64,000 nucleotides of DNA from Escherichia coli (GTDB lineage Bacteria > Pseudomonadota > Gammaproteobacteria > Enterobacterales > Enterobacteriaceae). A program made the translations under genes and the position numbers. The stretch lies in assembly GCF_045037415.1 (NCBI RefSeq), contig NZ_CP173438.1. One strand, written 5' to 3'. The notes under the pieces were generated by a model, which saw only the letters and a list, made by a program, of their open reading frames with translations, searched no databases and was not told where the DNA came from. This document shows, one piece after another, positions 1 to 64,000 of the stretch. How positions within the stretch are numbered: the stretch's first letter is position 1; every line of letters begins with the position of its first letter.

Positions 1-3
1 TCA

Positions 4-456
4 GTGCCGCCGCTGCGTGAGCGGGGCGATGATGTCATTCTGCTGGCGGGGTATTTCTGCGAGCAGTGTCGTTTGCGGCTGGGGCTCTCCCGCGTGGTAT
101 TAAGTGCCGGAGCGCGAAATTTACTGCAACACTACAATTTTCCGGGAAACGTGCGCGAACTGGAACATGCTATTCATCGGGCGGTAGTATTGTCGAGAGC
201 CACCCGCAGCGGCGATGAAGTGATTCTTGAGGCGCAACATTTTGCTTTTCCTGAGGTGACGTTGCCGCCGCCAGAAGCGGCGGCGGTGCCCGTTGTTAAG
301 CAAAATCTGCGTGAAGCGACAGAAGCGTTCCAGCGTGAAACCATTCGTCAGGCACTGGCGCAAAATCATCACAACTGGGCCGCCTGTGCGCGGATGCTGG
401 AAACCGACGTCGCCAACCTGCATCGGCTGGCGAAACGTCTGGGGCTGAAGGATTAA
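4..456 (+). CDS. norR: NorR-like sigma54-dependent transcriptional activator, C-terminal fragment (5' end lies outside the window)
   Basis: ORF runs from the window edge; C-terminal sigma54-activator/HTH region (GNVRELEH motif); position next to gutQ matches norR synteny. Confidence 0.75.
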
Positions 457-1418
457 ATAATCCCGGCCTGATAGAAATCCTGCAGGTTAATTGCGCCGGT
501 GAGTTTGCCGTTTTCATCCACTACCGGTGCGGCGGTGATTTTTCGTTTCATCAGGATTTCTTTGGCGTCGATGGCACGGCTTTGCGATTGCAACGTGGTG
601 CCGTCGACCGTCATCGCTTCATTGACTGGCGTGGTGAGTGCGCCGCCGCCAACCAGCCAGCGACGTAAATCACCGTCGGTAAAGACGCCTTTCACCAGTC
701 GTTGATCATCGCACACTGCCACCAGACCTAAACCGGTGCGGCTAAGTTCCAGCATCGCGTCCATCACGCTGGCGGTTAACGCTACCTGCGGGATGGCATC
801 GTCACGACGCATAAGATGATGCACTTTGTTCAGCAAGCGAGCGCCCAGTGCCCCGGCTGGGTGGGAGCGTGCAAAATCTTCTTCATTAAAACCACGCGCC
901 TGCATGACTGCCATCGCCAGCGCGTCGCCCATCATCAGGGTATTCACGGTGCTGGAGGTCGGCGCAAGGTGCATCGGGCAGGCTTCGCGTTCTACGGAGA
1001 TATCCAGCACCGCTTTCGCCGCCAGGCCCAGCGGTGACGTCGGTTTTCCGGTCATTGCCAGCAGCGCGATAGATTTGTCTTCCAGACGCGGAATAATGAG
1101 ATCCAGTTCCTTCGCGCCACCGGAATAAGAGATAAACAGCATCACATCGCGGCTTTCAATCATCCCCAGATCGCCGTGCAGTGCTTCTGCCGGATGGACA
1201 AAAAAAGCCGGTGTGCCGGTGCTGGCAAGCGTTGCGGCGATTTTCTTACCAATGTGGCCCGATTTGCCAATTCCCGAAACCACCACTTTGCCTTCGCAGT
1301 GCAGGATGATATTGGCGGCGCGAACGAAATCATCGCCCAGACGTTCCGGTAAATGACTTGCTTCCTGCAACTCCAGCATTAACGTCTGACGTCCCGCGTT
1401 CAGTAGTGCTTCACTCAT
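453..1418 (-). CDS. gutQ: Arabinose-5-phosphate isomerase (SIS + CBS domains)
   Basis: 321 aa ORF, SIS-domain motifs, last gene of glucitol operon. Confidence 0.9.
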
Positions 1419-2184
1419 TGCTCTCTCCGGTTATGATCACGTCGATCCCTTTTTCTTCCAGCGCCTGACGAAACGCTGGATCGATACCTGCGTCGGTAAT
1501 CAGCTTATCGACGCTTTCAAGACTACAAACCACGTTGGGGCTTTTACGACCAAACTTCGATGAGTCAGCCATCAAAATCACTTCGCGCGCGGCATTGCAC
1601 ATCGCCTTACTGACGGTATAAACCTCGTTGAACGTGGTTACGCCCGCATTGAGATCGATGCCGTCGGTGCCCATAAACAATTTATCGAAGGTGAAATGCT
1701 CGAAGGCATTCTCTGCCAGTTGCCCGTGAAATGAGGCCGATTTTTTACGAAATGTTCCGCCTGGCATCAGGATAGTTTGTTCGTTATCCAGTTCGGATAG
1801 CGCATTGACGATGTGCAGACTGTTGGTCATCACCGTGATGTTATTAAAACGTGAGAGCAGAGGCACCATCTGCAACACGGTACTGCCAGCATCAAGAATT
1901 ATTGAGTCGCCATCATGAATAAAACCAACGGCAGCTTCTGCAATCAGCTCTTTCTTGTGGGTGTTGATAAGCGTTTTATGATCGATAGGCGGATCGGATT
2001 CCTCTTTGTTCAACACCACGCCGCCATAAGTACGAATGACGGTTCCGGCATGTTCCAGAATGACCAGATCTTTGCGAATGGTTGTGCCTGTGGTGTCAAA
2101 GTATTGCGCCAATTCTTCAACCGAGCATTTACCCTGCTTTTGCAGATACTCCAGAATGGCGGCCTGACGCTGACGAGGTTTCAT
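1411..2184 (-). CDS. srlR: Glucitol operon repressor, DeoR family
   Basis: 257 aa, N-terminal HTH plus DeoR sugar-binding domain; operon position. Confidence 0.9.
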
Positions 2185-2250
2185 GGGCGTGATTACCTGA
2201 TTTAGGTTTCAAAATGATAACTTCGCAAGCTAGTAACATTCACAACGAAA

Positions 2251-2610
2251 TTATCCACGTTTCAGTTTAAGCGCCAATGATAGAGCATTCTGTGATAGTG
2301 GATCATGGGGAAAGATCACATCGGGCTGTAAATCACCCGCATGCATGCCGGTAATTGCGGGAATTTTTTGCGGTCGGGCGAAGACGGTCAGTCCTTTCAT
2401 AAACAAGGTGTCGACGATGCGCTGCTGATCGTCCAGCGCGATGGCGACCACGACCCGTGGTTTAAAGCGCCCGCTGGAACGTCCCACGCCAACGCGCCCT
2501 TGTTGGCATAGTGTGTCGAAGGCACGGTTAAAACGAGAAATTTGCCAACCGCCTAAGGCCAGTTGCGCACACCAGGCGATAACGGCGACGGTGATGAGTG
2601 CGGATACCAT
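2251..2610 (-). CDS. gutM: Glucitol operon activator
   Basis: 119 aa ORF between srlD and srlR. Confidence 0.85.
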   Translation of the reverse strand: MVSALITVAVIAWCAQLALGGWQISRFNRAFDTLCQQGRVGVGRSSGRFKPRVVVAIALDDQQRIVDTLFMKGLTVFARPQKIPAITGMHAGDLQPDVIFPHDPLSQNALSLALKLKRG

Positions 2611-2641
2611 AACTTCTCCGTGATGTAGTGGCGGAAGTCCT

Positions 2642-2712
2642 GTAGGCCTGATAAGCGTAGCGCATCAGGCATTCTATTAGTCGCGCGGAGATCCTTAAAA
2701 GATCTCCGCTGT
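2642..2712. repeat. REP-like palindromic unit plus hairpin between srlD and gutM
   Basis: gtaggcctgataagcgtagcgcatcaggc motif followed by inverted repeat ggagatc...gatctcc. Confidence 0.55.
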
Positions 2713-2715
2713 TGA

Positions 2716-3870
<1,155 letters not shown>

Positions 3871-3880
3871 GTTTCAGCCT

Positions 3881-5418
<1,538 letters not shown>

Positions 5419-5656
5419 TTATTGTTTTATTACCAAACGGCAATCTAATCTAATCAGATTGAAAGATTTAAAAGTGTTATTTTGATCGCAAAATGAAAGA
5501 TAAATATTTTATTTTGAAAGTTTGTATAAAGAAGGTAGTGAGGAGAATGAGTTGAGTTATGTAAAGTCCGTATCGGGCAGTGACTACCGCTTCCTTGTGC
5601 GGGGCGGGATGCTTTACCATACTTGCCCCTGGTTGAATCTGTTAAATGGACCCCTC

Positions 5657-6742
5657 ATGTTCAAGCGTCGTTATGTAACATTGCTTCCCCTTTTTGTGTT
5701 GCTTGCCGCCTGTAGCAGCAAGCCAAAACCTACTGAGACTGAAACGACCACCGGAACGCCGTCTGGCGGCTTCCTGCTTGAGCCGCAGCACAATGTGATG
5801 CAGATGGGCGGTGACTTCGCCAATAACCCGAATGCCCAGCAGTTCATCGACAAAATGGTGAACAAACACGGTTTCGATCGTCAGCAGTTGCAGGAAATTC
5901 TCTCCCAGGCGAAACGTCTGGATTCGGTACTGCGGCTGATGGATAACCAGGCACCAACCACATCGGTGAAACCGCCATCAGGTCCGAACGGCGCATGGCT
6001 GCGTTATCGCAAAAAATTTATTACGCCGGACAACGTGCAGAACGGTGTGGTTTTCTGGAATCAGTATGAAGATGCGTTGAATCGCGCGTGGCAGGTGTAT
6101 GGTGTACCGCCGGAAATTATCGTCGGGATTATCGGCGTTGAAACCCGCTGGGGGCGCGTGATGGGGAAAACTCGCATTCTCGATGCGCTGGCAACGCTGT
6201 CATTTAATTACCCTCGCCGCGCGGAATATTTTTCAGGTGAGCTGGAAACCTTCCTGCTGATGGCGCGCGACGAGCAGGACGATCCGCTCAATCTGAAAGG
6301 TTCCTTTGCAGGTGCGATGGGTTACGGTCAGTTTATGCCATCGTCTTACAAACAATATGCGGTGGATTTCAGCGGTGACGGGCATATCAACCTGTGGGAT
6401 CCGGTTGATGCCATCGGTAGTGTAGCGAACTATTTCAAAGCGCACGGCTGGGTGAAAGGCGATCAGGTGGCGGTGATGGCAAACGGTCAGGCGCCAGGCT
6501 TACCGAATGGCTTCAAAACCAGGTACAGCATTTCACAACTTGCCGCAGCTGGACTAACGCCGCAGCAGTCGCTGGGGAATCATCAGCAGGCCAGCTTGCT
6601 GCGTCTGGATGTTGGCACTGGTTACCAGTACTGGTATGGTCTGCCGAACTTCTACACTATTACCCGTTATAACCACAGCACTCATTACGCAATGGCGGTC
6701 TGGCAGTTAGGACAGGCCGTGGCGCTGGCGCGCGTGCAGTAA
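5657..6742 (+). CDS. mltB: Membrane-bound lytic murein transglycosylase B
   Basis: Start placed at MFKRRYVTLLPLFVLLAACSS lipoprotein signal (361 aa); the ORF track's longer 5' extension is probably not translated. Confidence 0.88.
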   Translation: MFKRRYVTLLPLFVLLAACSSKPKPTETETTTGTPSGGFLLEPQHNVMQMGGDFANNPNAQQFIDKMVNKHGFDRQQLQEILSQAKRLDSVLRLMDNQAPTTSVKPPSGPNGAWLRYRKKFITPDNVQNGVVFWNQYEDALNRAWQVYGVPPEIIVGIIGVETRWGRVMGKTRILDALATLSFNYPRRAEYFSGELETFLLMARDEQDDPLNLKGSFAGAMGYGQFMPSSYKQYAVDFSGDGHINLWDPVDAIGSVANYFKAHGWVKGDQVAVMANGQAPGLPNGFKTRYSISQLAAAGLTPQQSLGNHQQASLLRLDVGTGYQYWYGLPNFYTITRYNHSTHYAMAVWQLGQAVALARVQ

Positions 6743-6780
6743 CTATTTGCAAGAGGGAGGTTAAACTTCCCTCTGTTATC

Positions 6781-7020
6781 TTACTGTTTATTCGAATGGC
6801 GTAATTGCTTGATTTTTTTCGACAGCGATATCGCATATCCCAGGCAGACAACGCCTAACGCAGCCTGACCGAAGTCAAAAGGTTCAAGATAGCCAGAAGA
6901 TAAAACTTTACATATCACGGAAATCAGTGCGCTGATGCCGCCAATGATGACCCACATACGCATTTGTGTGGTTTGTTTGAGCACGTTTTGTGGGGTGTTA
7001 TCCGTTTTCTTTATTGCCAT
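6781..7020 (-). CDS. Hypothetical small membrane protein (79 aa, two predicted TM segments)
   Basis: Internal ATG of a longer ORF, preceded by GGGAGAG Shine-Dalgarno 7 nt upstream; hydrophobic segments MWVIIGGISALISVICKVL and AALGVVCLGYAISL; not a gene I recognise. Confidence 0.35.
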   Translation of the reverse strand: MAIKKTDNTPQNVLKQTTQMRMWVIIGGISALISVICKVLSSGYLEPFDFGQAALGVVCLGYAISLSKKIKQLRHSNKQ

Positions 7021-7201
7021 TGCTATTCTCTCCCTGTGAATACATATCAATGTGAACGCGGCATGGTAGCGCTTTTTCTCTACCGACTGGCCGCAACAGT
7101 CTTTTTTCGGAACGCGACTCGTAAAATGAATCGCTCGTCCCCATCTTTTGCGGGAAAGTGCTATCTTGTCCGGCATAAATTTTTGACTGACAGAGGTTGT
7201 G

Positions 7202-7695
7202 ATGACTGAAAGTGAACTGATGCAGTTAAGCGAACAGGTTGGGCTGGCGCTGAAAGCCCGTGGCGCAACCGTAACAACTGCTGAGTCTTGTACCGGCGGT
7301 TGGGTAGCGAAAGTGATTACCGATATTGCCGGCAGTTCCGCCTGGTTTGAACGCGGATTTGTCACCTACAGTAACGAAGCAAAAGCGCAAATGATCGGTG
7401 TACGCGAAGAGACGCTGGCGCAGCATGGCGCGGTGAGCGAACCTGTCGTGGTGGAAATGGCGATAGGCGCACTGAAAGCGGCTCGTGCTGATTACGCCGT
7501 GTCTATTAGTGGTATCGCCGGGCCGGATGGCGGCAGTGAAGAGAAGCCTGTCGGCACCGTCTGGTTTGCTTTTGCCACTGCCCGTGGTGAAGGCATTACC
7601 CGGCGGGAATGCTTCAGCGGTGACCGTGATGCGGTGCGTCGTCAGGCTACTGCGTATGCATTGCAGACCTTGTGGCAACAATTTCTACAAAATAC

Positions 7696-7699
<4 letters not shown>
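7202..7699 (+). CDS. pncC: NMN amidohydrolase (CinA C-terminal domain family)
   Basis: 165 aa; GAGGT SD 5 nt before ATG; position upstream of recA. Confidence 0.9.
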
Positions 7700-8840
<1,141 letters not shown>

Positions 8841-8861
8841 TCGTCTTGTTTGATACACAAG

Positions 8862-8890
8862 GGTCGCATCTGCGGCCCTTTTGCTTTTTT
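8862..8890 (+). terminator. Rho-independent terminator downstream of recA
   Basis: GC hairpin gggtcgcatctgcggccc followed by T-run. Confidence 0.6.
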
Positions 8891-8908
8891 AAGTTGTAAG
8901 GATATGCC

Positions 8909-9409
8909 ATGACAGAATCAACATCCCGTCGCCCGGCATATGCTCGCCTGTTGGATCGTGCGGTACGCATTCTGGCGGTGCGCGATCACAGTGAGCAAGA
9001 ACTGCGACGTAAACTCGCGGCACCGATTATGGGCAAAAATGGCCCGGAAGAGATTGATGCCACGGCAGAAGATTACGAGCGCGTTATTGCCTGGTGCCAT
9101 GAACATGGCTATCTTGATGACAGCCGATTTGTTGCGCGCTTTATCGCCAGCCGTAGCCGCAAAGGTTATGGACCTGCGCGTATTTGTCAGGAACTGAATC
9201 AGAAAGGTATTTCCCGCGAAGCGACAGAAAAAGCGATGCGTGAATGTGACATCGACTGGTGCGCACTGGCGCGCGATCAGGCGACGCGAAAATATGGCGA
9301 ACCTTTGCCAACTGTCTTTTCAGAAAAAGTTAAGATCCAGCGTTTTCTGCTCTATCGTGGCTATCTGATGGAAGATATCCAGGATATTTGGCGAAATTTT
9401 GCCGACTGA
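8909..9409 (+). CDS. recX: RecA regulator RecX
   Basis: 166 aa ORF immediately downstream of recA. Confidence 0.93.
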
Positions 9410-9537
9410 ACGCATACGGGATTTTACTTCCCAGTCAAGAAAACTTATCTTATTCCCACTTTTCAGTTACCAGCCGGGCGGTTAACGACACGCAACGGCT
9501 GGTAGCGATATTTCGTTAGCTTGATTTCAGGATAATT

Positions 9538-12168
9538 ATGAGCAAGAGCACCGCTGAGATCCGTCAGGCGTTTCTCGACTTTTTCCATAGTAAGGGACAT
9601 CAGGTAGTTGCCAGCAGCTCCCTGGTACCCCATAACGACCCAACTCTGTTGTTTACCAACGCCGGGATGAACCAGTTCAAGGATGTGTTCCTTGGGCTCG
9701 ACAAGCGTAATTATTCCCGCGCTACCACTTCCCAACGCTGCGTGCGTGCGGGTGGTAAACACAACGATCTGGAAAACGTCGGTTACACCGCGCGTCACCA
9801 TACCTTCTTCGAAATGCTGGGCAACTTCAGCTTCGGCGACTATTTCAAACACGATGCCATTCAGTTTGCATGGGAACTGCTGACCAGCGAAAAATGGTTT
9901 GCCCTGCCGAAAGAGCGTCTGTGGGTTACCGTCTATGAAAGCGACGACGAAGCCTACGAAATCTGGGAAAAAGAAGTAGGGATCCCGCGCGAACGTATTA
10001 TTCGCATCGGCGATAACAAAGGTGCGCCATACGCATCTGACAACTTCTGGCAGATGGGTGACACTGGTCCGTGCGGCCCGTGCACCGAAATCTTCTACGA
10101 TCACGGCGACCACATTTGGGGCGGCCCTCCGGGAAGTCCGGAAGAAGACGGCGACCGCTACATTGAGATCTGGAACATCGTCTTCATGCAGTTCAACCGC
10201 CAGGCCGATGGCACGATGGAACCGCTGCCGAAACCGTCTGTAGATACCGGTATGGGTCTGGAACGTATTGCTGCGGTGCTGCAACACGTTAACTCTAACT
10301 ATGACATCGACCTGTTCCGCACGTTGATCCAGGCGGTAGCGAAAGTCACTGGCGCGACCGATCTGAGCAATAAATCGCTGCGCGTAATCGCTGACCACAT
10401 TCGTTCTTGTGCGTTCCTGATCGCGGATGGCGTAATGCCGTCCAATGAAAACCGTGGTTATGTACTGCGTCGTATCATTCGTCGCGCAGTGCGTCACGGT
10501 AATATGCTCGGCGCGAAAGAAACCTTCTTCTACAAACTGGTTGGTCCGCTAATCGACGTTATGGGCTCTGCGGGTGAAGACCTGAAACGCCAGCAGGCGC
10601 AGGTTGAGCAGGTGCTGAAGACTGAAGAAGAGCAGTTTGCCCGTACTCTGGAGCGCGGTCTGGCGCTGCTGGATGAAGAGCTGGCAAAACTTTCTGGTGA
10701 TACGCTGGATGGTGAAACTGCTTTCCGTCTGTACGACACCTACGGCTTCCCGGTTGACCTGACGGCTGACGTTTGCCGTGAGCGCAACATCAAAGTTGAC
10801 GAAGCTGGTTTTGACGCAGCAATGGAAGAGCAGCGTCGTCGTGCGCGCGAAGCCAGCGGCTTTGGTGCAGATTACAACGCAATGATCCGTGTTGACAGTG
10901 CATCTGAATTTAAAGGCTATGACCATCTGGAACTGAACGGCAAAGTGACTGCGCTGTTTGTTGATGGTAAATCGGTTGATGCCATCAATGCAGGCCAGGA
11001 AGCTGTGGTCGTGCTGGATCAAACGCCATTCTATGCGGAATCCGGCGGTCAGGTTGGTGATAAAGGCGAACTGAAAGGCGCTAACTTCTCCTTCGCGGTG
11101 GAAGATACGCAGAAATACGGCCAGGCGATTGGTCACATCGGTAAACTTGCTGTGGGTTCTCTGAAAGTGGGCGACGCTGTGCAGGCTGATGTTGATGAGG
11201 CTCGTCGCGCCCGTATTCGTCTGAATCACTCCGCAACGCACCTGATGCACGCTGCGCTGCGCCAGGTTCTGGGTACTCATGTATCGCAGAAAGGTTCACT
11301 GGTTAACGACAAAGTGCTGCGCTTCGACTTCTCACACAACGAAGCGATGAAACCAGAAGAGATTCGTGCGGTCGAAGACCTGGTGAACGCGCAGATTCGC
11401 CGTAACTTGCCGATCGAAACCAACATCATGGATCTCGAAGCGGCGAAAGCGAAAGGTGCGATGGCGCTGTTTGGCGAGAAGTATGATGAGCGCGTACGCG
11501 TGCTGAGCATGGGTGATTTCTCCACCGAGTTGTGTGGCGGTACTCACGCCAGCCGCACTGGTGATATTGGTCTGTTCCGCATCATCTCTGAATCGGGTAC
11601 TGCTGCAGGCGTTCGTCGTATCGAAGCGGTAACCGGAGAAGGCGCTATCGCCACCGTTCATGCAGACAGCGATCGCTTAAGCGAAGTCGCGCATCTGCTG
11701 AAAGGCGATAGCAATAATCTGGCTGATAAAGTGCGTTCAGTACTGGAACGTACGCGTCAGCTGGAAAAAGAGTTACAACAGCTTAAAGAACAAGCTGCCG
11801 CACAGGAGAGCGCAAATCTTTCCAGTAAGGCAATTGATGTTAATGGTGTTAAGCTGTTGGTTAGCGAGCTTAGCGGTGTTGAGCCGAAAATGTTGCGTAC
11901 CATGGTTGACGATTTAAAAAATCAGCTGGGGTCGACAATTATCGTGCTGGCAACGGTAGCCGAAGGTAAGGTTTCTCTGATTGCAGGCGTATCTAAGGAC
12001 GTCACAGATCGTGTGAAAGCAGGGGAACTGATTGGTATGGTCGCTCAGCAGGTGGGCGGCAAGGGTGGTGGACGTCCTGACATGGCGCAAGCCGGTGGTA
12101 CGGATGCTGCGGCCTTACCTGCAGCGTTAGCCAGTGTGAAAGGCTGGGTCAGCGCGAAATTGCAATAA
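9538..12168 (+). CDS. alaS: Alanyl-tRNA synthetase
   Basis: 876 aa, class II aaRS motifs and C-terminal editing domain. Confidence 0.97.
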
Positions 12169-12402
12169 TATAAGCGTCAGGCAATGCCGTGGACTCGCTT
12201 CACGGCATTCGCATTAACGCTATCGACAACGATAAAGTCAGGTTGAAGTTGTGTATATCGGCTAAACTTAGGTTTAACAGAATGTAATGCCATGACTGCT
12301 TAGATGTAATGTGTTTGTCATTGCTTACTTTTTGGCGTTATATGATGGATAATGCCGGGATACAGAGAGACCCGACTCTTTTAATCTTTCAAGGAGCAAA
12401 GA

Positions 12403-12588
12403 ATGCTGATTCTGACTCGTCGAGTTGGTGAGACCCTCATGATTGGGGATGAGGTCACCGTGACAGTTTTAGGGGTAAAGGGCAACCAGGTACGTATTGG
12501 CGTAAATGCCCCGAAGGAAGTTTCTGTTCACCGTGAAGAGATCTACCAGCGTATCCAGGCTGAAAAATCCCAGCAGTCCAGTTACTAA
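12403..12588 (+). CDS. csrA: Carbon storage regulator, RNA-binding global regulator
   Basis: 61 aa [18 protein letters not shown]... Confidence 0.97.
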
Positions 12589-12903
12589 TCTTTCCGCGTC
12601 TCATCTTTATCGGTGAGACGCACCCTCAAGATTTCTCTTTCACTCCATTGTCTTTTCGCTTTACTCCCGTTCATTCAACTTAAGTCTCCATTTTTTTGCA
12701 TTACTGCTATCTGTCAGACCTCCGTTTTTCTGTTGATAAAACACTCTTTTTGACGTTTTTACAGACTAATTGAGCGTGAAGTGTGCAAACGATAAAAGTG
12801 TGGGAAAAATTGTTTGACTTATAAGTCTCAGAAAGTAATATGTGCGCCACGCAGCGACGATGAGCGATAAACAAGTTCTTCGAAGCACTCGTAAGAGGCG
12901 TGT

Positions 12904-12996
12904 GGTGAGGTGGCCGAGAGGCTGAAGGCGCTCCCCTGCTAAGGGAGTATGCGGTCAAAAGCTGCATCCGGGGTTCGAATCCCCGCCTCACCGCCA
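12904..12996 (+). tRNA. serV: tRNA-Ser (anticodon GCU)
   Basis: 93-nt cloverleaf with long variable arm, anticodon loop CTGCTAA, 3' CCA encoded. Confidence 0.93.
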
Positions 12997-12999
12997 TTT

Positions 13000-13076
13000 G
13001 CATCCGTAGCTCAGCTGGATAGAGTACTCGGCTACGAACCGAGCGGTCGGAGGTTCGAATCCTCCCGGATGCACCA
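13000..13076 (+). tRNA. argV: tRNA-Arg (anticodon ACG), copy 1
   Basis: 77-nt gcatccgtagctcagctggatagagtactcggctacgaaccgagcggtcggaggttcgaatcctcccggatgcacca; anticodon loop CTACGAA. Confidence 0.93.
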
Positions 13077-13140
13077 TCTCTTACTTGATATGGCTTTAGT
13101 GGCGGTATCAAAAAATCTGCAGTAAAGTAAGTTTCCCGAT

Positions 13141-13217
13141 GCATCCGTAGCTCAGCTGGATAGAGTACTCGGCTACGAACCGAGCGGTCGGAGGTTCGAA
13201 TCCTCCCGGATGCACCA
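13141..13217 (+). tRNA. argY: tRNA-Arg (anticodon ACG), copy 2
   Basis: Identical 77-nt repeat. Confidence 0.93.
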
Positions 13218-13279
13218 TCTCTTACTTGATATGGCTTTAGTGGCGGTATCAATATCAGCAGTAAAATAAATTTCCCGAT

Positions 13280-13356
13280 GCATCCGTAGCTCAGCTGGAT
13301 AGAGTACTCGGCTACGAACCGAGCGGTCGGAGGTTCGAATCCTCCCGGATGCACCA
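13280..13356 (+). tRNA. argZ: tRNA-Arg (anticodon ACG), copy 3
   Basis: Identical 77-nt repeat. Confidence 0.93.
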
Positions 13357-13419
13357 TCTCTTACTTGATATGGCTTTAGTAGCGATATCAATATCAGCAG
13401 TAAAATAAATTTTCCCGAT

Positions 13420-13496
13420 GCATCCGTAGCTCAGCTGGATAGAGTACTCGGCTACGAACCGAGCGGTCGGAGGTTCGAATCCTCCCGGATGCACCA
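13420..13496 (+). tRNA. argQ: tRNA-Arg (anticodon ACG), copy 4
   Basis: Identical 77-nt repeat. Confidence 0.93.
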
Positions 13497-13611
13497 TATT
13501 CTCCGTAACCTTCAGCAATGAAGGTATCGAAGAGGTAGCGGTATTAACCGCAGGCACCAGGGAGGATAACGTTGCGCCAGCAGCGGCCCGAAGGGCGAAC
13601 GCCAGTGAGTC

Positions 13612-13633
13612 ATCCTCCCGGATGCACCATATT
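13612..13633 (+). repeat. Orphan duplicate of the tRNA-Arg 3' end (22 nt) about 110 bp downstream of copy 4
   Basis: atcctcccggatgcaccatatt is identical to 13479-13500. Confidence 0.7.
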
Positions 13634-13776
13634 ATCCAAAAAATTTCCTTCAAAAATATCTCATTTCTAAATAACTACTTTATCCATTTCCTGAATTTTC
13701 TTCTCCTTCTCCATCAGCGACAAAATCAAGCAATTACGCTAAAGTAGCGTCATATTTTTCGACTTGCGAGAAGACC

Positions 13777-14343
13777 ATGTACGAGCGTTATGCAGGTTTA
13801 ATTTTTGATATGGATGGCACCATCCTGGATACCGAGCCTACGCACCGTAAAGCGTGGCGCGAAGTATTAGGGCACTACGGTCTTCAGTACGATGTTCAGG
13901 CGATGATTGCGCTTAATGGCTCGCCCACCTGGCGTATTGCTCAGGCGATTATTGAGCTGAATCAGGCCGATCTCGACCCGCATGCGTTAGCGCGTGAAAA
14001 AACAGAAGCAGTAAGAAGTATGCTGCTGGATAGTGTCGAGCCGCTTCCTCTTGTTGAAGTGGTGAAAAGCTGGCATGGTCGTCGCCCAATGGCTGTAGGA
14101 ACGGGGAGTGAAAGCGCCATCGCTGAGGCATTGCTGGCGCACCTGGGATTACGCCGTTATTTTGACGCCGTCGTCGCTGCCGATCACGTCAAACACCATA
14201 AACCCGCGCCAGACACATTTTTGTTGTGCGCGCAGCGTATGGGCGTGCAACCGACGCAGTGTGTGGTCTTTGAAGATGCCGATTTCGGTATTCAGGCGGC
14301 CCGTGCAGCAGGCATGGACGCCGTGGATGTTCGCTTGCTGTGA
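13777..14343 (+). CDS. yqaB: HAD-family sugar phosphatase
   Basis: 188 aa, DMDGT HAD motif I near N-terminus. Confidence 0.88.
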   Translation: MYERYAGLIFDMDGTILDTEPTHRKAWREVLGHYGLQYDVQAMIALNGSPTWRIAQAIIELNQADLDPHALAREKTEAVRSMLLDSVEPLPLVEVVKSWHGRRPMAVGTGSESAIAEALLAHLGLRRYFDAVVAADHVKHHKPAPDTFLLCAQRMGVQPTQCVVFEDADFGIQAARAAGMDAVDVRLL

Positions 14344-14768
14344 GTGAAGCGTTATCGCTTTTCTCGTTGTTTGCCAGTAGTTTTCTCAGCGCTACACTAT
14401 TACCCGGCAACTCCGAAGTCGTGCTGGTGGCAATGTTGCTTTCCGGAGTGAGTCATCCCTGGGTTTTAGTTTTAACAGCAACAATGGGTAATAGCCTTGG
14501 AGGGTTAACTAACGTTATCCTTGGGCGTTTCTTTCCATTGCGTAAAACATCGCGCTGGCAAGAGAAAGCTACCGGCTGGCTGAAACGCTATGGTGCAGTC
14601 ACGCTATTATTAAGCTGGATGCCCGTGGTTGGCGATTTACTGTGTCTGTTAGCGGGATGGATGCGCATCTCGTGGGGACCGGTAATCTTTTTTTTGTGCC
14701 TTGGTAAAGCGTTACGCTATGTTGCAGTTGCAGCAGCTACCGTTCAGGGCATGATGTGGTGGCACTAA
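14340..14768 (+). CDS. yqaA: Small inner membrane protein (DedA/SNARE-associated-like)
   Basis: 142 aa hydrophobic ORF overlapping yqaB stop by 4 nt. Confidence 0.85.
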   Translation: MSEALSLFSLFASSFLSATLLPGNSEVVLVAMLLSGVSHPWVLVLTATMGNSLGGLTNVILGRFFPLRKTSRWQEKATGWLKRYGAVTLLLSWMPVVGDLLCLLAGWMRISWGPVIFFLCLGKALRYVAVAAATVQGMMWWH

Positions 14769-14813
14769 TTGTAGGCCTGCACATATGGTCACCATTACAG
14801 TTATGCTAATTAA

Positions 14814-16397
<1,584 letters not shown>

Positions 16398-16406
16398 CAG
16401 AAAAGA

Positions 16407-16479
16407 AAAAGGCCACTCGTGAGTGGCCAAAATTTCATCTCTGAATTCAGGGATGATGATAACAAATGCGCGTCTTTCA
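16407..16479 (-). ncRNA. micA: MicA (SraD) small regulatory RNA
   Basis: Reverse complement reads GAAAGACGCGCATTTGTTATCATCATCCCTGAATTCAGAGATGAAATTTTGGCCACTCACGAGTGGCCTTTTT, matching the MicA sequence as I recall it, with intrinsic terminator. Confidence 0.85.
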
Positions 16480-16546
16480 TATACTCAGACTCGCCTGGGA
16501 ACAAAGAGTTCAGAAAATTTTAAAAAAAATTACCGGAGGTGGCTAA

Positions 16547-17062
16547 ATGCCGTTGTTAGATAGCTTCACAGTCGATCATACCCGGATGGAAGCGCCTGCA
16601 GTTCGGGTGGCGAAAACAATGAACACCCCGCATGGCGACGCAATCACCGTGTTCGATCTGCGCTTCTGCGTGCCGAACAAAGAAGTGATGCCAGAAAGAG
16701 GGATCCATACCCTGGAGCACCTGTTTGCTGGTTTTATGCGTAACCATCTTAACGGTAATGGCGTAGAGATTATCGATATCTCGCCAATGGGCTGCCGCAC
16801 CGGTTTTTATATGAGTCTGATTGGTACGCCAGATGAGCAGCGTGTCGCTGATGCCTGGAAAGCGGCAATGGAAGACGTGCTGAAAGTGCAGGATCAGAAT
16901 CAGATCCCGGAACTGAACGTCTACCAGTGTGGCACTTACCAGATGCACTCGTTGCAGGAAGCGCAGGATATTGCGCGTAACATTCTGGAACGTGACGTGC
17001 GCATCAACAGCAACGAAGAACTGGCGCTGCCGAAAGAGAAGTTGCAGGAACTGCACATTTAG
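16547..17062 (+). CDS. luxS: S-ribosylhomocysteine lyase (AI-2 synthase)
   Basis: 171 aa, HTLEHL metal-binding motif. Confidence 0.96.
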
Positions 17063-17070
17063 TCAGTTTA

Positions 17071-17107
17071 AGCAGAAGAGGCCGGGCTGGTGAAAACACC
17101 GCCCGGC
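17071..17107 (+). terminator. luxS intrinsic terminator
   Basis: 7-bp stem gccgggc...gcccggc followed by TTTTG. Confidence 0.7.
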
Positions 17108-17112
17108 TTTTG

Positions 17113-18225
17113 TTACCTGTCAGTCATCCGATATTCCACGCTATGTGCTTCATCAGGTTGAGGAACTTCCAGCCTTGAGGCCATCCGCATCACGACCGCT
17201 TCAGGAACTGCATACTCGCGTCTGGCATTTTGCTGGTTCCATTGCGCCCATGGCACTTCCAGATAAACGATTTTTACTCGTGCGCCGTAAGCCGTAAACA
17301 GACTGATGAGCTGGCTGCGCAGCTGGCGGGTAATGTTCGTTGCATTCCAGATGAACGGCTTTTTCTGGCGTAAAAAAACGCGCGCCTCTTCTTTTGCCTG
17401 TTGCACAATACGCCCGGTGGCGGTTTTGTCGTCCGGACTGGCATTGATTCGCCGCCGCATATCATCAAGGCTGATAACGTCCATTCCCTGGCACTGTTCA
17501 CTGATATAGCGATCTTTGCCCATACCCGGTAAGCCACACAGCAAAATAACCTCAAAAGGTTCAGCCTCCCAGGGAACAAAATCAGGAGAACTTTGCTCAT
17601 GAGTCAGGTAGTGCCAGCGTGCGGAATCAGAAACGAACGGGCGCATTTTTCCCCAGCATTGTTGCTCATGGCAAAACAGCTCGAACAGATCGATGCGTTC
17701 CAGCATTGATTGCTGATCCGGGCTTTGGCGACCAAGCAGATCGGCACGAGCAAGCAAAGCGAGCAGACGCGTGTCGATGCGCATTGCAGCCGTGAGCAAC
17801 AAACGCTCCGGTTCCGGACGTTCCAGTAACCATAGCGGTAACCCATGCAGACGCACCAGTGCAACAATTTGCTCGCGCAGCACGAACGGCGTTGGGATAT
17901 CGCGCCATAAAATTTGTCGAGCCGTCAGTTCGCCCCGACGAGCATGACCAGGAGACTGAATACGTCCGTTTTCCTGCACGGTAGTGCTGCGCTTTTCAAC
18001 ATCATGCAATAACGCCGCCGCCCATAAAACTTCCTGCTGTTGAGCGGGGAGTTGCTGGAATTCTGGCAGAGTAATGAGGGCGTTAAGCACCATTTCGGTA
18101 TGTACGCCGACGTCGCCTTCACCATGATGCTCAGGGTCTTGTGGCGTGTGATGCATCTCCTCAACCCAGCTAAAACGCTGACGTAGCGCCGACCAGCGTT
18201 TATCGTCGGTAAGTTGCCAAATCAT
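17113..18225 (-). CDS. Predicted bifunctional RNA/DNA end-healing enzyme: N-terminal HD phosphohydrolase plus C-terminal P-loop polynucleotide kinase (HD-Pnk-like)
   Basis: 370 aa; HD motifs [12 protein letters not shown] and LLHDVEK (H74-D75); Walker A-like GLPGMGKD at 17512-17535; GGAG SD; ATGA overlap with upstream ligase gene; no counterpart at this locus in K-12 as I recall it. Confidence 0.6.
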
Positions 18226-18929
18226 GACTGTTCTCCATAAACGAACTCATGGGCCATCCGCGCCCGTTGCCAGTGGCGTTTCCAGTGCACAGTGGTTTTG
18301 ACATGATTTTTGCGCACATACTTGAAGACGTTATGCGAAAAGTCAGCGACAGAAAACGCATCATGATTTCGGCTGACAATGCCTTCCAGCGTACAGGGTT
18401 GACAGGTTTGCGTATCCCAGGGATCGAATGTGCCGCGCGCATTGGTCAGCGCCAGAAAATCACGTTGCCAGCTTTTTTCATCATTCCCCGGCTGCGGGCC
18501 GGAGATTTCGGGAACGCAGGGGAAATCAAACAGAGCGGCGTAAAACTGCACCTCTTCCCAGCTCAGCCACATATCCTGGCAGCGAACGGCAAACAGGTAA
18601 AAGTCCTGTTCCAGCGCGCGGTATTCAATGGAATGAACGGCGTAGAGATTTTCACCAAACAACTCCAGGTTGCCGAGATCGTTTTTCAGCAGTTGCCAGC
18701 GTTGGCGAATTTTATAGGTCCATGCCGACTGCGTAGGCGTGGCATGGGAGCGGGCAAACACGCCGTAGCGGTTAAGGCAGTTATTTTCGCCATCGAGTTT
18801 TTCTGTGTGCACCAATTGCGTGATGGTCTGTAAATCCTGCCAGTAATCGGTGTTAATGCGGTCATCGCTGGTGGTGCCTGGAGAGAAGGGGTAATGCCAG
18901 GTTCTCCCGTATTTACGTTGGGTATTCAT
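18222..18929 (-). CDS. Predicted ATP-dependent RNA ligase, minimal nucleotidyltransferase domain
   Basis: 235 aa; motif I KLDG (K44, codons at 18789-18800), motif III-like FGE, motif IV LEGIV, motif V KYVRK. Confidence 0.55.
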
Positions 18930-19150
18930 AATAATCCATTATTTTGTGTGTAATAAATGTACGCCCGCGAGGGTGCGAGTTTTGGGGTTAAAAGAAAAAT
19001 GTGAGTATCACCCGCGAAAGCGAGGGCGAAGGAAAAAGAGAATTAACAACCTGAGCGAATGCTCAGAACCGGCTAATGGTGAATGGAAGAGTTTGGGGCG
19101 GCGAAAAGATACACCGAATGAGTGTATAAAACAACCGTTTGCAGAATGAG

Positions 19151-19179
19151 CAAATAAAAAGGGAGCCGCAGCTCCCTTT
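19151..19179 (-). terminator. emrB intrinsic terminator
   Basis: On minus strand: hairpin gggagctgcggctccc followed by TTTTTATTTG, directly after emrB stop. Confidence 0.7.
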
Positions 19180-19186
19180 GGCAACC

Positions 19187-20725
19187 TTAGTGCGCACCGC
19201 CTCCGCCGCCACCTGCGCCAAATGGCGGTTTAGCAAACCACACCAGCCCCAGCAGGACGAGGAATATCCCGGCTGACATCCAGAAGATCTCATTGGCGGA
19301 AATAATCAGCCCCTGATTGGTTATCTGCTGGGCAATCCAGCCTGATGCCTGCTGTTGCGTCATACCAAGCCCTTCCAGTTGACTGTACATCGCCTGAGCA
19401 TTCGGGTTGAACGGGTTTACCGACTCAGTCAACTGTGCATGGTGCAGCGACTCGCGGTTGGTCCACATGGTCGTGGTTATCGACGTGCCGATAGACCCCG
19501 CCAGCGTTCGCGTAAAGTTGGAGAGGCTCGATGCCGCCGCCAGTCGTTCCGGTGGCAAACCGGACAGCGTAATGGTGGTCAGCGGCATAAAGAAGCAGGC
19601 CACCGCAAAACCCTGGATAAACTGTGGCCAGGCCGACGCGCCAAAATCCATACCCGGTTCAAAGGTATAGGCACGCCAGTAGAAGCAGACGGCATACATA
19701 ATAAAGCTGAAGGTTACCAGTCGGCGCATATCCAGTTTATGCGCGAAGCGGCCGATAATCGGCGACAGGATCACCGGAATAATCCCTACCGGCGCAGAGG
19801 CCAGCCCTGCCCACGTCGCCGTGTAACCGTAGACCTCCTGCAACAACTGCGGCAGCAGAACAATCGCGCCGAAGTAGAGCATATACGCGAGGCTGATACA
19901 CAAGCAGCCGATGGTGAAGTTGCGCGACTTAAACAACGACAGATCGACTATCGGGTTATCGTCGGTCAGCTCCCAGACAATCAGGAAGCAGATAGCCACC
20001 ACCGCCACCACGGTGAGGATGATAATTTCCTGTGATGAGAACCAGTCCAGCTCTTTACCGCGGTCGAGCATAATCTGCAGGCTGCCGATACCAATAACCA
20101 GCAGTGCCAGCCCCACGGCATCAATCCGCCGCCGTTCGGTGCGGGTTTCACGTCCGCGCAGAGTTTGCAGTGTCATCAACACCACCGCCACGCCAATCGG
20201 CACGTTGATGAAGAATATCCAGCCCCAGTGGTAATTATCACTGATATAACCGCCGAGGATCGGGCCGCAAATTGGCGCAACAATCACCGTCATCGACCAC
20301 AACGCCAGCGCGATCGAGCGTTTGGCTGGCGGGTAGTTATTCAGCAATAGACTTTGCGAAAGCGGAATTAACGGCCCGGCGACAATCCCCTGAATCACGC
20401 GGAAGAAGATCAGCATATTCAGGCTGCTGGAGACACCACACGCCCACGACGCAATAGCAAAGGCGATGGTGGACCAGAGGAACAGTTTCACTTCCCCGAC
20501 GCGCTTTGCCAGCCAGCCGGTAAGCGGGATCGAGATGGCATTCGCCACCCCGAAAGAAGTGATTACCCACGTTCCCTGGCTGAGCGATGAGCCCAGATTC
20601 CCGGCGATAGTGGGGATCGCCACGTTAGCAATGGTGGAGTCCAGCACCTGCATGAATGTCGCCAGTGACAGCGCAATCGTCATAATGACCAGTTGTGCGC
20701 CTTCCAGCGGTTTTTGCTGTTGCAT
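19187..20725 (-). CDS. emrB: Multidrug efflux MFS transporter, 14-TM permease subunit
   Basis: 512 aa from MQQQKPLEGAQ; downstream of emrA. Confidence 0.93.
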   Translation of the reverse strand: MQQQKPLEGAQLVIMTIALSLATFMQVLDSTIANVAIPTIAGNLGSSLSQGTWVITSFGVANAISIPLTGWLAKRVGEVKLFLWSTIAFAIASWACGVSSSLNMLIFFRVIQGIVAGPLIPLSQSLLLNNYPPAKRSIALALWSMTVIVAPICGPILGGYISDNYHWGWIFFINVPIGVAVVLMTLQTLRGRETRTERRRIDAVGLALLVIGIGSLQIMLDRGKELDWFSSQEIIILTVVAVVAICFLIVWELTDDNPIVDLSLFKSRNFTIGCLCISLAYMLYFGAIVLLPQLLQEVYGYTATWAGLASAPVGIIPVILSPIIGRFAHKLDMRRLVTFSFIMYAVCFYWRAYTFEPGMDFGASAWPQFIQGFAVACFFMPLTTITLSGLPPERLAAASSLSNFTRTLAGSIGTSITTTMWTNRESLHHAQLTESVNPFNPNAQAMYSQLEGLGMTQQQASGWIAQQITNQGLIISANEIFWMSAGIFLVLLGLVWFAKPPFGAGGGGGGAH

Positions 20726-20741
20726 CACACGCACCTCTGGA

Positions 20742-21914
20742 TTAGCCAGCGTTAGCTTTTACGATATCGTCGATCAGTTTATTGACAGGTGCCAGGCTGA
20801 TTTCACGCGCGGTGCTTACCGCGACCGGTGTGGAACGTACTTTGTTTGCCAGTACCTGACCGTCACGGTTAGTGGTATTGACACTCACCAGCGTGGATAA
20901 ACCGATACGCAGCGGGTATTGCTCCAGCTGTTTCTGGTCCAGTTCAATACGCACAGGCAGACGCTGAACGACTTTGATCCAGTTACCGGTGGCGTTTTGC
21001 GCCGGAAGCAGTGAGAACGCGCTACCTGTGCCCATATCCAGACCAACCACTTTACCGGTGTATTTCACATCATCGCCGTAAATATCGGTGGTGATGGTGA
21101 CCGGTTGACCGATACGCATATTGGCAATCTGCGTCTCTTTAAAGTTGGCATCCACCCACATATTGGTGGCTGGAACGACCGCCATCAGCGGCGTCGTTGG
21201 GCTAATTTGCGCCCCAGGCTGTACCGCGCGGCGGGAGACATAACCGGTCATCGGACTGACAATACGGGTACGCTCCAGCGCCAGCCAGGCGTTACGTACT
21301 TCGGTGGCAGCCTGTTGTACGGCAGGCTGATCTTCCAGTTTCGTCCCCAGAATCATCGCCTGATTGGCATTGTATTGTTGAATAGCGACGTCCAGTTGCG
21401 CCTGGGCACTGGTGACGGCGTCGCGGGCGTGTTGCAGCTCTTCGCGACCAATCAGGTTGGCATTGCCCAGCGGCACACGGCGGTTGTAGTCGCTTTGTGC
21501 TTTCGCGAGGGCGATTTTTTGCACCTCAATATTCGCCTGCAACTGTTTGCTGTTAATCATCAGCTGGTGGGTTTGGCGAACGCTGGAAGCCAGTGCAGTT
21601 TTGGCTTTTTCAAACGCCTGGCGAGCATCTGTCGGGTCGAGAGTGACCAGCACGTCGCCTTCTTTTACAAAATCGGTGTTATCGGCCCAGACTTTCGTCA
21701 CGCTGCCAGACACCTGAGACATAATTTGAATCTGATTCCCTGCCACGTATGCGTCATCGGTTTCTTCGAAATGACGCAGTACCAAAAACCAATAAATCCC
21801 TATCGCTACGGCAATAATTATAAAGAGCAAGGTGAGAAGGAGGAGCAGACGCTTACGTTTGCCGCTCTTCTTTACCGGTTGCTGCGGGGTTTGAGTCTCC
21901 GCATTTGCGCTCAT
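20742..21914 (-). CDS. emrA: Multidrug efflux membrane fusion protein
   Basis: 390 aa from MSANAETQ; single N-terminal TM plus coiled-coil. Confidence 0.93.
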   Translation of the reverse strand: MSANAETQTPQQPVKKSGKRKRLLLLLTLLFIIIAVAIGIYWFLVLRHFEETDDAYVAGNQIQIMSQVSGSVTKVWADNTDFVKEGDVLVTLDPTDARQAFEKAKTALASSVRQTHQLMINSKQLQANIEVQKIALAKAQSDYNRRVPLGNANLIGREELQHARDAVTSAQAQLDVAIQQYNANQAMILGTKLEDQPAVQQAATEVRNAWLALERTRIVSPMTGYVSRRAVQPGAQISPTTPLMAVVPATNMWVDANFKETQIANMRIGQPVTITTDIYGDDVKYTGKVVGLDMGTGSAFSLLPAQNATGNWIKVVQRLPVRIELDQKQLEQYPLRIGLSTLVSVNTTNRDGQVLANKVRSTPVAVSTAREISLAPVNKLIDDIVKANAG

Positions 21915-22040
21915 ATTGTTCTCCACGATCTTCTTAACTCATCGGCTGAGCCGACCTGCTTGCCAAAAAGGCCAGCATGTTGCGATGCTGGCCGGTTATT
22001 TTTTCTTTTATAAATCTGGATTTTTGAGCGAGATGACGCG

Positions 22041-22571
22041 TTAGCTCATCGCTTCGAGAACCACACCGCCCTGTTCCATCTGGTCGAGACGGGAGAGCAA
22101 TTTGCGGGTGATTTGCTCGAGCTGGTCTTTTTCTGTTGTGCTGAGCGCGGACCAGAGTTGATGCAGGCAGTTATGCTGCGGCGGTAAAACCTCGCGCAAA
22201 AACTCGTGACCTTTTTCCGTTAATTGCAGATGCAGGCAGCGGCGATCGTTATCGCTTTCACGACGTTCGATCCAACCGCGTTTTTCCAGTTCATCGGCAA
22301 TACGCGTCGCGTTGGTACGGGATGATCCAAGAGCACAACTCAATTCAGAAGGCTGAATACTGTGGTTTTCCTGAGACTCCAGCGTAATCAACGCCATAAA
22401 CAACGTCTCGTTAATCCCCTGAGCCTTCAGCATTTTATTGCGGTTTTCCAGCAGCTTGCTTTGCATATGCATGCAAAGACGGGTCAGAAGGATCTCCTGA
22501 TAAGGAAAATCTTCGTGGCGGCTGGCGCGAAATTTTAGCATTTGTTCAATGGGCGTAAACGAACTATCCAT
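22041..22571 (-). CDS. mprA: MarR-family repressor of emrAB
   Basis: 176 aa, winged-helix MarR domain, upstream of emrA. Confidence 0.92.
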
Positions 22572-22661
22572 TTGGGTATGACCTCATTAATTTCAGCCGA
22601 TATAGTAACGACAGTGACAAATAAAGTAAATGTATTGTTTTAGAAAAATGATTCTTGTGGA

Positions 22662-22997
22662 TTATATAATCGCCATCACTTTCCAGGCGAGCCCATAGGC
22701 CAGCGCACTAAGCAGTGTTGGGATGATAATGCTGCGTGTTTTATAGAAACTGGCACCCAGTACCGCGAAGCCGACCAGTGTGGGCACGAAACGGCGTGTA
22801 TCGTGCATCACTTCTGGTGCGGTAGAGACAACCAGCAGAGCGCATATCGAGGCGATGCCAATGGTGTCGAGCAAAATACCTACCGCGCCACGTTTGGTTG
22901 GGCGGGCATTACCCACACGCAGGCGCAGCGGCAGATAGCGGAAGCAATAATTCGCCGCGCCAACCAGTAACCCAAGCAGCAGAACCTCATAGCTCAT
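22662..22997 (-). CDS. ygaH: Branched-chain amino acid exporter small subunit (AzlD-like)
   Basis: 111 aa hydrophobic ORF overlapping ygaZ. Confidence 0.85.
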
Positions 22998-23724
22998 CGG
23001 GCGCTCCTTGCCAGAATGCCTGGATTAACGCAGTGAGGCAGCCACAGACAATGCCTGCCAGAATGGCGACGGGAATAGAAAATAGCGTTACGCCTGCAAG
23101 GGCACCAACTAACGCTGCGGTAACGCAAAGAGATTGTTTGCGCTGGAAAGAGGCGAGCAGGAAACTCATAAAGAGTGCCGGAAGCATAAAACCTAATGCT
23201 GCTTCAACGGCGGGATAACCTTGCAGCAAGCCGCTGCCGGAGAATGCCCCTATTACCGTACCAAATACCCACGATGACCATGAACTGAAGGCAATGCCGA
23301 TCATCCAGTTTTCGCTCCAGCGGCGATTATTGCGTACCAGTTTTGCGGTTGCGGCGGCAAAAACCTCATCCGTCAGGCCAAACGCCCACAGGGCGGTTTT
23401 CGATTTTTGCAGACGCTGAATAATACGGCTACGCAGTGACGGGCCATACAAAACATGGCGAACATCCATTGCCATGACGGTCAGTGCAGCAACCCACAAA
23501 CTACTCCCGGCTGCCAGCATCGCGGTAATGACGAACTGGCTCGCGCCTGCATAAATGATGCAGGAGAAAAAAACGCTTTCGAGAGGAGAGAATCCCAGAC
23601 GGGTCGCATTCAGACCGAACGCAAAGGCCACCGGAATATAACTAATAACAATCGGTAAACTGTCTTTGCATCCTTCCATGAAGGTCGCCGAACCAGGAGC
23701 AGGCTGTGGAGTAGGGCTTTCCAT
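22987..23724 (-). CDS. ygaZ: Branched-chain amino acid exporter large subunit (AzlC-like)
   Basis: 245 aa polytopic membrane protein. Confidence 0.85.
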
Positions 23725-23847
23725 AGAGTGTACGCTTAACGATTGTTAATATTATAAATAGACTGAATGAATATCTTAACCTTATCAGACTGATGGGCTT
23801 CTTAACACCCTTATAAGTGTAAAGCCACGAAAACGGTTGCTGATTGC

Positions 23848-25032
23848 TTAATTTGCGGCTTCCTGACGATGAAAACCTCGCCACCAGACCAGTAAGTTAA
23901 CCAGGGCAATCGTCGCGCCAGCCAGACACACGCCAGCCCAACTGCCATGTTGCCAGGCTGAGGCTGAAATTAGCGAACCAGCGGCACCGCCAATAAAGTA
24001 GCTGGTCATGTAACCTGCGGTCAGGCGATTACGCGCATCAGGGTGTATTCGATAAATTACCGTCTGGTTAGTGATATGCACGCCCTGCACGGTGAGGTCC
24101 AGCACCAGGATGCCGATAATCAGCGCCAGTACGGAAGTGTGACCAAACCAGATTGCCAGCCATGAAAGTAACAGCAGAAGCAGACCGAAAGTTGTTGTGT
24201 GGTGCGATTTGCCCTTGTCGGCAAAACCGCCCGCCGGACGAGCGCCCAACGCTCCGGCAGCTCCCGCAAGTCCAAACAGACCAATTACACCATCGCTGTA
24301 GTTAAAAGGTGGAGCGGCAAGCAAAAAGGCCATTGAGGTCCAGAGAATGCTGAAGTTGGCAAAGGTCAGGCAGCCCAGCAACGCGCGGGTGCGCAGGATC
24401 TTATCGCTGATAAACATGCTGAAAACGGAACCAAGCAACTGTGGGTAGTTGAGGTGGGTTTCTGATTTCATTTGTGGCAGACCACGCCATAATGCCAGCG
24501 CCATCAGTGCCATTAACACCGAGGCAACCCAAAAGACGGTGCGCCAGCCGCCGAGGTTTGCCAGCAATCCGGCAACGGTCCGTGCGAGTAAGATCCCCAA
24601 TAGCAGGCCGCTCATAATGGTGCCAACCACTTTGCCGCGTTTGTCCGGTGAGGCCAGCGTCGCTGCCAGTGGAACCAGAATTTGTGCCACGACCGAGAAT
24701 AAACCGGTTAATGCCGTACCGAGGATCATCATCGCCAGTGACTGACTGCTGGCAGTGATTAACATACCGCCCGCTGCCAGTAAGGTCATCGAGACAATCA
24801 GGCGGCGGCGTTCAAACATATCACCGAGGGGAACAAGAAACAGCAGACCTGCGGCATAGCCCAACTGCGCGGCGGTAACAATAAAGCCCGCCGAACTGGC
24901 GGAAAGGGAAAAGTTACGCGCGATGGTGTCGAGCAATGGCTGGGCGTAATAGTTACTGGCTACCGCCAGACCGGTGGCGATAGACATCAGCACGATCAGC
25001 GCCGGGCTAAGCTCATGATTAGGTTTAGTCAT
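23848..25032 (-). CDS. ygaY: MFS transporter, intact reading frame
   Basis: 394 aa uninterrupted ORF with 12 predicted TM segments. Confidence 0.8.
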   Translation of the reverse strand: MTKPNHELSPALIVLMSIATGLAVASNYYAQPLLDTIARNFSLSASSAGFIVTAAQLGYAAGLLFLVPLGDMFERRRLIVSMTLLAAGGMLITASSQSLAMMILGTALTGLFSVVAQILVPLAATLASPDKRGKVVGTIMSGLLLGILLARTVAGLLANLGGWRTVFWVASVLMALMALALWRGLPQMKSETHLNYPQLLGSVFSMFISDKILRTRALLGCLTFANFSILWTSMAFLLAAPPFNYSDGVIGLFGLAGAAGALGARPAGGFADKGKSHHTTTFGLLLLLLSWLAIWFGHTSVLALIIGILVLDLTVQGVHITNQTVIYRIHPDARNRLTAGYMTSYFIGGAAGSLISASAWQHGSWAGVCLAGATIALVNLLVWWRGFHRQEAAN

Positions 25033-25135
25033 TATTTTTGTTCATCAGGTGATGATTAAGCTGGAAATCAATAATAGCGGATGTTGATGAATATGGGATG
25101 AAAGATAGATTGTTGAAATGTGCGGTGTGGTTTGT

Positions 25136-25215
25136 AGGTATGATAAGACGCGCCAGCGTCGCATCAGGCATTGTGTACAGAGCGGCGGATGAGGCAAAAA
25201 CGCCTTATCCGCCCG
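25136..25215. repeat. REP element plus hairpin in the proX-ygaY spacer
   Basis: gataagacgcgccagcgtcgcatcaggc REP-type palindrome and ggcggatgagg...ccttatccgcc hairpin. Confidence 0.55.
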
Positions 25216-25223
25216 AATAAAAA

Positions 25224-26216
25224 TTACTTCTGCGCTGCCAGCGCTTCATTCACCCAGCCATCGAACTGCTGCTGGTGGGCTTTGATCCAACCATCAACGT
25301 GGCCCTGAATATCGTCTTCTGAGGCTTTGCCGTCATGCATGATGGCGTTCTGGGCGTTAATATCTGCCACTGGTAACTGCATAATGGCAAACAGTTTCGC
25401 TGCTGCCGGGTTTTTCTCGGCCCAGGCTTTGTTGGCAACGATATGCATGGTACTGACCGGGAAGCCGTAATTCGCGCCATTCGGCAGTTTGGTATTGGCA
25501 TTTTTATCGCCCGGCAGTGCGGAGAACGGCACCTGCAACCAGACCACATCTTTCCCCGGTTTCAGTTCGTTACTCACCCAGTACGGCGTCCAGGTGTAGT
25601 AAAACACCGGCTTACCCTCTTTGTAACGACTGATGGTGTCAGCCATCATCGCTGCGTAGTTCCCCTGATTATGCGTCACGGTATTGGTCAGTCCATACGC
25701 GGCAAGCTGGTGGTTGATCGCACCTTCGCAGCCCCAGCCTGGGTTACAGCCGGTTAAATCCGCTTTACCGTCGCCGTTGGTATCGAACAGTTTGGCGATC
25801 TTCGGATCTTTAAGTTGCGCGATGTTGGTAATTTTATACTGGTCGGCGGTTTTCTTATCGATCAGGTAACCTTGTGCCGCGCCGTTAACAAATACCCCTT
25901 CACGATAAAATTTCTTATCGCCACCGGCAGCTTCGTACATGTTGTCATGCAGTGGCGTCCAGTTCACGGCGGTGAAGGTTGCATCGCCGGAAGCAAGCGA
26001 GGTGTAGCCAACGTTGTAATCCACTTCGCTGGGTTTATTGACGGTATAACCTAATTTCTCCAGCGCGCGGCTGACCAGCAGCGTCTGGAAGGTTTCTTCG
26101 GTGATGGTGCTTTGAACTGGATTAACTGTAATGCCTTTGCCCGGCAGGTCGGCAGCAAAAGTTTGTGTAGAGATAAGCGTGGCAAACGCTGTCGCAAAAA
26201 GTACGCTATGTCGCAT
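25224..26216 (-). CDS. proX: Glycine betaine/proline ABC transporter periplasmic binding protein
   Basis: 330 aa from [14 protein letters not shown] signal peptide. Confidence 0.93.
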
Positions 26217-26272
26217 TGTTATTCCTTTTTTTGGCAGGGTGATATGCCCGGTGTTACCGGGCAAGTGCAGAG

Positions 26273-27337
26273 TTACTTAATGAATGGGCGGGTCAGCAGA
26301 CCGACAGGGCCAGTGGTGTACCAGCGACGGTTGCCGCGACTACGTGAGTCGCGCCCAACGGCCTGCGTCAGGCGATCGAGGATAATGGCGAGGATCACAA
26401 TCCCGACGCCGCCAACGGTGGCAAGCCCCATATCCAGACGACCGATACCGCGAAGTACCATCTGACCCAGCCCGCCGACGGCAATCATCGAAGCGATGAC
26501 CACCATAGAAAGGGCCAGCATCAGCGTCTGGTTAACGCCCGCCATAATGGTTGGCATCGCCAGCGGTAACTGAACTTTGAACAGCATCTGGCTCGGGCTG
26601 GCACCGAATGAGCGCGAGGCTTCAATCAGATCCGCCGGAACCTGGTTAATTCCCAGAATCGTCAGACGGATAATCGGCGGCAGTGCAAAGATGATCGTCA
26701 CCACCACGCCCGGCACGTTGCCGATACCAAACAGCATGACGATTGGCACCAGATAAACAAACGCGGGCGTGGTCTGCATGGCATCAAGCAGTGGACGAAT
26801 AATTTTCGCCGCTCGCGGACTTCTCGCCAGCCAGATCCCCAACGGCAAACCTATGACGATACAGAACAGCAGGGCGGTTAACACCAGCGCCAGGGTAACC
26901 ATTGCCTGTGACCAGGCACCGATTGCGCCGATGGCAATCAGCGAAACCAGCGTCGCCACGCCCATTCCGACCCCGGAAATCTGCCAGGCGATGAGAGCGA
27001 AAACGATAATCGCCACCGGCGCGGGCATACCCAGCAGCAATTGCTGGAAACCGTTGAGGATGTAATCAACCGGAACGCGCACGCCCTGAAAGACGGGACG
27101 AAAATGGGTAACGACCCAGTCGATCCCTTCAGTGACCCAACTGTCGAGCGGGATCAGAGTTTTATGGAACGGATCGAGAATATTAAAATGCTCGACGTTT
27201 GGCGCAGGCGTACTGGTCAGCCAGTCAGCACCACCGCCGTCAGTCGGTGCAGCAGCCGGTGTACCCCAGGCGTCTGCGGATTGTGCAGCACTGTCCGCCG
27301 CTGGCGTGGTATCCCACGGATTATTTTGATCAGCCAT
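26273..27337 (-). CDS. proW: Glycine betaine/proline ABC transporter permease
   Basis: 354 aa, ABC transmembrane domain. Confidence 0.93.
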
Positions 27338-28532
27338 TATTTACCCCCTCACGATCTAAAGCGCGCAGCAGCATTCCTTTCGAAATGATGCCGACATACT
27401 GTTGGTCCTCGTCGACCACGGGCACCGCACAGGGTGCCTGTCCGACATGAGAGAGCAACTCGCTAAGAGGCGTTTGTGCATCGACCGCTAACGGCGCATC
27501 AATCAGCGCCGCATCAAGACCTTGCTGCTGCGTTAACGCGGCTTTAAGCGAATCGATAGACACAGCGCCGACAAACTTATTACCGCGTTCGATGACGTAG
27601 CCATATTCGCGATCTTCATCCTGCAATAATTTCAGTGCCGAACGCGGGCCGAAGCCGGGGGTTTTACGAATTAAGCCGTTCGGTGTACGACGAGCAATAT
27701 CTTTCGCACTGAACACCTGGCTAATATCGACGCCACGGAAGAAGGTACGAACATAATCATTCGCCGGATTATTAAGAATTTCATCCGGTGTACCAACCTG
27801 CACCACTTCACCATTTTGCATAATGGCAATTCGGTCACCAATACGCATAGCTTCATCGAGATCGTGGGAAATAAAGACAATGGTGCGCTGATGTTTCGCC
27901 TGTAATTTTACCAGCTCATCCTGCATCTCGGTGCGAATTAATGGATCGAGTGCCGAGAAGGCTTCGTCCATTAATAATATATCCGGATTAATCGCTAACG
28001 CGCGGGCTAATCCCACACGTTGACGCATCCCGCCAGAGAGTTCATCCGGGTAGCTGTGGGCATAATTTTCCAGCCCGACCTGACGCAGTGCATCAAGGGC
28101 TTTTTCCCGGCGTTCTTCGGCATTAATTCCGGCCAGTTCCATACCGAACGCAGTATTGTCCAGCACGGTCATATGCGGCATTAAGGCAAAGGACTGGAAG
28201 ACCATCGCAATCTTTTTTCTGCGCACCTCACGGAGTTCGACGTCGGATATTTTGGCAATATCCACACCATCAATCAGCACTTGCCCGCGGGTGGGTTCAA
28301 TCAGGCGATTGAGAAGGCGTACCATTGTGGATTTACCCGAACCGGATAATCCCATGATGACAAATATCTCGCCTTCTTCAATGGCCAGACTGGCGTCTTT
28401 TACGCCAAGCGATAGCCCAGTTTTTTCCAGAATTTGTTCTTTTGAAAGTCCTTGTTCGATATATTTGAAAGCTCGCTGTGGATGCTCACCAAATATTTTA
28501 TAAAGATTTTTAATTTCTAATTTAATTGCCAT
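27330..28532 (-). CDS. proV: Glycine betaine/proline ABC transporter ATPase with tandem CBS domains
   Basis: 400 aa, Walker [18 protein letters not shown] signature. Confidence 0.95.
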
Positions 28533-28600
28533 GCAATAGAAAGATTCCTGTTATTTGTTTATGTCGATACATTACCCAATGGAAATAGTCACTTTTTTCT

Positions 28601-28628
28601 ACCCTAACATACTGAGAATCTGAGGCAA
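28601..28628 (-). promoter_or_regulatory. proU osmoresponsive promoter (-35 TTGCCT, -10 TAGGGT)
   Basis: Minus-strand sequence TTGCCTCAGATTCTCAGTATGTTAGGGT upstream of proV, matching the proU P2 promoter as I recall it. Confidence 0.6.
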
Positions 28629-28887
28629 CCCCTGATGGCAAATGTGGCATGAATATTGATGTGAGCAAATCGCCGGAATTTCCCATGATATAAGGGCTGA
28701 GAGCAAATCGAGAAAAGTTGATATTTTTTGTCAAAGATAGCAAAAAAACGCCTGAATATTGTGGTTTCAGGCGAATAATGCAACAGAGTATCAGTGTAGA
28801 TCACCACAAATTATTTGCGTGATATAAAGCTATTTGGCGGGAATTATTTCCCTGCAGCGGGTAGTGATATTTTTGAAAATAACCCCC

Positions 28888-29856
<969 letters not shown>

Positions 29857-32001
29857 TTAAAGTGCACAGGAGACGCAGCCTTCAATTTCAGTGCCTTCCA
29901 GCGCCATCTGACGCAGGCGAATGTAATAGAGCGTTTTGATACCCTTGCGCCAGGCGTAAATCTGCGCTTTGTTGATATCGCGAGTGGTGGCGGTATCGGG
30001 GAAAAACAGCGTCAGCGACAGCCCCTGATCGACATGGCGAGTCGCTTCCGCGTAGGTGTCGATGATCTTTTCTGCGCCGATTTCGTAAGCGTCCTGATAC
30101 AGCGCCAGATTTTCGTTAGTCATAAACGGGGCAGGGTAGTAAACGCGCCCGGTTTTGCCCTCTTTGCGTATCTCTACTTTCGCCACAATCGGATGAATAC
30201 TCGACGTGGCATGGTTGATATAAGAGATAGAACCGGTTGGCGGCACCGCCTGGAGATTCTGGTTGTAGATACCATAGCGCATCACGTCGTCGCGCAGCTG
30301 CGCCCACATCTCACGGGTAGGTAACGTAATACCGCTACGGGCAAACAGTTCGCCAACTTTCGCCGTTTTCGGCTGCCAGTTACTTTGCAGATATTGGCTG
30401 AAATATTCACCACTGGCATAGCGTGACTGTTTGAACCCGGCGAAGGTTTCACCGCGTTCGCGCGCCAGCAACATCGAGGTACGCAGTGCGTGCCAAGTGA
30501 TGGTATAGAAATAGAGATTGGTGAAATCGAGTGCTTCCGGCGAACCATAAGCGATGCCTTCTCGCGCCAGATAGCCGTGTAAATTCATCTGCCCCAGTCC
30601 GATGGCGTGCGAGGCGGCATTTCCGGCTTCGATGGACGGCACGCTGCGGATATGACTCATATCTGACACCGCCGTTAAACCGCGTACGGCAGTCTCTACC
30701 GTGCGGGCAAAGTCGGGGGAATCCATGGTGTGGGCAATATTCAACGACCCTAGATTGCAGGAAATATCATGGCCTGTACGGGCATAGTCGAGATTCTCGT
30801 CATATTCTGAGGCGCTGTTAACCTGCAAAATTTCTGAGCAGAGATTGCTCATATTTATGCGCCCGGCGATAGGGTTAGCACGGTTAACCGTGTCTTCATA
30901 CATGATGTACGGATAGCCAGACTCAAACTGGATCTCTGCCAGTCGCTGGAAGAAATCACGAGCGTTGAGGTATTTTTTGCGAATGCGTTCATCGGCAACC
31001 AGTTCGTCATAGCGTTCGCTGATGGCGACATCGGCAAACGGTTTGCCATAAACCCGCTCAACGTCATAGGGCGAAAACAGCGCCATCTGCGCATTCTCTT
31101 TTGCCAGATGGAAAGTGATATCCGGGATCACCACGCCCAGCGACAGTGTTTTAATGCGGATTTTTTCGTCGGCATTTTCCCGTTTTGTATCGAGAAAACG
31201 CAGAATATCGGGATGATGAGCATGTAAATAGACTGCCCCAGCCCCCTGACGCGCGCCGAGTTGGTTGGCATAGGAAAATGCGTCTTCCAGCATTTTCATC
31301 ACCGGAATCACGCCAGAAGATTGATTTTCAATACGTTTAATTGGCGCGCCCGCTTCCCGCAGATTCGACAGCAAAAATGCTACGCCGCCGCCGCGTTTCG
31401 ACAGTTGTAGTGCGGAATTTACTGCCCGGCCAATCGACTCCATATTGTCTTCAATACGCAGCAGAAAACAGGAAACCAGTTCGCCGCGCTGCTGCTTACC
31501 GCAGTTGAGGAATGTTGGCGTGGCTGGCTGAAAGCGTCCTGACAGCATCTCATCGGTGAGCTGCGTCGCCAGTGTTTCATCGCCTTGTGCCAGCGTCAGC
31601 GCCACCATCGTGACGCGATCGGCAAAATCTTCCAGATAACGCTTACCGTCGAATGTCTTCAACGTATAGCTGGTGTAAAACTTCCATGCTCCTAGGAATG
31701 TCTGGAAACGAAAACCGCTGGCGTGCGCGTGGGCAAACAGCGTAATGACAAAATCGCGAGAGTAGCGATTAAGGACACTTTCATCATAGTAACCTTCGTT
31801 AACCAGCCAGTTCAGGCGCTGCTGCTGGCTACTGAAGGCCACACTGTTCGGACGCACATGCGTCGTCATAAAGGCGTCTACTGCCTGGCGATCTTTATCG
31901 AACTGAATGCGACCTGCGCTATCGTAAAGGTTAAGCATCGCATTCAGAGCGTGATAATCCATCGTTTCCTGCGTCAGGCGTTCTGCGGTTGTCGTTGCCA
32001 A
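29857..32001 (-). CDS. nrdE: Class Ib ribonucleotide reductase alpha subunit
   Basis: 714 aa, C-terminal CxxC pair. Confidence 0.95.
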
Positions 32002-32384
32002 AATTCAGTTACTCCTTTACGAACGTTTTCGATATCGCTTTGCGTACCCATGAGTTCAAAGCGGTACAGCCACGGCACGCCGCATTTCCGGGCAATCACA
32101 TCTCCGGCGCGGCCATATGCCTCACCAAAGTTGCGATTACCCGAAGCAATAACGCCGCGCAGCAACGCCCGGTTATGCTCGTCGTTTAAAAAGCGAATGA
32201 CCTGTCGTGGCACCGCGCCAGCCGTACCGCCGCCGCCGTAAGAGGGCACGATCAGGATGTAAGACTCGTCTACCTGAATCCGTTCCCGCTCATTGAGCGG
32301 GATGCGCACCGCGGGCAGCCCTAAACGTTCGATAAAACGCTGCGTATTTTCGGAGCTGCTGGAAAAGTAGACGAGCTGGCTCAT
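31974..32384 (-). CDS. nrdI: Flavodoxin-like RNR activator NrdI
   Basis: 136 aa, overlaps nrdE start. Confidence 0.9.
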
Positions 32385-32626
32385 GCACTGGCCGCGTGTG
32401 GCGCTGGATGCAGACGATTGATCATGTCCGGGCGGAAACCAGACCAGCTAAGATCGCCTGCAATCACAACCGGCAACTGACGAAAGCCCTGAGCACGCAG
32501 CGCTTCTGCCGCTTCAGGAACGCGATCGACATTAATCATTTCAAAATCAAAGCCCCGGTTTTCCATCGCCCGTTTAGTGGCGTGGCACTGAACGCAATCG
32601 TTACGAGTGTAAATAGTAATGCGCAT
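32381..32626 (-). CDS. nrdH: Glutaredoxin-like protein NrdH
   Basis: 81 aa with CVQC redox motif. Confidence 0.92.
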
Positions 32627-32813
32627 GATTCGTATTTCCGTTTAAAATGAAGATACGGCGCGATGATACGCGTCGGGTTGTCTCTCTGTTGATACAGAGA
32701 TACTAGATGTAGTTGAAAAAAGATTCAACCACACAATATATAGCAAATAATGGTCAGGGTTACCCTGGGGCGAGCGTGACGGGGTAGGGGGATTTTTGTG
32801 ATTCACCAGGCAA

Positions 32814-32845
32814 AAAGAAACCCCGAAGCCAGGCTTCGGGGTCAA
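32814..32845 (-). terminator. Intrinsic terminator downstream of ygaM
   Basis: Minus-strand hairpin ccccgaagcctggcttcgggg followed by TTTCTTTTT. Confidence 0.6.
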
Positions 32846-32872
32846 AGACGCGTATTTATTATCATTTTTGCA

Positions 32873-33202
32873 CTACGATTTGCGCATGCTTAACAGTGCG
32901 CCGATAAAAATACCCACCGCTGCCGCTGTACCCACACTACACCAGGGTCTTTCACGAACAAAAGAATCCGCGCAGCCAACGGCATCGCGCGCGGCTTGCT
33001 GGACGCGAGTACGACCATGCATTCGCGCCCTGGTTTCTTTCAGTAGAGCCTGCGCTTTACTACGAGCGGCTTCGGCTTCCCCTTTGGCGTCGCTGCCCCA
33101 GGACTTCAATACAGATTCGAGACTGTCAGCTAATTGATTGACATCATTCTGGATATCCTGCACGCCATCATCAACGTCGTTGCGGTTCGGTCGGTTAAAC
33201 AT
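32873..33202 (-). CDS. ygaM: ElaB-family ribosome-associated membrane-anchored protein
   Basis: 109 aa from MFNRPN, C-terminal TM anchor. Confidence 0.85.
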   Translation of the reverse strand: MFNRPNRNDVDDGVQDIQNDVNQLADSLESVLKSWGSDAKGEAEAARSKAQALLKETRARMHGRTRVQQAARDAVGCADSFVRERPWCSVGTAAAVGIFIGALLSMRKS

Positions 33203-33353
33203 ATGATCCCCCATTAGAATTCGATGTAATTTTCAGTGTAGACCATAATTTTCTTAACTGAGGTTCATCGCGGCTTTATGGACTTTTCTGAAAGCGTTGT
33301 GAATGCGCAATCAGGTAAGGTAGGCCCGCGGTTGATAATAACGAGGATCAAAT

Positions 33354-33698
33354 ATGTATTTACGACCAGACGAGGTGGCGCGCGTACTTGAAAAAGTCGG
33401 TTTTACTGTCGATGTGGTAACCCAGAAAGCGTATGGTTACCGCCGTGGGGAAAATTATGTCTATGTTAATCGCGAAGCGCGAATGGGACGTACCGCCCTG
33501 GTGATTCATCCAACATTAAAAGAACGTAGTTCAACACTGGCTGAACCCGCTTCCGATATTAAAACTTGCGATCATTACCAGCAATTTCCGCTCTATTTAG
33601 CGGGTGAACGTCATGAGCATTACGGTATCCCGCATGGCTTTAGTTCGCGTGTTGCGCTTGAACGTTATTTGAATGGTTTATTTGGCGAAGCCAGTTAA
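33354..33698 (+). CDS. ygaC: Uncharacterised conserved protein YgaC
   Basis: 114 aa ORF, conserved position. Confidence 0.8.
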
Positions 33699-33734
33699 AG
33701 ACGCGACTGGCGATGCCAGTCGCGAAAAGAAGGG

Positions 33735-34184
33735 TCAGGCTTTTACCTGCTGGTAACGGCTGACTTTAAACAGTCGGCGGCAATAATCGAGGAAGTAGCC
33801 ATAAACCGCCCCCATCAACATCGAAACAACGATGTTTGAACTGACTGCCGCCATAATCTGATGCCAGTCTGCGCCCACCACTAACAAGATCGCCACATAC
33901 ACCGGTGACTGGAACGTCACATAAGCCAGGATATCCGCCAGATTTTTTATCCAGCCTGACGGGCTAACTTTGCGTGCCGCGCGCATAAACAGATCGCGGT
34001 ACATACCGTATGGCCATGCAATTAAGATGTTCACCGGAATCGCTACCAATCTGGAATAAAAAGACTGTTCGAAGCTCATTCCGGAGAGGAAAACTTCAAT
34101 ACACATGTTCACGACAGAACAGTAAACAACCATCGCGAACGTATCTGCAACTGCATGACGCAAGCGTGACTGCGGTGAGAACAT
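33735..34184 (-). CDS. alaE: L-alanine exporter
   Basis: 149 aa, four hydrophobic segments. Confidence 0.85.
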
Positions 34185-34851
34185 GCTAATGCTCCTTAAT
34201 AAAAGCGTAATGGGATGTTAATGGAGATGAAAGCAGTGGATCTCATTGCCATCTGCATTTTTGCATAGCGTATATCGCTGGCTATGACTAATCAATTAGT
34301 GAAAAATTTTCATTTAATCTGTTTTTGTAGATAAAATATTCCGTAACGGCGCGTTTTTTGTACATTGTGGATTTTTACATGCCGATATGATTTATTTTTA
34401 ATTAAATCAATTGGATATGTGCTTGCCTTTATTTTCACTCATGAAGGTTTGGGGGTGAGGTAACGCTATAAGCGTAGAGAATTCGGTGTATGTAGTGACC
34501 GGGTCATTTTCAGCATTTTTTATGACAGATAATGTACATTGACAGCAGAAAGCACCAGTGATAGATGTTTTCTTTTATTCGGTTGAATTGCATTTTTATT
34601 CACTTTGGTTTTGTCAGGCTTGCGGAATTAGCGAGCAGAGAGAGCCGCTCTGTTCACCAATAACCGAAATTACTCATCAAAATGGCTAATATATAATCTT
34701 GAAATTATTCTGAGAGTTTCAGAAAATAACAGCTGAAATAATCTCGTGCAGGACTGTAAATAGATTAAATTTTGTGGAAATATAATAAGTGATCGCTTAC
34801 ACTACGCGACGAAATACTTTTTTGTTTTGGCGTTAAAAGGTTTTCTTTATT

Positions 34852-35256
34852 ATGTCCGTAATGTTACAAAGTTTAAATAACATTCGCACCCTCCGTGCGA
34901 TGGCTCGCGAATTCTCCATTGACGTTCTTGAAGAAATGCTCGAAAAATTCAGGGTTGTCACTAAAGAAAGACGTGAAGAAGAAGAACAACAGCAGCGTGA
35001 ACTGGCAGAGCGCCAGGAAAAAATTAGCACCTGGCTGGAGCTGATGAAAGCTGACGGAATTAACCCGGAAGAGTTATTGGGTAATAGCTCTGCTGCGGCA
35101 CCACGCGCTGGTAAAAAACGCCAGCCGCGTCCGGCGAAATATAAATTCATCGATGTTAACGGTGAAACTAAAACCTGGACCGGTCAGGGCCGTACACCGA
35201 AGCCAATCGCTCAGGCGCTGGCAGAAGGTAAATCTCTCGACGATTTCCTGATCTAA
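34852..35256 (+). CDS. stpA: H-NS paralogue, nucleoid-associated protein and RNA chaperone
   Basis: 134 aa; preceded by about 670 bp of AT-rich upstream DNA. Confidence 0.95.
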
Positions 35257-35302
35257 TTACTGAGGCCGGATGTCGCTGCTATGGCGCGTCCGGCGTCGCT
35301 GC

Positions 35303-35827
35303 TCAAGCTCGTTGGTTCCACGGCATCTTATCTAACAACCTTGCCATTCCACAAAAACCACTAATTCCTGCAAGCAGTAACCCAGCACCAACAAAGCCGC
35401 TTAATAAGAAGAAAACGCTATTTACGGTATAACCCAGTACAACGCCGATTAATATTAAACCACCCGCGGCGATTTGCACCTGGCGCATTAACGGTAAGGG
35501 TTGGGATTTATTTACCGCTACTGGCAATCCTGCTTTTTTCCAGCCATCAATCCCATCTTCGAGTAAAAAGATTTCTGCGGGGGCGGCAATCGCTGCTAAT
35601 TTATCAGCGTTATTACTGGTGCGTTTACCTGCCTGGCAGTGGAATATAATTTGCTCGCGACGTAATTTAGGCGGAAGACCTGACTGTTCCAGTACGGATA
35701 ATGGAGCCAGATCTGCTTCAGGAATATGTTCACGAAGATATTCATCAGCATCACGAATATCGATTAACTTTGCGCCGCGTGCGATTAATTCTTGTGCATC
35801 ATGCGGCGAAATGGTTGTCAAAGCCAT
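35303..35827 (-). CDS. ygaP: Inner membrane rhodanese-domain protein
   Basis: 174 aa, rhodanese CQAGKR active-site loop, C-terminal TM helices. Confidence 0.88.
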
Positions 35828-35836
35828 AGTGACTCC

Positions 35837-36136
35837 TTACGGACAATAGACATTTTTCAGGGTGGCGATAATGGCATTTACCGCCTCATTTTTAATGGAA
35901 TATAGAATGCGTTGGGCATCCCGTTGGCAGTCGATAAGCCCTTCGCCCCGCATACGAGCGAGATGCTGTGATGTCGCAGAGGCACTCAGTCCGGTAATGC
36001 GCGTCAGCTCTCCCGCGCTGGTGCCGGGGGAACCGCTAAGCATACACAGAATCAGCAATCGTTTAGGGTGGCTCATTGATTTCAATAAGGCCGCTGCCTG
36101 TTCGGCACTGGCCTGTAATTGTGCGAGTTCAGTCAT
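35837..36136 (-). CDS. ygaV: ArsR/SmtB-family transcriptional regulator
   Basis: 99 aa wHTH, co-oriented and adjacent to ygaP. Confidence 0.88.
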   Translation of the reverse strand: MTELAQLQASAEQAAALLKSMSHPKRLLILCMLSGSPGTSAGELTRITGLSASATSQHLARMRGEGLIDCQRDAQRILYSIKNEAVNAIIATLKNVYCP

Positions 36137-36318
36137 AGTTGTTTAAGTATTTTCTAAATTAAGTAAACTCTAAACTAAGTGTGCAACATATACCAGCATC
36201 AGCAGCGTAAATGAGAGTAAAAGCGTACGCTGAAACTGGCAGGCTCCGCTAAAATTACTACGCTTAAGAGATAAAATCTCTTTTTAAACAATGAGTAATT
36301 TTCTTATAGGGAGTACAT

Positions 36319-36477
36319 ATGGGTTTCTGGAGAATCGTCATCACCATCATTCTGCCGCCGCTCGGCGTGCTGCTCGGTAAAGGGTTCGGTTGGGCGTTCA
36401 TTATTAATATTCTGCTGACACTGCTTGGCTATATCCCCGGTTTGATTCACGCGTTCTGGGTGCAAACCCGCGATTAA
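36319..36477 (+). CDS. yqaE: Pmp3/YqaE-family small membrane proteolipid (52 aa)
   Basis: Manual translation MGFWRIVITIILPPLGVLLGKGFGWAFIINILLTLLGYIPGLIHAFWVQTRD; below the ORF-track length cutoff. Confidence 0.85.
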   Translation: MGFWRIVITIILPPLGVLLGKGFGWAFIINILLTLLGYIPGLIHAFWVQTRD

Positions 36478-36560
36478 ACCTGTGCTCACCCCCGCGGCGT
36501 TAACGCGCCGCGTTCCTCTGCTACACTTTCTGAGTGTTTCCGTTAACGAATGAGGTAGCT

Positions 36561-37010
36561 ATGGGTCTGTTCAATTTTGTGAAAGATGCCGGAGAAAAAC
36601 TCTGGGACGCGGTTACAGGTCAGCACGATAAAGACGATCAGGCGAAGAAGGTGCAGGAGCATCTGAACAAAACCGGTATACCTGATGCCGATAAAGTGAA
36701 CATTCAAATTGCCGACGGCAAAGCGACGGTCACTGGTGACGGCTTAAGTCAGGAGGCGAAGGAGAAAATCCTTGTTGCGGTGGGGAATATTTCCGGTATT
36801 GCCAGTGTCGATGATCAGGTGAAAACGGCGACACCAGCCACTGCCAGCCAGTTTTATACCGTTAAGTCTGGCGACACTCTGAGTGCCATTTCCAAACAGG
36901 TCTACGGTAACGCTAATCTGTACAATAAAATCTTCGAAGCGAATAAACCGATGCTAAAAAGCCCGGATAAAATTTACCCGGGGCAAGTGTTGCGTATTCC
37001 TGAAGAGTAG
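36561..37010 (+). CDS. kbp: Potassium-binding protein with BON and LysM domains
   Basis: 149 aa from [13 protein letters not shown]; C-terminal LysM. Confidence 0.9.
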
Positions 37011-37673
37011 TTAATTGCCAGCCATCGCCTGCTGGATAATGGGAATTGGCGTCAGTAAATGCTGGCGCATTAACTCACTGGCGCGCGCGGTATCTCGCGC
37101 CAGTACCGCCGCAGTCAGGGTCTGGTGCTGATCGTGTTTATCTTCCAGCATTTCCACCGAAAGCACTGTTCGCCGCAGCCAGATAAATCGATAACGCGCT
37201 GCCAGATCAAACAACCGTTCACGCATTTGCAGCAAATAGTAAGAACCACAGCCCGCCACAATTGCAGTATGAAACGCCTGATGACGCAGATCCCACTCAT
37301 CAAGCATTTTCTCACTGGCGTCACAGGCCTCAAGCTTACTGAGCAGATGCGCTTTTGCGAGAACGTCTGCCTCCCATTCATCGCCACCGCGGGCAATCGC
37401 CAGACTCACCAGCATCGCTTCCATATTGGCGCGGGCGTCGAAAATATCGAGCAGCTCCTGCTCTGACATAGACGCCACCCGATACCCTTTTTGATTCACC
37501 ACCGTGACCAGTCGTTCTGCCACCAGTTGCGAAAGTGCTTCCCGCAACGGCCCAACGCCAAGTGCATAACGCGATGTCAGCAAACTCATCCGTAATTTTT
37601 CATCCGGCTGAAAATTGCCGCGAATAATATCGTTCTTCAGCCAGCGATAGCCATCCAGAGAGGTAATGGTCAT
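37011..37673 (-). CDS. csiR: GntR-family repressor of csiD-gab operon
   Basis: 220 aa from MTITSLDGYRWL. Confidence 0.88.
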   Translation of the reverse strand: MTITSLDGYRWLKNDIIRGNFQPDEKLRMSLLTSRYALGVGPLREALSQLVAERLVTVVNQKGYRVASMSEQELLDIFDARANMEAMLVSLAIARGGDEWEADVLAKAHLLSKLEACDASEKMLDEWDLRHQAFHTAIVAGCGSYYLLQMRERLFDLAARYRFIWLRRTVLSVEMLEDKHDQHQTLTAAVLARDTARASELMRQHLLTPIPIIQQAMAGN

Positions 37674-37693
37674 GGTGTGACTCCTGATCATTA

Positions 37694-39094
37694 TCAGCGC
37701 GTATTATGAATGGGTGTTTTTTGCCACATTATCAGCTTTTTCCAGCGAGCCATAATTGGCACGGTACAGATAATCCCAATCGCTAATAAGCCGGTGGAGA
37801 TCACTTCTAACTGTTGCGCCGGGCGGAATAGCATCACTACCAACACAAAGGTAATAAAGCCGATGACCAGCCAGGTGAGCCACGGATAAAGCCACATCCG
37901 CAGGCGAATTTCGCTTCCTTCTGCTCGCAGAATTTTGCGCATCCGCAATTGTGAAACGGCGATGACTAAATAAACCAGCAGGGCGATAGCGCCGGAGCTG
38001 TCGATCAGAAATTTAAACACCTTCGCAGGCGCGTAATAGTTCACCACCACCGTTAAGAATGCCGCGCTGGTGGAGAGTAACACCGCTACGTACGGGGTTT
38101 TACTGCGGTTGATTTTACCCATTACCGCGGGAGCATCACCGCGACGGCTTAAGGAGTAGAGCATCCTGGAAGCGGTATACAGCGCCGAGTTCAGGCAACT
38201 GGTTACGGAAAGTAATATCACGCAGTCCATGATTAATTTCGCATGAGGAATATTGAGCAATTCCAGAACCGAGCGATAAGAACCAACGGCTTTCAGCCCT
38301 GGCATATTCCACGGGATTAATGCAACAACGACAAAAATAGAACACAAATAGAAAATAGAGATACGCCAGATAACCGAGTTGGTGGCGCGAACAATATGTT
38401 TTTCCGGCGTGTCGGATTCCGCGGCGGCAATGGTGACAATTTCTGCGCCCATAAACGAGAACATGGTGATCAACATCGCGCTTAATACCGCACCGAAGCC
38501 GTTGGGCATAAAGCCGCCGCTATCCCACAATCTTGAAATCCCGCTCACGTCGGCATACGGGTAAAAACCGCTAATTGCGACGGCACCAAGGAAAATAAAG
38601 GCCAGGATAGCGATGACTTTACACAGCGCCAGCCAGAACTCAAATTCGCCGTAGTTTTTAACGCTTAATAAATTACTGCCGGTTAAGGCGAGGGTAATGA
38701 CGAGGGAAAATAACCAGATGGGAATGCCTGGAACCCATGAGTGCAGGATCATGGCGGCGATGTTGGCTTCAAGTGGGATAACCAGTACCCAAAACCACCA
38801 GTACAACCAGCCGATGGTATAGCCCGCCCAGCGGCCAATGGCTTTATCGGCATAGGTGGAAAACGAACCGGTATCGGGCGTGGCAACCGCCATTTCCGCC
38901 AACATCCGCATAATCATAACCACCAGTAATCCGGCGAACAGATAGGCCAGTAATACCGCCGGGCCCGCTTCGGCGATGGCGACGCTGGAACCGACAAACA
39001 GACTTGCGCCGATAACACCGGCAATAGACAACATGGTGACGTGGCGTGACTTCAGCCCGCCGCCTAACTCATGTGGTTGCGATGATTGCCCCAT
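37694..39094 (-). CDS. gabP: GABA permease (APC family)
   Basis: 466 aa from MGQSSQPHEL, 12 TM. Confidence 0.93.
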   Translation of the reverse strand: MGQSSQPHELGGGLKSRHVTMLSIAGVIGASLFVGSSVAIAEAGPAVLLAYLFAGLLVVMIMRMLAEMAVATPDTGSFSTYADKAIGRWAGYTIGWLYWWFWVLVIPLEANIAAMILHSWVPGIPIWLFSLVITLALTGSNLLSVKNYGEFEFWLALCKVIAILAFIFLGAVAISGFYPYADVSGISRLWDSGGFMPNGFGAVLSAMLITMFSFMGAEIVTIAAAESDTPEKHIVRATNSVIWRISIFYLCSIFVVVALIPWNMPGLKAVGSYRSVLELLNIPHAKLIMDCVILLSVTSCLNSALYTASRMLYSLSRRGDAPAVMGKINRSKTPYVAVLLSTSAAFLTVVVNYYAPAKVFKFLIDSSGAIALLVYLVIAVSQLRMRKILRAEGSEIRLRMWLYPWLTWLVIGFITFVLVVMLFRPAQQLEVISTGLLAIGIICTVPIMARWKKLIMWQKTPIHNTR

Positions 39095-39183
39095 CCTGAA
39101 TCCTCTCGAAAGTGTGTCACTTGGGAGAGCGCCCCGACATTTCCCGCGTCGGGTCACGCGTTTAATTGTTATTGGTTCTTTTT

Positions 39184-39320
39184 GCCGGAGAGCGGCTCCG
39201 CCTTATCCGGCCGACATAGATTTATTCCTGTTCACGTACAGATTGTCGGATGCGGCGTAAACGCCTTATCCGACCTGGATTCTCGTAGGCCGGACAAGCC
39301 GCAAAGCGTCGCCTCCGGCA
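39184..39320. repeat. Cluster of REP palindromic units (BIME) between gabT and gabP
   Basis: Three copies of gccggatgcggcg...cgccttatccggcc-type palindromes. Confidence 0.65.
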
Positions 39321-39330
39321 TGGTGCGGTG

Positions 39331-40611
39331 CTACAGCTTCGCCTCAGCAAAACACTGGCTGATGATCTCCAGACCCTGACGGATCTGAGCGTCCTCAATG
39401 GTGAGCGGTACAAGGATGCGCAGCACGTTGTAATACGGGCCGCAGGAGAGAAGAATCAGACCCTTATCGCGGGCGCGTGCCACGATCTCGGCGGTGAGTT
39501 TTGCGTCCGGTTTGCTGTGATCGCCATCTTCAAACAGCTCGATGGCGATCATCGCCCCCAGACCGCGTACGTCGCCGATCTCCGGGTGTTTTTCGGCTAT
39601 CGCCAGCAATCCGTCTTTCAGCTTCTGCCCCAGAACGTTGGCTTTTTGCAGCAGATTTTCCTGCTCGAACACCTTCAACACTTCCAGCGCCGCTACGCAG
39701 GCAATCGGGTTACCGGCATAGGTGCCACCCAGTCCGCCCGGTGCGACGGCGTCCATCACTTCCGCGCGCCCGGTGACGCCCGCCAGCGGGAAACCGCCTG
39801 CGATCGATTTCGCAAAGGTGGTGAGATCTGGTGCCACGCCCATTTGCTCCATCGCAAACAGCGTGCCGGTACGCCCTGCGCCGCTCTGCACTTCATCGGC
39901 AATCAGCATGATCCCGTGCTCGTCACACAGCGCGCGTAAACGCTGCATAAAGGCTGGCGTCGCGGCGTAGAAACCGCCTTCGCCCTGAACGGGCTCAATC
40001 ACGATGGCGGCGATATCTTCCGGCGCGGCGTCATTTTTGAAGATCCGGTGGATGCTGGCGATAGCGTCATCCTCGCTTATGCCGTGCAGCGGGCAAGGAT
40101 AAAGCGCGCGATAAACATGACCCGGCATCAGCCCCATGCCCGCAGAGTACGGATTCACCTTGCCGGTCAGCGCCAGCGTGTAATGCGTGCGCCCGTGATA
40201 CGCACCGCTAAAGGCGATAGTACCGCTACGTTTAGTGGCGGCGCGGGCGATTTTCACCGCATTTTCCACCGCTTCGGAACCGGTCGTAACCAGCAGAGTT
40301 TTCTTGGCAAAATCGCCCGGCACCTTCTGATTCATAATCTCGCACAGCTCCAGATACGGCTCGTAGGCCAGCACCTGGAAGCAGGTGTGCGACAGTTTTT
40401 TCAATTGCGCTTCCACCGCCGCAACCACTTTCGGATGCAGGTGCCCGGTATTGAGCACCGCAATCCCGCCCGCGAAATCAAGATACTCACGGCCTTCAAC
40501 GTCCCACACCCGGCAGTTTTCCGCGCGGTCAGCGAAAATCGGGTGAATTTGCCCAACGCCACGGGGAATCGCCTGACTGCGGCGCTGCATTAACTCTTTA
40601 TTGCTGATCAT
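39331..40611 (-). CDS. gabT: 4-aminobutyrate aminotransferase (PLP-dependent)
   Basis: 426 aa from MISNKELMQRR. Confidence 0.95.
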   Translation of the reverse strand: MISNKELMQRRSQAIPRGVGQIHPIFADRAENCRVWDVEGREYLDFAGGIAVLNTGHLHPKVVAAVEAQLKKLSHTCFQVLAYEPYLELCEIMNQKVPGDFAKKTLLVTTGSEAVENAVKIARAATKRSGTIAFSGAYHGRTHYTLALTGKVNPYSAGMGLMPGHVYRALYPCPLHGISEDDAIASIHRIFKNDAAPEDIAAIVIEPVQGEGGFYAATPAFMQRLRALCDEHGIMLIADEVQSGAGRTGTLFAMEQMGVAPDLTTFAKSIAGGFPLAGVTGRAEVMDAVAPGGLGGTYAGNPIACVAALEVLKVFEQENLLQKANVLGQKLKDGLLAIAEKHPEIGDVRGLGAMIAIELFEDGDHSKPDAKLTAEIVARARDKGLILLSCGPYYNVLRILVPLTIEDAQIRQGLEIISQCFAEAKL

Positions 40612-40624
40612 TCGCATTCTCCAG

Positions 40625-42073
40625 TTAAAGACCGATGCACATATATTTGATTTCTAAGTAATCTTCGATGCCATACTTCGAACCTTCACGACCCAGACCC
40701 GAGGCTTTAATGCCGCCGAACGGGGCCACTTCATTGGAAATAATGCCGGTGTTGATGCCGATGATGCCGTACTCCAGTGCTTCGCCCACGCGGAAGACGC
40801 GGCTTAAATCACGGGCGTAGAAATAGGCTGCAAGTCCAAATTCGGTGTCATTGGCTTGCGCAATCACATCGGCTTCATCTTTAAAACGGAACAGCGGGGC
40901 GAGGGGGCCAAACGTCTCTTCTTTCGACACTTTGGCGTTAGCCGGAACGTCTACCAGAATGGTCGGCTGGAAGAAGTTACCGCCGCGTTCATGTGCTTTA
41001 CCGCCGCAAACCACGCGCGCGCCTTTCTCCAGCGCATCAGCAATATGCTCTTCCACTTTTGCTACCGCTTTTTCATCGATCAACGGCCCGATGGTGACGC
41101 CTTTCTCCAGCCCGTCGCCGATGTGCAGTTTGCTCACCGCCTGCTGCAATTTTTCGGCAAAGCGGTCATACACGCTGTCCTGCACATACAGGCGGTTGGC
41201 GCAGACGCAGGTTTGCCCGGCGTTACGGAATTTCGAGGCCAGCGCGCCTTCCACGGCTTTATCGAGATCGGCATCGTCAAAGACAATAAACGGTGCGTTG
41301 CCGCCCAGCTCCAGCGACACTTTTTTGATGTCTTTCGCGCACTGTTCCATTAACTGACGGCCAATTTCGGTCGAGCCGGTAAACGACAGCTTGCGCACCA
41401 GCGGGTTGCTGGTCAGTTCGTTACCGACCGCGCCCGCCGAACCGGTGACCACGTTAAACACGCCAGCCGGAACGCCCGCGCGAATCGCCAGTTCTGCCAG
41501 CGCCAGCGCAGAGAACGGCGTCTGACTGGCGGGCTTCAGCACCATGGTGCAGCCAGCCGCCAGCGCCGGACCAGCTTTACGGGTAATCATCGCCGCCGGG
41601 AAGTTCCATGGCGTGATAGCCGCGGTGACGCCAATCGGCTGCTTGATCACAATCAGGCGTTTATCGGCCTGATGACCGGGAATGGTGTCGCCATAAATAC
41701 GTTTGCCTTCTTCAGCAAACCACTCAATAAATGAGGCGGCGTAGCTGATTTCGCCTTTCGCTTCAGCCAGTGGTTTGCCCTGTTCGAGGGTCATCAGGCG
41801 CGCTAAATCGTCCTGATGCTCCATCATTAAATTGAACCAGTTGCGCAGAATGTTGGCGCGTTCTTTGGCAGTGAGCGCACGCCAGGCGGGCAGGGCGCGG
41901 CTGGCGGCGTCGATAGCGGCGCGGGTTTCATCAGCGCCCATTTTCGGCACGCTACCCAGCTTGTCGCCGTTCGCCGGATTGGTGACGTCGATGACCTCGC
42001 CATTGTTGGCGTCCAGCCATTCCCCGTTAATCAACGCCTGCTGGCGGAATAAGTTACTGTCGTTAAGTTTCAT
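40625..42073 (-). CDS. gabD: Succinate-semialdehyde dehydrogenase (NADP+)
   Basis: 482 aa aldehyde dehydrogenase family. Confidence 0.95.
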   Translation of the reverse strand: MKLNDSNLFRQQALINGEWLDANNGEVIDVTNPANGDKLGSVPKMGADETRAAIDAASRALPAWRALTAKERANILRNWFNLMMEHQDDLARLMTLEQGKPLAEAKGEISYAASFIEWFAEEGKRIYGDTIPGHQADKRLIVIKQPIGVTAAITPWNFPAAMITRKAGPALAAGCTMVLKPASQTPFSALALAELAIRAGVPAGVFNVVTGSAGAVGNELTSNPLVRKLSFTGSTEIGRQLMEQCAKDIKKVSLELGGNAPFIVFDDADLDKAVEGALASKFRNAGQTCVCANRLYVQDSVYDRFAEKLQQAVSKLHIGDGLEKGVTIGPLIDEKAVAKVEEHIADALEKGARVVCGGKAHERGGNFFQPTILVDVPANAKVSKEETFGPLAPLFRFKDEADVIAQANDTEFGLAAYFYARDLSRVFRVGEALEYGIIGINTGIISNEVAPFGGIKASGLGREGSKYGIEDYLEIKYMCIGL

Positions 42074-42098
42074 CGCTACATCCTGTTTTCAAAGGTTA

Positions 42099-43364
42099 TT
42101 AATTAAATGCGGCGTGTAAGGCATCCACACTACGTGCCGCTCGCAGCGTGCGTCCGGGGTTACTCTGGCTTGCCAACAGCGTTTGTACCTTGCTGACAAT
42201 ATGCGCACCAATAGGAATTGCTGATGTCGCTGCCGGGGAGGGCGCATTACAGGTGTGGATCGTGCGCGGGGTGGTGACAAACAGAAAATCGTCAATCAGC
42301 TTGCCGTCCGGCGATACCGCCTGCGCCCGCACACCGGGGGGCCAGGGCTGGAGATCGCTTAACGAAAGCCGGGGACAATACTTTTGCACCAGCCGCAGAT
42401 AGCCGCTTTTGCACAGCGAGTTTTTCATCTCGCCCAGTCCTGAGCGTAGATGGTTTTGCAGCACCCGGCGAATCCCCGACGAGCCTAAAATCTCCAGCGT
42501 GTCACTAAATGAGAAGTCGCGCTTGCGGTAGCCTTCGCGTTTGAAAGCCAGCACCGCGTTTGGCCCGACGGTCACGCTGCCGTCGATCATGCGGGTGAGA
42601 TGCACGCCCAAAAACGGCATTGCCGGGTCGGGAATGGGGTAAATCAGGTGGTTAACAATCTGGTTATGCTCTGGCGCAAGGCGGAAATACTCGCCGCGGA
42701 ACGGGCAGATAATAAAGCCCGGTTCGAGGCCGAGCATTTTCACCAGCCGGTCAGCCATCAGCCCGGAACAACTAATCAGCGTCGATGCTTCATATTCACC
42801 GCCCTGACGGGTACGTATCACCACGCCGTTTTTATGCTCACTGAGGGCGCTGACTTCGGCGTTATAAATAATCTCACCACCTCTGGCCTGGAAGATTTTT
42901 GCCATCGCCGCCGTCACTTCGCGGTAGCTGACAATGCCGCTGGACGGCACAAAAATGCCGCCAAGCCCGGTGATATTCGGTTCACGCTCGCGCAGCTCCT
43001 CGGCGTTTAACCACTCGCGCTCGATCCCGTTTGCCGCCGTGCGTTTCCATAACGCATTCATCCGTTCCATTTCGAGTTCAGACGTGGCGACCAGCATCTT
43101 GCCGCAGTTGTCGTAGCGAATGCCGTTTTGATCGCAAAAGACTTTAGTGGCGCGGTTCCCCGCCAGGCAAAACTGCGTCTTCAGGCTACCGGGCGTGTAA
43201 TAGACTCCGGCATGGATCACGCCGCTGTTGTGGCCCGTCTGGTGACAGGCAGGGCCGGACTCTTTTTCCAGCAACGCAATGCGGGCGTCAGGATAGATAT
43301 CAATCAGTTGCATGGCGGTCGACATGCCGATGATGCCGCCGCCAATAATCACAAAATCATACAT
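42099..43364 (-). CDS. lhgO: L-2-hydroxyglutarate oxidase/dehydrogenase (FAD)
   Basis: 422 aa from MYDFVIIGGGIIG (FAD-binding motif). Confidence 0.9.
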   Translation of the reverse strand: MYDFVIIGGGIIGMSTAMQLIDIYPDARIALLEKESGPACHQTGHNSGVIHAGVYYTPGSLKTQFCLAGNRATKVFCDQNGIRYDNCGKMLVATSELEMERMNALWKRTAANGIEREWLNAEELREREPNITGLGGIFVPSSGIVSYREVTAAMAKIFQARGGEIIYNAEVSALSEHKNGVVIRTRQGGEYEASTLISCSGLMADRLVKMLGLEPGFIICPFRGEYFRLAPEHNQIVNHLIYPIPDPAMPFLGVHLTRMIDGSVTVGPNAVLAFKREGYRKRDFSFSDTLEILGSSGIRRVLQNHLRSGLGEMKNSLCKSGYLRLVQKYCPRLSLSDLQPWPPGVRAQAVSPDGKLIDDFLFVTTPRTIHTCNAPSPAATSAIPIGAHIVSKVQTLLASQSNPGRTLRAARSVDALHAAFN

Positions 43365-43383
43365 CCGCTCAATTCCTTTGCGC

Positions 43384-44460
<1,077 letters not shown>

Positions 44461-45044
44461 TTACATATTGTTTTCTTATTGTGATCAAAAACAGCAAATT
44501 AATAACAAGTAATGTGAGGGATAAGAATTGGGTTGAAAGGAAATGAATAATTAAAACAATATATTAAGTGTGCTTATACTCTTTTTCGAACTGGTGGCAT
44601 TTGTTTAAATGCTATTTAAACTGCTTTTTCAGAGTTCAACTTACTGAGTTCCGTGTCGACTAATGTGAGTAAGATCAATCGCATCCAACCTATGTTACTT
44701 GATGGCATCGATAACAATATTAATGAACATACAGATTCCGGGAAGGCTGGCTATGGGGGCAAATTATTCTCTTTCTGGAAACGGGTAAATAACAGTGACC
44801 ATTTGTCGAGAAGCTGATACTGAGCTGAGGGATACTGTATATGTCTGGACTGTAATTGGATGAATTCTATTCAGGGCGGGTCAGGACCAATAAAAAAGCC
44901 CGCATCAGCGGGCTTTAATGTCATAGGGAGTCGCGACTCCGTTGCGTATCCTTTTTTGTCTCCTCACCGTCTGGTCGGTGTCCTGCTGAGACTTATAACT
45001 TCCTGTTTTTGTTGGTGTAGTCCTTACACCGTCCAATCATTATT

Positions 45045-45407
45045 TGGTGGAGCTGGCGGGAGTTGAACCCGCGTCCGAAATTCCTACATCCTCGGTACTA
45101 CATGCTTAGTCAGTCTTTACATTCGCTTGCCAGCTGCGGACGGACACGCCACTAACAAACTAGCCTGATTAAGTTTTAACGCTTCAACCCCAGGCAGGGC
45201 TTCCACGCGATCTCTTTTGGGTTTGACCTCTCTTGATCCCCGTCCTAAGAGCGGAGGCTAGGGAGAGAGGGCTCTAAGCAGGTTATTAAGCTGCTAAAGC
45301 GTAGTTTTCGTCGTTTGCGACTATTTTTTGCGGCTTTTTACGAGGCCAACCGCCCCTCGGCATGCACCTTGGGTTTCGCAAATCCCGTCGAATCCAGAAT
45401 CAGCCCC
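45045..45407 (-). ncRNA. ssrA: tmRNA (SsrA), 363 nt
   Basis: Minus strand begins GGGGCTGATTCTGGATTCGACGGGATTTGCGAAACCC and ends ...GGTTCAACTCCCGCCAGCTCCACCA; internal tag-peptide ORF region present. Confidence 0.95.
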
Positions 45408-45621
45408 AATGTGTAACGGTAAGTATACCAGATTTATGAGCAGCATGACTAGCCCAAAAGGCGTTATCATCCTGGAATTAGCGCCTGCATAGTATGATTT
45501 TTTTTCGATTAAGCAATGGGATGGCTACATCTGTGTCAGATTTGACAGTCGACAAGATGTTCATTCGCGCCACCGGATAGGGAGGCGCGGTGAGGATTTG
45601 ATTAGTATCGCTTATATAGGT

Positions 45622-46104
45622 TTAACGATGGGCGTTTTTCATGATACGCGCTTTATCCACCTGCCATTCGCGTTCTTTGATATCTGAACGTTTATCGTGC
45701 TGTTTTTTACCTTTGGCGACGCCGATTTTCACTTTGCACCAGGCATTTTTCCAGTACAGGGAGAGCGCCACTACGGTATAGCCTTCTCGATTTACGCGAC
45801 CGTACAATGAGTCCAGTTCGCGCTGGTTGAGAAGTAACTTGCGGGTACGGGTAGGATCGCACACCACATGCGTGGAGGCCACAGCCATTGGCGTGATGTT
45901 AGCGCCAAACAGAAATGCCTCTCCGTCACGCAGAAGGACGTAGCTGTCGCTGATATTGGCTTTTCCTGCACGCAGGGATTTAACCTCCCAGCCTTGCAGG
46001 GCAAGTCCCGCTTCGAACTCTTCTTCGATAAAGTATTCGTGACGGGCGCGCTTGTTAAGCGCGATGGTCGCTGAACCAGGTTTATGTGCTTTTTTCTTCG
46101 TCAT
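45622..46104 (-). CDS. smpB: SsrA-binding protein
   Basis: 160 aa, immediately upstream of tmRNA. Confidence 0.96.
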
Positions 46105-46235
46105 AAGCGTCGTGAATCATCGGTAATCTGAAATCGAAAACACCCCATATCAATCCTGCGGGGGACAAGGCTCTATCTTAGCATGATCCCGATGTTACCC
46201 AGCGCCGGGATAGCGTTTTTTTTACAGCAGGATAA

Positions 46236-46712
46236 ATGATATTATTTGTTGGATTTTTGTTGATGGAAATTGTTATGCCTCAGATTAGCCGGACCGCACT
46301 GGTACCCTACAGCGCGGAGCAAATGTATCAGTTAGTGAATGACGTTCAGTCTTATCCTCAGTTTTTACCAGGGTGCACTGGAAGCCGGATTCTGGAGTCC
46401 ACTCCTGGGCAGATGACCGCTGCGGTAGATGTGTCTAAGGCTGGGATCAGCAAAACGTTTACAACCCGCAACCAGTTGACCAGTAATCAAAGTATTCTCA
46501 TGAGTCTGGTTGATGGACCGTTTAAGAAATTGATAGGCGGTTGGAAGTTTACGCCGTTGAGCCAGGACGCGTGCCGTATTGAGTTTCATCTCGACTTTGA
46601 GTTTACCAATAAGTTGATTGAACTCGCCTTTGGTCGTGTGTTTAAAGAGCTGGCAGCTAATATGGTGCAGGCTTTTACTGTTCGTGCAAAAGAGGTCTAC
46701 AGTGCCAGGTAA
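46236..46712 (+). CDS. ratA: Ribosome association toxin RatA (SRPBCC/polyketide cyclase-like)
   Basis: 158 aa ORF; true start could instead be the internal ATG at 46275 (MPQISRT). Confidence 0.8.
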
Positions 46713-46992
46713 AATTGCCGTTGAGGTGGCTTATGCGCTACCTGAGAAGCAGTACCTGCAGCGCGTGACGTTGCAGGAGGGCGCGACGGTTGAAGAAGCT
46801 ATTCGCGCCAGTGGTTTGCTGGAATTGCGTACCGATATCGATTTAACTAAAAACAAAGTCGGCATTTACAGCCGTCCGGCAAAACTCAGCGATATTGTGC
46901 ATGATGGCGATCGGGTGGAGATTTATCGTCCTCTCATTGCCGATCCGAAAGAGCTTCGCAGGCAACGAGCAGAAAAATCAGCGAATAAATAA
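46702..46992 (+). CDS. ratB: RatB (UPF0125 family)
   Basis: 96 aa from GTG at 46702 (VPGKIAVEV...), overlapping ratA stop. Confidence 0.75.
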
Positions 46993-47053
46993 CAGACAGA
47001 AAAAAGGTGCTCATTGAGCACCTTTTTTAACGTCTTTGAGAGCAACTTTATTA

Positions 47054-47395
47054 TTAGTTACCACTCAGCGCAGGTTTGTTATCAATGTTGGTCAACACAC
47101 CGCTACTGTTAAAGGTCAGCGTCAGCGTTTGCTGCGTTACACCTTCATGACCAGGTTGCTGGCGGAAGACATAGAACCAGGTATTTGTACCAAATGGATC
47201 GGACATCAGCGGTGTACCCAATGCGTACGCAACTTGTTGTTGCGTCATGCCAACACGTATTTTGGATACGTCGTTAGCGGTCAGATAGTTCCCCTGGTTG
47301 ATGTCAGGACGGTAAACCACTCGCTCCAGAGTGGAACAGCCTGCGGTCAACATCAATAGTACTGCTGCTGCAGCAGTCAGCGTTTTACAGCGCAT
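47054..47395 (-). CDS. bamE: Outer membrane protein assembly factor BamE
   Basis: 113 aa lipoprotein (LTAGCS lipobox). Confidence 0.93.
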
Positions 47396-47543
47396 AGTGA
47401 TTTGATTCCTTTTCGGGCCCGAGCAGTACGTGGCTCATCTGTAATATGCCGATGATAATAGACCTTTCATCACTTTAAAACCTTTTGCTTTCCGGTCTTA
47501 CGGCGTTTTGCTGTTTACTCTGACCGTGAAGCAGGAAAAAAGT

Positions 47544-49205
47544 TTACGCCGCAAGCAGTTCTTTCGCATTCGCCAGTGTGTTACGTGTGACTTCACTGCC
47601 ACCAAGCAGGCGCGCCAACTCTTGTAACCGCGCTTTTTTATCCAGGGATTGCATATGCGTTTCTGTCATCGCACCATCGGTTTCTTTGCTGACAAAATAG
47701 TGTTGATGACCATATCCCGCGACTTGTGGCAGGTGGGTAACACACATCACCTGAGTTGATTCGCCAAGTTGACGTAGCAGTTTGCCGACAACTGCCGCTG
47801 TTGGGCCGCTAATCCCTACATCCACTTCATCAAAAATCAGTGCTGGGGTTTCCATTTTACGCGCGGTAATGACCTGGATTGCCAATGCGATGCGGGACAA
47901 CTCACCACCGGATGCGACTTTGGCAATAGGCTGCATTGGCTGACCTGGGTTGGTGGTTACCCGAAACTCAATACGATCAGCGCCGTCAGCGCCCAGGTGA
48001 TGCTCGTCAAATTTAACATCGATCGTAAACTGCCCATGTGGCATAGAGAGTGCATGCATACTATCGGTGATCAGCTGTGCCAACTCATTTGCATAATGCT
48101 GGCGTTGCTGGTGTAACGCGCGCGCCGTTTCCAGTGCCTGCTGATGATGTTTCGTTACCGCCAGCGCGAGCGTTTCTTGTGAGTCGGCCTGATCGTCCAG
48201 TTGCTGCTGTTCTTCCAGTAGCGACTGGTAATACTGTGGCAATGCCTCAGGGCTGACGTGATGTTTACGTGCCAGCGAAATCTGTTTTGAGATGCGCTGT
48301 TCAAGTTCAAACAGTCGGTTGGGATCGAGATCCAGACGATCGCAGTAGTGGCGTAGTTCATCACTGGCTTCAGCAATCTGGATGGTAGCCTCTTCCAGCA
48401 TATCAAGTACGCCGGACAGTTTGCTGTCCATGCCAATCAATTCGCTCACCAGTTGTTTAGCCGTGTAAAGTTGACTTTGCAGATTTGCGTCTTCACCGTC
48501 AGCCATTAATGCCAATGCATTCTGGCTGGTGGTCAGCAATTGACCGCTGTTCGCCAGACGTTTGTACTCTTCGTCGATTTGCTCAAACTCTCCAGGCTGC
48601 GGATTAAATTCGTTAAGTTCTTTTAATTGGTATTGCAGCAGCTCCGCACGGGCGGCGCGTTCCTGACTTAACTGCTGATGATGCGCGAGGTCACGGCAGC
48701 TTTGATGCCACAACTGATAACGTGCGGTCATTTCCTGGAGCTGAGAGGTTTCATTGGCATAGCCATCAAGCAGGAATTTTTGGTGCTCGGGTTTGGTGAG
48801 TAACTGATGAGCGTGCTGACCATGGATCTGAATCAGCAACTGACCCAGTTCGCGCAGTTGTGACAGAGGAACAGCTGTACCGTTGATGAAACCACGGGAG
48901 CGACCATCGCTGCTGATTACGCGACGAAGCAAACATTCATGCCCGTCTTCAAGCTGGTTTTCTTCCAGCCAACGCAGGGCCGCTGGCGTATCTTTCAGAG
49001 AAAAACGGGCGCACAGGTCGGCACGAGCAGCGCCGGTACGCACCATGTCGGCTTCAGCGCGACCACCGAGACAAAGGCCGAGGGCATCTATTGCAATAGA
49101 TTTACCCGCGCCGGTCTCGCCAGTTATTACGGTCATGCCGCTATGAAAATCAATCTCAAGCTCACGAACGATAGCAAAGTTGCTGATGGTCAGTTGTGCC
49201 AACAT
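47544..49205 (-). CDS. recN: DNA repair protein RecN (SMC-like)
   Basis: 553 aa, Walker A GETGAGKS. Confidence 0.96.
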
Positions 49206-49231
49206 AGTTGTTTTCCTGTATGAAAAACCAT

Positions 49232-49273
49232 TACTGTTATTGTGTACAGTATAAACTGGTTTTATATACAGTA
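49232..49273 (-). promoter_or_regulatory. Two tandem LexA SOS boxes in the recN promoter
   Basis: tactgttattgtgtacagta (49232-49251) and aactggttttatatacagta (49254-49273), both CTG-N10-CAG palindromes. Confidence 0.8.
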
Positions 49274-49290
49274 AAGAGGCTGGCGTAAAA

Positions 49291-50169
49291 TTAGAATAAT
49301 TTTTTTGACCAGCCGAGCTTGGTGCTTAATGTATTGAAATAACTGTAATCTTTCGGATGAATCAGATTCAGATGGTAATCACAGCGACGAATCAGGACAT
49401 CTTCACCTTCCTGAATCGGAAGTGCTATCTGGCTGTCGCAACTGATTTCCAGGTCGTTACGGCGATGCGAAAAACGCAGACGGATCGTGCTGCTGCTGTT
49501 TATGACCAGTGGTCGTGCTGACAACGTATGCGGGAACATGGGCACCAGGGTAATCGCATCCAGAGAGGGTGTCAGAATAGGACCGCCCGCAGAGAGGGAA
49601 TATGCGGTGGAGCCTGTTGGCGTCGAAATAATCAGTCCATCGGAACGCTGCGAAAACGCAAAGATCTCGTCGATATACACTTCGAACTCAATCATATGCG
49701 CTACTTTGCCAGGATGAAGTACCACTTCGTTAATCGCCGTGCTGATGCGTTTCTGGCAATCTTGCTGACAGACTTGCGCTTCCAGCAAAAAACGTTTCTC
49801 GCTGATGTAGTGGCCTTCCAGCACATCGGCTAATTGTTGCTGGGCGTTATCGGGATCAAGGTCAGTCAGGAAACCCAGGTTGCCACGGTTGATTCCAATA
49901 ACTTTAATATCGTAGCGGGCGAGCGTGCGCGCCGCGCCCAGCATATTACCGTCGCCGCCAACGACAACCGCGAGATCAGCCTGTTGCCCAATCTCCGCGA
50001 GCGTGCCAGTTTTCACATTCTTCAGTTGCAGTTCGTGAGCGATTTGTTGCTCAACGATGACCTCGTAACCTTTTGTGCACAGCCAGCGGTAGAGCATTTC
50101 ATGTGTTGTCAGTGCAGTGGGGTGCCGTGGGTGTCCCACAATGCCAATACACTTGAAATGATTATTCAT
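49291..50169 (-). CDS. nadK: NAD kinase
   Basis: 292 aa, GGDG motif. Confidence 0.95.
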
Positions 50170-50215
50170 TTTTCCGAGGTCCTTGTTGCGAAGATTGATG
50201 ACAATGTGAGTGCTT

Positions 50216-50246
50216 CCCTTGAAACCCTGAAACTGATCCCCATAAT
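50216..50246 (+). promoter_or_regulatory. Sigma32 heat-shock promoter of grpE
   Basis: CCCTTGAAA (-35) then 13 bp then CCCCATAAT (-10), matching sigma32 consensus CTTGAAA / CCCCATNT. Confidence 0.8.
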
Positions 50247-50258
50247 AAGCGAAGTTAG

Positions 50259-50885
<627 letters not shown>

Positions 50886-50938
50886 TTTCTGTTTTCGTAA
50901 TAAATCACGGTCCAGCATGCGAATGCCGGGCCGTTTTT

Positions 50939-52201
50939 TTACTCCGCCACACTCTCGCGCAGCGGTTTTACAGGAAAAACTTTTACCTGCTTAATCATAT
51001 TGTCCTGTACGTCGAGAATATCGATATCGTACTCGCCTATACGCACGCGGGTGCCTGCTACCGGAATCTCCTCCAGCGCTTCCAGAATGACGCCGTTAAC
51101 AGTACGAGCATCATCTTCCGGTAGATGCCAGTTAAAGGCTTTGTTAATTTCTCGCACGTTGGCGGTGCCATCGATAATCACCGACCCGTCGTTTTGCGGC
51201 GTGACCTCTTCGGCAAGTGTTGGCGACATCGACGTGGTGAAATCGCCGACAATCTCTTCGAGAATATCTTCGACCGTCACCAGCCCCTGAATGTCTCCAT
51301 ACTCGTTGACGACCAGGCCGACTTTCTTTTTGTTGCGCTGAAACTTCACCAACTGTGTGCTGAGCGGCGTACCCTCCGGGACAAAATAGATCTCGTCCGC
51401 GGCGCGTAGCATGGTTTCTTTGGTGAACTCTTTTTTCTCCGACATGAGTCGCCAGGCTTCACGCACACGCAGCATACTGATGGCGTCGTCCAGCGAATCA
51501 CGGTAGAGCACGATGCGCCCGTGAGGTGAGTGGGAGAGTTGGCGCAGAATCGATTTCCAGTCATCGTTGATATCAATACCGATAATTTCACTGCGCGGCA
51601 CCATGATGTCATCGACGGTCATCTTTTCCAGATCGAGTACCGACAGCAGCATATCCTGATTGCGACGGGAAATTTGTGACCGCGATTCGTGCACAATGGT
51701 GCGTAATTCTTCTTTGCTTAAAGAGCCACTAACCACGATATCGGTTTTGATGCCCATCATGCGCATTAACATGCGGGTAATAGCATTCAGCAACCAGACC
51801 AGCGGCATCATCAAAATTTGCAGCGGAGCCAGCAGAAAACTACTCGGATAAGCGACTTTTTCCGGGTACAGCGCGGCAATGGTTTTTGGCAATACCTCAG
51901 CAAAAACCAGCACGACAAAAGTCAGCACACCAGTCGCAATTGCCACGCCCGCATCGCCGTACAAACGCATTCCAACAATAGTGCCGAGCGCGGAGGCAAG
52001 AATATTGACCAGGTTATTGCCGATTAACACCAGGCTTATCAGGCGGTCTGGCTTACGCAGCAATTTTTCGACGCGTTTGGCCGAGCGATTACCCTGTTTC
52101 GCCATATGCCGCAGACGATAGCGGTTGAGGGTCATCATTCCGGTTTCGGACCCGGAAAAATAGGCTGAAATGACCACCATGATGATCAGAATAATGATCA
52201 A
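50939..52201 (-). CDS. yfjD: CorC/TlyC-family inner membrane protein (DUF21, CBS pair, CorC_HlyC)
   Basis: ORF-track start is TTG at 52201; the frame stays open upstream (LEHISTTT) so the true start is unresolved. Confidence 0.85.
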   Translation of the reverse strand: MIIILIIMVVISAYFSGSETGMMTLNRYRLRHMAKQGNRSAKRVEKLLRKPDRLISLVLIGNNLVNILASALGTIVGMRLYGDAGVAIATGVLTFVVLVFAEVLPKTIAALYPEKVAYPSSFLLAPLQILMMPLVWLLNAITRMLMRMMGIKTDIVVSGSLSKEELRTIVHESRSQISRRNQDMLLSVLDLEKMTVDDIMVPRSEIIGIDINDDWKSILRQLSHSPHGRIVLYRDSLDDAISMLRVREAWRLMSEKKEFTKETMLRAADEIYFVPEGTPLSTQLVKFQRNKKKVGLVVNEYGDIQGLVTVEDILEEIVGDFTTSMSPTLAEEVTPQNDGSVIIDGTANVREINKAFNWHLPEDDARTVNGVILEALEEIPVAGTRVRIGEYDIDILDVQDNMIKQVKVFPVKPLRESVAE

Positions 52202-52245
52202 CGTAGTAGTAGAAATGTGTTCCAGGGGAAACTCCTTTTCTGGGT

Positions 52246-53037
52246 TTAGCTGATTAACTGCTGAAAAATTCGGCTGCCGAAGTAGGCCAGTGTCAGAATG
52301 ACTGCACCCGCAACGTTAAACCAGACGACGCGGCGTCCACGCCATCCTTCATGATAATGTCCCCACAGCAGCACAATATAGACAAACCACGCCACGATAG
52401 AGAGCACGGCCTTGTCGATATTTTCCATGCTAAATAAGTTGTGCATGTAGAACAGGCCAGTGCAAAGAGTGAGCGTTAGCAGCACCACGCCAATCTGCGT
52501 GATATGGAACATTTTACGCTCGATACTCATCAATGGCGGCATTTCCTGGTTAAACGCCAGCTTCTTGTTCTTCAGTTGGTAATCAATCCACGCCAGTTGC
52601 AGCGCGTACAGGGCAGCGATAATTAGCGTGGCATAGGAAAAAAGCGATAAGCCAATGTGCACCAGCATCCCCGGCGTTGCTTCCAGATGGGTGATGTATT
52701 CATTGGGCATAAAGGTCGCCAGCGCTAGGTTGATAAGCGCAAAGGCATAGACAATGGGTAGCAACAACCAGCCACGATTGCGAGAAGCCACAATGGTCAT
52801 TACCGTACAGATCATCAAACTGACCAATGAACCAACGTTCAGCAGGCTGAGGTTTTGTCCGCTATCACCGTCGGGCAGGATGCGGGCTTCCAGAGCGATT
52901 GCGTGGCAGACCAGCGCGATGACCGCAGAAATAATAGCCATGCGCCGCCAGCCGCCGTTTTTTTGCAGCAGACCGGGAACAATCAGCGCAAGACTGACGG
53001 AGTAGGCGACAAGCGCGAGCAGAGCAAAAACGGGCAT
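52246..53037 (-). CDS. ypjD: Cytochrome c assembly-like inner membrane protein
   Basis: 263 aa from MPVFALLALVAY; polytopic. Confidence 0.85.
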   Translation of the reverse strand: MPVFALLALVAYSVSLALIVPGLLQKNGGWRRMAIISAVIALVCHAIALEARILPDGDSGQNLSLLNVGSLVSLMICTVMTIVASRNRGWLLLPIVYAFALINLALATFMPNEYITHLEATPGMLVHIGLSLFSYATLIIAALYALQLAWIDYQLKNKKLAFNQEMPPLMSIERKMFHITQIGVVLLTLTLCTGLFYMHNLFSMENIDKAVLSIVAWFVYIVLLWGHYHEGWRGRRVVWFNVAGAVILTLAYFGSRIFQQLIS

Positions 53038-53203
53038 AGTAATGTCGACAGTTTGAGCAATAAGAAAGAGAAGCAGTATAGCGTCAGGTGAACGCTGCTC
53101 CAACCGTTGCATAACAACAAAGACGCCTTCATGTTATACTGCGGCAAAATACTGATGATGTGTCGCGATTGCGGCCAACCGTTTCCACCCCAGGCGAGAG
53201 ACA

Positions 53204-54565
53204 ATGTTTGATAATTTAACCGATCGTTTGTCGCGCACGCTGCGCAATATCAGTGGCCGTGGACGCCTCACTGAAGACAACGTAAAAGATACGCTGCGCG
53301 AAGTGCGCATGGCGCTGCTGGAGGCTGACGTCGCTCTGCCGGTAGTGCGTGAGTTTATCAATCGCGTAAAAGAGAAAGCGGTTGGTCATGAAGTTAATAA
53401 GAGCCTGACGCCGGGGCAGGAGTTCGTCAAAATTGTCCGTAACGAACTGGTTGCGGCGATGGGCGAAGAGAACCAGACCCTGAACCTGGCTGCGCAACCG
53501 CCTGCGGTCGTGCTGATGGCGGGCCTGCAAGGTGCCGGTAAAACAACCAGCGTTGGTAAACTCGGTAAGTTCCTGCGCGAGAAGCACAAGAAGAAAGTAC
53601 TGGTGGTTTCTGCCGACGTCTATCGCCCGGCGGCAATCAAACAGCTTGAGACGCTGGCAGAGCAGGTGGGCGTTGATTTCTTCCCTTCTGATGTTGGTCA
53701 GAAGCCGGTAGATATCGTTAACGCGGCGCTGAAAGAAGCCAAACTGAAATTCTACGACGTGCTGCTGGTGGATACTGCCGGTCGTCTGCACGTTGACGAA
53801 GCGATGATGGACGAGATCAAACAAGTCCATGCGTCGATTAATCCGGTTGAAACCCTATTTGTGGTCGATGCCATGACCGGTCAGGATGCGGCCAATACGG
53901 CAAAAGCATTCAATGAAGCGTTACCGCTTACCGGTGTAGTGTTGACCAAAGTGGACGGCGATGCCCGCGGCGGTGCGGCGCTCTCTATTCGTCACATCAC
54001 TGGCAAACCGATCAAGTTCCTCGGTGTTGGCGAGAAAACCGAGGCGCTGGAGCCATTCCATCCGGACCGTATTGCCTCCCGTATTCTCGGCATGGGCGAC
54101 GTACTGTCACTGATCGAAGATATCGAAAGCAAAGTTGACCGCGCGCAAGCTGAGAAATTAGCCAGCAAGCTGAAAAAAGGCGACGGCTTCGATCTCAACG
54201 ACTTTCTTGAGCAGCTGCGCCAGATGAAAAATATGGGCGGCATGGCTAGCCTGATGGGCAAGCTGCCGGGCATGGGGCAGATCCCGGATAACGTCAAGTC
54301 GCAGATGGACGATAAAGTGCTGGTGCGTATGGAAGCCATCATCAACTCGATGACGATGAAAGAGCGCGCTAAGCCAGAAATCATCAAAGGTTCGCGTAAG
54401 CGCCGTATCGCTGCCGGTTGCGGTATGCAGGTGCAGGACGTTAACCGTCTTCTGAAACAGTTCGACGACATGCAGCGCATGATGAAGAAAATGAAGAAGG
54501 GCGGGATGGCGAAGATGATGAGAAGCATGAAAGGGATGATGCCGCCGGGATTTCCTGGTCGCTAA
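53204..54565 (+). CDS. ffh: Signal recognition particle protein Ffh
   Basis: 453 aa, GTPase G-domain GLQGAGKTT and Met-rich M domain. Confidence 0.97.
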   Translation: MFDNLTDRLSRTLRNISGRGRLTEDNVKDTLREVRMALLEADVALPVVREFINRVKEKAVGHEVNKSLTPGQEFVKIVRNELVAAMGEENQTLNLAAQPPAVVLMAGLQGAGKTTSVGKLGKFLREKHKKKVLVVSADVYRPAAIKQLETLAEQVGVDFFPSDVGQKPVDIVNAALKEAKLKFYDVLLVDTAGRLHVDEAMMDEIKQVHASINPVETLFVVDAMTGQDAANTAKAFNEALPLTGVVLTKVDGDARGGAALSIRHITGKPIKFLGVGEKTEALEPFHPDRIASRILGMGDVLSLIEDIESKVDRAQAEKLASKLKKGDGFDLNDFLEQLRQMKNMGGMASLMGKLPGMGQIPDNVKSQMDDKVLVRMEAIINSMTMKERAKPEIIKGSRKRRIAAGCGMQVQDVNRLLKQFDDMQRMMKKMKKGGMAKMMRSMKGMMPPGFPGR

Positions 54566-54623
54566 ATGACCTTATGCGACAGAGTTATTAACTGCTGATT
54601 GCATTTTCTCCAGAAATCAGTAA

Positions 54624-54950
<327 letters not shown>

Positions 54951-54968
54951 TCTGTCACGGTGGTCATG

Positions 54969-55517
54969 ATGAGCAAACAACTCACCGCGCAAGCACCTGT
55001 TGATCCCATCGTTTTGGGAAAAATGGGTTCGTCTTACGGTATTCGTGGGTGGCTCAGAGTGTTTTCTTCCACCGAAGACGCCGAAAGCATTTTTGACTAT
55101 CAGCCCTGGTTTATCCAGAAGGCGGGTCAGTGGCAGCAAGTCCAGCTGGAAAGCTGGAAGCACCACAATCAGGACATGATCATCAAGCTGAAAGGCGTTG
55201 ACGATCGTGATGCGGCGAACCTGCTGACGAATTGTGAAATTGTCGTGGATTCATCGCAGTTGCCTCAGCTTGAAGAGGGTGACTACTACTGGAAAGACCT
55301 GATGGGCTGCCAGGTAGTAACCACTGAAGGCTACGATCTCGGTAAAGTCGTAGATATGATGGAAACCGGATCTAATGACGTTCTCGTCATTAAGGCAAAC
55401 CTGAAAGATGCGTTTGGTATCAAGGAACGTATCGTACCGTTCCTCGATGGGCAGGTTATCAAGAAAGTCGATCTCACTACTCGTTCAATCGAAGTAGATT
55501 GGGATCCTGGTTTTTAA
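54969..55517 (+). CDS. rimM: Ribosome maturation factor RimM
   Basis: 182 aa from [10 protein letters not shown]. Confidence 0.95.
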
Positions 55518-55547
55518 ACCACCGGATAAACGGTAAAAGACGGCGCT

Positions 55548-56315
55548 ATGTGGATTGGCATAATTAGCCTGTTTCCTGAAATGTTCCGCGCAATTACCGA
55601 TTACGGGGTAACTGGCCGGGCAGTTAAAAATGGCCTGCTGAGCATCCAGAGCTGGAGTCCTCGCGACTTCACGTATGATCGGCACCGTACCGTGGACGAT
55701 CGTCCTTACGGCGGCGGACCGGGGATGTTAATGATGGTGCAACCCTTGCGGGACGCCATTCATGCAGCAAAAGCCGCGGCGGGTGAAGGCGCAAAGGTGA
55801 TTTATCTGTCACCACAGGGACGCAAGCTTGATCAAGCGGGCGTCAGCGAGCTGGCAACGAATCAAAAATTGATTCTGGTGTGCGGTCGCTACGAAGGTAT
55901 AGATGAGCGCGTGATCCAAACCGAAATTGATGAAGAATGGTCAATCGGCGATTACGTTCTCAGTGGTGGTGAGTTACCAGCAATGACGCTGATTGACTCC
56001 GTTTCCCGGTTTATTCCGGGAGTACTGGGACATGAGGCCTCGGCAACGGAAGACTCCTTTGCTGAAGGATTGCTGGATTGCCCGCACTATACGCGGCCTG
56101 AGGTGTTAGAAGGGATGGAAGTTCCGCCAGTGTTACTGTCGGGCAACCATGCCGAGATACGTCGCTGGCGTTTGAAACAGTCGCTGGGCCGTACCTGGCT
56201 TAGAAGACCTGAACTTCTGGAAAACCTGGCTCTGACTGAAGAGCAAGCAAGGTTGCTGGCGGAGTTCAAAACGGAACACGCACAACAGCAACATAAACAT
56301 GATGGGATGGCGTAA
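55548..56315 (+). CDS. trmD: tRNA (guanine37-N1)-methyltransferase
   Basis: 255 aa SPOUT-family MTase. Confidence 0.96.
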
Positions 56316-56353
56316 GCCCCCGAGATATCAGTTTACCCAGGATAAGAGATTAA

Positions 56354-56704
<351 letters not shown>

Positions 56705-56780
56705 GATTTCGCTTAAGCGACATCCTGTTAAGAAGGGCTGGCCAATTGGCTGGCCCTTTTTTTGTCTGTTTGCTCGTGTT

Positions 56781-57263
56781 TTAAGGGGTTGTAATCACCA
56801 CTGCGACGCGGCGGTTTTCGGCGCGGCCCTGGGCGGTCTTGTTACTGGCTATGGGATATTTTTTTCCTAAACCCTGTGTGATGAGATTGCTGCGCGGAAT
56901 TTGTCCACCCATAGCCCATGCATCGGCCACGACATTCGCCCGTTTTAATGATAAGACTTCGTTGTAACTGTCTTCACCATAGTTGTCGGTGTGTCCATCC
57001 ATACGGGCATGTGTTAGCCCTGTCGAGGCCAATTTGGCTGCCATGGTTTGGATTTGTTGCTGGCTTTCCGGGAGCAATTTGTAGTCATTTTTTGCGAACA
57101 GAATGGCATCTGATAAGCCCAGCGACCAGTCGCCGGCGGATTCAGTAAATCCATAAGATTGCATAGCGGCGACTTGCTCAGGAGTAAACTTTCCCTGAGG
57201 GGACTGGCAGCCAGTAAGTATTAGCGAGGTGAAAATCAGGGGGGCTAGCAGGTGCTTTATCAT
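56781..57263 (-). CDS. yfiB: OmpA-family outer membrane lipoprotein, activator of DgcN
   Basis: 160 aa, lipobox LTGCQ, OmpA-like peptidoglycan-binding domain. Confidence 0.9.
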   Translation of the reverse strand: MIKHLLAPLIFTSLILTGCQSPQGKFTPEQVAAMQSYGFTESAGDWSLGLSDAILFAKNDYKLLPESQQQIQTMAAKLASTGLTHARMDGHTDNYGEDSYNEVLSLKRANVVADAWAMGGQIPRSNLITQGLGKKYPIASNKTAQGRAENRRVAVVITTP

Positions 57264-57278
57264 ATCGATATATCCTTG

Positions 57279-58505
57279 TTATCTCACCAGTTTTTCGGCA
57301 CGCTGGTGTTTGGCCTGATACATATTGTGATCGGCAAGCTCTTGTAAATTTTCCGCAGAGGCGTGCTCAATGGTCATCGCGTAACCAATGCTTAATGTCA
57401 TGGTAGTTTGATGGCCATTATGAAGATCAAACGGGAGATTAAAAATTTGTGTCAGTGCTGAGCATATCTGCTGCACTTCAGATTCCGACTGTACATCATA
57501 GAGCACCATAGCGAATTCATCGCCGCCCAGGCGGTATGCTTTATGTCGCAGCCCGCCAAATTCAGCTAACCGTTTTGCTATTTCAATCAAGACTCTATCG
57601 CCCGTCGCATGACCCCAGGTATCATTGATATATTTGAAATTATCGCCATCAAGAAATAGTAACGCCGACGTTTTTCGGGCATCGGAATTGTTCATCAACG
57701 TGTTGATGCCGCTACGAAACGCTGCGCGGTTAGCCAGCCCGGTTAATGGGTCATGTAGCGCGGTACGTAGAAGCTGCGCATTTTTGGCCTGTAAACGAAG
57801 CTGCCACTCTTCCATTTCATCCAGCAGACTGTTGAAGTCGAGAGCGAAGCGGTGAAACTCAGCGATACGTTCTTCCGAAACTCGTCGGGAAAAATTGCGG
57901 TTAGAACGCACATCATGTACGACATCGGTGATATTTTTCAGCGCTTCCACCAGGCCATTGTGCAAATGGCGGGTGAGGGTAATTGCGATGCCTGATGCCA
58001 GCAGAATACAACCGGTCAGGACAGCGAGCGAAAACCAGATAAAATGGCTGATTGAACTGTCGCGAGCAGTTAAGCGTACTTCGCCAATGGTTTCACTATT
58101 GTGACGAATCGGCTGAATGATGGGGGCAGGGAAGAGCCAGTGGCTTATGAAATTGCTGAAAGTATCGCCTGGTTCCTTATGGGTGTAATGCCAGGATGCC
58201 AGAATATTTTGCTGCTTATCACGCACTTCTGCAGTTGAAAATTGGCCTTGCTGGCCCAGCGCTGCCAGTGTTTCAGTTGCTGCAGGGCCATCGGCAAAAA
58301 CGACAGCTGCTTCCAGACTGTAAGTCATTGTTGCTGCTGTCAGTGCCAGGTTTTTTTGCGCGTATTGTTTCAGGGTTAGCACTGACGTCACGGAAAGCAG
58401 CAGCCAGATCAGCGTCATAGTGATAAATATGCTGGTCATGCTGATGTTGCGTAATGCTCTTTTAAACGTGGGGCGCTTATGAAGAGAATTATCGTTATCC
58501 ATCAT
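57279..58505 (-). CDS. dgcN: Diguanylate cyclase (TM, HAMP, GGDEF)
   Basis: 408 aa with RLGGDEF active-site motif. Confidence 0.92.
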
Positions 58506-59013
58506 TTTTCTTCCGTGCGAGCATTAAGACATCCGGGTTGACCTTTACACCGCTACGCGATAAGGCATCCAGGTTTACGGCAAATCTGACGTCATTATTG
58601 TGGATGATCAGACAAAAGGCGCTACCAATAATGCACTCGGTATTTTGTTCGGCAATTAATAATAACGCCTTTGACGGATATTGTTCGGTTAATTCCATCT
58701 GGAATGTCGGTGACTCGTTGCCAAAATAAAAACCATTGCAGCCTGAAATTATCGCCTCTTGTTGAGTATGAATGATGACAGGCAGATAAGGTAAAGATGT
58801 AGCAGCATTTTCTTGTAAGGCGGTACTAAAACGTGAAGATGAAAAGATACATAACTTTGGTGGCCCTGATAGCCCAGGCCAGCGGGTGTAACTGACAATA
58901 CCGGAAACCATCATACGCACGTTTTTCGCAACGTCAGAAGGTTCCTGAGCGAGTATTGGTGCTCCCGTCAGCAGGAGAATCAGCAGTAAGAACAGTCGGT
59001 GAGAAAAACGCAT
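58495..59013 (-). CDS. yfiR: Periplasmic repressor of DgcN
   Basis: 172 aa with signal peptide; overlaps dgcN start. Confidence 0.88.
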
Positions 59014-59159
59014 TCAGGGATCCTCACCATCTTCGCTCGAAATGCATCGATATTTTTTCAGAATGCTCATTAAAATATCATCCTTTCATGCGGTCGTCAT
59101 CAATGTGAGAAATAAAACATAATGAGTAAAATCTCATGCTTAATTTATTTTGGGGGTAA

Positions 59160-59525
59160 TTAATTTAATCGTATTGTGCTGGCATTTTCATCAGCCCCTT
59201 TTCGCCATACTTCATGCAGTTGGCTGGCATTTTCAACATTATTGCAGCTGGCAGGAAAGCTTTTACCAGAAAGCCCCCGGGCATAAGTAAAATCGGTCTG
59301 GCAAGTTTTCTTTTGCCCTTCGGCATATCCTTTAAGGTATAGACCGCGATCCGCCTGTGAATCGCTAAATGCATCGTCATCTTTAATGGCGCTGCCCGAT
59401 ATCGCATCTTCCATACCAACATCATACCAGTCGGTGCTGGTCAAGGTTGGCGCGTGAGTATAAGGATCAATCTGACATCCGCTAACCAGTAAAGCCAACA
59501 AGGGGGCGATAAATTTTTTCATCAT
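59160..59525 (-). CDS. yfiL: Small lipoprotein YfiL
   Basis: 121 aa from MMKKFIAPLLALLVSGC; AAGGAG SD 7 nt upstream; the ORF-track upstream ATG lies inside the SD. Confidence 0.8.
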   Translation of the reverse strand: MMKKFIAPLLALLVSGCQIDPYTHAPTLTSTDWYDVGMEDAISGSAIKDDDAFSDSQADRGLYLKGYAEGQKKTCQTDFTYARGLSGKSFPASCNNVENASQLHEVWRKGADENASTIRLN

Positions 59526-59569
59526 TTCTTTCTCCTTTTTCAAAGCATAGCGGATTGTTTTTAAAGATG

Positions 59570-59700
59570 GTGTAAATTTATATATACAGAAATAAGGGTA
59601 AAAAGCGCGAATAAATTGCTTACGTAAAGAAATGTGTACGAAATATGGATTGAAAACTTTACTTTATGTGTTATCGTTACGTCATCCTCGCTGAGGATCA
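59570..59700 (+). promoter_or_regulatory. aroF promoter region with TyrR-box-like motifs
   Basis: TGTAAATTTATATATACA and related TGTAAA-N6-TTTACA-like half-sites upstream of aroF; exact box boundaries not resolved. Confidence 0.45.
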
Positions 59701-59734
59701 ACTATCGCAAACGAGCATAAACAGGATCGCCATC

Positions 59735-60805
59735 ATGCAAAAAGACGCGCTGAATAACGTACATATTACCGACGAACAGGTTTTAATGACTCCGGAACAA
59801 CTGAAGGCCGCTTTTCCATTAAGCCTGCAACAAGAAGCCCAGATTGCTGACTCGCGTAAAACCATTTCAGATATTATCGCCGGGCGCGATCCTCGTCTTC
59901 TGGTAGTATGTGGTCCTTGTTCCATTCATGATCCGGAAACTGCTCTGGAATATGCTCGTCGATTTAAAGCCCTTGCCGCAGAGGTCAGCGATAGCCTCTA
60001 TCTGGTAATGCGCGTCTATTTTGAAAAACCCCGTACCACTGTCGGCTGGAAAGGGTTAATTAACGATCCCCATATGGATGGCTCTTTTGATGTAGAAGCC
60101 GGGCTGCAGATCGCGCGTAAATTGCTGCTTGAGCTGGTGAATATGGGACTGCCACTGGCGACGGAAGCGTTAGATCCGAATAGCCCGCAATACCTGGGCG
60201 ATCTGTTTAGCTGGTCAGCAATTGGTGCTCGTACAACGGAATCGCAAACTCACCGTGAAATGGCCTCCGGGCTTTCCATGCCGGTTGGTTTTAAAAACGG
60301 CACCGATGGCAGTCTGGCAACGGCAATTAACGCTATGCGCGCCGCCGCCCAGCCGCACCGTTTTGTTGGCATTAACCAGGCAGGGCAGGTTGCGTTGCTA
60401 CAAACTCAGGGGAATCCGGACGGGCATGTGATCCTGCGCGGTGGTAAAGCGCCAAACTATAGCCCTGCGGATGTTGCGCAATGTGAAAAAGAGATGGAAC
60501 AGGCGGGACTGCGCCCGTCTCTGATGGTAGATTGCAGCCACGGTAATTCCAATAAAGATTATCGCCGTCAGCCTGCGGTGGCAGAATCCGTGGTTGCTCA
60601 AATCAAAGATGGCAATCGCTCAATTATTGGTCTGATGATCGAAAGTAATATCCACGAGGGCAATCAGTCTTCCGAGCAACCGCGCAGTGAAATGAAATAC
60701 GGTGTATCCGTAACCGATGCCTGCATTAGCTGGGAAATGACCGATGCCTTGCTGCGTGAAATTCATCAGGATCTGAACGGGCAGCTGACGGCTCGCGTGG
60801 CTTAA
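59735..60805 (+). CDS. aroF: DAHP synthase, Tyr-sensitive
   Basis: 356 aa from [11 protein letters not shown]. Confidence 0.95.
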
Positions 60806-60815
60806 GAGGTTTATT

Positions 60816-61937
60816 ATGGTTGCTGAGTTGACCGCATTACGCGATCAAATTGATGAAGTCGATAAAGCGCTGCTGAATTTATTAGCGAAGCGTCTGGAAT
60901 TGGTTGCTGAAGTGGGCGAGGTGAAAAGCCGATTTGGACTGCCTATTTATGTTCCGGAGCGCGAGGCATCTATGTTGGCCTCGCGTCGTGCGGAGGCGGA
61001 AGCTCTGGGTGTACCGCCAGATCTGATTGAGGATGTTTTGCGTCGGGTGATGCGTGAATCTTACTCCAGTGAAAACGACAAAGGATTTAAAACGCTTTGT
61101 CCGTCACTGCGCCCGGTGGTTATCGTCGGTGGTGGCGGTCAGATGGGACGTCTGTTCGAGAAGATGCTGATACTCTCGGGTTATCAGGTGCGGATTCTGG
61201 AGCAACATGACTGGGATCGAGCGGCTGATATTGTTGCCGATGCCGGAATGGTGATTGTTAGTGTGCCCATCCACGTTACTGAGCAAGTTATCGGCAAATT
61301 ACCGCCTTTACCGAAAGATTGTATTCTGGTTGATCTGGCATCAGTGAAAAATGGACCATTACAGGCCATGCTGGCGGCGCACGATGGCCCGGTGCTGGGG
61401 TTACACCCGATGTTCGGCCCGGACAGCGGTAGCCTGGCAAAGCAAGTTGTGGTCTGGTGTGATGGACGTAAGCCGGAAGCATACCAATGGTTTCTGGAGC
61501 AAATTCAGGTCTGGGGCGCTCGGTTGCATCGTATTAGCGCTGTCGAGCACGATCAGAATATGGCGTTTATTCAGGCTCTGCGCCACTTTGCTACTTTTGC
61601 TTATGGGCTGCACCTGGCAGAAGAAAATGTTCAGCTTGAGCAACTACTGGCGCTCTCTTCGCCGATTTACCGCCTTGAGCTGGCGATGGTCGGGCGACTG
61701 TTTGCTCAGGATCCGCAGCTTTATGCCGACATTATTATGTCGTCAGAGCGTAATCTGGCGTTAATCAAACGTTACTATAAGCGTTTCGGCGAGGCGATTG
61801 AGTTGCTGGAGCAGGGCGATAAGCAGGCGTTTATTGACAGTTTCCGCAAGGTGGAGCACTGGTTCGGCGATTACGCACAGCGTTTTCAGAGTGAAAGCCG
61901 CGTGTTATTGCGTCAGGCGAATGACAATCGCCAGTAA
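60816..61937 (+). CDS. tyrA: Bifunctional chorismate mutase / prephenate dehydrogenase
   Basis: 373 aa. Confidence 0.96.
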
Positions 61938-61979
61938 TAATCCAGTGCCGGATGATTCACATCATCCGGCACTTTTTCA

Positions 61980-63140
61980 TCAGGTTGGATCAACAGGCAC
62001 TACGTTCTCACTTGGGTAACAGCCCAATACCTTCATCGAACGGGTGATTTCCCCTAACTCTTTCAATGCTTTTTGCATTTCCGCTGATTCAAGATTGGCC
62101 TGAATATCCAGATAAAACATCTCTTCCCACGGATTACCGTGAATCGGACGTGATTCCAGACGGGTCATAATTAGACTGTGGTTGCGCAGTACCAGCAACG
62201 CTTCAACCAGTGCACCAGCTTGTTGTCCGGTCGCCATTAACAACGTCGTTTTCGCCGGAACCTGGTCAGAAACGTTAATGGCTTTACGTGCCAACACCAC
62301 AAATCGGGTGAAGTTTTGTCGCTGATTCGCTTCAATACGCTCCAGTACCTGCAAACCGTACAAAGTGCCGCCAGCTTCGCTTCCCAACGCAGCAACATGC
62401 GGTGATTTTGCCTGTGCAACCTTTTCCATTGCCGCAGACGTACTTTCGGTATATTCAATCTTCCAGTGCGGATAACGATTAAGGAATTTGCTGCATTGCT
62501 GGAACGGCTGCGGATGGCTGTAGACCGTATTGATGGTGGATAAATCAGTAGTGCCGGAGACCAACAAACAATGATCGATAGTTAACGTCATCTCGCCAAC
62601 AATCGACAAACTGGTATGTTGCAGCAGATCGTAAACGTCGTTTATGGCACCGGAGCTGGTATTTTCAATCGGTACGACGGCATAGTCGGCCTGGCCGGTT
62701 TCCACCTGATTAAAAATATCGGCAAATTTGGCGCAGCCACTTTCAATGAATTGCTCAAAGTGACGGGCAGCATACTGGCGCGCCGCAAGATGGGAATAAG
62801 AACCTTTGGGGCCGAGAAAAGCGATGCGTGCTGAGTGCGGATTAATTTTATTGAGATGTTGCTGGAGTAAAGCCTGCTGAGTTAATACGGAATCTTCAAT
62901 GATGAGCTGGAACAGGCGAGTAATGTAATGGGCGTCCAGATGGTGCGCTTTACCGAGCGTAATTAATCTTTCCAGCAAATCGCGTTCACGATCAATATCA
63001 CGTACCGGGCGATGCGAAAGCAGTTTGGCTTTTCCCACCTCGACGACCAGTTCGCGTCGCTCTGCCAGTAATGCTAATAATTTTTCATCCAGCGCGCTGA
63101 TTTTTTCTCGCAGCGCCAGTAACGGGTTTTCCGATGTCAT
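61980..63140 (-). CDS. pheA: Bifunctional chorismate mutase / prephenate dehydratase
   Basis: 386 aa with C-terminal ACT domain. Confidence 0.96.
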
Positions 63141-63149
63141 AGTGTTGCC

Positions 63150-63195
63150 TTTTTGTTATCAATAAAAAAGGCCCCCCGATTTGGGAGGCCTTATT
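63150..63195 (-). terminator. pheA attenuator terminator
   Basis: Minus-strand hairpin ggcctcccaaatcggggggcc followed by TTTTTTATT between pheL and pheA. Confidence 0.8.
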
Positions 63196-63238
63196 GTTCG
63201 TCTTCGCATTCTGTTTCACACGACGAAACGCCTCCCAT

Positions 63239-63286
63239 TCAGGGGAAGGTAAAAAAGAATGCGAAGAAAAACGGTGTGTGTTTCAT
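63239..63286 (-). CDS. pheL: pheA leader peptide (15 aa, Phe-rich)
   Basis: Manual translation [15 protein letters not shown] with seven Phe codons. Confidence 0.88.
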   Translation of the reverse strand: [15 protein letters not shown]

Positions 63287-63389
63287 GTTTGTTTCCTTAA
63301 GTGACTTTAGTACAGTACCCGTACTGTTTTCACGCTGTCAACAAAAAACGCGCCCGAAGGCGCGTTGGCGATACACTCAATATAAAGGA

Positions 63390-63785
<396 letters not shown>

Positions 63786-63954
63786 TCAAAATGTGTGATG
63801 GAAATCTCATAATTTTGTCACTTTTTGTCAACGAATCTTTTTTGTGAGAAATCGCAGGAAGAGGTGTTTTTTTACTTGAGGAATATCTCAAAGCGGGCCA
63901 TATTTGATGAGATCGATAGTGACTAAATCGCTTCAGTTTCACAACTAACAGAAT

Positions 63955-63990
63955 AAAAAAACGGCAGCTCAAGGCTGCCGTTTTGTGTTT
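63955..63990 (-). terminator. Intrinsic terminator of the upstream minus-strand gene (beyond the window end)
   Basis: Minus-strand hairpin aaaacggcagccttgagctgccgtttt followed by T-run. Confidence 0.5.
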
Positions 63991-64000
63991 CAGGTTTCTG

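Follow-up and report, generated by a model that had tools for sequence, protein, structure and literature searches.

A predicted two-helix membrane protein gene between mltB and pncC, absent from most Escherichia coli and carried by ST131 on an E. albertii-type patch

MgrB, MgtS, AcrZ and PmrR are small enterobacterial inner-membrane regulators that bind larger membrane proteins, and binding of this kind is a common mode of action for enterobacterial small membrane proteins. Proteins of this type are lineage-restricted, shorter than 100 amino acids and embedded in the membrane, and they are mostly single-pass products of fewer than 50 residues. Class II holins of the phage 21 S type have 65-95 amino acids, two transmembrane helices with both termini inside (N-in/C-in) and a basic C-terminal tail, and they are encoded in phage or prophage lysis cassettes, next to an endolysin or spanin gene. 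Type I toxins (TisB, Hok, Ldr, Ibs and DinQ) are small, hydrophobic and patchily distributed, and some of them lie near SOS genes; they usually have fewer than 60 amino acids and one helix, are often multicopy and are paired with an antisense RNA. The small gene examined in this study, which lies between mltB and pncC, resembles each of these groups in some respects and differs from each in others.

The window (the whole 64,000-nucleotide stretch of Escherichia coli DNA that was analysed) carries the small ORF between mltB (5657..6742, plus strand) and pncC (7202..7699, plus strand), the latter followed by recA and recX. The ORF and the elements immediately around it are as follows.

6781..7020, minus strand: coding sequence of a predicted 79-amino-acid, two-helix small membrane protein, with an ATG start and a TAA stop; RefSeq WP_000985460.1, 'hypothetical protein'.
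7028..7034, minus strand: Shine-Dalgarno sequence GGGAGAG, read from the sequence, with a 7-nt spacer (AATAGCA) to the ATG.
6752..6774, strand not given: GC-rich hairpin with a 10-bp stem, between the convergent stops of mltB and the small ORF.
7021..7201, no strand: divergent intergenic region common to the small ORF and pncC, its pncC-proximal ~100 nt conserved across genera and its ORF-proximal ~90 nt not.

The product encoded at 6781..7020 is MAIKKTDNTPQNVLKQTTQMRMWVIIGGISALISVICKVLSSGYLEPFDFGQAALGVVCLGYAISLSKKIKQLRHSNKQ. A sequence-only reading that preceded this study had described a 79-codon minus-strand ORF with an ATG start and a GGGAGAG Shine-Dalgarno sequence, and all of these were located as listed, with a spacer of 7 nt. 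The same reading had placed the end of the ORF in the hairpin after the mltB stop; the hairpin is present, but the ORF stops 6 nt outside the stem and is thus adjacent to it. The 58-nt stretch containing the hairpin folds at -16.8 kcal/mol (z = -2.6), and folding is seen on both strands (z = -2.6 and -3.0), the minus strand lacking a U-run. The hairpin, which is kept in K-12, is likely to be the mltB terminator and possibly also provides a 3'-end structure for the small gene.

At 43%, the GC content of the ORF is lower than that of the window (51%) and of the neighbouring genes (54-56%). Its frame is open further upstream as well, which explains why older annotations give versions of 126 and 131 amino acids. 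Such a longer upstream start was considered and rejected, because other alleles have 1-nt indels that break the extension, which also overlaps the pncC promoter. Every orthologue aligns from the same methionine as the ATG at 7020, and a purine-rich GAGA(G/A) core in the Shine-Dalgarno region is kept in Escherichia, Salmonella and Citrobacter despite the surrounding ~90 nt being unalignable between these genera.

The length of the ORF alone is unremarkable, because complete ATG-initiated ORFs of at least 79 codons occurred in 10.6% of dinucleotide shuffles of the 459-nt mltB-pncC spacer; it is the comparative evidence that raises the ORF above chance. Among eight Escherichia alleles, compared over all 79 codons, the variable sites at the first, second and third codon positions number 11/3/29, and when the comparison is limited to six alleles and the first 69 codons the 40 variable sites split 10/3/27 (chi-square p = 1.1e-5). 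Within Escherichia, dN/dS in the ORF frame ranges from 0.05 to 0.29 (Nei-Gojobori), the exception being one near-identical pair with four differences (0.94), whereas in the two other frames it mostly lies between 1 and 6. Values of 0.07-0.39 were obtained within Citrobacter and between Salmonella and Citrobacter. Protein identity between genera is ~50%, compared with an unalignable stretch of ~90 nt directly upstream of the start, and 18 residues are invariant between genera (L14, K15, Q16, Q19, R21, G27, G28, S41, G43, D49, Q52, L55, G56, C59, L60, Y62, S67 and K69). In addition, the 82-amino-acid E. coli allele differs by a 9-nt insertion that is in frame, at least 546 ST131-type genomes share an identical frame, and all of the genomes listed are annotated with an intact coding sequence. 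Conservation and dN/dS had been named by the sequence-only reading among the checks to make, and the outcome (dN/dS of 0.05-0.39 and a frame kept across Escherichia, Salmonella and Citrobacter) bears out its proposal of a small membrane protein gene, with purifying selection, frame conservation, synteny in three genera and the two-helix hydrophobic architecture all in agreement. On this comparative evidence, 6781..7020 is a genuine protein-coding gene under purifying selection.

One part of the frame is less stable than the rest.

6813..6819, minus strand: run of seven A (A7), a frameshift-prone tract in codons 68-70 (KKI) whose length differs between alleles.

E. marmotae and Escherichia sp. 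E1130 have an eighth A (A8); there, the last ten residues are replaced and the C-terminal tail is shorter (proteins of 74 and 77 amino acids). In the 82-amino-acid E. coli allele the run is interrupted (AAGAAAA). Several database variants are frameshifted or diverge precisely at this run. The C-terminal tail may therefore be less constrained than the rest of the protein, or the run may act as a hot spot of slippage with an effect on the tail only.

The gene prediction itself is not new. The sequence-only reading had taken the ORF to be unannotated, but RefSeq already lists a 'hypothetical protein' at these coordinates. In strain SK1144, PGAP annotates a 240-nt coding sequence, WP_000985460.1, at the equivalent position (locus L001, 1682-1921, corresponding to 6781-7020 of the window) that is 100% identical to the window, and in strain CT01 it annotates a 240-nt coding sequence for a 93% allele, WP_000201679.1, at the corresponding position. 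These were the two RefSeq records opened for exact coordinates; all of the carrier genomes listed have a 'hypothetical protein' coding sequence under the match. An exact-sequence look-up found the identical protein on at least 1000 contigs of public collections (UniProt A0A066SUV2). That the sequence-only reading took the site to have no annotated gene is explained by the deletion of the gene from K-12, the strain on which that reading was probably based.

The distribution of the gene in E. coli was examined by megablast of window positions 6600-7300 against 5,426 complete genomes. The flanks were matched in 5,423 of these, while the full stretch was found in 573, so that the segment with the small gene is missing from ~89% of complete E. 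coli genomes. A three-way alignment delimits the missing segment.

6776..7089, no strand: ~314-bp segment absent from K-12, comprising the whole coding sequence, the Shine-Dalgarno sequence and ~65 nt upstream.

In K-12 MG1655, the mltB hairpin runs straight into the upstream region of pncC, and the junction lies within a CTG microhomology (window 6773-6775 and 7087-7089). For O157:H7, Nissle 1917, IAI1 and ATCC 8739, the deletion was deduced from a two-piece match pattern like that of K-12. Among the 573 carriers, 546 have alleles at least 99% identical to the window, 3 are at 95-99% and 24 at 90-95%; the window allele is that of strains labelled O25:H4 or O25b:H4-ST131. Each carrier genome has the segment once. 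A mobile element was also considered and was ruled out by this single copy per carrier together with the synteny across genera. Clearly the gene can be dispensed with, and its loss or frameshifting is frequent, as seen in the K-12 deletion, the A8 tail of E. marmotae and the frameshifted Salmonella copies.

Orthologous DNA was examined from E. marmotae, three cryptic-clade Escherichia, E. whittamii, E. albertii and further E. coli alleles, and beyond Escherichia from Salmonella enterica, five Citrobacter genomes and one further enterobacterium. An initial protein search returned Escherichia members only, a profile search of 1.84 billion representative proteins gave ten matches at E <= 1e-3, and a second profile search gave 54 clusters. 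A scan of the genome collection returned seven species representatives only, a number that gives no basis for absence elsewhere. Within Escherichia, members are found in a subset of E. coli and in E. fergusonii, E. albertii, E. marmotae, E. whittamii and the cryptic clades. Salmonella enterica members come from subspecies enterica, salamae and indica and from many serovars, some of the copies being frameshifted; several species of Citrobacter and a few other Enterobacterales also carry family members. All of the Escherichia, Salmonella and Citrobacter contigs examined have the gene pointing away from pncC-recA-recX and towards mltB, and a membership check at the syntenic loci found srlA, mltB, pncC and recA as neighbours and no phage genes. 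In one enterobacterial relative (locus L014), a znuABC-like operon is inserted between the gene and mltB, and the gene is still beside pncC. More distant members (E ~1e-3) lie at other sites, for example beside another unannotated small ORF in Affinibrenneria salicis. It was also observed that the srl (glucitol PTS) operon beside mltB is missing from E. albertii and some cryptic-clade Escherichia (loci L007, L008, L019 and L026), where mltB instead adjoins a SIS-domain gene and a sigma-54 activator gene.

Searches for described relatives gave little. The best Pfam match, IncE, reached 13.6 bits, below the cut-off of 27; NCBIfam had no match to the family, a PDB profile search returned nothing at E values up to 10, and PADLOC returned nothing below E = 0.019. 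A literature search found no paper on mltB and pncC together with "small protein", nor one mentioning WP_000985460.1, and an ORF at mltB/ygaD is not among the entries of the supplements to two Salmonella small-protein surveys (PMC10117436, PMC5345727). As judged from these comparisons, the protein defines a small, unnamed orthologous family without described relatives.

That Salmonella and Citrobacter both carry the gene at this position indicates that its absence in E. coli is the derived state, and the sequence around the window's copy bears on how that copy was acquired.

6150..7300, no strand: E. albertii-type recombinant patch of ~1.15 kb, extending from the 3' half of mltB through the small gene and the intergenic region into pncC, of which it covers the first ~100 nt.

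In 100-nt windows, the patch (~6150-7300) is 98-100% identical to E. albertii NBRC 107761, except for two windows at ~6600-6750 with 95%, and is 83-95% identical to K-12 where K-12 has sequence. Conversely, the flanks (~5550-6150 and ~7450-8800) are 97-100% identical to K-12, and their identity to the same E. albertii strain is mostly 87-99%, with 100% attained in conserved stretches of recA. At the left edge, the rise in E. albertii identity coincides with the divergence from K-12, as a single import from E. albertii into E. coli predicts. Five other genomes carry the albertii protein allele (T9P relative to the window protein) within flanks that are 98.5-100% identical to the E. albertii type strain, which indicates that this allele is at home in E. 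albertii. These patterns point to a recombinational import that would have restored a lost gene. In this scenario, the gene would be ancestral at the mltB-pncC site, which Salmonella and Citrobacter share; a deletion of ~314 bp would have removed it on the branch that gave rise to K-12 and most other E. coli; and in the ancestor of ST131 it would have been restored by homologous replacement of ~1.15 kb from E. albertii, which would also have altered the C-terminal half of MltB and the promoter region of pncC. The minority E. coli alleles (the CT01 type and the 82-amino-acid type) are each more similar to alleles from other species of Escherichia, which suggests further independent imports or retained polymorphism. 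Separately, a genome-wide association study of E. coli bloodstream infection lists one associated unitig in mltB, with an allele frequency of 0.105 (PMC10395866, Table S6); this frequency is close to the 10.6% of complete genomes with the albertii-type patch.

The control region between the small ORF and pncC is 181 nt long. A consensus scan found no sigma-70-like promoter for the small ORF on the minus strand, inspection by eye of the DNA upstream of it revealed neither a LexA box (CTGT-N8-ACAG) nor a CRP site, and no perfect marbox was found anywhere in the window. A plus-strand terminator-like hairpin at 6952-6971 is weak and folds no better than shuffles (z = -0.6). Known RNAs at 6500-7400 were considered and set aside, the Rfam scan giving chance-level matches only (hya, E = 0.95; DicF, E = 0.54). 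On the plus strand upstream of pncC, 7118-7167 contains blocks that are invariant from Escherichia to Citrobacter and one further enterobacterium. Of these, TGCTATCTT (7159-7167) resembles an extended -10 element, while CTCGTAAAAT (7118-7127) and CCCCATCT (7139-7146), spaced by ~14 nt, resemble the sigma-32 -35/-10 consensus. K-12 retains the first conserved block upstream of pncC and has the last replaced by ACACCATCT.

Two observations touch on oxidative stress. A ChIP-seq study of SoxS in S. Typhimurium lists a site containing the marbox GCACAAACTGAAACA as intergenic 'ygaD' (PMC10268841), and a 15-mer identical to this marbox lies at codons 10-15 of the Salmonella enterica orthologue (locus L018, 3030-3044). 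The intergenic listing suggests that the ORF is unannotated in the reference genome used there. In addition, a remote family member (E ~1e-3; locus L016, 4001-4252) on an enterobacterial contig follows sodA at a distance of 94 nt, in the same orientation, and adjoins an Hcp gene. Together with the SoxS site, this sodA-adjacent member offers a thin hint of a link to oxidative stress.

The residue pattern of the product is that of a membrane hairpin. The sequence-only reading had proposed two hydrophobic helices, and the Kyte-Doolittle profile (15-residue window) agrees with it, with segments at residues ~22-40 (means up to 2.4) and ~50-67 (up to 1.9). Lysine and arginine outnumber aspartate and glutamate by 4 to 1 at the N-terminus and by 5 to 0 in the C-terminal tail, while the connecting loop has 0 against 2; given these basic termini and the acidic loop, the positive-inside rule predicts an N-in/C-in hairpin. 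AlphaFold2, run on an alignment of 42 sequences, places helices at residues 9-42 and 47-78 with a 4-residue turn, at moderate confidence (pLDDT 65, pTM 0.32); the hydrophobic core of the second helix is short (~15-16 residues). Conserved small-residue motifs occur in both helices (IIGG in helix 1, with G27-G28, and LGxxCLGY in helix 2, with G56, C59 and G61), the Salmonella and Citrobacter orthologues have additional glycines in the helices, and the loop, S-x-G-Y-x-E-P-x-D-x-G-Q, is the best-conserved part of the protein. The product would thus be an inner-membrane helical hairpin whose two basic termini face the cytoplasm, with the short acidic loop on the periplasmic side. The conserved helix motifs and loop, taken as residue patterns only, led us to propose tight helix-helix packing as the most likely mode of action, through which the protein might self-associate or might bind and modulate a larger membrane protein.

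Considered as a whole, the evidence is best explained by a genuine gene for a hairpin membrane protein of ~79 residues, ancestral at this site, deleted in most E. coli and re-imported, that acts through helix packing, and we regard this account as probable. Translation of the protein and its insertion into the membrane are, as far as can be judged from sequence, very probable. That it works by binding a larger partner is a tentative proposal with somewhat less than an even chance of being correct; the constant neighbour of the gene is pncC only, which codes for a cytoplasmic enzyme.

There are several alternative explanations for a gene of this kind. The one that survives best, although we consider it unlikely, is a holin-like or toxic pore-forming protein, in which an N-in/C-in two-helix protein oligomerises into membrane lesions, proximity to mltB is meaningful and loss of the gene reflects toxicity. 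The size of the protein, its two hydrophobic helices and its charged C-terminal tail follow the outline of a class II holin, and the patchy distribution and repeated loss of the gene would fit such a role. The E. whittamii orthologue has one automatic UniRef name, 'Holin', and a weak match over residues 13-78 was obtained in PHROG to phrog_1129 'holin' (E = 0.003); however, only 2 of 15 family members match phrog_1129, at E ~1e-3, as is typical of compositional likeness between hydrophobic proteins, and Pfam holin families gave no match. A tblastn search of 50,697 phage records likewise returned nothing but two unannotated records of ~1.9 kb with Salmonella chromosomal fragments. The chromosomal position of the gene is stable across three genera with no phage genes near, and in the relative with the znuABC-like insertion (L014) the gene stays with pncC and not with mltB. 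Moreover, MltB is an exported lipoprotein and needs no holin. As for the two phage records (OR845620.1 and OR845594.1, 'Escherichia phage ECO95 1-6-1'), their ends are 100% identical to the Salmonella orthologue, and the fragments are probably host-chromosome contamination or transduced DNA and not phage genes.

Still less probable is a non-functional sequence, either a chance ORF or an unexpressed relic carried passively on the imported E. albertii DNA. It is true that chance readily yields ORFs of this length (10.6% of shuffles), that no recognisable promoter was found, that 89% of E. coli do without the gene and that its GC content is low (43%). However, the codon-position pattern and the low dN/dS across three genera exclude a chance ORF, and the frame is intact in at least 546 ST131-type genomes with the Shine-Dalgarno sequence and start conserved. 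A role at the level of RNA or transcription, by convergent transcription into the mltB terminator or by promoter competition with pncC and with the peptide incidental, would suit the shared 181-nt control region and the hairpin shared with mltB, but it is highly improbable given that selection acts on the amino-acid sequence (third-position variation, low dN/dS) and that K-12 manages without the segment yet keeps the pncC promoter block and the hairpin.

Returning to the imported hairpin-protein gene, what this study adds is that a 'hypothetical protein' is under purifying selection and belongs to a two-helix family spanning Escherichia, Salmonella and Citrobacter. Knowledge centred on K-12 misses the gene because of the ~314-bp deletion. 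Within E. coli, the gene is a near-marker of ST131, with 546 of the 573 carriers having the ST131-type allele, and it reached ST131 on the ~1.15-kb E. albertii-type patch. It is conceivable, though quite improbable, that ST131 regained a lost membrane protein that aids envelope or stress physiology and extra-intestinal fitness, or that the linked albertii-type half of MltB and pncC promoter do so. Should the protein prove to have a phenotype, ST131, a clinically dominant clone, would have a small protein specific to its lineage; otherwise the protein would count as one more dispensable small membrane protein.

Compared to the described systems, the small protein is similar in predicted form to class II holins, with its 79 residues, two helices, N-in/C-in topology and basic C-terminal tail; however, its gene lies outside any lysis cassette and has conserved chromosomal synteny. 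Like the type I toxins, the protein is small, hydrophobic and patchy in distribution, but at 79 amino acids, with two helices and a single gene copy, it differs from their usual form, and neither a plus-strand promoter-like site inside or beside the ORF nor an Rfam family was found for an antisense antitoxin. No sequence similarity was detected to MgrB, MgtS, AcrZ or PmrR, and a two-helix protein differs from their mostly single-pass form; the small protein is nevertheless like them in having fewer than 100 residues, a predicted location in the membrane and a restriction to particular lineages. The closest counterpart is the WP_000985460.1 group, which has identical sequence and coordinates and the same position between pncC and mltB, and which is the same gene, with no differences.

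Follow-up and report, generated by a model that had tools for sequence, protein, structure and literature searches.

MicA acts in envelope stress by Hfq-dependent occlusion of the ribosome-binding site, with decay of ompA and other mRNAs. It has been described in Escherichia coli K-12 and Salmonella as an Hfq-binding RNA of about 70 nt, induced by sigma-E or in stationary phase (PMC1804206, PMC2956633). Its promoter is strictly sigma-E-dependent in Salmonella (PMC1804206), and the sigma-E consensus is GGAACTTTT for the -35 element and GTCAAA for the -10 element (Papenfort et al., PMC1804206). RybB, another small RNA, resembles MicA in being induced by sigma-E, in binding Hfq and in having a 5' seed that represses outer-membrane protein mRNAs (PMC1804206), but its sequence is unrelated and its locus, ybjK-ybjL, has no overlapping antisense neighbour. 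The gene next to micA, luxS, gives rise to several mRNA species; the longest, P1, starts from a G at -332 relative to the AUG, under the control of a sigma-S-type promoter inside gshA (Udekwu, 2010, PMC2956633). The P1 and P2 transcripts cover the MicA gene in antisense, and both decrease on MicA overexpression, with the accumulation of a shorter luxS species that is missing in an rnc mutant (PMC2956633). The RNase III-dependent end of luxS is also TAP-enriched, like the end of a primary transcript (PMC2956633). A different type of RNA-related operon bears on the DNA downstream of luxS. As reported in PMC6097658, Munir and Shuman (2017) described an HD-Pnk protein of Runella slithyformis with an upstream, overlapping ligase, and this ligase adenylylates itself and sealed none of the substrates tried.

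The DNA analysed here, referred to below as the window, is a stretch of 64,000 nucleotides from E. coli, and is identical, base for base, to positions 1199993-1263992 of the chromosome of E. coli SK1144 (NZ_AP018784.2). When the window was searched in full with Rfam models, nine families scored above their gathering thresholds, MicA among them. The RF00078 (MicA) match runs from 16478 to 16407 on the minus strand, with a score of 83.9 bits against a gathering score of 41 (E=1.4e-11), and spans the whole model (positions 1-75 of 75). This score and the flanking open reading frames bear out the proposal that MicA is encoded on the minus strand of the gshA-luxS spacer; the span originally assigned to it (16401-16480) encloses the gene. 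The check proposed with the original prediction, an alignment to annotated MicA, was made against K-12 MG1655, in which micA (b4442) lies at NC_000913 2814802-2814874, between luxS and gshA; the K-12 gene aligns with window positions 16478 to 16406 at 100% identity, with no mismatch. The features of the locus are listed in Table 1.

Table 1. Features of the micA-luxS locus, with window coordinates
Feature	Coordinates	Strand	Basis
gshA (glutamate-cysteine ligase), 518 aa, convergent with micA	14841-16397	+	ORF list; RefSeq annotation NZ_AP018784.2
luxS P1 promoter region, sigma-S-dependent (published), inside gshA coding region	16177-16216	+	Primers and start site, PMC2956633
Rho-independent terminator of micA (hairpin 16428-16411, T-run 16410-16401)	16401-16428	-	Terminator scan
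MicA sRNA gene, 73 nt (5' end 16478, 3' end 16406)	16406-16478	-	RF00078 full-length match; K-12 b4442 identity
A/U-rich linker AAUUUU between the two hairpins	16429-16434	-	Sequence read directly
Internal stem-loop, MicA nt 23-44	16435-16456	-	Predicted fold; Rfam consensus structure
Seed, MicA nt 8-24, single-stranded, pairs with ompA translation-initiation region	16455-16471	-	Centroid fold; RNAduplex
Sigma-E-type promoter: -35 GAACTC (16511-16506), 16-nt spacer, -10 TCTGA (16489-16485)	16485-16511	-	Pattern scan; conserved boxes
luxS (S-ribosylhomocysteine lyase), 171 aa, divergent from micA	16547-17062	+	ORF list; RefSeq annotation NZ_AP018784.2
HD/Pnk-like protein, 370 aa	17113-18225	-	AAA_33, 110.8 bits, residues 226-355
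RNA-ligase-family protein, 235 aa	18222-18929	-	PF09414 RNA_ligase, 97.6 bits

The gshA-luxS spacer is 149 nt long, and the gshA stop codon (TGA) occupies 16395-16397. Exactly 68 nt separate the 5' end of MicA at 16478 from the luxS ATG at 16547, in agreement with the distance of about 68 bp given beforehand. The terminator had been placed 10 nt past the gshA stop, which is a fair approximation: the 3' end of MicA (16406) is the ninth base after the stop codon, the foot of the terminator hairpin lies 13 nt from it and the T-run comes as close as 3 nt.

The boxes preceding micA are of the sigma-E type (-35 like GGAACTT, -10 like TCTGA/TCAAA), and at the sequence level the start falls at a conserved GAAAGACGC. 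The minus strand upstream of the start reads tGAACTCtt-N-GTCTGA-gtatat-G(+1), with 6 nt between the -10 box and the +1 G at 16478. The pattern GAACTY-N15-17-TCTGA occurs only once in the 64-kb window, at 16511-16485, against 0.12 matches expected by chance. Promoters from other Enterobacterales were compared without gaps from -45 to +3, with 119 orthologous loci among the matches listed collapsing to 103 unique sequences. Three islands are conserved in these 103 promoters, gAACT.TT, GTCTgA and, at the start site, TATaTGAA, and the spacer and upstream sequence vary freely. Weak hits to the sigma-70 consensus were also obtained on the plus strand (16456-16485) and on the minus strand (16545-16517). 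Neither lies at a mapped start, and both were treated as consensus noise, because the proximal 5' end reported for luxS gives an overlap of 14-15 nt with MicA (PMC2956633), which places it near 16465 here, and the micA start at 16478 belongs to a sigma-E promoter, a class absent from the scan model.

The minimum free energy of MicA is -21.2 kcal/mol (z=-3.07; none of 200 shuffled sequences folds as well), and the centroid fold (-20.3 kcal/mol) consists of two hairpins, with the 5' third of the molecule unpaired. The first 26 nt of MicA form a duplex of -23.1 kcal/mol with positions -22 to -5 of the ompA 5' UTR, a value equalled by two of 2000 shuffles (RNAduplex), with MicA nt 8-24 lying opposite ompA positions -21 to -6; the ompA leader used in this pairing was that of K-12 rather than that of this genome. 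The same calculation with full-length MicA gave an unrealistically long duplex that ignored the MicA hairpins and was equalled by six of 500 shuffles, and was replaced by that with the 5' 26 nt. The linker between the hairpins is presumed to be the Hfq contact, a role that we take from established knowledge of MicA. The terminator hairpin, GGCCACU CACG AGUGGCC, has seven pairs, five of them G-C, and is followed by TTTTTCTTTT down to 16401.

Orthologues were sought in a collection of species-representative genomes with a 25-nt pattern taken from the 5' part of MicA, and at least 120 loci were found. The matches listed come from Escherichia, Citrobacter, Enterobacter, Klebsiella, Yersinia, Serratia, Pantoea, Erwinia, Pectobacterium, Dickeya, Edwardsiella, Hafnia and other genera. 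Wherever the flanks were visible, in all 120 Enterobacterales loci listed, MicA is flanked by luxS upstream and gshA downstream, both on the opposite strand. Structures were compared for the 83 unique MicA sequences among the matches listed. The 5' 25 nt are invariant in all of them, which is partly forced, since the scan pattern required a match at nt 3-27. The terminator stem has the same six outer pairs in all 83 sequences, and the pairs of the internal hairpin, apart from the outermost, are kept in 74 to 83. The pair closing the terminator loop is A-U in 71 sequences, U-A in four (this window included) and G-C in three. The structure of MicA is, therefore, preserved with compensatory changes at this closing pair; with so little variation in the stems, covariation gives thin support. 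Within E. coli, a 120-nt segment containing the micA gene and its promoter occurs in 5423 of the 5426 complete genomes, with an identity of at least 99% in 5060 of them.

It is nearly certain that the segment 16406-16478 is the canonical E. coli gene for the small regulatory RNA MicA (SraD), given the full-length Rfam score, the identity to K-12, the sigma-E-type promoter, the terminator, the fold z-score, the synteny, the kept stems, the ompA duplex and the presence of the gene throughout the species. The sequence offers no argument against this identity. The window and K-12 (b4442; RF00078) share the 73-nt sequence, the flanking genes, the strand relations, the sigma-E promoter boxes and the terminator; the only differences are two substitutions at promoter-region positions that are not conserved.

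Several other RNA genes and elements lie elsewhere in the window, outside the gshA-luxS region. RybB was not found in the 64-kb window by the Rfam scan. Downstream of csrA, at 12904-13496 on the plus strand, one tRNA-Ser gene is followed by four tandem tRNA-Arg genes spaced by about 140 nt; the four have equal Rfam scores, and two were shown to be identical in sequence. A match to naRNA4 (CssrE) at 25137-25214 on the minus strand, between an MFS transporter gene and proX, scores 61.6 against a gathering score of 59.5, and is probably a REP-type repeat element. The tmRNA gene ssrA lies about 680 bp from glaH (csiD), with no prophage alongside (45045-45407 on the minus strand, and 43380-45040). 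K-12 carries the CP4-57 prophage at ssrA; the attachment site in this strain appears to be unoccupied.

The sequence, together with work on K-12 and Salmonella, points to the following function. In envelope stress, RNA polymerase with sigma-E would start at the G at 16478 and transcribe about 73 nt of the minus strand, and transcription would end at the hairpin and U-run just past the gshA stop codon. The unstructured nt 8-24 of the transcript would then base-pair with the ribosome-binding region of the ompA mRNA, a pairing shown here at the level of sequence, and an Hfq-dependent block to translation and decay of omp mRNAs would lower the outer-membrane protein load.

A second possible target is the adjacent gene. 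The original prediction held that MicA transcription opposes luxS transcription. This applies to the long luxS transcripts initiated upstream of micA, but not to the luxS coding region, from which micA diverges. The G at -332 from which P1 starts corresponds to window position 16215, likewise a G, and the fragment 16177-16216 is identical to K-12. Opposing transcription of micA and the long luxS transcripts is, on these positions, a supported reading. The P1 transcripts would be fully complementary to MicA, and, because the sequence is identical to that of K-12, the MicA-dependent RNase III cut published for K-12 would be expected in this strain too. MicA might even act at this locus mainly as a cis-antisense regulator of luxS, through RNase III cutting of long 5' UTRs, with its trans role on omp mRNAs secondary. 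This possibility draws on the overlap of P1 and P2 with micA, on their decrease when MicA is overexpressed and their replacement by an RNase III-dependent species (Udekwu, 2010, PMC2956633), on a P1 promoter sequence that is intact here, and on the luxS/micA/gshA order, which is conserved in all 120 loci listed and would fit a position-dependent role. However, conservation within MicA is highest in the 5' seed complementary to ompA, the promoter is of the sigma-E type, matching the envelope-stress regulon, and conserved synteny is by itself no proof of a cis function. The effect on luxS comes, moreover, from a single published study using overexpression, in which the end taken as processed was enriched by TAP like a primary end (PMC2956633). 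A mainly cis-acting MicA is, on balance, unlikely.

It is extremely improbable that micA is present yet silent in this strain as a result of changes in its promoter region. Relative to K-12, the 83 aligned nt preceding +1 do contain two changes, one T/A in the A/T tract that precedes the -35 box and one G for C in the spacer, but both lie outside the -35 and -10 boxes, which are intact here and conserved in orthologues, and they affect spacer and upstream positions that are variable across orthologues; the identical sequence is also carried by many E. coli genomes.

The MicA terminator hairpin can also fold on the plus strand, 13 nt past the gshA stop (16398-16445, z=-4.44), where it is followed by AAAAUUUCAUCU, a poor U-tract. 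This tract is consistent with plus-strand transcripts reading through the hairpin, which may terminate gshA transcription incompletely and let the P1 transcript of luxS through. The idea that the hairpin and T-run are merely the terminator region of gshA, with an incidental resemblance to MicA, can draw on this plus-strand hairpin but is next to impossible, as the tail is poor in U and the terminator scan gave a hit on the minus strand and none on the plus strand, the Rfam match extends over the complete 75-position model, with 50 nt of it lying 5' to the hairpin, the conserved sigma-E promoter faces the minus strand, and the identity to K-12 micA contradicts it.

Downstream of luxS, the 63-bp luxS-emrB spacer of K-12 and its hairpin are replaced in the window by 2124 bp containing a two-gene cassette (17113-18929, minus strand), in which the ligase open reading frame lies directly upstream of that for the 370-aa protein and overlaps it by 4 nt. 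The translation of the 235-aa ligase contains a motif I, EKLDGEN. That of the 370-aa protein contains a Walker A motif, GLPGMGKD, and its C-terminal half is a P-loop kinase domain, with a local match to the bacterial Pnkp family TIGR04075 and a match to the solved Pnkp kinase domain of Clostridium thermocellum (4gp6, E=2.5e-4). The N-terminal half matches Pfam HD (18.3 bits against a cut-off of 22) and HDIG (20.1 against 27.6) below threshold in both cases, has a local match to the HD region of CCA-adding enzyme, and shows the residues of an H...HD...H arrangement (HHGEGD, LLHD, GH) in its translation. A sequence search of the PDB with the ligase returned hemocyanin entries only, with no stretch passing on its own, and was considered spurious. 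Neither cassette protein had a match in PADLOC, and assignment to a catalogued anti-phage system consequently has no support. The replacement also brings a strong hairpin at 17081-17107, abutting the 3' ends of luxS and of the HD-Pnk gene, a terminator hairpin on the emrB side at 19160-19177 (both predicted by folding), and a 257-bp region upstream, from the emrB end to the ligase start. The first of these structures, considered over 17081-17111 between the stop codons of luxS and the HD-Pnk gene, is G+C-rich, with 11 bp and a folding energy of -26.3 kcal/mol on the plus strand and -22.3 kcal/mol on the minus strand, and is followed by TTTT in the plus-strand direction; it probably serves both genes as a bidirectional terminator, and differs from the hairpin of the K-12 spacer.

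The original prediction described this cassette as novel. The cassette is real, but novelty does not hold: the pair, annotated as "RNA ligase family protein" and "ATP-binding protein", lies between luxS and emrB in 998 of the 5426 complete E. coli genomes (about 18%), the remaining genomes among the matches listed matching its flanks only, and it corresponds to the described HD-Pnk/ligase type of operon. As described in PMC6097658, the Runella operon shares with it an upstream, overlapping ligase and a partner with an N-terminal HD-like region and a C-terminal domain resembling a P-loop polynucleotide kinase; the E. coli pair differs in an HD match that falls below the curated cut-offs and in having no adjacent genes for Tpt1 or methyltransferase-HIT. 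The cassette resembles the HD-Pnk/ligase repair operon of Runella in its predicted domains and gene order, a likeness drawn from the published description (PMC6097658). It is, judging from these domain matches, a common accessory RNA-ligase/HD-kinase module of a described kind.

The ligase/HD-Pnk pair also follows luxS in a few other genera among the matches listed. Intact pairs lie beside luxS in loci L056 (E. coli), L011 (Enterobacter sp. BIGb0383) and L111, and the Superficieibacter electus locus (L006) contains the kinase gene, cut by the end of the locus. In Escherichia albertii NBRC 107761 (L004, 7226-7489), just an 88-residue C-terminal remnant of HD-Pnk is found by luxS, with 91% identity. 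This remnant and the intact pairs in other genomes suggest an old presence of the cassette at the luxS site, followed by repeated losses.

Published work already covers MicA, its sigma-E promoter, its location in the gshA-luxS spacer and the antisense relation of MicA to long luxS transcripts, and the arrangement had rightly been put forward as known (PMC2956633, PMC1804206). The practical value of the finding lies in annotation. No micA feature was found in the RefSeq (PGAP) annotation of NZ_AP018784.2 at 1216393-1216512, which corresponds to 16401-16520 of the window, and no annotated feature lies under the micA segment in any E. coli genome record among the matches listed; in the records examined, the ncRNA is annotated only in K-12 MG1655. 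The gene has been left out of PGAP records, at least among the matches listed.

For the biology of the locus, a broader arrangement can be envisaged, in which luxS is bracketed by antisense partners in about 18% of E. coli genomes, with MicA antisense to its 5' leader and, at the 3' end, an RNA-repair operon that converges on luxS and shares its terminator hairpin, such that the fate of the luxS mRNA differs according to the presence of the cassette. We consider such an arrangement very unlikely. Under it, the repair enzymes might act on RNAs of the locus cut by RNase III or by stress, for which adjacency is the sole argument, and, if luxS were bracketed in this way, AI-2 output would differ between cassette-bearing and cassette-free strains.

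Follow-up and report, generated by a model that had tools for sequence, protein, structure and literature searches.

Gene pairs encoding a ligase-like protein (LIG) and an enzyme that unites an HD domain with a polynucleotide kinase (HD-Pnk) are already known from other bacteria, the ligase-like partner being without an assigned substrate. In Runella slithyformis the LIG ORF lies directly upstream of the HD-Pnk ORF, which its 3′ end overlaps, with Tpt1 and a methyltransferase-HIT gene just upstream; that report gives both a 5′-OH kinase and a 2′,3′-phosphoesterase activity for HD-Pnk, and describes a LIG that forms ligase-AMP and joined no DNA or RNA substrate tested (PMC6097658). The Runella Tpt1 sequence in PDB 7KW8 lacks two terminal residues. 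The Deinococcus radiodurans operon consists of DR_B0100 (LigB/DdrP), DR_B0099 (PARG) and DR_B0098 (HD-Pnk). DR_B0098 has published 5′-OH kinase activity and phosphorylated a DNA oligonucleotide, and DR_B0100 forms ligase-AMP through K40, the K40A mutant being devoid of AMP binding, and again joined no DNA or RNA substrate tested (PMC1997131). DNA ligation by DR_B0100 has been reported in one study in which DR_B0098 and PprA were added (PMC6300522).

More distant systems follow a comparable logic. T4 Pnkp with Rnl1, bacterial Pnkp/Hen1 and fungal Trl1 all bring together a 5′ kinase, a 3′-end phosphoesterase and an ATP-dependent ligase, and the kinase domains of T4 Pnkp, bacterial Pnkp and Trl1 are related to that of HD-Pnk. 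Their phosphoesterases come from separate superfamilies, HAD/DxDxT in T4, binuclear metallophosphoesterase in bacterial Pnkp and 2H in Trl1. RtcB uses GTP and joins a 3′-phosphate or cyclic phosphate directly to a 5′-OH, and RtcB2/PrfH has been proven to repair 16S rRNA cut by colicin E3 (PMC9304027).

The window analysed here, a continuous stretch of 64,000 nucleotides of Escherichia coli DNA, carries a cassette of the LIG/HD-Pnk type between luxS and emrB. Its features, with the basis on which each was placed, are as follows.

16547-17062, plus strand: luxS (ORF list and raw sequence)
17081-17112, no strand assigned: GC-rich hairpin and T-run between the convergent luxS and HD-Pnk stops (direct reading of the sequence)
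17113-18225, minus strand: HD-Pnk gene, 370 aa (ORF list and raw sequence)
18222-18225, minus strand: ATGA stop/start overlap of LIG and HD-Pnk, 4 nt (sequence)
18222-18929, minus strand: LIG gene, 235 aa, RNA-ligase-family nucleotidyltransferase (ORF list and raw sequence)
18930-19157, minus strand: non-coding leader upstream of LIG (alignment of seven genera and metagenome contigs)
19158-19179, minus strand: emrB intrinsic terminator, GGGAGC-TGCG-GCTCCC then TTTTT (terminator scan)
19187-20734, minus strand: emrB (ORF list and raw sequence)

The ORF list and the raw sequence thus bear out an earlier note on this DNA, which had described two minus-strand genes with an ATGA overlap between luxS and emrB; the list holds no other gene in that interval. 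Positions 18222-18225 read TCAT on the plus strand and ATGA on the minus strand, where the LIG stop TGA overlaps the HD-Pnk start ATG, which suggests that the translation of both genes may be coupled, and the junction is likewise tight or overlapping in related loci. Both ORFs are real genes, with strong Pfam matches, thousands of homologues and a dN/dS of 0.05-0.15, a sign of purifying selection. RefSeq labels HD-Pnk “ATP-binding protein” (WP_000638136.1) and LIG “RNA ligase family protein” (WP_001097132.1).

The luxS-emrB spacer extends over 2,124 bp (17063-19186), as against 63 bp with one hairpin in K-12 W3110, which agrees with the contrast drawn in the earlier note between a short K-12 spacer and some 2 kb here. 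Homology to K-12 breaks off at most a few bases from the luxS stop and restarts at the emrB stop. In place of the single K-12 hairpin stands that at 17081-17112, in which the arms GCCGGGC (17081-17087) and GCCCGGC (17101-17107) are followed by TTTT; the HD-Pnk stop codon, TAA, occupies 17113-17115. This hairpin is probably a terminator serving both luxS and HD-Pnk, and it received no call in the terminator scan because its loop is 13 nt long. The emrB terminator forms the upstream edge of the cassette.

HD-Pnk is predicted to combine a metal-dependent HD phosphoesterase in its N-terminal half with a P-loop 5′-OH polynucleotide kinase in its C-terminal half. Residues 226-355 match AAA_33 (PF13671, E 1.6e-31) and contain the motifs G-L-P-G-M-G-K237-D238 and L-D254-x-x-R257; the relatives aligned all share the P-loop lysine and the D-x-x-R motif. 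The match of the E. coli protein to HD (PF01966) is weak (E 0.017), but 34 of 37 family members reach E ≤ 0.001, and H34, H42, H74-D75, H94, H127 and D162 do not vary among 37 relatives. Sequence searches find the Clostridium thermocellum Pnkp kinase and T4 Pnk, and a search with the structure model (pLDDT 91) returns polynucleotide kinases, including mammalian PNKP, as the nearest folds of the C-terminal half and class II tRNA nucleotidyltransferase as that of the N-terminal half. DR_B0098 is 30% identical over the full length (residues 5-361, E 4e-34), its H81-D82 aligning with H74-D75. A point against the explanation favoured below is that the P-loop reads GKD, the lysine being followed by Asp and not by Ser/Thr; all members of the enterobacterial and Bacteroidota subfamily have GKD, whereas Deinococcus has GKS. 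The healing half of the cassette is well supported by domains, residues and homologues, the activities of the E. coli enzyme itself being predicted.

LIG appears to be a stand-alone ATP-dependent ligase-type nucleotidyltransferase domain. RNA_ligase (PF09414) matches residues 38-205 with E 1.6e-27 over model positions 2-171 of 171, completing the set of Pfam families foreseen in the earlier note. Ligase motifs I, III, IIIa, IV and V are present and invariant across 40 relatives aligned, motif I being K44-L-D-G-E-N and the others including F-G-E93-N, E182-G-I-V and F-K203-Y-V-R. An invariant N-terminal segment that begins K-Y-G-R-T and runs on for 14 further residues precedes motif I and falls outside the Pfam match. 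The structure model (pLDDT 80) is a single domain, with Naegleria Rnl, T4 Rnl2, the ligase domain of fungal Trl1 and archaeal Rnl3 as the nearest solved folds at a TM of about 0.5 and 15-21% identity. Sequence matches in the PDB to mollusc hemocyanin were spurious repeats and are overruled by the Pfam and fold results. LIG is 34% identical to DR_B0100 over the full length (E 3e-27), K44 being aligned with K40. Since both characterised homologues joined nothing, sealing is unproven for the family, and of the “heal-and-seal” function that the earlier note had assigned, the healing part is well supported and the sealing part is not.

With its HD domain, its kinase domain and its full-length homology to DR_B0098, HD-Pnk would belong to the Runella/Deinococcus-type family, and LIG, from its motifs and its single domain encoded upstream of HD-Pnk, to the minimal-adenylyltransferase family of DR_B0100 and the Runella protein. 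In the Deinococcus operon as here the order runs from the ligase gene to the HD-kinase gene, and the catalytic lysine, the HD motif, the kinase motifs and the bare adenylyltransferase domain are shared; that operon differs in its PARG/macro-type middle gene, its megaplasmid location and its induction after radiation (PMC6300522). The E. coli cassette, in contrast, has no middle gene, has overlapping ORFs, is chromosomal, and has closer relatives whose neighbours are RNA-repair genes. Compared by its published description, the Runella pair shares the N-terminal HD 2′,3′-phosphoesterase, the C-terminal 5′-OH kinase, the upstream LIG and the overlapping ORFs, so the pair named in the earlier note is real and its gene order and overlap match this locus exactly (PMC6097658). 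The Tpt1 and methyltransferase-HIT genes just upstream of the Runella pair are missing in E. coli. Bacteroidota include relatives 50-59% identical to E. coli HD-Pnk, and the pair occurs in four genera of Runella’s family (Emticicia, Dyadobacter, Spirosoma and Larkinella); a search seeded with an Emticicia homologue named no Runella protein, and the surroundings of two candidate homologues did not form the Runella-type cluster.

Other known systems fit less well. The phosphoesterase of the cassette, being of the HD type, is from a superfamily unlike those of T4, bacterial Pnkp or Trl1, and all three split their domains differently between polypeptides. Assignment to the bacterial Pnkp/Hen1 system was rejected, as the activities are spread over two proteins, Hen1 is missing and there is no further gene between luxS and emrB; the bacterial Pnkp model matches only the kinase part of HD-Pnk, with a score of 32.7 bits where the cut-off is 750. 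With RtcB2-PrfH the cassette may share the purpose of mending translation-machinery RNA that ribotoxins have cut, but the chemistry is unrelated, rtcB, prfH and tpt1 gave no match in the 64-kb window, and membership of that module was discarded, linkage to rtcB and prfH being found only in other taxa. Neither protein matched a PADLOC defence-system model at E ≤ 0.1, which leaves no basis for naming the cassette a catalogued defence system.

On balance, and with moderate confidence, we favour the view that Enterobacteriaceae have here their own version of the LIG/HD-Pnk cassette for healing nucleic-acid ends, and that it works on RNA breaks. A transesterifying ribonuclease (a ribotoxin, colicin, anticodon nuclease or toxin-antitoxin RNase) or chemical damage would make a break with a 2′,3′-cyclic-phosphate or a 3′- or 2′-phosphate on one side and a 5′-OH on the other. 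The HD domain of HD-Pnk would strip the 3′-side phosphate, its P-loop domain would phosphorylate the 5′-OH, and LIG, carrying AMP on Lys44, would join or otherwise process the healed 3′-OH and 5′-phosphate ends. The most likely targets would be RNAs of the translation machinery, either tRNA or rRNA. Within this scheme the kinase, phosphoesterase and autoadenylylation activities are taken over from published homologues, and we infer the sealing step, the choice of RNA as substrate and the biological trigger.

The gene neighbourhood in relatives, sampled as one representative locus from each of the best 80 of 430 species (Runella being outside the 80), speaks for RNA. LIG lies directly upstream of HD-Pnk, and co-oriented with it, in 80 of 80 loci, and the flanking genes among these best 80 include RtcB (29), PrfH (13), RlaP-like (4) and Tpt1 (2). 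The presence of RtcB nearby in 29 of the best 80 loci, often with PrfH, favours RNA repair. Tight rtcB-prfH-LIG-HD-Pnk operons occur in Serratia, Bacteroides and others, and the RtcB2-PrfH module shares one operon with the pair in Serratia, Bacteroides, Mucilaginibacter, Taibaiella, Dysgonomonas and Adhaeribacter; we found no description of this fusion in the searchable literature. Short-chain dehydrogenases, response regulators and Xenorhabdus housekeeping genes also recur, but reflect lineage synteny and were set aside as partners. The cassettes of E. coli and its close relatives have no such neighbours, and the RNA-repair context is thus supplied by other bacteria with only 50-65% identity.

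Upstream of LIG, the leader contains promoter-like hexamers (TTGTTT at 19134-19129 and TATCTT at 19111-19106, with a spacing of 17 nt) and a conserved block that ends in an invariant hairpin, CTGAGC (19066-19061) and GCTCAG (19056-19051), followed by GTTGTT. Most genera share 75-83% identity in block 1, as against 46-69% in the remaining leader, and the leader has a minimum-free-energy z-score of -3.3. The hairpin scored as terminator-like in the terminator scan. The leader has no match in Rfam, and RNAalifold found no covariation or compensatory changes in it, which limits the structural claim to the one invariant hairpin. A metagenome scan with the hairpin motif gave 39 matches, 10 of them adjoining a cassette; the other 29, where no cassette adjoined, were taken as chance.

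It is also conceivable, although we hold it to be unlikely, that the cassette processes DNA strand breaks, HD-Pnk healing ends left by oxidation or radiation and LIG, possibly with a partner, sealing the nick in DNA. The Runella HD-Pnk studied by Munir and Shuman in 2017 is reportedly active on DNA 3′-phosphate ends as well, and the kinase fold matches mammalian PNKP, a DNA-repair enzyme, as well as other kinases; the HD half, however, is most like tRNA CCA-adding enzyme, and the nearest solved folds of LIG are all RNA ligases. The phosphorylation of a DNA oligonucleotide by DR_B0098 (PMC1997131) agrees with a DNA substrate, and the in vivo phenotypes of the family, which come from Deinococcus, point at least as much to DNA damage, the operon being radiation-induced and loss of HD-Pnk causing sensitivity to ionising radiation and mitomycin C (PMC6300522). 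Sensitivity to radiation cannot tell the two readings apart, since Deinococcus cells that have lost the RNA ligase Rnl show it as well (PMC6300522). Against a role in DNA repair, the recurrent neighbours among the best 80 of 430 species are RtcB, PrfH, Tpt1 and RlaP-like genes and never a DNA-repair gene. Nor did reading of the leader alignment find a LexA-type box with conserved spacing; the E. coli hairpin reads CTG-N10-CAG, but its spacing differs between genera and the candidate was rejected.

LIG may also be something other than a conventional strand-joining ligase. It may transfer AMP to another acceptor, or depend on an unusual end such as a 2′-phosphate, on an RNA with a specific fold or on a partner protein, in which case the pair would modify or mark ends and not simply heal and seal them; this we find unlikely. 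Two independent homologues adenylylate without ligating, LIG is a bare nucleotidyltransferase domain without the substrate-holding extra domains of other RNA ligases, and its invariant N-terminal segment extends beyond the Pfam match at 38-205. Family members also adjoin genes that hint at other chemistry, namely Tpt1 in Runella (PMC6097658) and in the loci Dysgonomonas L069 and L036, and a PARG-type ADP-ribose hydrolase in Deinococcus (PMC11833690). Yet all ligase motifs are conserved, including motifs IV and V of the later steps, DNA ligation by DR_B0100 has been reported with DR_B0098 and PprA (PMC6300522), and the strict coupling to a maker of 3′-OH and 5′-phosphate ends is most simply read as ligation. 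A more specific form, in which LIG needs an unconventional end or substrate (a 2′-phosphate, or a break in an assembled ribosome or folded tRNA) and forms with HD-Pnk a second bacterial route, independent of RtcB, for repairing translation RNA damaged by ribotoxins, we regard as improbable. The fungal Trl1 ligase, which is of the fungal and plant tRNA ligase type, requires a 2′-phosphate end. If such a route were real, KptA (Tpt1), which removes junction 2′-phosphates and which we take to be an orphan enzyme in E. coli, might gain its substrate in carriers, and the conserved LIG leader could switch the cassette on after damage.

A survey of complete E. coli genomes found the cassette in 999 of 5,426 (about 18%). 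Carriers include the pandemic ST131 lineage and E. coli W, whereas K-12 and O157 lack it; no E. coli plasmid was found to carry it. At this emrB-luxS position it is also present in E. albertii, Citrobacter, Salmonella, Klebsiella, Enterobacter and Phytobacter. For the pair E. coli and E. albertii its dS is 0.22-0.50, compared with 0.25-0.33 for the flanking genes, and its GC content is host-like. LIG and HD-Pnk are both annotated in every carrier genome listed, and the closest phage and plasmid relatives are less than 65% identical. The shared locus, the purifying selection and a divergence matching that of the flanks indicate an old module lost in many lineages, as the note had supposed, and not a recent insertion; its wording that the genes were “inserted” between the terminators finds no support. 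In Enterobacteriaceae the presence of the cassette at emrB-luxS is the ancestral state, and most E. coli lineages, K-12 among them, have lost it. A simple insertion with target-site duplication was also rejected, the entire spacer being unlike that of K-12 and the comparison showing no flanking direct repeats at the cassette edges. Although 82% of complete E. coli genomes, K-12 among them, lack the cassette, it is highly improbable that the genes arrived recently by horizontal transfer or persist as decaying relics without current function, and this reading is already effectively refuted by the sharing of the locus among seven genera, the core-like dS and low dN/dS, the host-like GC, the absence from E. 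coli plasmids, the annotation of both genes in each listed carrier and the distance of the phage and plasmid relatives.

To our knowledge, E. coli is usually said to have neither a polynucleotide kinase nor an ATP-dependent RNA ligase. One study of the Deinococcus homologue relied on precisely this assumption as a control of purity (PMC1997131). This is true for laboratory strains and fails for about 18% of sequenced strains. Biochemical work in two organisms has not yielded an assignment for the LIG family, and E. coli strains that carry the cassette naturally are easy to handle genetically, which suits them to finding the substrate of LIG and the stress that the cassette answers. Its fusion to rtcB-prfH operons in other bacteria gives a concrete lead, towards damaged ribosomes or tRNAs. 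Protection by the cassette against colicins or contact-dependent RNase toxins, if there is any, would bear on the competition between E. coli lineages in the gut.

The cassette, a pair of minus-strand genes for an RNA-ligase-family nucleotidyltransferase (LIG) and an HD phosphoesterase joined to a P-loop kinase (HD-Pnk), lies between luxS and emrB in the following arrangement.

14841-16397, plus strand: gshA
16407-16478, minus strand: MicA small RNA, between gshA and luxS (Rfam RF00078, 83.9 bits)
16547-17062, plus strand: luxS
17113-18225, minus strand: HD-Pnk, 370 aa (ORF list and sequence)
18222-18929, minus strand: LIG, 235 aa (ORF list and sequence)
19187-20734, minus strand: emrB

The position of MicA is as expected from K-12. 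The ATGA overlap of the two reading frames described in the earlier note is present at 18222-18225, and the short K-12 spacer that it mentioned proves to be 63 bp with one hairpin in W3110, against 2,124 bp in the window. Similarity to K-12 stops only a few bases from either stop codon; comparison of the junctions with K-12 revealed no repeats flanking the extra DNA. In RefSeq, LIG is labelled "RNA ligase family protein" and HD-Pnk "ATP-binding protein" or "AAA family ATPase", with nothing more specific.

The domain families anticipated from the sequence were recovered by Pfam. LIG aligns with the RNA_ligase model (PF09414) end to end (E 1.6e-27), and motif I (K44-L-D-G-E-N), found together with other ligase motifs, is invariant across 40 aligned relatives, as is an N-terminal segment beginning K-Y-G-R-T. 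The predicted LIG structure (pLDDT 80) has RNA ligases as its nearest folds, namely Naegleria Rnl, T4 Rnl2, the fungal Trl1 ligase domain, archaeal Rnl3 and trypanosome REL1, although TM-scores reach just ~0.5 and identity 15-21%. LIG thus consists of a nucleotidyltransferase domain alone and falls outside the well-studied clades. HD-Pnk matches AAA_33 at residues 226-355 (E 1.6e-31), and its kinase half has sequence matches to Clostridium thermocellum Pnkp kinase and T4 Pnk. The Pfam HD match is weak on the E. coli protein itself (E 0.017), yet 34 of 37 relatives reach E<=0.001, and across the relatives the histidines and aspartates that serve as ligands do not vary. In the confident HD-Pnk model (pLDDT 91) the C-terminal half is nearest to polynucleotide kinases and the N-terminal half to class II tRNA nucleotidyltransferase, the latter in agreement with an NCBIfam match to the HD region of the CCA-adding enzyme. 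The P-loop at residues 232-238 (window about 17512-17532) reads G-L-P-G-M-G-K-D, with Lys-Asp instead of the usual Lys-Ser/Thr. All members of the subfamily found in enterobacteria and Bacteroidota share this substitution; in Deinococcus the residues are G-K-S.

Two related systems have been studied. The earlier note's mention of a Runella slithyformis pair was a good lead: in the cluster described by the Shuman laboratory, HD-Pnk begins inside the end of an ORF for a putative ATP-dependent ligase, an architecture identical to that in E. coli as judged from the published description (PMC6097658). Runella HD-Pnk is a bifunctional 2',3'-phosphoesterase and 5'-OH kinase, while the ligase formed ligase-AMP and sealed none of the substrates tried (PMC6097658). 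The Deinococcus radiodurans megaplasmid operon DR_B0100-DR_B0099-DR_B0098 was retrieved for protein comparison. HD-Pnk is 30% identical to DR_B0098 along its whole length (E 4e-34), with H74-D75 aligned to the HD motif. For LIG, identity to DR_B0100 is 34% (E 3e-27), and K44 aligns with K40. DR_B0100 binds AMP via K40 and alone ligates neither DNA nor RNA, and DR_B0098 is a 5' polynucleotide kinase (PMC1997131). The operon is induced by radiation, and HD-Pnk loss causes sensitivity to radiation and mitomycin C (PMC6300522); the middle gene encodes a PARG-type hydrolase recently proposed to remove ADP-ribose from nucleic-acid ends (PMC11833690).

Close relatives are encoded in 430 of ~100,000 species-representative genomes, mainly Bacteroidota and Enterobacterales, and gene neighbourhoods were compared in the best 80 of these loci. 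In every one of the 80, LIG immediately precedes HD-Pnk on the same strand, and the only neighbours recurring across unrelated taxa are RNA-repair genes: RtcB in 29 loci (27 of them co-oriented and within about 5.5 kb), PrfH in 13 (NCBIfam release_prfH, above cut-off), Tpt1 in two, and in four a pair of RlaP-like nucleotidyltransferases, assigned by eye from sequences that no NCBIfam model matched. Rescue and re-ligation of colicin-E3-cut ribosomes by RtcB2 and PrfH is proven (PMC9304027; PMC9223846); the papers searched on RtcB2-PrfH or release-factor evolution, a set that excluded Burroughs and Aravind 2016, do not mention the association with LIG/HD-Pnk. Compact rtcB-prfH-LIG-HD-Pnk operons occur in Serratia, several Bacteroides, Mucilaginibacter, Taibaiella and Adhaeribacter, and Dysgonomonas has the order rtcB-prfH-tpt1-LIG-HD-Pnk. 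The RlaP-type (RNA-ligase-associated) pairs adjoin LIG-HD-Pnk or RtcB (locus L012, 4748-6447; L019 and L024, about 11300-12940; L010, about 19240-20895). In Ohtaekwangia-type Bacteroidota a ~700-aa protein combining a P-loop ATPase with an FtsH-like HEXXH protease region follows RtcB (L010, L011 and L016, about 4200-9000; downstream of HD-Pnk in L017 and L037), and in the first three loci a 392-aa hydrophobic protein and then LIG-HD-Pnk come after it; this arrangement may add a further accessory to RNA-repair operons. The cassette stands alone in E. coli and close relatives, with no rtcB, prfH or tpt1 in the 64-kb window.

The best-supported reading, which we consider probable though far from assured, is that the cassette is an RNA heal-and-seal unit in which two proteins provide end-healing and presumed sealing. 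The HD domain would clear 2',3'-cyclic, 3' or 2' phosphates, the kinase domain would add phosphate to the 5'-OH, and co-translated LIG, adenylylated on K44, would act on the resulting ends. Unhealed ends are joined directly by RtcB. Given this direct joining and the frequent operon fusion with RtcB, the two routes may serve the same damaged RNAs when their ends differ in chemistry, LIG/HD-Pnk taking, for example, ends aged to a 2'-phosphate or 3'-OH that RtcB cannot use. The earlier note was right in its observation and its domain assignments; the sealing step is less certain than its "heal-and-seal" label implies. The ligase is the weak point, as no family member is known to seal a substrate unaided. 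The radiation phenotypes in Deinococcus leave room for repair of DNA breaks instead, which we consider unlikely; no DNA-repair gene recurs beside the cassette in the best 80 loci. We give slightly less credence still to a non-canonical reaction of LIG, which would accommodate the binding of AMP without sealing by DR_B0100 and the Runella ligase (PMC1997131; PMC6097658).

Within the species, the cassette is found as a single chromosomal copy, 90% to 100% identical to the window, in 999 of 5,426 complete E. coli genomes, including ST131, O2:K2:H1, O145:H28 and E. coli W; among these genomes K-12 and O157 lack it. The order emrB-cassette-luxS recurs in E. albertii, Citrobacter amalonaticus, Klebsiella spallanzanii and an Enterobacter species, and the cassette directly follows emrB in Salmonella enterica and Phytobacter massiliensis. 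Protein identity drops with phylogenetic distance, from 92-93% in E. albertii to 71-84% in other genera. When E. coli is compared with E. albertii, the cassette's synonymous divergence (0.22-0.50) matches that of luxS and emrB (0.25-0.33), with dN/dS of 0.05-0.15, and GC content is host-like. The cassette is therefore old at the emrB-luxS site; selection has maintained it, and it has been lost repeatedly. "Inserted", the word used in the earlier note's title, understates its age, given the same site in several genera and flank-like divergence; that note's other suggestion, an old accessory module lost in some lineages, is the one supported. The K-12 state is a loss or an alternative old haplotype, not an ancestral empty site. 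The single spacer hairpin of W3110 (L001, 464-526), GCCAGTTCAAATGAACTGGC, resembles the emrB terminator of Salmonella (L007, about 3650-3690), GCCAGTTCATGGGAACTGGC, and is unlike that of cassette-bearing E. coli, GGGAGCTGCGGCTCCC; this raises the possibility that the forms with and without the cassette are old haplotypes that have evolved separately, and not the outcome of a simple recent deletion.

An E. coli-like metagenome contig (L100, 6236-7636), with cassette proteins ~96% identical to those of the window, has an additional ORF of 466 aa, oppositely oriented, between emrB and the conserved leader; the site seems to accept other accessory genes. E. coli Ecol_542 (NZ_CP018970.1) is the sole E. 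coli genome with just 64% of the cassette query aligned, at 100% identity; its match also overlaps an annotated MFS transporter feature, suggesting local rearrangement or truncation. Beyond the close relatives, more divergent ones (30-47% identity) are carried on large replicons of Deinococcus, Ralstonia, Variovorax, rhizobia, Bacillus cereus, Streptomyces and cyanobacteria, and jumbo phages carry LIG relatives at 32-44% identity.

The 257 nt upstream of LIG are not a neutral spacer.

19041-19136, minus strand: conserved block, within the leader at 18930-19157
19134-19129 and 19111-19106, minus strand: promoter-like hexamers TTGTTT and TATCTT, inside the block
19051-19066, minus strand: hairpin with U-rich tail, flagged terminator-like by a terminator scan

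The E. coli block (~95 nt) is 75-83% identical to those of Citrobacter, Salmonella, Klebsiella and Phytobacter, compared with 46-69% for the remaining leader in the same four genera, and 56% identical in the divergent Enterobacter species. After the hexamers the order is CGCCGCCCC..CTTCCATTCAC..CCGGTT-CTGAGC-loop-GCTCAG-GTTGTT, the hairpin stem being invariant across seven genera while the loop varies. The block has no Rfam match, its alignment contained no covariation, and it is confined to cassette-bearing Enterobacteriaceae; it could function as an attenuator in the leader or as a small RNA.

With this locus, a known family gains a new and as yet uncharacterised member in E. coli. Its practical value is that an unsolved enzyme family is now placed in the most tractable bacterium, and with it a possible link to ribosome and tRNA repair is brought into E. 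coli.

Follow-up and report, generated by a model that had tools for sequence, protein, structure and literature searches.

The window, the whole 64-kb stretch of DNA that was analysed, is E. coli chromosome and carries gshA, MicA and luxS, followed by emrB, emrA and emrR on the other strand. The interval 17113-18225 is exactly one open reading frame on the minus strand, with its stop codon at 17113-17115. RefSeq labels the gene 'ATP-binding protein' (WP_000638136.1) and nothing more specific; we refer to it as HD-Pnk, after the family to which we assign its product. The features of the locus are these:

17068-19185, no strand assigned: segment of 2118 bp carrying both genes described here, absent from K-12 (blastn against MG1655)
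17077-17111, no strand assigned: GC-rich hairpin between the convergent luxS and HD-Pnk genes (ViennaRNA)
17113-18225, minus strand: HD-Pnk gene, 370 amino acids plus stop codon (open reading frame, Pfam, alignment with D. radiodurans HD-Pnk, AlphaFold2)
17596-18225, minus strand: predicted N-terminal HD phosphoesterase domain, about residues 1-210, all-helical (conservation, NCBIfam, Foldseek)
17116-17562, minus strand: predicted C-terminal P-loop polynucleotide kinase domain, residues 222-370 (AAA_33, PDB sequence and fold matches)
17512-17535, minus strand: Walker A motif GLPGMGKD, residues 231-238, with Asp238 at the position after the lysine, K+1 (translation, alignment with CthPnk, the polynucleotide kinase of Clostridium thermocellum)
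17455-17472, minus strand: SLDDMR, residues 252-257, with Asp254 the predicted general base and Arg257 a predicted acceptor-phosphate contact (equivalents of CthPnk Asp38 and Arg41)
17335-17349, minus strand: WNATN, residues 293-297, with Asn294 at the C-terminal tip of strand beta3 (alignment, model)
18222-18929, minus strand: partner gene for a 235-residue protein like the ATP-dependent polynucleotide (RNA) ligases, a nucleotidyltransferase (Pfam PF09414)

A sequence-only reading of this frame had described an HD phosphohydrolase fused to a P-loop kinase, and the fusion is borne out by Pfam matches to AAA_33 and HD and by the all but invariant His and Asp residues of the HD half. AAA_33 covers residues 226-355 (E = 1.6e-31). 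The HD domain is matched weakly in Pfam (E = 0.017) and also weakly by the NCBIfam HDIG and CCA-enzyme HD-region models, with the CCA addition/repair model falling on residues 11-104. All motifs quoted in that reading occur in the translation, namely an HD-signature stretch at residues 33-43, LLHDVEK at 72-78 and GLPGMGKD at 231-238, and the number D238 given to the last residue of the P-loop is therefore correct. Candidate metal ligands of the HD domain are H34, H74-D75, H94, H127 and D162, each kept in 158-161 of 161 diverse homologues. The AlphaFold2 model of HD-Pnk has a pLDDT of 92.7 and a pTM of 0.92. In Foldseek searches its kinase half matches CthPnk, mammalian PNKP and T4 Pnk (4gp6, 1ly1 and 2ia5 among the PDB matches), and its HD half matches the class II tRNA nucleotidyltransferase 3wfp. 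By both the NCBIfam model and the 3wfp fold, the HD half resembles the HD domain of bacterial class II CCA-adding enzymes. Those enzymes, however, have a nucleotidyltransferase head domain, whereas HD-Pnk lacks the head and joins the HD module to a kinase. The HD domain of the E. coli CCA enzyme is a metal-dependent 2',3'-cyclic phosphodiesterase and phosphatase. The three-domain layout of bacterial Pnkp, with kinase, binuclear metallophosphoesterase and ligase in one polypeptide, is absent from the 370-residue product by NCBIfam; the bacter_Pnkp model TIGR04075 matched the kinase segment alone (positions 9-137 of the model's 851), with a score of 32.7 bits where the cut-off is 750.

By sequence, the product belongs to HD-Pnk, a known family of end-healing enzymes, as its E. 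coli member. We place it there because of its full-length homology to D. radiodurans DR_B0098, together with the domain matches, the upstream ligase gene and the confident model. Reportedly, Munir and Shuman described the HD-Pnk of Runella slithyformis in 2017, and Schmier and Shuman that of Deinococcus radiodurans, DR_B0098, in 2018. The sequence-only reading had overlooked the minus strand, the overlapping ligase gene and the existence of this fusion family since 2017. DR_B0098 is 30% identical to the E. coli protein (E = 4e-34), with both domains aligned over the full length, and members from Bacteroidota are 55-59% identical to it. Homologue searches of a clustered protein database returned 2234 and 4150 matches, 1251 family representatives lie at E <= 1e-30, and a scan of genome contigs returned homologues in Dyadobacter, Emticicia and Larkinella. 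Runella shares its phylum with the nearest non-enterobacterial homologues of the E. coli protein.

The two characterised enzymes have the same domain order as the E. coli protein, an N-terminal HD domain and then a C-terminal Pnk domain. Runella HD-Pnk is described as a DNA/RNA end-healing enzyme with an active kinase, and a ligase gene lies immediately upstream and overlaps, as in E. coli (PMC6097658). The Deinococcus enzyme is presented as an end healer required for resistance to ionising radiation (PMC6300522). It differs from the E. coli protein in having an insertion of about 40 residues between the domains, and GKS and WDAT, the canonical forms, where E. coli has GKD and WNAT. Its operon also differs, with a TIGR02452 gene placed between the ligase and HD-Pnk genes. 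The Runella pair adjoins Tpt1 and methyltransferase-HIT genes, but the E. coli operon has neither. With an approximate KptA/Tpt1 probe sequence, Tpt1-like open reading frames turned up in two loci only, neither in the Runella arrangement.

The ligase gene ends in a stop codon that overlaps the ATG of HD-Pnk by 4 nt (ATGA). RefSeq labels it 'RNA ligase family protein', in agreement with a Pfam match of its product to RNA_ligase (PF09414, E = 1.6e-27). The invariant residues of the ligase motifs are intact: KxDG (EKLDGEN; E43-K44-L-D46-G47), E93, E182-G183, K203 and R206. A profile search gave the RNA ligase of Naegleria gruberi as the nearest relative of solved structure (E = 1.2e-5); hemocyanin, which came up in phmmer searches against the PDB, was discarded as spurious, its matches being sums of weak repeats. 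Among 80 loci from species-representative genomes, every one has a PF09414 ligase gene directly upstream of HD-Pnk and on the same strand. The Runella ligase self-adenylylates but sealed none of the standard 3'-OH/5'-PO4 substrates tried (PMC6097658). A consensus promoter scan upstream of the E. coli ligase gene gave nothing convincing. No LexA box was found upstream of the operon, and SOS control was rejected on that ground.

The best solved match to the kinase domain, by sequence (HMMER against PDB sequences) as well as by fold (Foldseek), is CthPnk (PDB 4gp6, 4mde). The numbering of E. coli HD-Pnk equals that of CthPnk plus 216, constant across the active site, so that the CthPnk residues have these equivalents:

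CthPnk Lys21 is K237 in E. coli HD-Pnk
CthPnk Ser22 is D238
CthPnk Asp38 is D254
CthPnk Arg41 is R257
CthPnk Asp78 is N294
CthPnk Thr80 is T296

GLPGMGKD aligns residue for residue with GSSGSGKS of CthPnk. This alignment upholds the earlier observation that an Asp stands at the Ser/Thr place, a departure from the canonical Walker A motif GxxxxGK[S/T]. The site departs from the canon at another point as well. FIWNATN aligns with VVDATN of CthPnk, and in the model N294 sits at the C-terminal tip of strand 291-294. Going by alignment and model, N294 occupies the expected place of the Walker-B-type Asp, so that Asn stands where a Walker B strand normally has Asp at its C-terminal end. Where CthPnk has Ser22 and Asp78, the E. 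coli enzyme thus has Asp238 and Asn294, which are predicted to lie close together from homology and from secondary-structure position.

Ser22 of CthPnk is the sole enzymic Mg2+ ligand and is essential, Asp38 is the general base, and Arg41 and Thr80 hold the acceptor (PMC3902929). The kinase of fungal Trl1 likewise has the P-loop Thr as its sole direct metal ligand, while the metal-bound waters are contacted by the side chains of two Asp residues, of which one is the general base (PMC5728400). Across P-loop NTPases, the Walker B Asp and the Ser/Thr at K+1 are regarded as a strictly conserved hydrogen-bonded pair; changing the Walker B Asp to Asn usually abolishes catalysis, and the usual exception at K+1 is Gly in NMP kinases (PMC9599734). 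Taken by itself, Asn294 would argue for inactivity (cf. PMC9599734). The NMP kinases of the GKG type, such as adenylate kinase, also lack Ser/Thr at K+1 (PMC9599734), but they have Gly there and a water as the metal ligand, whereas in HD-Pnk an Asp or Asn is paired with loss of the Walker-B-type Asp. A literature search for a GKD-type Walker A found nothing relevant.

We then considered how these residues vary across the family. The set comprised 161 sequences, namely 150 cluster representatives (50% identity) drawn from a profile search across 1.84 billion proteins and 11 others, with mutual identity of no more than about 50%. The residues expected to act in catalysis are nearly fixed: K237 is kept in 161, D254 in 160, R257 in 159, T296 in 154, R303 in 160 and R336 in 160. 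Residue 238 is Asp in 116 sequences, Asn in 15 and Ser or Thr in 29, and residue 294 is Asn in 134. The sequence-only reading held that the Asp would be unremarkable if it were conserved and active in characterised homologues. Conserved it is, since Asp or Asn follows the P-loop lysine in 131 of 161, and by this comparison it is the norm of the HD-Pnk family and no oddity of the E. coli gene. The only characterised HD-Pnk sequence compared, that of Deinococcus, is of the canonical GKS/WD type. In the first 120 homologues and in the 80 genome loci, GK is likewise followed by Asp nearly always and by Asn in a few; the first Gly of Walker A is sometimes Ala in these sequences.

The two unusual positions do not vary independently. 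Written as residue 238/residue 294, the joint states are D/N in 115 of the 161 sequences, N/N in 15, S/D in 18, T/D in 5 and S/N in 4, with S/S, D/S, G/D and S/E once each. Of the 29 sequences with GK[S/T], 24 keep the beta3 Asp. The association is strong by Fisher's exact test (p = 1e-24, n = 161), a statistic that is not fully corrected for phylogeny. The same pairing is seen in more distant relatives from plasmids and a jumbo phage: GKD or GKN goes with Asn in WNATN, and in the Deinococcus and Methylorubrum proteins GKS goes with Asp (WDAT). Viral contigs supplied a further, independent set of 39 full-length proteins, which contains D/N 18 times, N/N 4 times, D/S once, S/D 12 times and T/D 4 times, and no mixed states. 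On a neighbour-joining tree built without columns 238 and 294, each position switches class about 15-17 times and the combined state about 18 times, although the tree is deep and can inflate such counts. The similarity of the per-position and combined counts indicates that the two positions change together, and they appear to have switched jointly about 15-18 times. Fourteen of 30 canonical-type sequences are nearest to a non-canonical one. Despite the caveat of phylogeny, the coupling of 238 and 294 is clear from these comparisons.

The E. coli kinase is very probably active, with the carboxylate of its metal site relocated. A working kinase is favoured because the catalytic residues are constrained among sequences at or below about 50% identity and because the 238/294 pair looks compensated. 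In canonical polynucleotide kinases, the protein contributes a single Mg2+ ligand, the hydroxyl of the P-loop Ser/Thr, and metal-bound waters are held by the Asp at the beta3 tip. In HD-Pnk the carboxylate would have moved to Asp238 of the P-loop, leaving a neutral Asn294 on beta3, so that one carboxylate and one hydrogen-bonding partner are kept around the metal. Asp238 probably binds Mg2+ directly, and Asn at 294 would keep both the hydrogen-bonding partner and the local charge. In the N/N forms, the carbonyl of the Asn would take the role of Asp238. More generally, Asp at K+1 with Asn on beta3 might be a functional, polarity-swapped version of the [Ser/Thr]-Asp module that has interconverted with the canonical form many times in one family, a proposal over which we are evenly divided. 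If it is true and undescribed, the family is a natural experiment on the role of the P-loop [Ser/Thr]-Asp module, bearing on whether that module serves metal binding alone or relays protons as well, the latter being the proposal of Kozlova et al. 2022. Natural sequence pairs within the family are ready for testing it. The pair is an unusual departure in nature from two residues that are nearly universal in P-loops.

The sequence-only reading had offered two explanations for its unusual P-loop, a variant metal-binding arrangement or a degenerate kinase, and the conserved catalytic residues and the 238/294 covariation favour the former over the latter. As a degenerate enzyme, the C-terminal domain would be a pseudo-kinase retained for binding NTP or nucleic acid, and the protein would act mainly as an HD phosphoesterase. 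Both strictly conserved P-loop positions are indeed non-canonical here, other P-loop enzymes usually lose activity when either residue is replaced (PMC9599734), and Ser22 is essential in CthPnk (PMC3902929). But a dead domain would lose its other catalytic residues, and these are essentially invariant among the 161 sequences, including D254 and the lid and acceptor arginines. Two coupled changes that interconvert many times with Ser/Thr and Asp are, moreover, the signature of a compensated functional pair. Most of the family is also of the GKD and WN form, and its prototype from Runella is reported to have an active kinase (PMC6097658). We therefore find degeneracy very unlikely. The Runella enzyme itself is in all likelihood of the GKD type, given that nearly all examined members from Bacteroidota are GKD and that Runella belongs to this phylum.

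A slightly smaller probability still attaches to an active P-loop kinase with some acceptor other than a polynucleotide end; as for other members of AAA_33, that might be a protein, a nucleotide or a small molecule. The AAA_33 family is generic, and the Foldseek matches also include PFKFB 6-phosphofructo-2-kinases, a sugar kinase and PSTK, with E of about 2e-4 to 1e-3. However, polynucleotide kinases take all the top places in both the sequence and the fold comparison (CthPnk, mammalian PNKP and T4 Pnk), and the acceptor-binding Asp38, Arg41 and Thr80 of CthPnk are kept as D254, R257 and T296 with identical spacing (PMC3902929). The obligate linkage to a polynucleotide ligase and the fused HD domain also speak against another acceptor.

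We return to the reading that we prefer, an active polynucleotide kinase. We consider it likely that the E. coli protein is an HD-Pnk orthologue that works as a bifunctional end healer, with a rearranged metal site in its active kinase, and forms a heal-and-seal pair with its ligase. Its enzymatic activities can be predicted by analogy with the enzymes characterised in Runella and Deinococcus. The HD domain, with a transition metal as cofactor, would strip off 2',3'-cyclic, 3'- and 2'-phosphates, and the P-loop domain would move the gamma-phosphate of an NTP onto the 5'-OH end of a polynucleotide. This would leave 3'-OH and 5'-PO4 ends, on which the small ATP-dependent ligase encoded just upstream would act. 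Because the healed ends would suit the product of this coupled gene, the ligase and HD-Pnk, being translationally coupled, would form a two-gene 'heal-and-seal' repair module. T4 Pnkp with Rnl1 or Rnl2 follows the same logic, 5'-kinase and 3'-phosphatase and then an ATP-dependent RNA ligase, and its kinase fold matches that of HD-Pnk. However, T4 Pnkp has a DxDxT acylphosphatase domain C-terminal to the kinase and a canonical GKS P-loop, and is no HD enzyme. CthPnk is fused to binuclear metallophosphoesterase and ligase domains and works with Hen1, whereas in the E. coli module 3'-healing would fall to the HD domain and the ligase is a separate protein.

RNA is the favoured natural substrate, on account of the recurrent clustering of the pair with RtcB and PrfH. 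An RtcB gene lies beside the pair in 19 of the 80 loci, and the order RtcB-PrfH-LIG-HD-Pnk is found in Bacteroides and Serratia. Large phage genomes also carry the ligase/HD-Pnk pair. The RNA-ligase-family partner, the RtcB/PrfH context and the phage carriage are three points of context towards RNA. The module may instead serve DNA break repair and, as has been proposed in Deinococcus, heal 3'-phosphate/5'-OH ends of DNA damaged by oxidation or radiation; this alternative differs in the substrate alone and does not conflict with the enzymology proposed here. It would accord with the contribution of D. radiodurans HD-Pnk and its operon to ionising-radiation and mitomycin C resistance (PMC6300522), and with the description of Runella HD-Pnk as a DNA/RNA end healer (PMC6097658). 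Yet the partner ligase is in the RNA_ligase Pfam family with an RNA ligase as its nearest solved relative, the pair sits beside RtcB, sometimes with PrfH, and the E. coli operon has no LexA box upstream. The presence of the pair in large phage genomes further recalls T4 Pnkp/Rnl1, which is a tRNA repair system. We regard DNA repair as a rather unlikely function, although a more credible alternative than either of those weighed above for the kinase. With RNA as the substrate, the clustering with RtcB and PrfH suggests a role in the repair of ribotoxin-cut RNA.

The HD-Pnk family was already described in 2017-2018, and its odd P-loop is the majority state of the family. What is added here is the tight and repeatedly evolved coupling of Asp/Asn238 with Asn294, which provides a specific, testable hypothesis for that P-loop. 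Naming the pair HD-Pnk/LIG also gives genes with generic RefSeq labels a testable function.

In place of the 2118-bp segment, K-12 MG1655 has a 57-bp spacer between emrB and luxS (blastn). The two-gene segment is present in 999 of 5426 complete E. coli genomes (about 18%), always as a single chromosomal copy and never on a plasmid, so that a sizeable part of the species would carry this uncharacterised two-gene nucleic-acid repair module. The module is also found in many other Enterobacteriaceae and in gut Bacteroides. In Klebsiella, Kosakonia, Phytobacter and Enterobacter the pair likewise lies between emrB and luxS, and because of this shared site the position looks old in Enterobacteriaceae and lost in lineages such as K-12. 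A search for flanking repeats around the segment found none. Recent insertion of a mobile element was rejected on this basis, as the segment is also never on plasmids and the same site is used in the four other genera. An origin as a defence system was rejected as well, since neither the HD-Pnk nor the ligase protein matched the PADLOC anti-phage models. The segment brings its own probable hairpin terminators. The hairpin at 17077-17111 folds with -26.0 kcal/mol on the plus strand, where TTTTG follows, and with -22.3 kcal/mol on the minus strand (ViennaRNA), and is probably a bidirectional terminator.

The two-gene segment between emrB and luxS (window 17068-19185), which encodes a PF09414-type RNA ligase and HD-Pnk, a fused HD phosphoesterase and P-loop kinase, is absent from K-12 and is carried by E. 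coli W and O145:H28 RM12761. The small RNA gene nearby lies between gshA and luxS, the same position as in K-12.

Window 16407-16478, minus strand: MicA small RNA (Rfam RF00078, 83.9 bits)

The segment occupies the same emrB/luxS site in Klebsiella, Kosakonia, Phytobacter and Enterobacter (L009, L020, L021, L062, L063, L070). Because this position is common to all four genera, the distribution suggests an old locus with repeated losses rather than a recent insertion. Shortened HD-Pnk forms of 288, 262 and 252 aa (P0023, P0036 and P0053, each representing 78-216 member sequences) match the E. coli HD-Pnk at 99-100% identity; these could be pseudogenes, or fragments cut at contig ends.

An RtcB-family RNA ligase is found inside the locus in 19 of the 80 genome loci. 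In the loci listed below it lies directly upstream of the ligase-HD-Pnk pair, in the same orientation, and two distinct RNA-sealing routes are therefore clustered there. In several of these loci RtcB is followed by PrfH (release factor H).

Loci with RtcB, in several cases followed by PrfH, directly upstream of the ligase-HD-Pnk pair
L044, 3204-5265: Bacteroides fragilis
L011, L031 (3477-5212) and L058: Serratia

Full-length HD-Pnk is also encoded on 39 viral contigs, most of them very large, with a PF09414-type ligase at most 4 kb upstream in about 24 of the 39. Both P-loop states occur in this viral set, and the pairing of residue 238, after the P-loop lysine (D/N or S/T), with residue 294 at the beta3 tip (N, in one protein S, or D) holds without exception (n = 39).

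Viral contigs encoding HD-Pnk
L094-L129, L131, L168 and L170: contigs from IMG/VR, most of them 100-600 kb long
L086: the 462-kb uncultured phage LR756500

A subclade with P-loop GKN and the motif WN[AS]T[NH] comprises proteins from a Pseudomonas aeruginosa plasmid (L083), Variovorax (L084) and Ralstonia (L089). Its partner is a longer ligase, about 285 aa, with an extra insertion, and on the P. aeruginosa plasmid IS21 elements flank the pair. On D. radiodurans R1 plasmid pMP1 (L082; 2500-5203, 7338-8366), a gene for a TIGR02452-family protein separates the ligase and HD-Pnk genes, and 2 kb downstream the opposite strand carries another gene with the annotation 'RNA ligase (ATP)'.

A single-sequence phmmer search of PDB with the E. 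coli ligase (window 18225-18929, minus strand) returned mollusc hemocyanins at a seemingly significant E = 3.5e-9. We rejected this match as an artefact, its score being summed from many weak repeated segments.

Follow-up and report, generated by a model that had tools for sequence, protein, structure and literature searches.

The spacer between emrB and an accessory RNA ligase/HD-Pnk operon in Escherichia coli: a predicted promoter and a predicted leader with a terminator-like hairpin

An accessory segment replaces the emrB-luxS intergenic region

The window analyzed here, a 64,000-nt stretch of Escherichia coli DNA (assembly GCF_045037415.1, contig NZ_CP173438.1), carries on its minus strand the emrR (22571-22041), emrA (21926-20742), and emrB (20734-19187) genes, followed after a 257-bp gap by an RNA ligase family gene (18222-18929) and a gene for an HD-domain and P-loop polynucleotide kinase (17113-18225). 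The luxS gene (16547-17062), on the plus strand, runs convergently toward the kinase gene. The emrB stop codon TAA occupies positions 19189-19187 and the ligase ATG positions 18929-18927, and on rereading of the sequence the noncoding spacer delineated in the first-pass annotation, 18930-19186 (257 bp), kept its coordinates. RefSeq annotates no feature within this spacer, and the open reading frames that it contains (67 aa on the plus strand, 58 aa on the minus strand) were ruled out by 1- to 2-nt indels in the alignment described below.

When the region was compared with K-12 MG1655 by blastn, homology ended at 17067 and restarted at 19186. The intervening 2,118-bp segment (17068-19185, coding strand minus) comprises the two genes with their spacer and the terminators on either side, and stands in the place of the 57-bp K-12 emrB/luxS intergenic region, which has one hairpin terminator. 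The cassette had been described at first pass as insulated by terminators on both sides; both hairpins are indeed present, and the description gains in precision if they are counted as part of the accessory segment, since in the comparison with K-12 the segment spans both and replaces the single-hairpin terminator. The segment would thus be a clean case of accessory DNA that supplies its own terminators, with the flanking housekeeping genes remaining correctly terminated. It is present as a single copy, on the chromosome only, in 998 of the 5,426 complete E. coli genomes searched (18%), Nissle 1917 among them, a frequency that, together with the fixed emrB/luxS site, makes the locus relevant to E. 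coli biology. In Nissle 1917 (NZ_CP058217.1), the spacer lies at 1226284-1226540; CFT073 and an ST131 strain are further carriers. Positions 16900-19400 are 100% identical in several complete genomes (SK1144, 81009, Z247, and others), and no mobile-element signatures were seen at the segment ends. Beyond luxS, the MicA sRNA is found at 16407-16478 (minus strand), between gshA and luxS, as in K-12 (Rfam RF00078, 83.9 bits).

The cassette encodes a ligase/HD-Pnk pair

The upstream gene of the cassette encodes a 235-aa protein that matches PF09414 (E = 1.2e-27) and is named "RNA ligase family protein" in RefSeq. Its motif EKLDGEN is of the KxDG, or covalent nucleotidyltransferase, type, and K44, D46, and G47 are invariant in 19 homologues. 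The downstream gene encodes a 370-aa protein of the HD-Pnk type, with Pfam matches to AAA_33 (residues 226-355, E = 8.6e-32) and to HD (residues 62-139), the latter at an E value of 0.0087 that falls below Pfam's cut-off. Further matches were obtained to HDIG (E = 4.4e-4), to the HD region of CCA enzymes (E = 1.7e-5), and to the kinase region of bacterial Pnkp; HD...HD motifs (HHGEGD and LLHDVEK) and a P-loop, GLPGMGKD, are visible in the sequence, and the kinase region (query residues 225-350) matches PDB entries 4gp6 and 4gp7, which are titled "Metallophosphoesterase." A PDB sequence search with the ligase returned hemocyanin matches only, which we judged spurious. Neither protein matched a PADLOC anti-phage defence model at E ≤ 0.01. 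Phages have only distant homologues (≤44% identity), and no enterobacterial-type copy lies on a true plasmid.

The HD-Pnk ORF of Runella slithyformis, whose product combines an HD phosphoesterase (N-terminal) with a P-loop 5'-OH kinase (C-terminal), directly follows a ligase ORF and overlaps it; the Runella ligase self-adenylylates, yet of the 3'-OH/5'-PO4 DNA and RNA substrates on which it was tried it sealed none (PMC6097658). The E. coli pair resembles the Runella pair in its overlapping ligase-to-HD-Pnk order, protein sizes, domains, and noncoding spacer before the ligase, and differs from it in that the E. coli locus is without Tpt1 or methyltransferase-HIT neighbors. Judged by layout and domains, the two proteins fit a Runella-type RNA end-healing/sealing pair, with activities that are predicted. 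Ligase homologues at 60 to 64% identity occur in Cytophagales/Chitinophagales, relatives of Runella. This same range separates the E. coli ligase from those of Bacteroidota (Chryseolinea, Chitinophaga), and 80 columns are invariant in 19 sequences; so much identity is unusual between phyla this far apart and points to horizontal spread or to very strong constraint.

The kinase ATG (18225-18223) and the ligase TGA (18224-18222) form a 4-nt ATGA overlap (18225-18222), and a GGAGAA Shine-Dalgarno (SD) sequence lies at 18236-18231, inside the ligase gene, as had been claimed and as can be read directly from the sequence (18222-18236 in all, minus strand). This overlap is the commonest junction of the family, found in 35 of 76 loci, and the published Runella pair overlaps too (PMC6097658); translational coupling of the kinase to the ligase, proposed at first pass, is plausible. 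The ligase itself has a weak SD, also as proposed: GGA at 18937-18935, 5 nt ahead of the ATG, within a translation initiation region (18927-18940, minus strand) that reads AAUGGA followed by the AUG. At the ligase start, AATAATGGATTATYATG is nearly invariant between genera in the spacer alignment. An out-of-frame 8-codon ORF (ATG GAT TAT TAT GAA TAC CCA ACG TAA; 18939-18913, minus strand) begins within the SD region and runs across the ligase start; its ATG is kept in most genera, its stop is not.

Related loci in other genera

Scanning a single genome of each species yielded 80 ligase loci. The ligase gene lies upstream of the HD-Pnk gene in all 80, and the two are directly adjacent except in L068 and L073, where extra sequence stands between them. 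In 11 loci, emrB is the upstream gene and the spacer measures 254 to 414 nt; these come from two Escherichia, Klebsiella spallanzanii, three Phytobacter, a Kosakonia sp., an Enterobacteriaceae metagenome-assembled genome (MAG), Enterobacter sp. BIGb0383, and two Superficieibacter. A Salmonella enterica contig (L083) has the same emrB-adjacent arrangement with a 354-nt spacer. The emrB-context loci keep a terminator, a promoter-like site, a conserved block with a second hairpin, and a ribosome-binding region, although the 12 to 13 aligned sequences are related, and their conservation in part reflects ancestry. A metagenome scan with the invariant ribosome-binding pattern added no diversity: it returned six near-duplicates of known leaders (Phytobacter/Kosakonia/UBA3516 type) and three chance matches.

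In the Salmonella contig, the hairpin that follows emrB (2650-2690; GCCAGTTC...GAACTGGC) is closer to the K-12 terminator than to that of the window, and the cassette promoter lies ~100 nt beyond it. From this K-12-like hairpin, we infer that the two E. coli alleles differ in the terminator retained.

Terminators at both ends of the cassette

At the kinase end, a hairpin at 17081-17107 is followed by TTTTGTT at 17108-17114 (plus strand; -24.4 kcal/mol, z = -3.97). It lies beyond the luxS stop codon (17060-17062), and the kinase stop codon TAA (17115-17113) falls within its T-tract, which bears out the earlier statement that the kinase gene abuts the luxS terminator. The hairpin has a proper U-tract in the luxS direction only; we read it as the luxS terminator, convergently common to the kinase gene. 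Our consensus scanner missed it because of a bulge. Other genera have a GC-rich hairpin of different sequence at the same place.

At the emrB end, the scanner identified a hairpin on the minus strand (19149-19179) with a 9-bp stem at 19179-19158, a UGCG loop, and a predicted stability of -15.7 kcal/mol; the stem is followed by UUUUUAUUU, with the U-tract at 19157-19149. A terminator at this edge of the spacer had been claimed at first pass, and the structure found there, a GC-rich hairpin with a U-tract and a conserved fold, is a predicted intrinsic terminator. Three of its nine pairs are changed on both sides between genera, with the compensatory versions GAGC/GCTC, GATC/GATC, GGCC/GGCC, and GACCC/GGGTC. 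When this hairpin and the second hairpin of the spacer (T1, see below) were evaluated jointly over 12 loci from at least seven genera, 96.4% of cells were paired and six pairs were double-changed, values that 0 of 500 shuffles reached and that are inflated by the relatedness of the sequences; slid controls for the same count gave 20 to 56% paired.

Within 16400-19600 we found 5 terminator-like sites against 4.3 expected from shuffles, which is not above chance and would suit a spacer that is neutral filler from the acquisition of the segment, with its hairpins there by chance. We give that explanation very little credence: conservation between genera is block-wise and accompanied by compensatory changes, the elements are preserved in spite of 1- to 2-nt indels, and all emrB-context loci fall into the 254- to 414-nt length class.

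A conserved promoter-like site follows the emrB terminator

Directly after the emrB terminator, a predicted σ70-type promoter occupies 19134-19106 (minus strand). It consists of a -35 hexamer TTGTTT (19134-19129), a 17-bp spacer, and a -10 hexamer TATCTT (19111-19106), followed by a GC-rich discriminator and a predicted transcription start site (TSS) near 19099. The E. coli hexamers match the consensus at 7 of 12 positions, and with a threshold of 9/12 the scanner called no σ70 site on the minus strand of the spacer. The hexamer pair with its exact 17-bp spacing nevertheless recurs directly after the emrB terminator in 12 of 12 aligned emrB-context loci, and by eye it can also be recognized in the Salmonella contig and in Enterobacillus (L013). 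In Superficieibacter the site is TTGCAA-17-TATTAT, a 9/12 match, and in Enterobacillus TTGTCA-17-TATTAT, a 10/12 match; the latter genome has the same promoter and start sequence ahead of the ligase though its upstream gene is not emrB. Motifs for σ54 (GG-N10-GC), σ32, and σE and a LexA box were sought in the spacer by eye, and none fits. A literature search found no published TSS, RNA-seq, or sRNA data for the locus. A hairpin AUACACU/GGUGUAU (19129-19110, minus strand) can be drawn within the promoter spacer region in E. coli; it is not conserved elsewhere and, being E. coli specific, is probably nonfunctional.

Taken together, the comparisons suggest that the cassette is probably transcribed from a weak σ70 promoter of its own, placed right after the emrB terminator. 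Such a promoter would lie ~25 bp past the terminator, with the T-tract at the position of an UP element. The first-pass annotation had placed a promoter in the spacer and had argued against read-through from emrRAB. The conserved hexamers and spacing speak for the former; the spacer is more than a simple promoter region, since the predicted start is followed by a conserved block and by hairpin T1. As to the latter, read-through from emrB is unlikely as the main source of transcription because the emrB terminator is strong and covarying. One could still suppose that no internal promoter exists, that the cassette is read from emrRAB, and that the two hairpins, as terminators in tandem, do no more than lower this read-through. 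The weak E. coli hexamers, the location of all the genes on one strand, and the succession of two hairpins after emrB would all suit this arrangement. It is nonetheless distinctly improbable in our view, given not only the strength and covariation of the first terminator but also the conservation of the hexamers and their 17-bp spacing between the hairpins, with 9 to 10 of 12 matches in other genera, and the retention of promoter and start sequence in Enterobacillus where emrB is missing upstream.

The predicted transcript opens with a conserved leader

The transcript predicted from this promoter probably opens with a conserved, so far undescribed leader of ~170 nt, which the first reading of the sequence had missed. 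Its start coincides with the most conserved block of the spacer, ~70 nt at 19035-19105 (minus strand); mean column identity is 78% in the block versus 48% in the entire spacer. The block contains CCGCCCC, CUUCCAUUCAC, and AACCGGUU, followed by hairpin T1 and a U-rich tail. T1, a scanner match (19033-19067, minus strand), has its stem at 19067-19050, a predicted stability of -9.6 kcal/mol, and the tail UUGUUAAUUCUCUUUUU. Three of its seven pairs are changed on both sides, 98.8% of cells are paired, and the U-rich tail is present in all loci. T1 is terminator-like, a candidate attenuator or sRNA terminator, and, since it lies downstream of the predicted start, transcripts may largely stop short of the ligase. 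The first ~65 nt of the leader would thus be both its most conserved part and the part that ends in T1 and its tail, with a large share of transcripts probably terminated at ~19049-19035.

Downstream of T1, two more GC-rich hairpins can be drawn on the minus strand. H2 (19009-19028; CGCCC...GGGUG; -10.5 kcal/mol) has CNCCC/GGGUG arms in most aligned loci by eye, and H3 (18964-18979) is an RNAalifold helix with one-sided changes only. Covariation in leader helices other than the two hairpins evaluated jointly above was not significant (144 of 500 shuffles). Neither inspection nor RNAalifold revealed an antiterminator alternative to T1, the U-tract of which is interrupted, and no leader peptide was found in the leader. 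Rfam contains no match to the leader (MicA is the only match within 14000-24000) and none upstream of the ligase in eight related loci.

A covariance model of the block, R1, matched only emrB-context loci among 739 kb, and it recovered the Salmonella locus, which lies outside the training set, with 83 bits. R1 gave no matches in the Serratia, Xenorhabdus, Providencia, or Bacteroidota loci; because it matches none of these lineages, we take the E. coli-type leader to be lineage specific.

Complementarity between the leader and the ligase start

Near the 5' end of the predicted leader lies a CU-rich box, UCUUCCAUU (19082-19090, minus strand), within which UCCAUU is complementary to the SD sequence AAUGGA and UCUUCC to GGGAGA of ligase codons 8 and 9. 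The two candidate partners differ in how they emerge. RNAalifold pairs UCCAUU (19087-19082) with AAUGGA; this pairing had a probability of p < 0.01 in the E. coli ensemble and no significant covariation, and we retained it only as one of the two candidates. The E. coli minimum free energy fold pairs UCUUCC (19090-19085) with GGGAGA (18908-18903). At these two codons, GGG AGA (18903-18908, minus strand), synonymous sites do not vary: both codons are invariant in 13 E. coli-type genes, compared with 5 of 52 comparable codons, while other lineages have other synonymous codons and AGA is otherwise avoided in the ligase gene. The invariance, which was noticed after the fold had been seen, is suggestive of the UCUUCC:GGGAGA pairing. 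Among 16 lineage representatives, duplexes between the 5' segment and the start region averaged -11.5 kcal/mol for cognate and -7.9 kcal/mol for noncognate combinations (permutation p < 5e-5), with the E. coli pairing only 6th of the 16. The box, we propose, could base-pair with purine-rich stretches in the neighborhood of the ligase AUG.

The same observations can be arranged differently. The conserved block could be an independent sRNA gene of ~55 to 65 nt, with its promoter at 19134-19106 and T1 as its terminator, that would use its 5' CU-rich region as a seed on purine-rich ribosome-binding sites, the ligase's own included; the ligase would then be expressed only by read-through of T1 or from an unrecognized promoter downstream. 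The order of elements (promoter, conserved and largely unpaired 5' region, hairpin, U-rich tail) is that of such a gene, the strongest conservation in the spacer stops exactly at T1, and both AAUGGA and GGGAGA have their complements in the box. Against it, the U-tail is interrupted (UUGUUAAUU), inspection of the alignment shows no conserved promoter between T1 and the ligase, and within the 739 kb searched with R1 the motif occurs only beside the ligase/HD-Pnk operon, with no Rfam or RefSeq annotation. We consider an independent sRNA unlikely. Attenuation is the most economical reading of the leader, and the two are not mutually exclusive.

Leaders of other lineages

Leaders of other lineages share a different element. 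An (A/T)TGTAAT box, placed 80 to 190 nt ahead of the ligase ATG, recurs in two phyla: 47 of 78 loci have it (within the series L018 to L082), compared with 6.4% of background 300-nt windows. The lineages are Xenorhabdus, Providencia, Proteus, a Neisseriaceae MAG, Chitinophaga, Mucilaginibacter/Pedobacter, Cytophagales, Prevotella/Dysgonomonas, and Raineya, and in several of them the box extends to ATGTAATACCA. At or beside the box lies a complement of the ligase start region, as in CUCUUU:AAAGAG, UUUCUC:GAGAAA, and GCCAUGU:ACAUGGC, and longer complements of 11 bp (CGUCUUGUAAU:AUUACAAGACG) and 12 bp (AUGUAAUUGUUU:AAACAAUUACAU) also occur. We considered whether the box is an AUG-UAA start-stop mini-ORF; two loci with AUG-UGA keep the stop, but UUU and UUA variants lose the start codon, and the idea was not supported.

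In nine loci with a Cytophagales-type leader (L032, L037, L043, L044, L046, L048, L066, L074, and L077), the stretch between ~230 and ~60 nt ahead of the ligase ATG contains a three-helix domain with covariation: a conserved CCCU/AGGG hairpin and then a helix, AAUACCAU/AUGGUAUU, of which the box forms one strand and which encloses a hairpin with several compensatory changes. This leader is a candidate structured RNA, and it has no Rfam match.

One may ask whether the E. coli-type spacer is a lineage version of a family-wide principle, in which the 5' segment of a long leader pairs with the ligase start in two phyla, many members having an (A/U)UGUAAU box. The spacer would then encode a cis-acting leader RNA, undescribed so far, by which an RNA-repair operon is gated, a generalization that we put forward tentatively. 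If it holds, the leader could be a direct sensor of RNA damage or translation stress, opened for instance by cleavage or ribosome stalling, and with such a leader the operon would regulate itself and need no protein regulator.

A model for expression of the operon and its relation to known systems

We think it fairly probable, on the strength of the comparisons above, that the spacer controls an operon of two genes for RNA end healing and sealing and that it travels with these genes as one accessory segment. Transcription of emrRAB would be halted by the strong intrinsic terminator and would begin anew at the weak promoter. Those transcripts that pass T1 would be translated into the ligase from its weak SD and into the kinase by coupling through the ATGA overlap, and the shared convergent hairpin would end both the operon and luxS. 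The predicted net effect is a low basal expression independent of emrRAB, with induction possible at the leader. The type of ligase/HD-Pnk pair and the ordinary operon layout are known; what is new is the unannotated, predicted promoter and the terminator-containing leader. These offer handles for finding the conditions that turn on the widespread ligase/HD-Pnk repair pair, and colicins, toxin nucleases, ribosome-targeting drugs, and phage infection are candidate inducing conditions.

The leader resembles leader-terminator attenuators and SD-sequestering 5' untranslated regions in having a promoter, a terminator-like hairpin well upstream of the first gene, and a 5' sequence complementary to the start; it differs from the attenuators in that no antiterminator, leader peptide, or Rfam match was found. 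A second comparison is with the rtcBA RNA-repair operon of E. coli, which is controlled by RtcR and σ54. Both would be accessory RNA healing/sealing operons that are silent until needed, but here neither a σ54 motif in the spacer nor an adjacent regulator gene was seen, and any control would be exerted by a leader in cis; moreover, the place of RtcB and RtcA is taken by an ATP-dependent KxDG ligase and HD-Pnk.

The RtcB2-PrfH ribosome rescue/repair module is, like the present cassette, a sporadic RNA-repair module of the Enterobacterales (PMC9304027, PMC9223846). The two papers do not mention ligase/HD-Pnk genes, and in this window the module is not linked to the cassette. In three Serratia-like genomes, by contrast with the window, the ligase/HD-Pnk genes (L016, 2181-3916; L084, 1218-2944; L085, 1186-2927) lie directly downstream of rtcB and a prfH-type release-factor-like gene, on the same strand and 56 to 84 nt away, an arrangement that looks like a four-gene RNA/ribosome-repair cluster.

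Follow-up and report, generated by a model that had tools for sequence, protein, structure and literature searches.

An intact ancestral ygaY in Escherichia coli and the probable origin of its K-12 pseudogene by loss of a 7-bp repeat unit

The ygaY locus and its product

The stretch of Escherichia coli DNA analysed here – 64,000 nt in length and referred to below as the window – contains, at 23848-25032 on the minus strand, an uninterrupted open reading frame (ORF) of 394 aa which, according to the ORF listing, begins with ATG and ends with TAA. The first-pass annotation had placed a continuous 394-aa ORF of an MFS transporter here; its coordinates proved exact, and the strand had been left unstated. 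The product matches the Pfam model MFS_1 (PF07690) with 141.3 bits and an E-value of 4.6e-41, against a gathering cut-off of 33.4, which makes it a member of the MFS; the ORF lies far beyond chance. The coding sequence (CDS) is 100% identical in DNA to one annotated as an intact ‘MFS transporter’ in SK1144 (WP_000165701.1), and the ORF, the Pfam match, this identical annotation and hydropathy jointly describe the feature as an intact ygaY CDS, encoding an MFS transporter of the YnfM family. The 1551-nt region used for searching, which includes the flanks, was found with 100% identity in SK1144 and three other genomes, and 5,413 of the 5,426 complete genomes of E. coli contain a match that covers at least 80% of it.

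On the same strand, proW and proX lie upstream of ygaY, and ygaZ, ygaH and emrR (also called mprA) downstream. The upstream neighbour, proX, occupies 25224-26216 (minus strand; annotated in the identical SK1144 region), and the downstream neighbour, ygaZ, which encodes a subunit of an L-valine exporter, occupies 22987-23724 (minus strand; ORF listing and SK1144 annotation). This position between proX and ygaZ-ygaH-emrR is also that of K-12 ygaY (b2681; UniProt P76628; TC 2.A.1.36.3), whose locus has the same neighbours (proX-ygaY-ygaZH-emrR/mprA), and it supports their orthology. Wider comparisons drew on an outgroup sample from the Enterobacteriaceae, for which one genome per species was scanned and the best 80 of 350 relatives were taken: in 74 of these 80 loci the gene immediately upstream of the ygaY orthologue is proX, and ygaZ lies downstream of it in only 28. 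The window ORF contains neither a frameshift nor a premature stop – the marks of a pseudogene – and is collinear with the 80 orthologues.

A relative within E. coli is YnfM (b1596, TC 2.A.1.36.1), a member of the same MFS family but a distant paralogue of YgaY and no orthologue. BLASTP aligns the two proteins over their full length (409 columns) at 25% identity with an E-value of 1e-19, a similarity that supports common family membership, and in TCDB YgaY (P76628) has the number 2.A.1.36.3 within the YnfM family, its function being given as ‘unknown’ (PMC5417439).

A Kyte-Doolittle hydropathy profile of the product resolves 11 segments that reach at least 1.3, of which six belong to the N-terminal half and five to the C-terminal half. 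No segment reaches this threshold of 1.3 in the gap from residue 318 to residue 364, where TM11 is presumed to lie; with 11 clear peaks and one presumed helix, the ygaY product is predicted to be a 12-TM MFS carrier. The loop between TM2 and TM3, located by hydropathy, contains the motif-A-like sequence GDMFERRR (residues 70-77; 24802-24825, minus strand), found by pattern search, which fits part of the motif-A consensus G-x3-D/E-R/K-x-G-R/K-R/K, and a second sequence resembling a copy of the motif, GGFADKGK, stands at residues 268-275.

Several Rfam landmarks fix the position of the window, whose orientation is inverted relative to K-12 coordinates: five tandem tRNA genes resembling the serV-argVYZQ cluster (12904-13493), four of them with identical scores; the sRNA MicA (16407-16478); and the pheA (Phe) leader (63162-63287). 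The tmRNA gene ssrA lies at 45045-45407 on the minus strand and about 680 nt beyond it come glaH/csiD, lhgO, gabD, gabT and gabP (window 43384-45407). Whereas K-12 carries the 22-kb cryptic prophage CP4-57 at ssrA (2755941-2777971), the genome of the window has neither a prophage nor an island there.

The K-12 lesion and its origin

The first-pass annotation had stated that ygaY is interrupted in K-12 and annotated there as a pseudogene, a statement borne out by the reference annotation and by alignment alike. In the MG1655 reference (NC_000913.3), ygaY (b2681) is a pseudogene of 1178 nt at 2808316-2809493, and in a PGAP-annotated MG1655 assembly (NZ_CM151407.1) the gene appears as ‘MFS transporter, frameshifted’. 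The pairwise alignment that had been suggested for locating the damage finds a single indel: 7 bp are missing from K-12 at nt 255-261 of the window CDS, the exact placement being ambiguous by 3 nt. Apart from this one 7-bp gap, the columns of the CDS alignment are on average 98% identical (96.5% DNA identity across the 1551-nt region with its flanks), and outside the lesion S364G is the one change in amino acid. The K-12 reference was checked for an ORF as intact as that of the window, which would have spoken against the statement, and K-12 proved to be frameshifted.

Whereas the window gene runs uninterrupted, K-12 ygaY, lacking the 7 bp, is a frameshifted pseudogene in which the original frame meets 14 stop codons; its remnants are an 88-aa ORF that starts at the native ATG and a 305-aa ORF that starts at the internal Met90 codon. 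By hydropathy, the break comes midway along TM3 (residues 78-96), just past the motif-A-like GDMFERRR, and a complete MFS fold could not, on this topology, be reached by either fragment. The lesion site as a whole (CDS nt 255-269, codons 85-90; window 24764-24778, minus strand) carries the imperfect repeat GGCAGCGGGCGGTAT in the window.

A 70-nt query spanning the K-12 junction has gapless matches in 356 of 5,404 complete E. coli genomes – in 354 of them at no less than 99% identity and in 2 at 95-99% – and aligns with a 7-nt gap in all the remaining genomes. The strongest matches come from 353 genomes, and K-12 laboratory derivatives account for 60 of 60 among the matches listed, where the junction carriers include MG1655, C600, J53, DH5alpha, DH1, HMS174, RR1 and NCM3722. 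Frameshifts in ygaY were met in these K-12 derivatives (among the matches listed) and, independently, in isolate S115. The gene is annotated as intact in EDL933 (O157:H7), NCTC86 and Z1322HEC0001: the EDL933 (WP_000165714.1) and NCTC86 (WP_000165680.1) proteins are each two residues away from that of the window and the Z1322HEC0001 protein one or two, while the SK1144 allele is identical to it, Ser364 included.

Among the alleles sampled, the closest intact one to that of K-12 is found in NCTC86, in which ygaY measures 1185 nt and the ProX and YgaZ protein accessions are the same as in K-12. Nucleotides 256-269 of its CDS (locus L086, 1237-1250, equivalent to window 24764-24777) read GCGGCATGCGGCAT, a perfect 7-bp tandem repeat (GCGGCAT)x2, whereas the window allele reads GCAGCGGGCGGTAT at the lesion site, an imperfect repeat. 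A three-way comparison shows that the NCTC86 sequence minus one repeat unit equals K-12 exactly, save for one SNP at CDS nt 867. What makes the repeat of NCTC86-type alleles perfect is a GGC-to-TGC change that replaces Gly88 by Cys; Gly occupies this position in 77 of the 80 outgroup orthologues. The perfect-repeat allele is itself in frame, and a dedicated query recovered it, identical over 84 nt, from 682 genomes from varied hosts.

Judged from this comparison, the perfect-repeat allele is the substrate of the K-12 deletion, and recent replication slippage offers the simplest account of the event. A Gly88Cys substitution in a K-12-like allele would have created the perfect 7-bp repeat GCGGCAT x2, from which one unit would have been lost by slipped-strand replication; the loss of 7 bp would then have shifted the frame in mid-TM3 and left the K-12 pseudogene as a recent, lineage-specific defect. 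The deletion is considered recent since, with respect to NCTC86, hardly any other change has occurred.

A second deletion was met in S115, a clinical isolate from urine (NZ_CP158441.1; locus L089, 2781-3946), which has lost 19 bp at CDS nt 252-270 (window 24763-24781). Its ygaY is annotated as frameshifted, and the deletion is independent of that of K-12 and lies at the same spot; the pair, two cases only, hints that the lesion site may be a minor hotspot of deletion.

That ygaY is a pseudogene in K-12 and that other E. coli have intact alleles is already known and stands in public annotation. A literature search for functional data on the gene turned up only its uses as a pseudogene or integration site, papers on proVWX chromatin and the TCDB listing, and none of the papers searched documents expression or transport experimentally for an intact allele. 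K-12 ygaY has served as a control pseudogene (bioRxiv 10.1101/072470) and as a site for chromosomal integration (PMC11731478). Added here are the reading of the lesion as a lost 7-bp repeat unit and the second, independent deletion at the same spot.

Ancestral state, selection and the codon 364 variant

In all 80 outgroup loci, the ygaY orthologue is a single uninterrupted ORF, 391-396 aa long and with 79-98% protein identity to YgaY of the window. The sample includes Escherichia albertii and Escherichia sp. E1V33, Citrobacter, and Salmonella enterica subsp. arizonae and diarizonae, as well as Enterobacter, Leclercia, Kosakonia, Kluyvera and Buttiauxella. Across these outgroups, the lesion region (codons 82-95) is gapless – most of those shown read MTLLAAGGML there – and the 7-bp-shorter sequence, looked for in the close outgroups, is not carried by them. 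With 80 of 80 orthologues from other Enterobacteriaceae uninterrupted and the lesion region free of gaps, the intact state must be the ancestral one, and the earlier suggestion that this genome keeps the ancestral allele holds.

The window and K-12 sequences differ by 43 substitutions, of which one changes an amino acid (dS 0.148, dN 0.0023, dN/dS about 0.016), and 264 of the 394 YgaY columns are conserved in at least 95% of the orthologues; on these figures, the protein is under strong purifying selection. From this we infer that the intact alleles are functional, and that YgaY is made and active in their carriers: the low dN/dS is the main, if indirect, argument, and the conserved upstream signals discussed below are a further one.

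It is highly probable that 23848-25032 contains the intact ancestral ygaY, a YnfM-family MFS gene, and that the K-12 pseudogene is a recent, lineage-specific defect, most simply explained by slippage. Two competing views of the K-12 sequence, for neither of which support was found, deserve mention beside it. The pseudogene might be an artefact of sequencing or annotation, K-12 being truly intact, but this has next to no probability and is refuted by the recurrence of the same junction in 353 independent assemblies (including MG1655, C600, DH5alpha, DH1, J53, HMS174 and NCM3722) and by the agreement of the curated reference and PGAP, both of which mark ygaY as a pseudogene. The short K-12 form might, conversely, be the ancestral one, a 7-bp insertion having joined two genes into the window allele; against this stand the 80 orthologues, full length without exception and gapless through codons 82-95, as well as the nature of the K-12 fragments, which are pieces of one MFS fold broken in mid-TM3, so that this view, too, is refuted and its likelihood vanishingly small.

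The single residue by which the window protein departs from K-12 outside the lesion is a caveat to the reading of an intact, functional gene. Codon 364 of the window (23941-23943, minus strand) is AGT, for Ser, where Gly is found in 80 of 80 orthologues, in K-12 and in NCTC86, EDL933 and Z1322HEC0001; with this residue the last hydrophobic segment of YgaY begins. G364S is derived in the window allele and could reduce its activity. The 57 nt around the codon are identical to the window in 719 of 5,396 E. coli genomes, and S364 is therefore an established polymorphism and no fresh defect.

Probable function, upstream signals and regulation

What YgaY might transport, and in which direction, has to be judged by distant similarity. 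In C. glutamicum, YnfM exports glutarate, succinate and 2-oxoglutarate (PMC7873477), and for E. coli YnfM arabinose is entered in a 2024 table of transporters as a substrate identified earlier (PMC10971958). Every NCBIfam match of YgaY scores far below the cut-off of its family, and none supplies a name at the level of a substrate; the longest NCBIfam alignments are with efflux families, namely PRK03545 (sugar efflux; 63 bits against a cut-off of 401), Cmx/CmrA, Bcr/CflA and EmrD. A sequence search of the PDB returned SotB (6kki) over the full length with an E-value of 1.7e-4, EmrD over the full length but weakly, and GlcP (3e-8) over the N-terminal half only. The DHA1-type exporters SotB/YdeA, Bcr/CflA, Cmx/CmrA and EmrD share with YgaY its predicted 12-TM MFS architecture and a weak full-length similarity, yet YgaY falls outside these families, its scores being far under their cut-offs.

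Since the characterised YnfM proteins mediate efflux and the best full-length matches are efflux carriers, export is the direction that suggests itself for YgaY, and we regard the chances that the protein is an exporter as evenly balanced. An intact YgaY would most likely work by alternating access coupled to the proton gradient, at a best guess as an exporter. Its study is impossible in K-12; strains whose ygaY is intact, among them that of the window, NCTC86 and EDL933, are the place to look for phenotypes.

The spacer between proX and ygaY is 191 nt long and has at its start a REP-type repeat (25137-25214, minus strand), recognised by the Rfam model naRNA4 (RF02564) with a borderline 61.6 bits against a gathering cut-off of 59.5; related copies of this repeat explain why the DNA search matched several places in each genome, 6 at the median. 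A scan of 23650-25350 for sigma-70 promoters and terminators found nothing in the spacer above shuffle expectation, and the sequence before the ygaY ATG shows neither a strong Shine-Dalgarno sequence nor a canonical -35 element.

Two conserved elements emerge when the 140 nt before the start codon are aligned across 13 taxa, each from a different genus. One is a -10-like hexamer, TATTAT (25071-25076, minus strand; 38 nt upstream of the ATG), part of a putative ygaY promoter: the pattern TATnAT is invariant in the alignment and came to light solely through this cross-genus comparison, the generic sigma-70 scan having left it unflagged because the -35 is weak. The other is a conserved box at 25107-25123 with the consensus ACCGCACAATCCAnCAC, whose GCAC core (25120-25123, minus strand) is likewise invariant among the 13 taxa. 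The combination GCAC-N30-55-TATNAT is present in 77 of the 80 outgroup loci, as against 1.6% of shuffled spacers, and in 48 of the loci the distance from GCAC to TATNAT is exactly 42 nt. Box and hexamer together probably constitute a dedicated promoter that depends on a regulator, perhaps an activator, for which the GCAC box may be a candidate binding site. A reading of the GCAC box as part of a sigma-54 -24/-12 element was considered and rejected, the downstream TTGC being absent or unconserved. This conserved upstream motif is the third addition made here, and it provides a starting point toward the regulator.

Work on K-12 provides some context for the regulation of the gene. Transcripts of K-12 ygaY rise after osmotic shock, which has been attributed to read-through from proVWX, and H-NS is reported, from a ChIP signal, to bind at ygaY and to form a bridge between ygaY and the downstream regulatory element of proVWX (PMC10656529; bioRxiv 10.64898/2026.02.10.705075). 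The presence of proVWX upstream in 74 of 80 loci, the conserved box and hexamer and the transcript rise after osmotic shock are what prompts the thought that YgaY is a regulated transporter acting together with ProU, for instance by letting out compatible solutes, or a related metabolite, as a release or efflux valve. We consider this idea speculative and its chances slim; if it were true, the K-12 pseudogene may have left a role of YgaY unstudied.

The same observations raise the question of whether ygaY, intact as it is, might be cryptic – a word already applied to it (PMC10656529) – either because it is silenced by H-NS or because G364S has inactivated the window allele. H-NS might indeed largely silence the gene, given its ChIP signal and bridge at K-12 ygaY (PMC10656529; bioRxiv 10.64898/2026.02.10.705075), and the cryptic state would also agree with the generic scan, by which no canonical sigma-70 promoter was found in the spacer, and with a Ser in place of the glycine that is invariant in 80 of 80 orthologues. 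Such a state is rather unlikely, however, in view of the long-term selection indicated by a dN/dS of about 0.016 within E. coli and by 79-98% identity across genera; the 719 genomes that share the sequence around codon 364 argue against a recent degenerative mutation, and the -10-like hexamer and the box upstream of it have been conserved. An intact gene whose product is made and active is the reading that we prefer.

The spacer itself varies: in some genomes the match to the search query breaks off at position 1514 or 1426 of the query, or about 100 extra bases are present.

Follow-up and report, generated by a model that had tools for sequence, protein, structure and literature searches.

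A CTG start codon for yfjD, a putative CNNM/CorB-type transporter gene of Escherichia coli

Introduction

At which codon does translation of yfjD begin? The question arises in a stretch of 64,000 nucleotides of the Escherichia coli contig NZ_CP173438.1 (here "the window", to whose numbering all positions refer unless stated otherwise), in which a mechanical open reading frame (ORF) of 420 amino acids on the minus strand, 50939..52201, begins at a TTG codon. This placement, given in an initial annotation of the stretch, is confirmed by the ORF listing, and two further observations of that annotation are borne out: the frame stays open 5' of the TTG without an ATG, reading ...NQLNPEKEFPLEHISTTTLIIILIIMVVIS (also given as …EFPLEHISTTTL and …NQLNPEKEFPLEHISTTTL) back to a TAA at 52318-52316, and the TTG codon opens a hydrophobic stretch (LIIILIIMVVISAYF). 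Between that TAA and the TTG at 52201, no ATG, GTG, or TTG was found in frame.

The initial annotation treated the start as unresolved and offered two options, a non-ATG codon farther upstream and the TTG itself. The first of these stands, the codon being a CTG eight codons 5' of the TTG, while the second falls, since the TTG has no Shine-Dalgarno (SD) sequence and is not conserved as an initiator. That the start should be unresolved is contradicted by the RefSeq annotation, by the mutagenesis reported in EcoGene 3.0, and by a comparison of 79 species. A clear signal at one unique codon, on which the initial annotation had made its doubt depend, is found at the CTG, by sequence and reported mutagenesis evidence only.

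We therefore assign the start of yfjD, with high confidence, to the CTG at 52225-52223 on the minus strand, which yields a 428-amino-acid protein beginning fMet-EHISTTTLIIIL. Annotations already carry this start, and its confirmation by mutagenesis has been reported; the question is settled, the biology is ordinary and known, and current knowledge of the locus is unchanged by the results presented here.

The yfjD coding sequence and its annotated start

Read from the CTG, the yfjD coding sequence occupies 50939..52225 on the minus strand and comprises 428 codons and a TAA stop. The RefSeq coding sequence from strain SK1144 (1,287 nt, 428 aa, WP_010723175.1, "HlyC/CorC family transporter") maps to this interval and begins exactly at the CTG. 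The window is part of the E. coli chromosome; the 1.5 kb of DNA around the start are 100% identical to SK1144 and ~96% identical to K-12, and of 5,426 complete E. coli genomes 5,425 have this segment. Codon 1 (52223..52225, minus), taken to be decoded as fMet on the strength of annotation, sequence, conservation, and reported mutagenesis, is the "L" of the string FPLEH in the open frame; it was not singled out in the initial annotation, whose range ended at 52260, ~12 nt inside the 3' end of ypjD. No table-11 initiator precedes it after the in-frame stop at 52318, and the next ones are an ATT at codon 4 and the TTG at codon 9.

The same CTG-start coding sequence is annotated by RefSeq in a K-12 MG1655 assembly and in three variant E. 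coli strains, although calls across strains come from one propagating pipeline and do not count as independent evidence. In the K-12 reference NC_000913.3, the CTG-start yfjD is b4461, at 2748774..2750060. This is the same gene, with a protein (YP_026171.3 / WP_010723175.1) identical to that of the window strain; from the SD motif to codon 16 the two DNA sequences are identical, and two substitutions separate them in the 3' end of ypjD.

EcoGene 3.0 (PMC3531124) predicted the yfjD CTG start from conservation and inspection of the ribosome-binding site, and start-codon mutagenesis with protein fusions, cited there as unpublished (D. Dague, K.E. Rudd), is reported to have confirmed it. Among the CTG starts of E. 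coli K-12, the same source counts yfjD as the second; the first was hda, the earliest chromosomal CUG start shown in E. coli and likewise one read by the initiator tRNA. The two genes differ in that hda encodes an unrelated protein and lies in a different genomic context. In the literature and data sets checked, we found neither initiation-site ribosome profiling of yfjD nor an N-terminal peptide; yfjD is not mentioned in the text of the Ribo-RET preprint and is absent from the TRAINSPOTTER N-terminomics data for E. coli. Its absence from the latter is unsurprising, since trypsin would release a first peptide of 35 residues that spans a transmembrane helix.

Protein family

By its domain content, YfjD is a predicted CNNM/CorB-type (HlyC/CorC family) inner-membrane transporter. 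Pfam matches comprise CNNM (DUF21, PF01595) at residues 11-184 (E = 8e-54), CBS (PF00571) at 278-326, a single repeat passing the E-value limit, and CorC_HlyC (PF03471) at 344-418. The match to the NCBIfam equivalog NF008604 extends from the first residue of the CTG-start protein to residue 427 and scores 866.7 bits against a cut-off of 475. The short polar N-terminus that precedes the first helix is also present in distant orthologues. The domain set, judged by sequence, is shared with CNNM/CorB Mg2+ transporters such as Salmonella CorB, the archaeal MtCNNM, and MpfA of S. aureus, and E. coli yfjD (P37908) adjoins Salmonella CorB in a published CNNM phylogeny (bioRxiv 10.1101/2021.02.11.430706). 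The database name "Mg2+/Co2+ transporter CorB" given to YfjD is an annotation only.

Shine-Dalgarno pairing and conservation at codon 1

An SD sequence, AAGGAG, can be read at 52232..52237 (minus), separated from the CTG by a 6-nt spacer (TTTCCC). Predicted pairing of the 20 nt upstream with the anti-SD sequence of 16S rRNA amounts to -8.2 kcal/mol for the CTG versus +2.4 kcal/mol for the TTG. The 30S subunit would be placed by the AAGGAG lying 6 nt upstream of the CTG. Decoding of CUG by the initiator tRNA through a first-position mismatch is established for bacterial initiation, and the near-cognate CUG of yfjD would be read in this manner. RNA structure does not appear to present the CUG, as the fold of a 120-nt segment was not significant (z = -1.23; 23 of 200 shuffles fold as well).

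On first principles a CTG is an unlikely start, given its weakness in reporter assays, where CUG reaches 1-2% of the AUG level and GUG and UUG reach 10-100% (bioRxiv 10.1101/063800). Because CUG is so poor an initiator, the translation rate of yfjD is probably low, an effect that the strong SD sequence would partly offset.

Conservation was assessed by a scan of species-representative genomes, in which the 80 best-matching loci included 79 that were usable, all of them from Enterobacteriaceae and with 87-100% protein identity; Yersinia, Serratia, and other Enterobacterales families lie outside the 80 best loci. A library of representatives at 50% identity merges nearer relatives into the E. 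coli cluster. Codon 1 is an initiator in 79/79 of the listed species (CTG in 36, TTG in 30, and GTG in 13), with no leucine codon of the CTC or CTA type among them, whereas codon 9 drifts among the same species (CTG 50, CTC 11, TTG 7, CTA 6, CTT 4, TTA 1). Residues 2-8 (EHISTTT) are conserved among the 79 while their third codon positions vary synonymously, and no such protein-level conservation is seen 5' of codon 1. Mean SD pairing over the 79 listed species is -6.95 kcal/mol at codon 1 versus +2.46 kcal/mol at codon 9, and 75 of them have an AGGA core 6-8 nt ahead of codon 1. At the level of sequence, then, the comparison singles out one predicted start codon, codon 1. The locus combines the marks of a near-cognate start: an initiator without a better start upstream, an SD sequence at functional spacing, and an initiator that is kept while Leu9 drifts.

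Within E. coli, the 91-nt region around the start is identical in 4,695 of 5,425 genomes. Strain 28RC1 (NZ_CP015020.1; yfjD protein WP_077626229.1) carries one extra C directly before the CTG, so that the run of four C's between SD sequence and CTG, aligned to 52226-52229, becomes five and the spacer grows from 6 to 7 nt. Upstream of the SD sequence, 9 nt are inserted in strain ChlosBP and 1 nt is deleted in E. albertii. Given these indels, the reading frame is not kept upstream of the CTG. Two other cattle-associated matches, strain 135 and OkiPb01687, show the same 1-nt longer match as 28RC1.

Alternative starts

The older annotation, like the mechanical output of ORF finders, has translation begin at the TTG (52199..52201, minus) and end in a 420-aa protein, a reading to which we attach very little credence. 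The TTG is the first ATG, GTG, or TTG of the ORF and the hydrophobic helix begins there, but neither it nor the ATG at codon 16 (Met16; 52178..52180, minus, inside the first transmembrane helix) is preceded by an SD sequence. Moreover, the aligned codon is a leucine codon that cannot initiate in 22 of the 79 listed species, the eight residues preceding it show protein-level conservation across Enterobacteriaceae, and mutation of the codon 9 TTG is reported to be without effect on expression (EcoGene 3.0, PMC3531124). The TTG would then be an ordinary, non-initiating leucine codon (Leu9) where transmembrane helix 1 begins.

A published distance also speaks for the TTG. In the table of a 2016 study of the MazF regulon (PMC5001579), yfjD appears in a list of 5'-untranslated region cleavages with an ACA cleaved "17 nt" from the start, and this distance fits only the ACA at 52220-52218 (minus, codons 2-3 of yfjD) counted from the old TTG start; the ~45 nt preceding the CTG (back to 52270) contain no ACA. 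The study seems to have used the TTG start. With translation beginning at the CTG, the MazF site lies within the coding sequence, and cleavage would truncate the ORF rather than shorten a leader.

Initiation at both the CTG and a downstream in-frame codon, either TTG9 or ATG16, would give two N-terminal forms of YfjD. CUG is weak, so some ribosomes might start downstream, and E. coli genes with alternative in-frame starts are known; even so, this appears highly improbable when neither downstream codon has an SD sequence, TTG9 is not conserved as an initiator, and its reported mutation left expression unaffected. A start at Met16 would, in addition, delete half of transmembrane helix 1 and fall inside the Pfam CNNM domain, whose match begins at residue 11.

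An N-terminus still farther upstream, whether from an unconventional codon in the 3' end of ypjD or by frameshift or readthrough from ypjD, has a next to negligible probability: although the frame in this window is open for 31 codons 5' of the CTG, to the TAA at 52316..52318 (minus) inside ypjD that bounds any upstream start, the stretch holds no table-11 initiator, ypjD is read in a different frame, an in-frame stop lies 2-7 codons 5' of codon 1, with no NTG in between, in 59 of the 79 listed species, and indels of 1 nt and 9 nt occur in the interval from ypjD to the CTG within Escherichia, so that an upstream start or a fusion to ypjD appears effectively refuted by the comparative data.

The ATT at codon 4 was also considered as a start and rejected. 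Its SD sequence would be ~15 nt away, and E2 and H3 are each conserved in 78 of the 79 listed species.

Absence of ATG and Shine-Dalgarno strength

With the CTG taken as the start, the initiators of its orthologues show a pattern of their own. Although ~82% of annotated bacterial genes use ATG (bioRxiv 10.1101/063800), none of the 79 listed species has an ATG at codon 1. Parsimony on a neighbour-joining tree of these species requires at least 8 substitutions at the first base of codon 1, all of them among C, T, and G, with none to A. Eleven distant orthologues from metagenomes, with 42-50% identity, have called starts of TTG (5), GTG (3), and ATG (3); the called start lies at the homologous position, in the motif [start]-[D/E/N]-x-[I/V/A]-[P/S/T], and for most of these eleven the gene immediately 5' of the CNNM transporter gene is ypjD-like (Cytochrom_C_asm).

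The strength of the SD sequence varies with the codon. Among the 79 listed species, GGAG is found in 32 of 36 CTG lineages versus 1 of 43 TTG or GTG lineages, and mean pairing is -8.13 kcal/mol in CTG lineages (AAGGAG), compared with -6.10 for GTG and -5.91 for TTG (mostly AAGGAA). The pattern fits the general trend of SD compensation described by Belinky, Rogozin, and Koonin (PMC5622118).

The pairing of the weakest codon with the strongest SD sequence looks like the tuning of a set expression level, and the initiation rate of yfjD may be held low. We raise only tentatively, and with some doubt, the idea that yfjD/corB orthologues are selected against an AUG start, which would keep initiation weak or coupled to ypjD; what weakens this reading is that the species are not phylogenetically independent, that the distant sample is small and its starts are gene-caller starts, and that SD compensation is already known as a general trend. 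The absence of ATG, the non-ATG starts of distant orthologues, and the stronger SD sequences of CTG lineages may, taken together, be mildly new.

The junction with ypjD

On the minus strand, ypjD is followed by yfjD; grpE lies downstream and ffh upstream of ypjD, both on the opposite strand. The TAA stop codon of ypjD (52246..52248, minus; supported by sequence, ORF list, and RefSeq) ends 20 nt before the CTG. Between ypjD and yfjD we found no promoter-like site, and terminator-like matches in the region are near chance (6 found versus 3.4 expected). Because no promoter-like site separates the genes and the gap is only 20 nt, we infer that ypjD and yfjD are co-transcribed and possibly translationally coupled. 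Under such coupling, ribosomes finishing ypjD may re-initiate at yfjD across the 20-nt gap.

A weak terminator-like hairpin is present at 52269-52281 (minus), in the 3' end of ypjD, with TTCGGCAGCCGAA followed by TTTTTCAG and a stem of only 5 pairs. The T-run of this hairpin arises by two substitutions relative to K-12, AATTGTCCAG becoming AATTTTTCAG. At the 5' end of ypjD, the longest ORF starts from an ATG at 53112 (minus strand, 288 aa), compared with 263 aa from the ATG at 53037 (MPVFALL...) in RefSeq, so that the operon presents another choice between candidate starts.

A scan of the whole window against Rfam at the gathering threshold gave no match in the yfjD region. The matches obtained elsewhere are, in listed order, a cluster of five tRNAs at 12904-13493 (+), the MicA sRNA at 16407-16478 (-), naRNA4 at 25137-25214 (-), tmRNA (ssrA) at 45045-45407 (-), and the Phe leader at 63162-63287 (-), none of them near yfjD.

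Mis-called starts in public collections

As one of very few chromosomal CUG-start genes of E. coli, yfjD is a natural test case for the tolerance of near-cognate initiation. It is also a gene that ORF finders limited to ATG, GTG, and TTG mis-start: automatic calls of E. coli yfjD often fall at Met16 or TTG9 because the callers do not allow CTG. Public collections accordingly contain 420-aa TTG9 forms as well as shorter Met16 forms that lack part of the first transmembrane helix.

The database proteins P0002, P0006, P0121, and P0123 begin at Met16 (MVVISAYF...). One of these, P0002 (640 aa), was considered as a possible ypjD-yfjD fusion and rejected as an artefact, since it too starts at Met16 and is long because a C-terminal frameshift carries it on antisense to grpE. 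Another, P0006, carries an insertion of ~20 residues (EIHDEYDENEEENIKAVGKHE) after EEIVG.
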